Positions 1 through 25,943 of a stretch of 25,943 nt of DNA are shown piece after piece. The notes under the pieces are model-generated. The model did not search any database, had not been told where the DNA came from, and was given only the letters and a program-made list of their open reading frames with translations. The translations under genes were made by a program, and so were the position numbers. Origin of the DNA: a virus (taxonomy: Duplodnaviria; Caudoviricetes); the IMG/VR virus record IMGVR_UViG_3300020442_003920, positions 1 to 25,943 of that record. One strand, written 5' to 3'. Position 1 is the stretch's first letter, and each line of letters begins with the position of its first letter.

Positions 1-471
1 AGTAATAAGTCTACTCAAGTCTTCCAAATATGTCTTTGTCATTGTATAATTTAAAAGATCAAGTGCTCCGTAGTAATATAAGTCATTCAGAAACAATTGA
101 TATTTGATATTGAACAATCCACTAGAAATAGTGCTATTGTCCATTTTGAATACCTTTTCAACACCCAAAACATGATCAGGAAGTTGAAGGAAGTTTTGTC
201 CCTCTGTCCAATCAACAGAAGTCACACCAACAGTTGATGTTGCTGTGGTGGTAGTAATTCCAGCTTTTAGTGTTTCTTTTTCAGCAGCAGTGATCTTGTG
301 CTTTAAGTATACTCTTTGAATTCCGTCGAAATGATAATCTTGGAAATGCTGAATAGCGTCATCTACCAAATCATCAATCTGGTCATCGTCTACATTAATT
401 TCCAAGACAGGGTAACCCAGTCTCCTAAGACAATAATCAATTAGTTCTTGCCTGGTACTGGGTTTACTCAT
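1..471 (-). CDS. gp13: Neck (head-tail adaptor) protein gp13, N-terminal part; runs off the window edge
   Basis: Not in the ORF track. ATG at 471 overlaps the upstream stop (ATGA). The frame is open to position 1: MSKPSTRQELIDYCLRRLGYPVLEINVDDDQIDDLVDDAIQHFQDYHFDGIQRVYLKHKIT..., the typical T4-like gp13 N-terminus (LRRLGxPVxEINV, YHFDG). Confidence 0.93.
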   Translation of the reverse strand, partial: MSKPSTRQELIDYCLRRLGYPVLEINVDDDQIDDLVDDAIQHFQDYHFDGIQRVYLKHKITAAEKETLKAGITTTTATSTVGVTSVDWTEGQNFLQLPDHVLGVEKVFKMDNSTISSGLFNIKYQLFLNDLYYYGALDLLNYTMTKTYLEDLSRLIT

Positions 472-656
472 TCTTCGATACCTGCTTCCTGGTATTTATC
501 TGGTGGTATTTGATTGAACTTCTTCTGCAACTCAAGATACTCTTTGTTTAGAGATTCGAGTTTAGATTCTAATAGAATATTCTGATTCATTAATGAAGAA
601 ATTTTAGAATGATAATTTCTAATCAAAATATTCACATCAACATCACTACTATTCAT
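468..656 (-). CDS. Small coiled-coil hypothetical protein (62 aa)
   Basis: Fills the gap between the fibre gene and gp13 and is coupled to gp13 by an ATGA overlap. Heptad-like segment ISSLMNQNILLESKLESLNKEYLELQKK. Confidence 0.8.
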   Translation of the reverse strand: MNSSDVDVNILIRNYHSKISSLMNQNILLESKLESLNKEYLELQKKFNQIPPDKYQEAGIEE

Positions 657-661
657 AATTG

Positions 662-2263
662 TCAGAATGTTCCTCCATCTAATGTATCAGTCCACATTGG
701 TTTACTGGTATAGACTACAGTTCTTGAACTTGGTGTAATGGAAATACTAGCACCATTTACAACCAAGTCATTAGTTGTGTCAAATGTTCCTTGCTCACCA
801 ATGATTGTTAAAGTAGTTCCTGCAGTGATTGAAGTCTTACAAACACCATATGCAGAACTATTATTTTGCTGAGTGATTTGAGCACCAGCAGCGATTGTTG
901 CTCCTGAAGGTAATGCAAGAGTAACCTCAGTGACAGCAGTCAGAATCTGTGTAGAAGTTCTGGTGCTTGTTGCTGTGCCAGGACCATCAGTAGATGATTG
1001 CAGACCATTAGCATCGAAGAACACGACACCATGAGTTGCAAAATCATTAGTCTGATAGTAGATACCCTTGATATCAAGGAAACCTCTAGTACCAGATACA
1101 ACACTATTGGTTACAGTTGCATCAGGAATGTATGTCCACGCTCTAGCAATGGCAGAACTTCCTTCTCCAGTGCTATCGTTGTAACCAAAGAATCCAGTTT
1201 TATTATTTGCAACACCAGATCCAGTGTTATAATCGAATGAAATACCACGGTCTGTATTGGTATCAAATCCGTGAGTGATTGTTACTTGAGTTGCTGTTGA
1301 AATGCCAGCATTTGTTGTACCAGTGAAGGTTACAACTTTACTTGATGTATCATAAGAAGCGACTGTACCAATACCAGAAGCATCAATACCAGTTGCTGCA
1401 ATTTGATCTCCAGTGTTAATACCAACAACTGAATCCAGTTTAATTGTAGATATACCGACCGCAACAGTTGCTAAAACTGTTCTGGTGCTGGTTACATCTC
1501 CAATGTTAAAGATGGAATCGTTGACCGTAACATTATTTGAGTTAACGGTAGTTGTTGTACCATCAACCTGCAGGTCACCTTTAACAACAACTGTACCTTC
1601 GTTACTCAGACCATCGGGATATGGGTCAATATAGAGAGTGTTTCCACTTCCTGATGTTGTCTGAATTACATTGGATGAAATTCCAACAGAACCAAATGTT
1701 ACTGGATTATTGAATGTAACATTTACACCAGTTCCAAAGTTCCAATCAGCACCTGTGACGAGAACTTTATCTGTGCCATTTTCATCATATTCAATTTTGG
1801 CATCTTTATCATTACCAAAACTGAGATATGTATCATCAGCAATATTTACTTCACCAGTTCCATTAGTGACAAACTTGATGTCACCATTAGAGTCATTTGA
1901 ATATATTGTGTTTCCATCAAGAGTCAGATTATCAACTGACCATTGATCTACTCTTGGTAATCTGGCGACATTTCCTGTTCCTCCAGGATTACCAGAATTT
2001 CTAGTGTCCAGGACTGCAACAAATCCATTATCTGGAGTTGTTGGGTTATCTTGACTCGCAACCAGTCCTGGTGCAATACTTAGTAAGTCTGTGTAGTATC
2101 GACCACCAACTACCTGTGCGTTCTGTGCATTATCACCAGCAAAAAGTCTTCCGCCTTTATTGCCGTAAGTACCTACACCAACTGTAAGTCCAAGTTCACC
2201 AAAATTAAGACTAGCGGGAGCAACTACGCCCGTAGATCTTTTTACTCGTATAATGCTTGCCAT
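662..2263 (-). CDS. Fibre/whisker-like virion protein with an Mtd_N-type N-terminal domain (533 aa)
   Basis: N-terminus IRVKRSTG..APASL.FGELG resembles the major-tropism-determinant N-terminal domain. G/T/V-rich beta repeats (DNLTLDGNTIYS, VVKGDLQVDGTTTTVNS), a DRGISFDY..KTGFFGY motif and the C-terminus WTDTLDGGTF. It sits just upstream of gp13, where T4 has wac. Confidence 0.75.
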   Translation of the reverse strand: MASIIRVKRSTGVVAPASLNFGELGLTVGVGTYGNKGGRLFAGDNAQNAQVVGGRYYTDLLSIAPGLVASQDNPTTPDNGFVAVLDTRNSGNPGGTGNVARLPRVDQWSVDNLTLDGNTIYSNDSNGDIKFVTNGTGEVNIADDTYLSFGNDKDAKIEYDENGTDKVLVTGADWNFGTGVNVTFNNPVTFGSVGISSNVIQTTSGSGNTLYIDPYPDGLSNEGTVVVKGDLQVDGTTTTVNSNNVTVNDSIFNIGDVTSTRTVLATVAVGISTIKLDSVVGINTGDQIAATGIDASGIGTVASYDTSSKVVTFTGTTNAGISTATQVTITHGFDTNTDRGISFDYNTGSGVANNKTGFFGYNDSTGEGSSAIARAWTYIPDATVTNSVVSGTRGFLDIKGIYYQTNDFATHGVVFFDANGLQSSTDGPGTATSTRTSTQILTAVTEVTLALPSGATIAAGAQITQQNNSSAYGVCKTSITAGTTLTIIGEQGTFDTTNDLVVNGASISITPSSRTVVYTSKPMWTDTLDGGTF

Positions 2264-2266
2264 GGC

Positions 2267-2494
2267 TTAGAAATTTCCTCCATTGATGTCCAAATTCTGG
2301 GTCGCTCCAGGCGTTAGTTCTAATGTTGCTTCCCACTTTGATGTAGTAGAATTATAAACAAGAACCATTCCGTTCTGTACACCACCTGAAATATCAACAT
2401 CACTTAATGATCCTAATGTTCCGCCTCCACCAGAGAATGAAGAAAGAACTTTAACAGCATTTTGTGATCCAACTCTTACTTTGATGTCTGCCAT
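2267..2494 (-). CDS. Small fibre-associated protein (75 aa) with a phage tail-fibre repeat
   Basis: LGSLSDVDISGGVQNGMVLVYNSTTSKWE matches the L-x-x-L-x-D-V...G-x-V-L-x-Y-N...W fibre repeat. Ends LDINGGNF. Tight spacing to both neighbours. Confidence 0.75.
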   Translation of the reverse strand: MADIKVRVGSQNAVKVLSSFSGGGGTLGSLSDVDISGGVQNGMVLVYNSTTSKWEATLELTPGATQNLDINGGNF

Positions 2495-2499
2495 ATGTT

Positions 2500-2838
2500 T
2501 TAACTTGTGGTAACTCCAGCAGTAACAATCGCACTACCTTCAACTACTCTAGTTTTAATAGAACCATCACTAATCAGAACATCATATACATATCTACCAG
2601 GTTTTAATCCGTTAGTCACTGTTGATCCTAGAGAAATTCTCAATTGCCCCTGTGTGGGAGATGGGAACGATACGGCAAATGTTGCAGTTGTTGTCAATGA
2701 TGATGGATGCTTCTTCATGAGTGAAGAACCAGTGTAACTTGTTAAATCAAGAGGAGCATTTCCAGAGTCTTCAAGATTGAATGTCTGAATAAAATCAGTT
2801 CCAACATCGATTACAATATTGCTTACATATGCTGCCAT
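2500..2838 (-). CDS. Small beta-sandwich virion protein, BppU N-terminal/Ig-like (112 aa)
   Basis: NIVIDVGTDF...PLDLTSYTGSSLMKK...GQLRISL...LKPGRYVYDVLI...RVVEG pattern typical of this family. Preceded by a perfect late promoter. Confidence 0.78.
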   Translation of the reverse strand: MAAYVSNIVIDVGTDFIQTFNLEDSGNAPLDLTSYTGSSLMKKHPSSLTTTATFAVSFPSPTQGQLRISLGSTVTNGLKPGRYVYDVLISDGSIKTRVVEGSAIVTAGVTTS

Positions 2839-2868
2839 TACTACAATCAGTTGGGATCTATCTCTAGG

Positions 2869-2876
2869 TATTTATA
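2869..2876 (-). promoter_or_regulatory. T4-type late promoter (gp55 sigma) TATAAATA
   Basis: Perfect TATAAATA on the minus strand, intergenic, 30 nt upstream of the ATG at 2838. Confidence 0.85.
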
Positions 2877-2878
2877 AA

Positions 2879-3103
2879 TCATTTTTTCACAATAGATTGG
2901 AGGAGTTCCTTTATCTCTTCTAAATCAGATTTCATTGTATTAACATCATCTTTGAGTTTTTTCATTTCCATCTTTTCCTTGTACTTTGTCTCGGAAAGTT
3001 TCATAAATTTGTCAAATTCAGTTTGATTCTGATTTACGATAGCATTAGAATCCACATCCCTGACTAGGGATGTGTCCGATTCCACTTTCAAATAATTATT
3101 CAT
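2879..3103 (-). CDS. Small hypothetical protein with a C-terminal coiled coil (74 aa; start revised from 3127 to 3103)
   Basis: MNNYLKVESDTSLVRDVDSNAIVN... followed by the heptad run LKDDVNTMKSDLEEIKELLQSIV. The ATG at 3103 gives an 8-nt coupling overlap with the upstream stop, rather than 32 nt. Confidence 0.8.
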   Translation of the reverse strand: MNNYLKVESDTSLVRDVDSNAIVNQNQTEFDKFMKLSETKYKEKMEMKKLKDDVNTMKSDLEEIKELLQSIVKK

Positions 3104-6100
3104 CTGTTGAGAATGATCTGAGGGCAACTGCTCTGAAGTTCTTGATTCTAGGTGCTTGTGCTTGGTTTGTAGATGTCATAACCACTTTAATCATGAATCC
3201 ATTAAACTGAGGAGTATTTTCAGCAGTAAACTTGTACTCACTGAATCCATTTTCAGATTCATTTGGATTTACAACCTTATCGGAAGAACCATCAGAGTTG
3301 AATGGAATATATGCTTGTAAAGCATCATCCATATCTTTTCTAAACAATTTATAGAACACACGGATATCAGCAGATGCTTCTCTATGTCCATCAAATTGTA
3401 CAAAGAGTGAGTTTGAAGTAAATTCAAGTTGAATCTTCTTGGTTTCGTAAATTCCAGCGTTAGGATCTGCACCAGGAGTTCTAACTCTTGCATCAGTTTC
3501 ATAGTCTGAAACCTTACTATTGACAAGGTTACTGACTGCGATAATATTTGTTGTTTCTAGATCGAGCAGAGGAGATACATCTGGGTTTGATGTCTGCATC
3601 AAGAATTCAAGAGCGAATGATTTATTACCACCAAGTAATCCAGATTCATTTACTTTAGAAGCAACAATTCTTGGACTATCAAGACGATTGAGTTTATTAA
3701 GAGTTACTGGTTCATAACCTAAATCTTGGAATGATGCCTCAGATCCACTAATGCTTGTTCCTGATGTGGTTTTGATTCTTGCAGAAACAGTTGTTCCTGA
3801 AGGATTGACCATATTGAATGATGGATTGATATATTCAAATGGAATGTTCTGAGAAACCTGAACATTGTTACCGCCACCAGCTCTAGTTGTTCCGAATGAC
3901 TTGCTGGTATCGACAAGTCTTACATGATAACTATTAAATGTCTTTTCTCTAGGATCAATATTATGTTCTCTATTGATCTTCAGCAGTGATACAGAATTGA
4001 ACTCATATTTGAATACATTTGTATTTCTAGCATGATTTGATTTGATGCTGGAATCTACAACTCTATTTTTAATTGTAATATCATTTCCAGAAATTGTTTC
4101 ATAAGAAATAATTTCCTTATTGATCAGCAAGTAACCAGTATTTGCGGAACCGACTGGTGATCCTTCAAATGTAGCAAATGCGGAACCATCAGCAACTTTG
4201 ATAATATTATTTGTATTATCATCAACTGCTGCAGTAAGTGTGGTTGGTTTTACATCACTTTGTACATCATAGACTCTAAGTTTATTTGTACTTGCGTGCA
4301 TACCATGATTGTGGTGATCAAACAGCATTGTTACACCATCTCTGATTGCATCATTAGTGACTGCTGTTGGAGCAGTCATATTAGCACCAACTCCTGCACT
4401 ATTGAAGTAAGTATATGCAACACCAGCAGAAATGTTAGAGTCAACATCATCAACAATAAGTAAGTTTGTTGTTGATACAATTCCAACTGTTACTCTTACT
4501 CCAGATCCAGTTGCACCAATTGGGTTAGCAAGGAGAAGATCTCCAACTGCATATCCAGATCCAGCAGAGGTAACATTGATTGAAGAAACCGCGCCGCCAC
4601 CAACTACGACTGTAGCAACAACAGAACTTCCAACTCCAGTCAGTGATGTAAACTCAACTCCAGTGAATGTTCCATTTGTAAGTCCAATTCCAGCAGAAGT
4701 AAGTGTGAGTGAATTTGTATTTAAACCAAGTGGACCACCAACTGATACAATCTTACCGCTATTTGCACCCTGTCTAATTTCATTACCAGCAACAAATGTT
4801 GTGGTTGTATCGGCAATCGAAACTCTTTGTCTCTTGGAATATGCTGTGACTGGGTTATTCTTTCTGATTCTTCCAAGTGGAAGTTCGCTATTGTAGAAAA
4901 TAAGGGAAGATGGAGTATTAGTTACAAACTTAGCTTTATTAAGTTTGAACTTAAGGTCTTCTAACTGACTTGGAGTCCAAGTAGACTGGTTTTGAGACTT
5001 AAACAGAGATCCAAGATATGGTTGTCTATTGTAGACTGCTTTGAGAAGAAGATCTTCTTCACCCATTCGAGTAATGAATGTCAAATACTTCTCTGTTGGT
5101 GCAATCAGAACCAGAGAATACTCATATCCTGACTGAAGATATACAGGAGAGTTAAACTTGAAGTTGGTTGCAACACTACCATCATCAGATGTTTTAATAT
5201 CTGATGGTTCAATATTTACTTGACCAAATGGTACAACAGTTGTTGTTGGAGTACCATCTCTCATAGTTCTGATTTGAACCGTTACTGGAATAGTATTGTC
5301 CTTAGTCTTAAAGTACAGATCACCACCAGTGATAAAGACTCCATCAGATTTACCATCAGTATCAACTAAGAATGATTGAGCAAGAGGATCATACCATGCA
5401 CCAAAAGTGGTTTGTTCTTGGGTGATAGTTTCTCTTGTGAAATCTTGAGTAATTCTTGAAACTGGTTGATCTGTGCCAATTTGTCTTCTTTCTACTTCTG
5501 GTGTCTTAATAGAAAGAGTTTGTTCTTGAACATTTCTGGCATATCCAGTTGCAACATAATCAGTCTCTGCAGAACTTTCACCTGGATCGAGTTTAGCTGG
5601 ATTGGAAGCAACTGTTGTCAGTCTGATTGTATTTGTTCCAGTTGTAAACTTAGGATTTGAAGCGATCTTAGGATCTGGAATGTGAAGTGAGAATCTCAAT
5701 TCACCTTTTTGATCCGTAACGAGATCTGTTCCTGTTACCTTTGCTTCAGCAGTGCCAGTTAAGTTAACAAGAGACATTCCCTTCTTAACATATCCAAGAT
5801 GGTCTGGTCTTACTTGACTTGCAAGTCCAGGAAGATCAAGATTTAATTCTGTAGAAGTTCCAGAATAAGAAGAAGATTTATTTGCTAATTTCTTTGCTGG
5901 TTTATTGAATGGTCCTTCTTCATGATCATGAGTGGCAAGACGGAATCTAATAGATGCTGACCCAGATTTATATCCACCAACATTATCAACAATATCACCA
6001 GTTTTGAATGAACCTCTAACCATTTCAACTTTCAATTCTTTTGGAGTTGCATATTCATTCATGTCAACATTTTCCATGAAGACATAGTATCTTGTATTTG

Positions 6101-9100
6101 GTTTCAGTCTCTTAGCAACGACTTCCAGATTTCTTGTACGACAGTTGTGTACGACATCAACACCTACAACTCTTTCTCCAAGACTAATTCTTTCTTCACC
6201 AGCAGAAAGTTGGAATCCGAAAGTTCTTTCCGTTCCAGTTTCCTGAATAGTTTGAAGTCTTTCACGCTGAAGAGTTACATTATCAGTTGTAACTCTACGA
6301 ATTGGTGGACGACCACCCCTTCTTTGAATCCTACTACGAACTCTTTGTCTATCTAATTCTGTATCAGTTACTTGTTCATCAACAACTTCACGACCAGTCC
6401 ATGTCTGTTCTGCAGAGTTCCAGAAACTTGCAGACATACCACCATTTTCACGGTCTTCAACACCAAGAAGATCTGCCATTCCATTGAACACAGAATCAAC
6501 TCTAACAATGTCTGGAGTTGGGAGAACCACTTCTTCAATCCAGAAGTCTGAAGCAGGATTCAGTTCAATAGCACCAGCAAAGAGTGCAATGTGGAATGGA
6601 TTAAGGTTTTCAGTTCTTGTTGCCAGAGGTTGTTCGACAAAAGTTACCTCTTCAAATGCAAGAGTTAAACCCGTGCCATTTCTAGTGACATTACTATCGG
6701 CAAAGTCTTCTGCCCAACGATAATCAGCATTTACAGGATCTGCTGCTGTTGAAACAGTTTCAAATTGAAGTGCGACATTTCTTTCTGTGGATCTTGGACG
6801 ACACTCACCACGCTCCATATCAATATCAAAGAATGAATCACCTTCTAAGTTATGGGATTCATGATTTCTGAAGTTATCAACAAAGAATCCTGACTTAAAT
6901 TTATCTAAACCTGTATTTGGATCTTTAATTGAAAGGTTCTTTGTATCAGTCTCAAGTAATGAGAGTGTTGTATAATTTTCAAGATTTTTAACTCTATGCT
7001 CAAGTCCACCAATGTCTCTCATAGTGAATCTCTTATGAGAAATCATTCTCAGTTGAGAATCATAAGTTGCATTACTCATGTAAGGTTGCATTGAGATCAC
7101 ACCGACCTCAAATCCTTCACTATTTGCAACAGGTGCCTTTGGATATTCTGAAGGTTCACCCTCTTTGAGTTCGAATGCTCCTTCCTTAGTAAGATAAAGT
7201 CTATCTATTCTTCCAAGATAATACTCATAGTCAAGTACAATGGTTTTATTTGTTACTGCTGTTTCAGATCTTGTGGATGTAAAAAGTCTAGATTCAAAAC
7301 TGAATGGAGAATCTGTAGATGTAGATGGATCGTATGCATCTATTCTTGGTCTTAAATCGATAAAGTCAGATGCTCTTTTGTCAAGAACAAGTGGAATTTG
7401 ACTCTTATAATCAAGAGAATTGTAACTATTGACAGATTCTACAGTTCCTGTGCTTTCATCTGTTGAGAAGAAGTCAAAAATAATTCTTATTTTTCTTGTT
7501 GGTTCTGGAGCGTCAGACTTTCTGGTAATTCTTGCAAAATCGCAAAATTCTTCTCTATGACCGTCATCAAAAATATAATTAGAAGTAATATTTCTATCAC
7601 CAATATTAACTGTATTAAGAATGGCAGTAATCCCAGACTCACTTAATGCAATTTGTTCTTCTAATTCAAATGTCTTATCATTTTCATATACAAAGTCTAA
7701 CTGTGTGCCACTAACAATACTTACAACTCTAGCAACTGCTCCAGAAGAAGATCCAATAAATGTTTCTCCAATAATTACATTATTTGTAAATGTATCACTC
7801 TGAGATGAAACAACAATTGAAGGTAAATCTGGATTTGCAGTGTCATTTGACTCAAATATTCCTAAAATTTCAAGAGCGTCAGGAACATTTAAGGAAATTG
7901 TGTCATCTTGAACTCTAGTTCCATACACTGCACTGAATGTCAGTCCATCATTAAAAGTTGTAGATCCAATACCTGCTCCAGCATTTTGAGACCTGTCTAT
8001 GATAAGATCAGAACATCTAGTAACAGTTTTTACCTTTGATGTTAACTTAGTTCTCTTTGCAGTTACAGTTAATGTTGCATTTCCAGTTCTTGACAGATTG
8101 ATAATAGTAATCTGCTTTAAATCTGCAGTAATAGTTACCTGAGAACTTCTAATAAGTTCTTTCTCACCTGTTTGCCAAGTTAAGATGTAATTATTTTCAG
8201 TAAATGGTTCTAGAATTAAATCATTATCTCCTAGATCATTTATATTGAAGGAGAAAGAAGTTCCTGTTACATTTCCAGTAATTTGCTTTCTTACAATATA
8301 GTTACTATCAAGTAAATTTATAGATGATACAAATGGATTTTGCAGACTGATAATTTTTCCTGCATCATCTGCTTTTTCGAGGAATGGAACAATTACATCA
8401 AAGTCGGTAACTGTTATAGTTGTTCCTGGTAATGTACCATCACAGACACCTGCAACAGAAGGAACTGCTACAAGACTTAATGTACCACTATCGACACCAG
8501 AGGCAACTCTGTTGAAAGTTGGAAGAGTTCCACTTGGTTTTGAGTATCTAACAATATCACCTACTTTAACTAAAGAACTAAAATTAGATACACTAGGTGA
8601 AGTAGCAGCACCACCAGAAGTAATTGAAAATTGACTCGATTCTGTAAATGATTTCTTATCACTAATCAGTGCAGTATTTGCAGCAAAAGTAGATAAACCA
8701 ACAGTTCTGCCGATTGACTTTACATCAGAAATATCGTGATCTGAAAGTGCTGTGATATTTCTACCTACATCAAGTCCATCAATTTCAATTGGTTCATTGA
8801 GTTGGAATTGACCACTTACATCTGTCAACTTCAATAAAGTTGCATTGGATACTGCAGCATTGGTGATTCCAGTTGCTCCACTAAACTTTCCTTTTACATG
8901 AGCAGCATTTTGTGCTGTTAATGCAAATCCAACAGTAACATTTGTAAATGTTTGAATATCAAAAAGTTTTAAATCGTATCTAGATGTTCCTACGCCTGAA
9001 ATTGATTTTTGATTGTAATCATAAACTCTTGCTTTTCCGATTACATTACCAGCAGTGGGCAATCCAGTATTAGCGAGTCTTTCGTCTCTTAAGTCTACAA

Positions 9101-10346
9101 AATATGACATTCCAAGAGTTGGAGAACCATAAACATTCTCCACTTGAATATTGTTTCCAATTCTAACTGGAACACCAATATTCTCTTTTGATCTAGTAGT
9201 TCTTGGTTTTACAACATCGATTGAAGATGTTGAAACTTTATCAATTTCATATCCCCTTACATATGCTTTACCAGGAGATACTTGAAGTGTAAAAATTTCA
9301 TCTGATGGCGTATTGCCATTTTGAGTTAATTGAGTTGGAAGATATATTCCGTTATTGCCAACTCTATCATTTAGAGATTCTCTAATATCAACAGAAAATG
9401 GTTTGATATAATAATCTCCAGATTCATCATATGTTCTTCTTGCAAGTTCATCTTTGAAGATGTTATAATCTGTTTTATTGACAATCTTTTCTACAACTCC
9501 ATTTTCAACACGGAGAAGTTCTACAAAATTAACATCATTGTTATCATCTAATGACTTCTTAGTTAAAGTTGCGGTCAGTTTAAATCTATCAGCTCCAGGA
9601 GCAGACTCATTTGAAAAACCTTGTGCGTTATCATAAAGATCAGGATATTCTGAAGATGCTGTTACAATTTCCTCTTTAATGAGAAGACCAACTTTATAGG
9701 ATGGTTTATCAGAGTATTGATCAAGAACTACAGTAGATGTAGGTGTTTTTACAAAATAACCTCTAATAAAAAATACTCCTTCACTTAAAGATGCAGAAGA
9801 ACCAATTTTTGTTGACTCAGAAACAATACATCTAGCAAACAAATTATTTGCTGCAATCGTAGTAGATGAGAAATTAATATCAGATAAAGTAATTAGATTT
9901 TCACCATCTTGGAATATTTTTGATTCTCCGTCAGTTCCAGAACCACTGTACTTGACATACAAAGTATCAAATCCATCCTCAGATTCAATTGCAGTCAGTC
10001 TGTTTACTACAGTTGCTTTTACACCAGAAGTTTCTCCTTGAATTTCAATCTTATTATCGACAAGATACTTTGTATAAGAAGAAACAGGAATATCCAAGAA
10101 AGTTGGATCAATTCTTACTGCAAAGTAACTGTTATCATAAAAAATTCCACCTGGAATAACTACAGATCCTTCTTTAAAGAAGTGTTGTCCAAACTTTTCA
10201 ATCTGTCCCTGAAGAATAGATTGAAGTGTAGTTAATTCTCTAGACTGGATTGGAAATCCAGGTTTGAACAGAACCTTATTATAGTTCTTGTCTTCATTAA
10301 AATCATCAAAATATGGAGAGACATTTAAATTGGTGTTCTGGGTCAT
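3096..10346 (-). CDS. vrlC: Large VrlC-like/DUF4815 virion structural protein (2416 aa)
   Basis: N-terminus TNLNVSPYFDDFNEDKNYNKVLFKPGFPIQSRELTTLQSILQ; motifs APGADRFK, LARRTYDESGDY, PGKAYVRGYE, FKSGFFVDNF, DPLAQSF, GSLFKSQN..TW; C-terminus PRIKNFRAVAL. Lies directly after gp8, as in cyanomyoviruses. Confidence 0.85.
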   Translation of the reverse strand: MTQNTNLNVSPYFDDFNEDKNYNKVLFKPGFPIQSRELTTLQSILQGQIEKFGQHFFKEGSVVIPGGIFYDNSYFAVRIDPTFLDIPVSSYTKYLVDNKIEIQGETSGVKATVVNRLTAIESEDGFDTLYVKYSGSGTDGESKIFQDGENLITLSDINFSSTTIAANNLFARCIVSESTKIGSSASLSEGVFFIRGYFVKTPTSTVVLDQYSDKPSYKVGLLIKEEIVTASSEYPDLYDNAQGFSNESAPGADRFKLTATLTKKSLDDNNDVNFVELLRVENGVVEKIVNKTDYNIFKDELARRTYDESGDYYIKPFSVDIRESLNDRVGNNGIYLPTQLTQNGNTPSDEIFTLQVSPGKAYVRGYEIDKVSTSSIDVVKPRTTRSKENIGVPVRIGNNIQVENVYGSPTLGMSYFVDLRDERLANTGLPTAGNVIGKARVYDYNQKSISGVGTSRYDLKLFDIQTFTNVTVGFALTAQNAAHVKGKFSGATGITNAAVSNATLLKLTDVSGQFQLNEPIEIDGLDVGRNITALSDHDISDVKSIGRTVGLSTFAANTALISDKKSFTESSQFSITSGGAATSPSVSNFSSLVKVGDIVRYSKPSGTLPTFNRVASGVDSGTLSLVAVPSVAGVCDGTLPGTTITVTDFDVIVPFLEKADDAGKIISLQNPFVSSINLLDSNYIVRKQITGNVTGTSFSFNINDLGDNDLILEPFTENNYILTWQTGEKELIRSSQVTITADLKQITIINLSRTGNATLTVTAKRTKLTSKVKTVTRCSDLIIDRSQNAGAGIGSTTFNDGLTFSAVYGTRVQDDTISLNVPDALEILGIFESNDTANPDLPSIVVSSQSDTFTNNVIIGETFIGSSSGAVARVVSIVSGTQLDFVYENDKTFELEEQIALSESGITAILNTVNIGDRNITSNYIFDDGHREEFCDFARITRKSDAPEPTRKIRIIFDFFSTDESTGTVESVNSYNSLDYKSQIPLVLDKRASDFIDLRPRIDAYDPSTSTDSPFSFESRLFTSTRSETAVTNKTIVLDYEYYLGRIDRLYLTKEGAFELKEGEPSEYPKAPVANSEGFEVGVISMQPYMSNATYDSQLRMISHKRFTMRDIGGLEHRVKNLENYTTLSLLETDTKNLSIKDPNTGLDKFKSGFFVDNFRNHESHNLEGDSFFDIDMERGECRPRSTERNVALQFETVSTAADPVNADYRWAEDFADSNVTRNGTGLTLAFEEVTFVEQPLATRTENLNPFHIALFAGAIELNPASDFWIEEVVLPTPDIVRVDSVFNGMADLLGVEDRENGGMSASFWNSAEQTWTGREVVDEQVTDTELDRQRVRSRIQRRGGRPPIRRVTTDNVTLQRERLQTIQETGTERTFGFQLSAGEERISLGERVVGVDVVHNCRTRNLEVVAKRLKPNTRYYVFMENVDMNEYATPKELKVEMVRGSFKTGDIVDNVGGYKSGSASIRFRLATHDHEEGPFNKPAKKLANKSSSYSGTSTELNLDLPGLASQVRPDHLGYVKKGMSLVNLTGTAEAKVTGTDLVTDQKGELRFSLHIPDPKIASNPKFTTGTNTIRLTTVASNPAKLDPGESSAETDYVATGYARNVQEQTLSIKTPEVERRQIGTDQPVSRITQDFTRETITQEQTTFGAWYDPLAQSFLVDTDGKSDGVFITGGDLYFKTKDNTIPVTVQIRTMRDGTPTTTVVPFGQVNIEPSDIKTSDDGSVATNFKFNSPVYLQSGYEYSLVLIAPTEKYLTFITRMGEEDLLLKAVYNRQPYLGSLFKSQNQSTWTPSQLEDLKFKLNKAKFVTNTPSSLIFYNSELPLGRIRKNNPVTAYSKRQRVSIADTTTTFVAGNEIRQGANSGKIVSVGGPLGLNTNSLTLTSAGIGLTNGTFTGVEFTSLTGVGSSVVATVVVGGGAVSSINVTSAGSGYAVGDLLLANPIGATGSGVRVTVGIVSTTNLLIVDDVDSNISAGVAYTYFNSAGVGANMTAPTAVTNDAIRDGVTMLFDHHNHGMHASTNKLRVYDVQSDVKPTTLTAAVDDNTNNIIKVADGSAFATFEGSPVGSANTGYLLINKEIISYETISGNDITIKNRVVDSSIKSNHARNTNVFKYEFNSVSLLKINREHNIDPREKTFNSYHVRLVDTSKSFGTTRAGGGNNVQVSQNIPFEYINPSFNMVNPSGTTVSARIKTTSGTSISGSEASFQDLGYEPVTLNKLNRLDSPRIVASKVNESGLLGGNKSFALEFLMQTSNPDVSPLLDLETTNIIAVSNLVNSKVSDYETDARVRTPGADPNAGIYETKKIQLEFTSNSLFVQFDGHREASADIRVFYKLFRKDMDDALQAYIPFNSDGSSDKVVNPNESENGFSEYKFTAENTPQFNGFMIKVVMTSTNQAQAPRIKNFRAVALRSFSTDE

Positions 10347-10350
10347 GTTC

Positions 10351-11919
10351 TTAGAACTCTACTACGATTTTTACTTCTTCTTTTTGTGATGAGGACCTAG
10401 TGATTGGTGCTCTATTGTCAATGTAAATAATTTCACCTGAATATCTTTCAACATCTGGATTTGCTTTTCCTAAGCTGAAAGTTTGTCCCAATTCAATAAA
10501 TTTACCACCAACAGTTATGGTGTTTTGATTATCAAATGCAATATCAGGTATCAATGCGTTTCCAGTTACTGTTGTACAAGTGATTGTATTTGCAGCACCA
10601 ACAAAATCAAGGAGTTTGTATCCATTATTTGCAATAGTCGATAAACCAACTGGTTGATAGTATTTTAATACTCCAGTGGTTCTATTCCATGATGCAACAT
10701 AACCAACCGCAGTAGAACCAACACCAACTGTTTGTCTTATCTCTGCATTTACTGGATATAAAGTGTCGGCTGTATTTCCAGCACCAACTGGTCTCAGTTT
10801 TAATGCACCAAGATTAGTTGCGGTAGAAGTATTTATCAACTGTGTCTGACTTCCATGTACACGAGGATTCTTTACAATACCTACTCTTGAGAAAGTATTT
10901 CCGATCACATAATCAGGGTCTGCATCATACTTTGAATAAACCATGACTCTGTATGCACCAAGTTCACGGTAGATGTCATTTCCATGACCACCTTTTGGGG
11001 GAACTGGTACTTCAAATAACGCTCCAGAACCAGATGTTACTGGAGTTGATCCACCCGATGTAGTACTAAAGTTTAATAATGCTTTTGTATATCCTGTTCC
11101 ACCACTTGTAACTACAACAGAAGTTACTTCTCCTCCAGTAATTGTTACTGAAGCAAGTCCACCACTTCCATCACCAAGAATAGGAACATTGGAGACTGTC
11201 CCAGTGGTTGCACCACCCTGTAGGACATATCCAGATCCTCTTGACTTAATTACTGTGGTTTCAATTTTGCCTTCTATTGAAGCATTTTTGATTGATGCTG
11301 TATTAACATCTCCCCAATTTCTTGGAACTGGAATATATTTCTCTGTAGTAAATTTAATGATATCCGATGGAGGAATCGTAAATAGATATTTCCACAAGTA
11401 ACCATCTGAACCATTGCCTGCAACTTGCGGAACTGTATCTACAAAATTTGGTTCGTTTAGTGATTTCTGACCAGTTGGATAATCTGGATTTGATCCATTA
11501 TTTAAGCAAAGATAAACTTTATACTCAGAGTTTACAACATAAAAACGAGACTCGTACAAAGTCTTTGAACTTGTCTGAGGTGCTGCATTATATACATCAT
11601 AGTTGTTTCTATACATGTCATAAGTAATACCTGAAGTCCAATCGATTCTAGGAACTACTCTTGCAACATCATTTGTTGTGACTCTTTTTAAAAAGAGCAT
11701 AGAGTCATGATATGAATCCTCCTGTTCAAAAGAATCTTTTGGTTCTGGGGGATTTGTTGACCAATCATTCGTTCCATAATTACCAATATCTGTATTGCTT
11801 GGATCTGGATGACCCAAGAAAGTGTAATAATAATTAGCGGTTGTACCAATACCCGTCAAACTTTTTGAAAAAGTTTCCGCATTCAATATTCTAAATTGAT
11901 CAGTGATTATGGCAGGCAT
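10351..11919 (-). CDS. gp8: Baseplate wedge protein gp8 (522 aa)
   Basis: MPAIITDQFRILNA..., RVVPRIDW, FYVVNSEYKVYLCLNN, DGYLWKYLF, PPKGGHG..IYRELGA, C-terminus SGEIIYIDNRAPITRSSSQKEEVKIVVEF. Follows gp7. Confidence 0.92.
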   Translation of the reverse strand: MPAIITDQFRILNAETFSKSLTGIGTTANYYYTFLGHPDPSNTDIGNYGTNDWSTNPPEPKDSFEQEDSYHDSMLFLKRVTTNDVARVVPRIDWTSGITYDMYRNNYDVYNAAPQTSSKTLYESRFYVVNSEYKVYLCLNNGSNPDYPTGQKSLNEPNFVDTVPQVAGNGSDGYLWKYLFTIPPSDIIKFTTEKYIPVPRNWGDVNTASIKNASIEGKIETTVIKSRGSGYVLQGGATTGTVSNVPILGDGSGGLASVTITGGEVTSVVVTSGGTGYTKALLNFSTTSGGSTPVTSGSGALFEVPVPPKGGHGNDIYRELGAYRVMVYSKYDADPDYVIGNTFSRVGIVKNPRVHGSQTQLINTSTATNLGALKLRPVGAGNTADTLYPVNAEIRQTVGVGSTAVGYVASWNRTTGVLKYYQPVGLSTIANNGYKLLDFVGAANTITCTTVTGNALIPDIAFDNQNTITVGGKFIELGQTFSLGKANPDVERYSGEIIYIDNRAPITRSSSQKEEVKIVVEF

Positions 11920-11937
11920 GTCGAGCGTTTTTTTGAT

Positions 11938-11945
11938 TATTTATA
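11938..11945 (-). promoter_or_regulatory. T4-type late promoter TATAAATA
   Basis: Perfect TATAAATA in the gp7-gp8 gap, 18 nt upstream of the gp8 ATG. Confidence 0.85.
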
Positions 11946-11951
11946 TTGAAT

Positions 11952-14900
11952 TTAGTAAGATACTTTTAATTGTAGAAGTCTAGACACATGTGCTGATGTT
12001 TCAATACCAGCGATTCCATTTTGATTGTAGAAAGTAAATGACTTAGCAGTAGCTACAGATCTAGTTCCTGTATTTATGGTGCCCCAACTATATGTACCAA
12101 AAGTTCCAGAATTTGGTTGATTTGCAGTATTAATTCCTGCAAGAGACTTAACATTAGCAGATACACGAATTGTTGAAGTTCCAGCTCCAATAGAAGTAAC
12201 TTTACTTGCATAATAAACATTATCAACAAAATTAGTACTAATAGCAACAACAGAATTCACATCACCTATGATTGATGTAACTCCTGCACCAAGAGTAGTA
12301 TTTCTAATTACAAAATAGTCTCCTGTAGTGATACCTGGTCTTGAAACTGTACCTGCACCTCCACCACTATCATAAATCACATCACTTGGTCTTAAGTCAA
12401 ATTCAATCATAGGTGTTGTAGTGTTGATACCACTGGTACTAGCACCAATGCTAACAATCACACCATAATCACCAGAATAAGTAACATTCTTAAATTCTTC
12501 TACAACTACTGTAGTTCCAACACCAACGACTCTGACATCATTCAGTGTTTGACCAAGATTGTCTACATTCTGGAATGCCCAAGAATCATTGATGTACATC
12601 TTAGTAGAAGTTTCATCGAAAGGAGCAATAAGATTACTTGCTGGGAAGTATTGTGGTTCAAGATAATCTCTATCTTTGGAGATAATGATACCATCAATAA
12701 TTAAGTCAGAAGTCTGCTTAGTCCACTCTACGGGTCTCTTAAATGTAGAATCAGTTACAATACCAACACCACCATATGTTTCGGTTTCTACAGTATCAGC
12801 AGCGATCAATTCATAGATAATTCTTTGATCCTGCGAGAAAATGTTACCTTGTCTTTGCAATCTAAGTCTATCGCCAGGTTTGATAGATTGATCGACATCA
12901 ATTTCTCTAAAGTCAGAAGCAGAACCTGTATAGAAATAAATTTTAAACTTACTTCCAAATTTTGGTGCTTCTCTAAATTCTAATCTTGTGCCACTAGTAA
13001 ACACATAATCTATATTTGGTTTTTGAAGAACATCATTCAGGAATATCAAAAGATTATTAGCGAGAATAATTCCAGAACCTTGTTGTGCCACAATACTATA
13101 ATATTCTTTATTAGTTTTGGTTCTAGTAAGTAAGAATGATTTTTTGAAACCGTTAAATTGATTACTAAAGTCATCCAATTCAAGAAGTTGTCCAAATGCC
13201 CAACCTGCAAATTTATCTTGATACTTATTGACAACAGTTACCACAAAATTGCTTGTTCCGATACCTACAGTGTTGAATGGAAGACCAGATAATGTGAGTA
13301 CATCATTAACTTCATAACCAGATCCTCGATCTGACATTTTGAAATTAACAATACTTCCCCCAGTACCAACTACAACATCCATCTTAGCACCTGATCCATT
13401 TCCACCAACAAGATCTAAGTTTGTATATGGTGCAGGGGCATCTATAGTCACTAAAGGTGGATTGGCAGCACTATATCCAGATCCACTAGTTGCAATAGTG
13501 AACGAGGTTACGACTCCAGCAAATACATTTGCAATCACAGACGCACCAATACCAACTCCAAGAGTATCTGCGATAGAAACTCTTGGGGCGCTCAGATAAC
13601 CAGATCCACCAGTAGAAAGACCAATAGACTGAATTGAACCACTGGAAACAGATGCTACTGCAAGTGCTTGTCTTGGAACTTGATATCCACTACCAATACC
13701 AACTGAGAACTCATTAATAATCCCTCCCTTTGGCAAATCTCCATTTGGTCCAGTTCCAGTGAAGTTAATTGTTTGCCCAACACCAGTCAATCTGTAATCT
13801 GAATTTTGAATAGATCCAACATCACCAAAGAATGGTTTTTGGAAGATATTATCAATAAGAATAGCACCAAATGCGGAACTAATTCCAGTAACTGTTTGAC
13901 CATTTTCTTGGAGATCAAACTGATTTGTAGATCCATCAAACTCCTCAGAAATATCATCAAGAATCTTATTTGTGGTGTAATCTAATCTATAGTATGCTCT
14001 ACCTGAGAATGTAGATCTAGTAGTCAAACTTCCAATGCCAGTTGGACCATAAGGAACATCGGTGAAGTAGAGTTTACCGTGATCAATTCTATAATCACCA
14101 GAAAGAACTGTAGTTGCAGCACCTACAGTATGTGCAGCAGCAACTGTTCCCATTTGTCCACGAATGACAGCAAGTCTGTTTGTCAATCCAACTCCAACTA
14201 ATTGAACTTTTAATATTTCATCTTCAATCTTGATAAGAGACTTACCTTTGATATTTGAGATATCATTTACTGTTACTGTGGTTGATCCGATTCCTACTGC
14301 TTGTGAAAGTCCGATACTTACATCTTTTCTGGCAACAGGACTTTGAATAATATTATCAACTGTGATAATTGATCTAGAAGTTGCAAGGTCACTTGGAACT
14401 GCAAGACTATGGGTAGATCCAATTCCAGTTACAGACATAAATGTAACTGCTGTTCCTGCAGATGCTTCAGACGAACCTATGGCAAGTTTGAATTGATCAT
14501 CGGTAACTTTTATAGCAAATACTGTACTAGGTAATTTGTCAGTTGCAGCAATACCAATTCCTGGTGAACTGGTAGTGTCAATTCCAATAGTTGTACCAGT
14601 ATTTTGTGACTTATTAGTTGGAGAATATAAAAGTCTTTCTCCAGTATTGAAATTATGACGAGGAATTGTTATAGTGTTGGTTGATGTATTGATAGATGCT
14701 GGATCAAATGTATGATAGAATACAGTGTCTCCACCAGTTGCTATTGAGAATGTTGACATTCCAACAATACCGCCACCAATACTTGTAGTATATCCAGTAA
14801 ACTGTGGACTGATGTCATCAATCATCAGAACCTTATTTGTGATTGATTCATTGTAGTCAGTGATTACTTTAGAATCAAATATGATGAACTTGGACAGATT

Positions 14901-17900
14901 TGCTACATTTGTATCTTCTGATGCAAGGTCATAGAACATTCTGGTATGTACAGATGCACTACTTGGAATTACAACATCAAGATCAAGTTGAGTATCTGTA
15001 ATGCTCATTCCAACTCTGGTTCCAGCACCATTAAGTACTTGAAGATCTGAGAAATTTTTATATCCAGAAGTATGATCTAAACTATTAACAGATTCTTTCC
15101 AGTGCTCATACGCAACTTCACCACGAATACTATATGCAAATCTTTGATAGTAATCACTATCATGAATGTGTTGAAGAGACGAATTTAACTTACCGATATC
15201 ATCTTTCCACTCACTTACATCTTCTACCGTACTACCAACATTTAGATCGAAATCAAACTCAAATACATCTTCAACGGTTGCTTTAAAGTTTCCAACTTGT
15301 CCTCTAATAATATCTCCTTTTTTGAAAGGTTCTGAAACTTTTTTAACTTTTAATGTTTCAGTTTGTGGATCCCATCCATTTAATGCGACAAGTCCAGATG
15401 CATCTCCATTGTTTACAATGATCTTCTCATTTTCTAAGAATTGAACTTTTTCAAATTCTGGAGTGAATACTGCTAACTCATCTGCTTTGATAACTCTACC
15501 AAATGAATTTGTTGCATCAAATGATCCTCCAGTAGATCCAATTCCTGCAATTGAATATGAAACACTTTCAGTTCCAGATATAGTGTTGATTCCAGTTACA
15601 GTAAAGTAACGATAGTCATAATCACTAGAATTGTAACCATCAGCAGAGTTTGTAATTTTGATATTCTCAACATAAATTTTATCATTAATTGCAAATGGGA
15701 ATGGATTTGCAGTAGTAAATCCAGCATTAGGTGCTCTAAGTGAAAGAGTATTTGTTGCTAAATTAGAAACAGCATTAGTTACTCTAACACCATTAGAGTT
15801 AACTGTTGGAACGATTCTAAGATCTTCATTCAAATTACTATCATTTGAAATAATTTCAACATCAAATACTGAATTACTCTGAAGAGTTGTTCTTGTTTGA
15901 ATATTTGAATTTCCAATAGCAACAACAATTGGAGCAGAAGTATAATTTCTTCCACCAGTAGTAATGCCAATTGACCTCAAAGTTAAAATATTTTTTAGTT
16001 TTAGGATTACATTAGAATCTGCTTTTGGTGCGAGAGTTTTATCCTCAAGAAACTCAATTCCCTGTTCAATTACTTTATCATCAATAATTTGACCAATCTC
16101 TGATGCATTGACTTTTAAGATTGCAGCAGATCCAGTAGTTGATGCTATTGATGTTACAATTGGGAGTCCTTTTAAATATTTTCCAGGATTAACAACTTTG
16201 ACTGAATGTATTCCTCCTTGTTCGAAAGAAGAACTTGTGGAGTAGAATGCACTGCTAAATCCTGCAGAAGTATATGAAGTTGTTTCCGCACTTCCAACTA
16301 AGGTGAAATTAAATGTGGTAGAACCGACTCCCGTAATTCTATGTTTTTTGTTATACTTGGATTCAACTACAGAAATATTTGAATAAAAATCTACATCAGT
16401 ATCGGCAGATGATGGATAAGTATTTGTATACTTTATTCCATCTCCTTCAATTCTGTAGAACAATTCTTTTGGAAGATTTTCTGAAACATCGATACTAATT
16501 ACTGTAGATGTATTTGAATTTCCAAATGTTCCAACTTTTCTAATTAAAGTAGACTCATATCTAGATTTGAATTCCTTATCAGTGTAGAAATTAATATCAT
16601 AATCGATAAGACTTGGATGGGAAGCAGCGATAGAAACTTTTCCACCCTTATAAAATTCTAATCTAGGATTAACCTTAGATATTTCATGTGTACCATGACC
16701 TTGATTAGAAATTGTAATATTATCATAAGGGAATTTTGAAATATCTGCTTTGCTATCAGATAATTTAATTTTATCATCAGATATTTTAATTACATAATAT
16801 TCTCTATTATTTTGTAATGGAGTTGCAATACCAACAGAGTTAGTATAGATTACAATATCTCCAGTTTCAAAATCATGCCCTTCAATAGTGATTTCTGATG
16901 TTGATCCAATAGCAACCGCAGTAGAAGCAAAAGATACAGGATTGACTACAAGTTTTTTCTGAACACTGTTAAATTTAAATGCATATTCCTGTGTTCTGCT
17001 AGGAGTTACATTCAGTCTAACTTCATCTTTTACTTTTAATGTATGCTGGGTATCAAGAACAACCTGTGCAGATACTTTTTTAGCAACAGCAGTAAGATTT
17101 TCTTTTTCTACCTCAAATGAATGATTAGTTCCATTTGAACCAGTAAAGTAAATGTAAGAAGAACTAGCGACTCCAGCCTTTGATGTCGTAATACCAACAA
17201 AGTCTTTTGCAAATTTTACCGTATATAAGGATGATGCAACATCATCAAGCAGGAAGGTATTAGTAAGAGCAAAATTTGGAGATGCAAAAATAGATCCACC
17301 AGCAGAAACATATTCTACTTTGTCGCCAGTCTTGAATCTATGATTTGGCAGATATATTGCTCTAGGAGGAATAGAAACTGTAACATTAGTGCTACCAGCA
17401 GTTCCAACTACTACAGAACTATATGTTGTTCCAATTCCAACAGATTTCGGTGCATCAAATGTTTGTTTGTACCCCAAATCAATATTTTTATTTTCTAACT
17501 TAGTTCCGAATTCAAATGTAAACCGTGTTGGAACTTTTTCTACTGCAACGCCATTATTATGAGCAGATGCCGTAGTATTATTATGTGATCTGGTAACTTT
17601 ATATTTGTTATTGACTATATCAACATTAGTAATCAACATTTGTTCATTACCAACTGTGATTACATCACCCTTACTAAATTTGCGGGTGATTGTAGATTCT
17701 GATAATTGAATTGAGGTAGAAAATCCAGTAACAGTAGTTGCAGCAATACCAGCGGAAAGTGTAGTAGAAACAGTAGTTATACCAACTGTTCTAAATCCTT
17801 CAATATTTTTATAAAGTGATGAAGAAATACCAGAAATTTCTACAATATCAGAATCTACAAATCCATGAGGTAATGTAGAAATTCCAGTTATTGTATTATC

Positions 17901-20900
17901 TTTAACAGATAAAATTATATTTTCAACTACGGAATCAGTTGTTGTTATTGAGTCAATATTTTTTCCAAGAATCTCTTCAACTTCAGCATCAATAGATGTA
18001 TCGGAAAGATTTATTTGTGCTCCAACTTTGTAATTTTTTCCAGAATTTTCTATAGTAATAGAATCAATTCTAGAACTCTTTACTGCAGATACTTCAACAT
18101 GTGATCTAGATTCTAAAATTTCGGACAGGAATGGATAATCTCTAGAAGGATCATTCAATCCTAAATGTGATATGTTTCTCTTGTAATCGCCACTATTCAA
18201 ATAGTTATCTAATTGATTTACTGACAAATTATAATTAAATTCATCAGAATGATTGTAATGAGATTTGGTAATATATGGATATGCAAGATTACCATTGACA
18301 TCTAATGTCGAAAAATATGCATATGTTCCATTAGGAAAATCTGAGTTTACAAGATATCTACCATTGTATTCATCAAGATCACCACTTGCCTTGTAAACAT
18401 AATCTTGTGCAAAATAACCATTTGTAAGACCAGGTGGTCTTAAACCTGGTATTGTAACTACATCTATTTCATAACTAGAATATATTTTCTTAATTCCACC
18501 AGTTCCAGTATTATCTGGAATTGCTTTTCCATTTCCATATGGACCATAAATTGGGTTTCCATCATATGCCCAACCAATGATTGGTGAATGTGAAAGACCA
18601 GTAGTTTTTTCTGCTAATACTCCACCACCCTGAGTAACAATGTTATCGCTAAGTAAATTTCTATAAAATTTACCTGGATAGAAAGAGACTAACTTATTTT
18701 GTCTTGATGATGAAGTTGATTTAGTTTGAACTAAATCTTTATACAAAACATTACTCAAGACATTTGAATATCTTTGAACATTATTGATTTTCCATTCATG
18801 AATTTCAGAATTTAATTTTACATCCTTTCCTGTTGGAATAACTTCAATAACCGTATCATCATCATATCCACTTCCCCCATCAATAATATTAATTGCAGTG
18901 ATTACACCATTAACAGTGGTTGCAGTCAGTTCTGCAAGTCTTCCCTTTCCAACAACTCTTACAGTTGGTGGTGTAGTGTATTCAGATCCTCCATCTGCAA
19001 TATAAATGCTTTGAATTTTTCCTGCAGAAACTAAAGGTCTAATATCAGCATCTTTTCCTGTAAGAACTTTTATTTGTGGAGTCTTATTGTAATTTACAAT
19101 ATTAGTTGAACCATATCCAATTCCACCAGAGCGTATAAAGACACTTTCAAGACCACCACGCACAACTGGAGTTGCAGTAGCATTGTAATATGAGGGAACA
19201 CTGGTAGTTTCTCCTACAGATACCAATCCATTTATTGTGACTACAATATCAGGATATTTGAAAGTATGTGTTCCTACTCCAACACTAGAAAGATCAGCAT
19301 ATATTTTATTATCATAATTTACACTAGTAATACTAGATGCCGTTCCCGCTTCACTTAATTTAAATCTATGATTATCTAATACAGTTACTTTATAGTATGA
19401 TGTTGTTGCTAATCCTGTTATAGGAGTTCCATCTACAGAATATACTACATTATCACCATTCTTGAACTTATGGTTTCTTGCATAGATGTAATTATTTGCA
19501 GTATTGACTCCAACAAAAGATGAGAAAATATTTTTTTGATCTGAAGGTGGCCAAGCAATACCATCAACAATTACTTTTTTGTTGGAAAAGTCATTACTAC
19601 TTTCATTTACAACAATTTTATCAATTACTTTTCTAATTTGTCTTGATCTCAGTGTATGGTCTTGATTACCAAAAGCATTGAAGTCAATCAGATTAGTTTT
19701 TGCTAAAGCATCTGCTTTTGAAGTTGCAAGAGAATATGATGTATTATCATGCTTTGCAATAAAGTAAGTTGCTCCAGATGAAAGTCTATCAGTAGAAAAA
19801 CCAACTGCAGTACTACCAATACCAACAGGTGTTCCACTAGCAACATATGTGACTTCTTCACCATCTAAGAACTTATGTTCATTTGTAATCGTTACTCTAT
19901 CAGTTAAGAGATTTACATTGAAATCTGTAAATGATGATGAATGAGTAAATCCTCTCAGTCTTGCTTCACAAACAGATGAAGAACCGTTTCCACCAGAAAT
20001 AGTTACAGATGGTGTTTCAATATAGTCAAACCCAGGATTTGTTAAAACAACCCCTTCTATTGATCCTTCAAAGTTTCCGTGAACTATTGATCCAGATCCA
20101 ATAGTATCTGCAACAGAAACTTGTGGTGCATTTATGATATCAAATTCAGATCCAGAATTTAAAATGTTAACTTGTTCAATTTGACCATAAAAAATTGCAT
20201 CTGAAGAAATTGGAGAATCAAACTCAACACCATTTAATGATACACCTACGGCACCTATAATATCTTTATGGTCTACTGCTGGTTTTGGTGTTTTATTAAT
20301 TTTTTTGAAATTATTTTGATTAATTAATGAAGAACCATGTAAAGATGATGGAGTTATACTTGTTTGGTTAACATAAACTTTTTCTCCATTCAAAAATCCA
20401 TGAGCATTGACATTAATTGAAGTGGTAGCAAATGATACATTTTCAATAGAAGATTGACTAAGTGCTAATCTAATATTGTTAGGGTCTACTACATGCACAT
20501 AGTAAGTTCCAGTGGCAACTCCAACAGTTGCTGCTTTAGAACGATTTGTAGTATCAACATCATATGAAGGATATCCAGAAAAAGCAACATATGTATTTTT
20601 ATCCTTATCTACAAAAGAATTTTGAATATTTGATAATACACCTTCACTTAAAAGATTTGTGGGAACAAAATTTAATTTTTTCTTGACAACATACGGAATA
20701 CCACTTTGTAATGTTCCAGAACCAATTTGAAATTCAAGTGAACTATTAACAGAAGTTACTTGAGCATTTAATACAACTGGACCTTTAGTTTCTTTTAAAA
20801 GAATATCAACTCTATCTCCAACATGCAGATAATGATTAACTTCAGTAGTGATAGAATTGGAAGCAGGAACTACAGAATCAACATTTGTAAATGATATATT

Positions 20901-22208
20901 ATTATAGAACCAGCTATTGAATTTTTTATCATTTTGATCTATTTTTTCTCCCAGATGTCTTACATCAATTCTATCTCCACCAGAAAACAATTTAGTGGTA
21001 TCAGAGTTTTTGGCGGATCCTAAAATAGAACCGACAATCCTCATTTTTACTGGTTTTGCCAGATCATTATCCTCAAAACCATAAAGATATACACCATCAA
21101 TGATTGGACTATTCTCTGTTAATGTGGTTGAGAGTCCTACACAATTAAAAAATTGATTACTAGACTTTCCGCTATAATCTACCTTTGCATATGATCCAAA
21201 ATTTGTTAAATTATAAAAACTCCCAGATTCTGGAAATCCAATCGTAGAATCTACAGTCAATGTAGTATTATTACTATTAGTTCCTAATACCTTAGTTCTC
21301 TTACTTACAGATAATGGGTTGGTAATCGACCCATTTGATATGAATAATTTGTAATATATTTTATTTCCTAAAGAAACTTGAGTAACTCTAGAAATTGTTG
21401 CTTTTGATGTTGGATTTATAAGTGAATTTTCTAAAACAGTGGTAGCAGCAAGTTTTGATGGATCTCCATCAATCTGCTCAACTATAATATTGTCAGTAAT
21501 CGACCAATCTGCAGAAGATGCTAAAATGGTATTGTCAAATGGTTTTACAACATCAATAGTTTTTCCAAAAAGAACACTGAACAAAATCTTCAGTGAAGAA
21601 TCAGTTCCTTTTGAACTATAAAAATCTCTTGCCCTAGAAAGAATATTATCTACATTAACACTTGTAAATTGTCTCTCTTCAAATCCAGGTAAAAACTGAG
21701 ATTTATACTTTCTATAAAATTCTTGTAAAAATACTAAACTAAGATTTTGAACAACAGAATTTACATCATGACTATCTGTTGAAGTTGAATTGAAATTCAA
21801 AAATTCTGGTTGAAGTTCACCTTCAATCCTATCAATTCCACTAAATCCTCTAATACAACCTGTAAAACTAGTATTTGTCTTTCCAGTATATGTAATAATT
21901 TCACTATTGATTTTAATTAATCCATAAGTGTTTGGAAAACCTGCAGTTGATGATACATTGATAACATCATCAAGGTCTAAAACCTCTTGAGTTACTGTTA
22001 CTGGTACAGCAGCATATGTGAGTCTAGAAAATGACTCAATATCTTTTAAATCGCCAATACGACCAGCAAGATCACTAGTTCCATATTCATGTTCTTCAGA
22101 AATGTAATACTGTTGCAAAAATTCTTTGAACAGAGGACTTTCTGCCTGAATAAATTCTGGAATCTGGCTATCCAGAATGCTAGAGATTTTTACCTTTTTA
22201 TCTAACAT
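11952..22208 (-). CDS. gp7: Giant baseplate wedge initiator gp7-like protein with many inserted repeat domains (3418 aa)
   Basis: Lies between gp6 and gp8. N-terminal QIPEFI..ESPLF.EFL..YY and DFYSSKGT..SLKILFSVLFG motifs. The gp7-type IHDSDYYQRFAYSIR...W...HTSG block is at about aa 2334-2390. Also a YHYH-family block and many beta repeats. Confidence 0.85.
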   Translation of the reverse strand: MLDKKVKISSILDSQIPEFIQAESPLFKEFLQQYYISEEHEYGTSDLAGRIGDLKDIESFSRLTYAAVPVTVTQEVLDLDDVINVSSTAGFPNTYGLIKINSEIITYTGKTNTSFTGCIRGFSGIDRIEGELQPEFLNFNSTSTDSHDVNSVVQNLSLVFLQEFYRKYKSQFLPGFEERQFTSVNVDNILSRARDFYSSKGTDSSLKILFSVLFGKTIDVVKPFDNTILASSADWSITDNIIVEQIDGDPSKLAATTVLENSLINPTSKATISRVTQVSLGNKIYYKLFISNGSITNPLSVSKRTKVLGTNSNNTTLTVDSTIGFPESGSFYNLTNFGSYAKVDYSGKSSNQFFNCVGLSTTLTENSPIIDGVYLYGFEDNDLAKPVKMRIVGSILGSAKNSDTTKLFSGGDRIDVRHLGEKIDQNDKKFNSWFYNNISFTNVDSVVPASNSITTEVNHYLHVGDRVDILLKETKGPVVLNAQVTSVNSSLEFQIGSGTLQSGIPYVVKKKLNFVPTNLLSEGVLSNIQNSFVDKDKNTYVAFSGYPSYDVDTTNRSKAATVGVATGTYYVHVVDPNNIRLALSQSSIENVSFATTSINVNAHGFLNGEKVYVNQTSITPSSLHGSSLINQNNFKKINKTPKPAVDHKDIIGAVGVSLNGVEFDSPISSDAIFYGQIEQVNILNSGSEFDIINAPQVSVADTIGSGSIVHGNFEGSIEGVVLTNPGFDYIETPSVTISGGNGSSSVCEARLRGFTHSSSFTDFNVNLLTDRVTITNEHKFLDGEEVTYVASGTPVGIGSTAVGFSTDRLSSGATYFIAKHDNTSYSLATSKADALAKTNLIDFNAFGNQDHTLRSRQIRKVIDKIVVNESSNDFSNKKVIVDGIAWPPSDQKNIFSSFVGVNTANNYIYARNHKFKNGDNVVYSVDGTPITGLATTSYYKVTVLDNHRFKLSEAGTASSITSVNYDNKIYADLSSVGVGTHTFKYPDIVVTINGLVSVGETTSVPSYYNATATPVVRGGLESVFIRSGGIGYGSTNIVNYNKTPQIKVLTGKDADIRPLVSAGKIQSIYIADGGSEYTTPPTVRVVGKGRLAELTATTVNGVITAINIIDGGSGYDDDTVIEVIPTGKDVKLNSEIHEWKINNVQRYSNVLSNVLYKDLVQTKSTSSSRQNKLVSFYPGKFYRNLLSDNIVTQGGGVLAEKTTGLSHSPIIGWAYDGNPIYGPYGNGKAIPDNTGTGGIKKIYSSYEIDVVTIPGLRPPGLTNGYFAQDYVYKASGDLDEYNGRYLVNSDFPNGTYAYFSTLDVNGNLAYPYITKSHYNHSDEFNYNLSVNQLDNYLNSGDYKRNISHLGLNDPSRDYPFLSEILESRSHVEVSAVKSSRIDSITIENSGKNYKVGAQINLSDTSIDAEVEEILGKNIDSITTTDSVVENIILSVKDNTITGISTLPHGFVDSDIVEISGISSSLYKNIEGFRTVGITTVSTTLSAGIAATTVTGFSTSIQLSESTITRKFSKGDVITVGNEQMLITNVDIVNNKYKVTRSHNNTTASAHNNGVAVEKVPTRFTFEFGTKLENKNIDLGYKQTFDAPKSVGIGTTYSSVVVGTAGSTNVTVSIPPRAIYLPNHRFKTGDKVEYVSAGGSIFASPNFALTNTFLLDDVASSLYTVKFAKDFVGITTSKAGVASSSYIYFTGSNGTNHSFEVEKENLTAVAKKVSAQVVLDTQHTLKVKDEVRLNVTPSRTQEYAFKFNSVQKKLVVNPVSFASTAVAIGSTSEITIEGHDFETGDIVIYTNSVGIATPLQNNREYYVIKISDDKIKLSDSKADISKFPYDNITISNQGHGTHEISKVNPRLEFYKGGKVSIAASHPSLIDYDINFYTDKEFKSRYESTLIRKVGTFGNSNTSTVISIDVSENLPKELFYRIEGDGIKYTNTYPSSADTDVDFYSNISVVESKYNKKHRITGVGSTTFNFTLVGSAETTSYTSAGFSSAFYSTSSSFEQGGIHSVKVVNPGKYLKGLPIVTSIASTTGSAAILKVNASEIGQIIDDKVIEQGIEFLEDKTLAPKADSNVILKLKNILTLRSIGITTGGRNYTSAPIVVAIGNSNIQTRTTLQSNSVFDVEIISNDSNLNEDLRIVPTVNSNGVRVTNAVSNLATNTLSLRAPNAGFTTANPFPFAINDKIYVENIKITNSADGYNSSDYDYRYFTVTGINTISGTESVSYSIAGIGSTGGSFDATNSFGRVIKADELAVFTPEFEKVQFLENEKIIVNNGDASGLVALNGWDPQTETLKVKKVSEPFKKGDIIRGQVGNFKATVEDVFEFDFDLNVGSTVEDVSEWKDDIGKLNSSLQHIHDSDYYQRFAYSIRGEVAYEHWKESVNSLDHTSGYKNFSDLQVLNGAGTRVGMSITDTQLDLDVVIPSSASVHTRMFYDLASEDTNVANLSKFIIFDSKVITDYNESITNKVLMIDDISPQFTGYTTSIGGGIVGMSTFSIATGGDTVFYHTFDPASINTSTNTITIPRHNFNTGERLLYSPTNKSQNTGTTIGIDTTSSPGIGIAATDKLPSTVFAIKVTDDQFKLAIGSSEASAGTAVTFMSVTGIGSTHSLAVPSDLATSRSIITVDNIIQSPVARKDVSIGLSQAVGIGSTTVTVNDISNIKGKSLIKIEDEILKVQLVGVGLTNRLAVIRGQMGTVAAAHTVGAATTVLSGDYRIDHGKLYFTDVPYGPTGIGSLTTRSTFSGRAYYRLDYTTNKILDDISEEFDGSTNQFDLQENGQTVTGISSAFGAILIDNIFQKPFFGDVGSIQNSDYRLTGVGQTINFTGTGPNGDLPKGGIINEFSVGIGSGYQVPRQALAVASVSSGSIQSIGLSTGGSGYLSAPRVSIADTLGVGIGASVIANVFAGVVTSFTIATSGSGYSAANPPLVTIDAPAPYTNLDLVGGNGSGAKMDVVVGTGGSIVNFKMSDRGSGYEVNDVLTLSGLPFNTVGIGTSNFVVTVVNKYQDKFAGWAFGQLLELDDFSNQFNGFKKSFLLTRTKTNKEYYSIVAQQGSGIILANNLLIFLNDVLQKPNIDYVFTSGTRLEFREAPKFGSKFKIYFYTGSASDFREIDVDQSIKPGDRLRLQRQGNIFSQDQRIIYELIAADTVETETYGGVGIVTDSTFKRPVEWTKQTSDLIIDGIIISKDRDYLEPQYFPASNLIAPFDETSTKMYINDSWAFQNVDNLGQTLNDVRVVGVGTTVVVEEFKNVTYSGDYGVIVSIGASTSGINTTTPMIEFDLRPSDVIYDSGGGAGTVSRPGITTGDYFVIRNTTLGAGVTSIIGDVNSVVAISTNFVDNVYYASKVTSIGAGTSTIRVSANVKSLAGINTANQPNSGTFGTYSWGTINTGTRSVATAKSFTFYNQNGIAGIETSAHVSRLLQLKVSY

Positions 22209-22211
22209 TTC

Positions 22212-24095
22212 TTATCGTGTATATTTTGTGTTGCTAATGAAACTTGATGGTGGATTGTAAGATACTCCAGATCTATTTGATCCAGAAGAAATCAGATCTT
22301 CTTTAAGTGTTAATACACTTTTTCCTGTAGTATCTAGGACGATATAAAGATTCTCTTTTGCGACGATATCATTAGATTCTGGAGTCACTTCAATTTCAAT
22401 TCTATTTTCTAGAGCAGTAGATGTAATTGTCACTGGATAGATGATAATTTCACCTTTAATGTAGTCAACTTTACCAACATCTTCATTGATATACTTAACA
22501 ACTCCGTCATCCAGGCTGAAAAACTGAACCACACCAGTTTTTCCGTCAGGATCTGGTAAATCTGTCAGATATACTGTTCCTTCAACTCCATCGAGTGTAA
22601 ATCCAGTTGATCTAATGTTGAAACCTTCCAAATCAGCGTGGAACTGATTTGCATAACAGACCTCATAGTTTGCAAGAGCATTGTATGCAGGAACCATGTT
22701 CCTTCTCATCACAAGTTTTGTAATGTTGGATGTAATCGCCCTATCAACTTGGTCAATCTGTGAAAGCAGTTTGCTATACTTTAATCTTCCACCAAACGAA
22801 TTGATATCTGAAGATCTGGAATAATTCTCAATGGACTTTACAATCCTGCTGTATAAATCATCTGAACTGCTAATGAAACTTGGATCATATGAAACAGTTG
22901 AATCATACTCAACATACAAATATTTCAGATCTAAGAATTCTTGTTTAATTCCAGCAATCGTATATTTCTTCAGATCATTTTTGATTGATTCTTTTGCAAC
23001 ATCTGAAAGGAACTCACCATTTTTTGGTTTGATTGTGATGAAAACTTTTCCATATTGTGGTGGATCAAGTTCTTCACCACCATATGCACTCACAGAATCA
23101 ATATTTGGATATAAGAAAGGTATCAGACTAGCGTAATCATTCGCTGTAACCGCTCTGTACTGTGATGCATAGACCCTAGGAGCAAGGTATTTGATGGTAT
23201 CAATACTTTCTATGTCATCACCGTTTTCTGCCGCTTGTAGGGTCGTTATAGCGGAGATGCCAGTGGATACTTTATACTCATTTCCTGCCTTAGAGTAGGT
23301 AAGAGCACCAGAAAAAGTGAAGTTTCTAGCACCATCTGCTGCCGCTCCACTACTCACAAGATATGTCACCTCAATGGTCGAACCATTTTCAGGTTTTTTA
23401 CCTAAAATGTTGTCTCCGAAGAGAATTTGATATCTTTCGTCGTCAATTTCTTGTGTAAGGAACAATCTAGTTGTTGGACTTACATTAAAAATGTTTGTAT
23501 ATGGTGAATATTCTTCTGTTGCTGTGTTAGTTACCGAAACACGAATCGTAGAAGTGTCAATATTTCGATTTGGGAGGATATATTTCGCATCTGGTTGAGA
23601 ATCATCAACTGTAAAGGTCTTTTTCAGTAAATTTCCTTCATAAATTTTGATTCCTGAGAAAGCCGCAATCCCATTTACATCTGGAGTGACTGTAATATCG
23701 TCTGGAATTGAAAAAATGTAGTTTGAGTTCTCTGCTCCACCTAATGCAACAACGCCTTTCTTTAATTTTGCCGATCTTGCATCAAGTCCACTTAAATTTG
23801 CGGTAAAAGTGATGTCTGCAGTTGCTGATTTCGTCGATCTTGGGACATATCCGATGTTTCTCGCTAATGAAACGACATTTTCACGCAATGTTGCGCTATC
23901 AATGAACGATTCATTGACTGCCATGCTAGTATTGTAGGCAGTAATGTAAGAATTATATGCTAATGTATCAATCAGAACAGAAAAGTTCGACCCTTCAAAG
24001 TCAAAATCCGTGAAGTTACTGTTCGCTCTCAGATATTCCTTAATCTGAGATCGCAAATCATTGAAATCGAGGTTAGTAAACTGATTGAATGACAT
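22212..24095 (-). CDS. gp6: Baseplate wedge subunit gp6 (627 aa)
   Basis: FTNLDFNDLRSQIKEYL...FTDFDFEGSNFSVLIDTLAYN, DSATLRENVVSLARNIGYVP, RAVTANDY, GGEELDPPQYGKVFI. TAATG overlap with gp25. Confidence 0.95.
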   Translation of the reverse strand: MSFNQFTNLDFNDLRSQIKEYLRANSNFTDFDFEGSNFSVLIDTLAYNSYITAYNTSMAVNESFIDSATLRENVVSLARNIGYVPRSTKSATADITFTANLSGLDARSAKLKKGVVALGGAENSNYIFSIPDDITVTPDVNGIAAFSGIKIYEGNLLKKTFTVDDSQPDAKYILPNRNIDTSTIRVSVTNTATEEYSPYTNIFNVSPTTRLFLTQEIDDERYQILFGDNILGKKPENGSTIEVTYLVSSGAAADGARNFTFSGALTYSKAGNEYKVSTGISAITTLQAAENGDDIESIDTIKYLAPRVYASQYRAVTANDYASLIPFLYPNIDSVSAYGGEELDPPQYGKVFITIKPKNGEFLSDVAKESIKNDLKKYTIAGIKQEFLDLKYLYVEYDSTVSYDPSFISSSDDLYSRIVKSIENYSRSSDINSFGGRLKYSKLLSQIDQVDRAITSNITKLVMRRNMVPAYNALANYEVCYANQFHADLEGFNIRSTGFTLDGVEGTVYLTDLPDPDGKTGVVQFFSLDDGVVKYINEDVGKVDYIKGEIIIYPVTITSTALENRIEIEVTPESNDIVAKENLYIVLDTTGKSVLTLKEDLISSGSNRSGVSYNPPSSFISNTKYTR

Positions 24096-24496
24096 TATAG
24101 TCTAGATGGTTGTAAGATAAACTCTACATTCTGTGTAGGGATGGGTAATCCAGTGATGTCATATTCAATCTGAACCAATACAGTGTTTGTGTCAGGTTCA
24201 GATTCCACATAAACATTGGTCAGTTTGATCCTAGGTTCAAAGTTTTCCAATAATGTTATGATTTCTTCCCTTACTTCATCACCAACATACCCATTATTAA
24301 GTTCAAAAAGTGTATTGTAAATGGATGTGCCCAGTAAATCGTTAAAAAACCTCTCATCGAGACGAGTTTGAACTAAATTTACTACGGATTTCTTGATCGC
24401 ATCCTCATTTTTCAAGACAGTTACATCATTTGTGATTGGATGTCTCTTAAATGCAAGACTTATATCTCTAAATCCGCGAGAAATCTGTACGGTCAT
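24095..24496 (-). CDS. gp25: Baseplate wedge subunit gp25 (GPW/gp25 family, 133 aa)
   Basis: FRDISLAFKRHPITND...NEDAIKKSVVNLVQT...ERFF...LG...LFE...FEPRI; directly upstream of gp6. Confidence 0.93.
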   Translation of the reverse strand: MTVQISRGFRDISLAFKRHPITNDVTVLKNEDAIKKSVVNLVQTRLDERFFNDLLGTSIYNTLFELNNGYVGDEVREEIITLLENFEPRIKLTNVYVESEPDTNTVLVQIEYDITGLPIPTQNVEFILQPSRL

Positions 24497-24532
24497 CCAT
24501 TTAAATACACTTTAACATACTATCTATAATGG
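24497..24532 (-). promoter_or_regulatory. Imperfect RNA hairpin ending at the nucleotide before the gp25 AUG
   Basis: Minus-strand CCAUU(A)UAGAUA pairs with UAUUUAAAUGG: 11 bp including one G-U, with one bulged A. The AUG follows immediately. Confidence 0.5.
24521..24528 (-). promoter_or_regulatory. Late promoter variant TATAGATA
   Basis: 7/8 match to TATAAATA, 24 nt upstream of the gp25 ATG. Confidence 0.6.
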
Positions 24533-24539
24533 TTTTCAG

Positions 24540-24547
24540 TATTTATT
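24540..24547 (-). promoter_or_regulatory. Late promoter variant AATAAATA
   Basis: 7/8 match, intergenic, just after the stop of the 73-aa ORF. Confidence 0.6.
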
Positions 24548-24552
24548 TGTAA

Positions 24553-24774
24553 TCAATATCGATCTGGAATGTCTCTATACTCCTCTGGAGAGAAAATTTC
24601 TCCTTCGGAAAGGGTTTCAGTGCGTTTTGCTTTATGATGCATCACTTCATTCAGTTCCATTTCCTCTGGATCTTCTGTTTTATGAGGCAAAGACCAATAA
24701 TCTGTCATCAAACTCGTTGTCCCCCACATTGCTTTCATGTATTCTGTGTTACGGTCTACAGGTGAATTACCCAT
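24553..24774 (-). CDS. Hypothetical protein (73 aa, acidic C-terminal half)
   Basis: AGGAG SD 4 nt before the ATG, an 8-nt overlap with the upstream stop, and an upstream late-promoter box. Confidence 0.8.
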   Translation of the reverse strand: MGNSPVDRNTEYMKAMWGTTSLMTDYWSLPHKTEDPEEMELNEVMHHKAKRTETLSEGEIFSPEEYRDIPDRY

Positions 24775-25498
24775 TTGTCTCCTGATCAGTTGAATCAGAA
24801 CTTTTTAAGGGGTTGCCATCCCTCGAATCGTATTTATTTTGTGGATATTCTTCCCTCTCTCCAGGTGTTGTCCAGAAGTAATCATCACAATCACCTAAAC
24901 GACCCCAAGATACACCATTTTCTACTTGATAGAACTCAGTAGAAACTTTAAAGTCAGGTATCTTGGGGTCTTCTGGAGTTAATGAGATGTCATAGATGCG
25001 ACATCTGTTATTTGGATACAGTGCATACTGACCATTGTACAGTTCAATCAAGTTAAATGACTTGTGTTCACTTGGAAGTTCACTGGTTGAATAGTCAATG
25101 ATGTCTGCATCACCGTGATAATTGTCTAAGGTACAAATATATTCACCTTTCATTGTACCAAAGTGTCGAGTGCGTATCTCCCACTCCATTGACCCTACAT
25201 GCTGCTTACACAGTGTAGTGACATCATGGTCCATACAGTTCCAAAACTGCAGGTTAGGGAGGTCTAGATCGGGGTCTGGTGTCTCTGGTTCTGCTACAAA
25301 GGCAGAAATCGGCAACTTATCAAACATTGCCGCATAATCTGGTAAGTATGTTTCAAAATAAAAGGCACGCCCTGGAAGACTTTTAGCAGCGATCCATATA
25401 CCTTTTACAAATTCACCATGTCCATACTCGTGATCACAAAGATATTCCTTACGAACCCAAGTATGAACTGCTGGTAAGTTAGTAATCAGTCTTGACAT
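24767..25498 (-). CDS. Phage hypothetical protein, function unknown (243 aa)
   Basis: Long ORF on the coding strand with globular, aromatic-rich composition (WVRKEYL.DH..GHGEF, QFWNCMD, EHKSFNLIEL.NGQYALYPNNR). Confidence 0.85.
   Translation of the reverse strand: MSRLITNLPAVHTWVRKEYLCDHEYGHGEFVKGIWIAAKSLPGRAFYFETYLPDYAAMFDKLPISAFVAEPETPDPDLDLPNLQFWNCMDHDVTTLCKQHVGSMEWEIRTRHFGTMKGEYICTLDNYHGDADIIDYSTSELPSEHKSFNLIELYNGQYALYPNNRCRIYDISLTPEDPKIPDFKVSTEFYQVENGVSWGRLGDCDDYFWTTPGEREEYPQNKYDSRDGNPLKSSDSTDQETNG
24779..24824 (-). promoter_or_regulatory. Candidate cis-regulatory RNA switch: pseudoknot versus SD-sequestering hairpin
   Basis: GAGGG-AUGGCAAC-CCCUU-AAAAA-GUUCUGAUU-CAACU-GAUCAGGAG-ACAA-AUG. 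The 8-bp hairpin UUCUGAUU/GAUCAGGA buries the SD, and its 5' arm can alternatively pair with the upstream loop. Confidence 0.5.
24831..24838 (-). promoter_or_regulatory. Late promoter variant AATAAATA, inside the 3' end of the 243-aa ORF
   Basis: 7/8 match, 56 nt upstream of the ATG at 24774. The predicted +1 falls at about the first nucleotide of the structured leader. Confidence 0.6.
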
Positions 25499-25500
25499 AT

Positions 25501-25524
25501 CATAGTTTACAAAACTAAACTATG
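25501..25524 (-). promoter_or_regulatory. Perfect 9-bp hairpin ending 2 nt before the AUG of the 243-aa ORF
   Basis: CATAGTTTA-GTTTTG-TAAACTATG fills almost the whole 28-nt intergenic gap. No U-tail follows it. Confidence 0.55.
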
Positions 25525-25526
25525 TA

Positions 25527-25673
25527 TCAACGACCTTGGCCACGATAACGCTTCTTTGCACCATTACGAGAAGATGCAGCGTACTTGGTGTGCTGTCCTG
25601 AACCTTGACGAGTCTTTTTGGGGGTAGACTCGATCATGTTCCCACCAATCAGAGACTTTTTAATCTTTGCCAT
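25527..25673 (-). CDS. Small highly basic protein (48 aa), probably nucleic-acid binding
   Basis: Below the ORF-track size cutoff. MAKIKKSLIGGNMIESTPKKTRQGSGQHTKYAASSRNGAKKRYRGQGR*: 13 K/R versus 1 acidic residue, all five Arg codons are CGT, and there is an A-rich leader. Confidence 0.85.
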   Translation of the reverse strand: MAKIKKSLIGGNMIESTPKKTRQGSGQHTKYAASSRNGAKKRYRGQGR

Positions 25674-25701
25674 AATTTGTTTTTTTCGCGGATTTTTTTG
25701 G

Positions 25702-25737
25702 AACGGGCGGTTTTTTCAGGTCTCCACCCATTAGACC
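25702..25737 (-). promoter_or_regulatory. H-type RNA pseudoknot in the 5' leader of the 48-aa basic protein gene
   Basis: S1 is GGUCU/AGACC. Its loop AAUGGGUGG is fully complementary (two G-U pairs) to downstream CCGCCCGUU. The linker is UGAAAAAA. Confidence 0.7.
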
Positions 25738-25745
25738 ATATAAGC

Positions 25746-25754
25746 ATTATAACA
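25746..25754 (-). promoter_or_regulatory. Sigma70-type extended -10 promoter (TGTTATAAT)
   Basis: Perfect TGnTATAAT, intergenic, with no good -35 at 17 bp. Predicted +1 at about 25739. Confidence 0.6.
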
Positions 25755-25764
25755 TACCCAGTCA

Positions 25765-25943
25765 TCAGATCACGCGCATTTTTTCATGCCCCACGCGGAT
25801 CAGAGGATCACACCAGATCTCATAACCCTTCTCAATCGCATCCAGACAGAAACTCACATCCTCTCCACACATATCTTGGACCTCTCCTGATTCAAAGGTT
25901 TGCATCTTCGGAGCGAACCACGGATAAGGCAGACTCTCAAAGA
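25765..25943 (-). CDS. C-terminal end of a GT2/GT-A-like glycosyltransferase (partial; start lies outside the window)
   Basis: ...FESLPYPWFAPKMQTFESGEVQDMCGEDVSFCLDAIEKGYEIWCDPLIRVGHEKMRVI*. GED..FC and W.DP...VGH are GT2-like C-terminal motifs. Confidence 0.72.
   Translation of the reverse strand, partial: FESLPYPWFAPKMQTFESGEVQDMCGEDVSFCLDAIEKGYEIWCDPLIRVGHEKMRVI

Follow-up and report, generated by a model that had tools for sequence, protein, structure and literature searches.

A 27-base pseudoknot core kept almost unchanged across hundreds of cyanophage contigs is likely an uncatalogued translation on-switch

Introduction

The preQ1-I riboswitch and the leader of T4 gene 32 are among the described leader RNAs that come closest to the element considered here. 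preQ1-I riboswitches sit upstream of genes for queuosine synthesis or transport; in these RNAs, a loop U contacts the ligand and a free C pairs with it. The available part of PMC10639078 gives P1 of preQ1-I as a stem of 5 bp and describes the T. tengcongensis form as controlling the Shine-Dalgarno (SD) sequence. In phage T4, gp32 controls its own translation via a pseudoknot in the leader, as stated in the accessible portion of PMC10690425. Riboswitches have been reported to be rare in phages, those described belonging to host-type classes (PMC9004378, accessible portion), and glutamine riboswitches have been reported in marine phages (PMC9964418 and PMC9004378, in the portions of text available). 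The available sections of the S-CREM1 genome paper list abiF, wcaG, manA and glnA RNAs (PMC9964418), and those of the S-SCSM1 genome paper list PhotoRC-II and wcaG (PMC9602691), in both cases elsewhere in the genome than the locus described below.

The present analysis concerns a window of 25,943 nucleotides, the whole stretch of DNA analysed, which according to its virus record is a fragment of a T4-like cyanomyophage. An earlier note, made from the letters alone, had proposed that a late promoter in this DNA is followed by a preQ1-I-like pseudoknot that excludes an SD-sequestering hairpin, and that a ligand or protein stabilising the pseudoknot would switch on translation of a 73-aa protein. 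The comparison with relatives reveals a structured leader that is real, widespread and built like a translational switch, and that is apparently undescribed. The motif was absent from the literature found by topic searches, and its sequence words matched two unrelated papers. It is not mentioned in the accessible text of PMC10690425 or PMC5737381, though a catalogue entry in the alignment files of either is possible.

Genomic setting of the leader

The minus strand holds all long genes of the window. The gene that follows the leader (24553..24774, minus strand; AUG at 24774) encodes the 73-aa protein, was assigned to phrog_1414 by family search and is presumably the regulated gene. It is preceded by a 243-aa gene (phrog_3704; 24767..25498, minus strand), whose last 25 codons run through the promoter, the core and the start codon and whose frame stops five bases past the AUG of the 73-aa gene. 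Family searches name the downstream neighbours as the baseplate genes gp25 (24496-24095, minus strand) and gp6. Among 111 phage records that match the 243-aa protein, 97 are named Synechococcus, Prochlorococcus or Cyanophage. The phrog_3704 profile match stops at residue 218 of 243, and most homologues match only up to about residue 217. These homologues are variously labelled PurM, ferredoxin or transcriptional regulator ('ferredoxin' in PHROGs); Pfam gives no support for such labels, which look propagated. Just upstream, in most loci seen, lies a gene for a very basic peptide (48 aa in the window, 25527-25673, phrog_516) that ends in RYRGQGR and is a candidate nucleic-acid binder. The site ahead of gp25 receives variable insertions, namely a 2OG-Fe(II) oxygenase in P-SSM2, CP12 in P-TIM68 and a SAM decarboxylase in S-SRM01.

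The 73-aa protein matches no Pfam family and has no useful named homologue among the best 120 of 1692; its Atlas entries are blank or viral hypothetical clusters only, and its structure model is of low confidence (pTM 0.30). It belongs to a short, modular, viral family: the best 150 of 209 representatives are all 34-142 aa long, and a related sequence is annotated in 232 phage records. The RNA also precedes versions of the protein without the conserved N-terminal module (10 listed), and the module occurs without the RNA. Modules of the family recur, reordered and without the RNA, in a longer protein encoded directly behind nrdB in Syn33 and S-RIM2 (loci L642:580-999 and L643:643-999). Members are rich in L/I/V-x-E words and often end in one; we take these words to recall the T4 prohead protease site.

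A motif scan placed the T4-type late promoter box AATAAATA at 24831..24838 on the minus strand, and, on the assumption of T4 promoter geometry, transcription would start just before the core. WATAAATA occurs 4 times in the window, 5.9 being expected from shuffles. The three other late boxes (2869-2876, 11938-11945 and 24540-24547) likewise lie on the coding strand, each a short distance ahead of a gene start; that at 24540..24547 (minus strand) stands in front of gp25, which therefore need not depend on the switch. Of 273 distinct copies of the leader, 166 have TAAATA no more than 20 bases upstream, 85 of them at a spacing of exactly 6 bases from the core, and the remaining 107 have none within that distance. 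The core starts 5-7 bases past TAAATA in 131 copies, and would thus often open a late transcript.

Control of gp25 or of the baseplate operon was considered and rejected, given the separate box of gp25 and the position of the RNA and the small gene among unrelated genes in S-SCSM1. The small gene is the likelier target, as the earlier note had it, since in S-SCSM1 the RNA travels with this gene and not with gp25. An intrinsic terminator or a sigma-70 promoter was also rejected, the scan being at chance level with no terminator at the core.

Architecture of the core

The conserved core comprises 27 bases (24797..24823, minus strand) predicted to form an H-type pseudoknot. It rests on conservation and covariation, scores 45.4 bits with model R1 and is the sole strong match of that model in the window. 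Numbered from 24823 to 24797, the core opens with the 5' strand of stem S1, AGGG (24820..24823; A1 G2 G3 G4), which pairs with 24811-24808. The loop AUGGCAAC (24812..24819) consists of a short loop, A5-U6, and then the 5' strand of stem S2, here G7 G8, a bulged C9 and A10 A11 C12, with R7 and N9 in the general numbering. It is followed by the 3' strand of S1, CCCU (24808..24811; C13 C14 C15 U16), identified by covariation, and by an A-rich linker, UAAAAA (24802..24807), for which the core alignment gives the consensus YWAAAA (Y17 W18 A19-A22). The linker is predicted to lie in the minor groove of S1, a role that we assume from known H-type pseudoknots. The last element is the switching strand GUUCU(G) (24796..24801; G23 U24 U25 C26 U27), which can serve either as the 3' strand of S2 or as the 5' arm of the hairpin over the ribosome-binding site. 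All these elements are on the minus strand; S1 joins positions 1-4 with 16-13, and S2 joins positions 7, 8, 10, 11 and 12 with 27-23.

Every letter on which the earlier note relied was found in place: the late box (24838-24831) and, six bases on, GAGGG (24824-24820), the loop, CCCUU (24811-24807), AAAAA, GUUCUG (24801-24796), the hairpin UUCUGAUU/GAUCAGGA (24800-24780) and AGGAG (24783-24779). The five-pair first stem that it described holds as a stem, but the conserved form has four pairs, AGGG/CCCU, and a six-base linker; a fifth pair is possible in only 80 of the 273 copies. The sixth S2 pair that it allowed, between position 28 and U6, fits the alignment, position 28 being a purine in 269 of the 273. 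The ViennaRNA minimum-energy fold of 24826-24770 consists of two hairpins, the first one and that over the SD, and single-sequence fold z-scores of -0.3 to -1.4 give no signal above shuffles. Taken from a single sequence, the observation is no more than chance; comparison with relatives confirms that the element is real.

Conservation and distribution

When named phages were searched at the DNA level, the matches set in with base 1 of the core. With the 73-aa protein as the only query, all 57 loci that had enough upstream DNA carried the core, and with two distant family members as queries it was present in 14 of 78 and 69 of 77 loci. Moreover, only 2 of the 140 motif-bearing loci found by protein alone needed a mismatch or gap to fit the relaxed core pattern. 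Estimates from part of each scan amount to about 1100 IMG/VR stretches for the exact pattern and about 2400 metagenome stretches for a looser one. The downstream frame scores with the N-terminal profile of the family in 105 of 120 metagenome matches, and the remaining 15 resemble this locus, except that the gene is shortened or too little DNA is available. Ten named phages carry the RNA (S-SCSM1, S-SKS1, S-CREM1, DSL-LC03, ACG-2014f, ACG-2014d, S-SRM01, S-RSM4, S-IOM18 and S-H38), and the window and three whole phage genomes each contain one copy of the core. The gene is present without the RNA in S-PM2, S-ShM2 and S-CAM1, and no core precedes gp25 in P-SSM2, Syn33, S-RIM2, P-TIM68 or S-SSM6a. 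Carriers and non-carriers are intermingled on a quick gp25 tree of 147 rows, with at least 12 changes forced by well-supported branches, a number to be read against the few columns of the tree and the mislabelling of four variant copies (L062, L287, L444 and L446) as absent by the strict pattern. Apparently decayed cores lie before intact-looking family genes at L444:750-771 and L483:301-327.

The 273 distinct core-to-start sequences derive from 404 matches. Fourteen have too little upstream DNA, and the other 259 were classed by a heuristic that considers open frames of at least 150 bases: 170 are intergenic, in 47 the upstream frame stops inside the core, and 42 are read through, 40 of these in the same frame. 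The window copy belongs to the cores inside an upstream open frame; relatives that are 90% identical (L072-L074) end their frame inside the core, in another register. The earlier note had looked to conservation at the nucleotide level, independent of reading frame, and this is what the intergenic majority (170/259) displays. Its suggestion that the tail NKYDSRDGNPLKSSD of the 243-aa protein is a by-product of the RNA element is likewise upheld, because the family profile ends at residue 218 and the 90% relatives end the frame in a different register; the core is, besides, mostly intergenic.

A pattern scan of GTDB gave 11 matches, 8 of which run into gp25/gp6-like genes, the other 3 being short contigs or contig ends with the same phage gene context. 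Model R1, run over 121 Cyanobiaceae-family genomes with 63 candidates scored per genome, recovered two known phage-like carriers and weak matches in 7 of the 119 further genomes; the latter are without the loop or S2 and lie mostly within coding frames or opposite them. The genomes searched by these two scans yielded no host-chromosome copy. Loci L269-L279 are cyanophage-like contigs within GTDB bins of unrelated taxa, one of them a 194-kb contig in a Synechococcus bin, and are probably mis-binned phage DNA.

Covariation of the two stems

Across 72 distinct cores, 98.5% of 648 cells pair, as compared with 89.9% after shuffling and 25-59% with slid partners, and two-sided changes were counted in 51 cells against 10.3 in shuffles. 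In S1, pair 3/14 is changed in 21 of the 72 cores, always with compensation and never broken; on the tree, A-U must have arisen at least twice, with several changes between C-G and U-A. Pair 1/16 shows a two-sided change in 27 cores and is broken in 6, and both pairs take all four Watson-Crick types. In S2, pair 7/27 is A-U in 56 cores, G-U in 10, G-C in 2 and unpaired in 4, and pair 8/26 is G-C in 70, A-U in 1 and G-U in 1; the three inner pairs never vary and therefore yield no covariation. Position 9 takes all four bases. It is deleted in one copy (L446), which has no bulge and a perfect five-pair S2, and another copy (L062) has a six-pair S2.

Because the search patterns fixed many positions, exclusion scans that forbade the usual bases were run; 16 of the 27 positions are fixed in the collected cores, a figure partly imposed by these patterns. 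The scan that forbade G8 and C26 gave 8 matches, one of them before a family gene (L448), where both 7/27 and 8/26 are restored by double compensation. In IMG/VR, forbidding A10 and U25 returned no family members among 23 matches, and forbidding C12 and G23 returned one among 26 (L483). In this copy, the C12/G23 change is uncompensated and the outer pair is also broken; it either counts against a strict need for C12/G23 or is a decayed copy. At the variable pairs, G-U (25) outnumbers A-C (4), which favours the minus strand as the RNA. On this comparative evidence S1 is well supported, and S2 has the support of few but telling cases. Together with the hairpin described below, covariation extends to all three helices of the earlier proposal, namely S1, S2 and the SD hairpin. 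The sequence-level outcomes that the earlier note had set against itself were conservation confined to the amino acids with free synonymous change and loss of the SD hairpin from homologues; neither was observed.

The competing hairpin over the ribosome-binding site

The hairpin opposed to S2 (24780..24800, minus strand) has eight pairs and buries the AGGA of the SD, as indicated by the fold and by compensatory changes of inner pairs. The SD itself, AGGAG (24779..24783, minus strand), lies four bases before the AUG. An SD-like word is present in 216 of the 273 copies; in two sets of family genes without the RNA, it is present in 61 of 64 and 6 of 8. Unconstrained folds predict strand 23-27 to be paired downstream with a probability of at least 0.5 in 263 of 273 copies. 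According to rough classes taken from minimum-energy folds, its partner includes the SD in 148 copies, lies next to the AUG in 59, forms a long hairpin that also takes the A-tract in 40 and belongs to some other hairpin in 24, and 2 copies have none. At least three hairpin designs thus cover the SD or the start region. Moreover, inner pairs of the SD hairpin covary among 173 linkers with AGGA (first pair, G-C in 115 and A-U in 17; second pair, A-U in 93 and U-A in 47).

Locking the pseudoknot, that is, enforcing S1 and withholding the pseudoknot strands from pairing, lowers the predicted cost of opening positions -15..+3 from a median of 8.5 to 3.4 kcal/mol, and from 9.8 to 2.6 in the window copy. 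The median gain is 5.0 kcal/mol in 90 sampled copies versus 1.2 in 540 SD-preserving linker shuffles, and a gain of at least 2 is reached by 96% of the copies versus 35% of the shuffles. The strand still pairs in 65% of the linker shuffles, since UUCU is complementary to any AGGA. By nearest-neighbour terms at 37 C, S2 stacking contributes ~4.4 kcal/mol against ~5.8 lost from the hairpin, before loop costs; the free RNA is therefore predicted to be OFF and a stabiliser seems to be needed, on energies that take in neither triples nor Mg2+. ViennaRNA, for its part, scores neither pseudoknots nor triples. The proposal that the pseudoknot and the SD hairpin exclude each other, with a predicted OFF ground state, agrees with the downstream pairing of the strand in almost all copies.

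Proposed mechanism and its alternatives

It is very probable that the element is a two-state translational leader of some kind. As to what operates it, the preferred reading, to which we assign a probability of roughly 0.4, is that this conserved cis-acting leader is a translational ON riboswitch of T4-like cyanophages gated by a small molecule or ion. The small molecule or ion would stabilise the 27-base pseudoknot, which would then pull GUUCU out of the hairpin covering the ribosome-binding site; the freed start region would in turn let the phrog_1414 protein be made. Switching in the cell would then have ON polarity and be triggered by a small ligand, other than preQ1 in its canonical mode; folding predicts that the OFF hairpin wins in the free RNA and that the pseudoknot opens the start region. 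In the window copy, both folds would be melted by ribosomes that complete the 243-aa gene on read-through transcripts, and the switch would thus mainly govern transcripts from the late box.

A small-ligand ON switch is favoured because a near-fixed core is combined with exchangeable platforms and because glutamine riboswitches have been reported in these phages. The layout is that of a riboswitch: a conserved aptamer-like core, covarying stems and a 5' leader were all found, and a variable platform exclusive with the core fold is predicted in 263 of 273 copies, above shuffled controls. On the other side, no empty pocket is evident because the pseudoknot can close fully, its own G23 on C12, and the invariant bases could all serve base triples. 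The core keeps a fixed place in front of a single gene family, and the presumed target is neither an enzyme nor a transporter and gives no hint of a ligand. Moreover, riboswitch classes are usually shared with hosts, which counts against this reading given that no host copy was found in the genomes searched. We regard as tentative the more specific proposal of a new, virus-only riboswitch class, with a 27-base aptamer smaller than preQ1-I, that would let T4-like cyanophages sense a metabolite or ion in the cell they infect and turn on a small late protein.

The same two-state leader may have a phage or host protein as its binder, which we consider rather unlikely. Such a protein would either clamp the pseudoknot (ON) or bind the S1 hairpin loop and let the RBS hairpin form (OFF). 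The phage-only distribution fits a phage partner, gp32 of T4 offers a precedent, and the gene for a basic peptide of 46-49 aa (phrog_516) lies just upstream in many loci; however, candidate partner genes of this type are also found in phages without the RNA there. Autoregulation through the N-terminal module of the small protein is unlikely, and simple autoregulation is disfavoured, because RNA and module each occur without the other. Distinctly less credible is a folding timer without any binder, in which the nascent pseudoknot would keep the RBS open briefly and then relax to the stabler hairpin, possibly tuned by temperature, so limiting the protein made per transcript. Delayed folding is known to control the MS2 maturation gene, transcription delivers every strand of the pseudoknot ahead of its competitor, predictions make the OFF fold the more stable, and the invariant bases can be read as tertiary contacts. 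A timer nevertheless requires stability rather than one sequence, yet 16 of 27 positions are fixed, and the 107 copies without a nearby TAAATA also speak against it.

It is more doubtful still that the pseudoknot is a constant cap at the 5' end that shields the late transcript from nucleases, with a hairpin that only damps translation and no alternation between the two. In 131 of 273 copies the core does begin 5-7 bases past TAAATA, where the 5' end is expected; however, the hairpin, in several unrelated designs, always takes its strand from the pseudoknot itself, and many copies are inside longer transcripts or an upstream reading frame. Very little weight is given to a GNRA tetraloop hairpin (G8-N9-A10-A11) next to a separate SD hairpin, without a pseudoknot. 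Although positions 8-11 fit GNRA in 272 of 273 copies, largely as imposed by the patterns, the closing pair would be A-C in 251 of the 273; the doubly compensated copy (L448) is not GNRA and yet keeps S2, the copy without N9 (L446) has its perfect five pairs and L062 its six, and U25, which faces G in the SD hairpin, never becomes C. Finally, the chance that the conservation belongs to the tail of the 243-aa protein or to a DNA site is close to nil: an upstream open frame does enclose the core in the window and in 42 of the 259 copies that were classed, with the same frame in 40, but the 170 intergenic copies contradict this reading, as do the 47 frames that end inside the core, the different upstream genes and the G-U excess over A-C, which favours RNA on this strand.

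If the preferred riboswitch reading is true, the trigger would reveal what state of the cell is being watched by these abundant viruses in late infection, and would offer a first way into a small protein that is widespread but has no assigned function. Should a protein turn out to be the binder, the leader would still represent an undescribed post-transcriptional circuit of cyanophages. Some carriers are in culture on Synechococcus WH7803 and CB0101; the papers on their genomes, in the accessible portions, list only Rfam RNAs.

Comparison with known RNAs

The Rfam scan proposed in the earlier note, preQ1 models included, returned no family at cut-off. The whole window gave 3 matches at E<=5, all elsewhere and far below cut-off; the region 24700-24900 gave 7 at E<=10, all far below cut-off; and eight related loci gave none at cut-off. 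A likeness to tmRNA PK1, ToxI, SAM-II/V, fluoride and pistol RNAs was also weighed and had no support from the Rfam scans.

The likeness to preQ1-I (RF00522) lies in a small H-type pseudoknot with a short first loop and an A-rich third loop, a compact form that is borne out here by covariation; moreover, the loop end of type II preQ1-I resembles that of the core, AGNAAC. In size and loop end, then, the resemblance seen by the earlier note stands, but membership in the family does not and was rejected. RF00522 had no match at E<=10 in the window, the control being above cut-off in 1 of 14 genomes, and P1 of preQ1-I has five pairs against the four conserved pairs of S1. Unlike the ligand contacts of preQ1-I, position 5 is A and C12 faces the core's own G23 in 72 of 72 cores. 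The predicted polarity is ON, in contrast to OFF for preQ1-I, the downstream gene is phrog_1414, and QueC was found in none of five motif-bearing phage genomes. GP20-b (RF03003) has a second hairpin that resembles S1 with its loop and the following A run, but its model requires a further hairpin upstream and stops short of any GUUCU partner; it was rejected at 11.5 bits against a cut-off of 36.2.

The cis-RNAs known from cyanophages, namely the glnA glutamine riboswitch, wcaG, manA and PhotoRC-II, are likewise phage-borne 5' leaders from the same phage family, but they are 37-215 bases long and occupy other genome positions. The T4 gene 32 leader is, like the present element, a phage leader whose pseudoknot controls translation. 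There, the pseudoknot nucleates repression by the gene's own product, a ssDNA-binding protein, whereas here the gene encodes a small protein without assigned function and the pseudoknot is predicted to free the ribosome-binding site.
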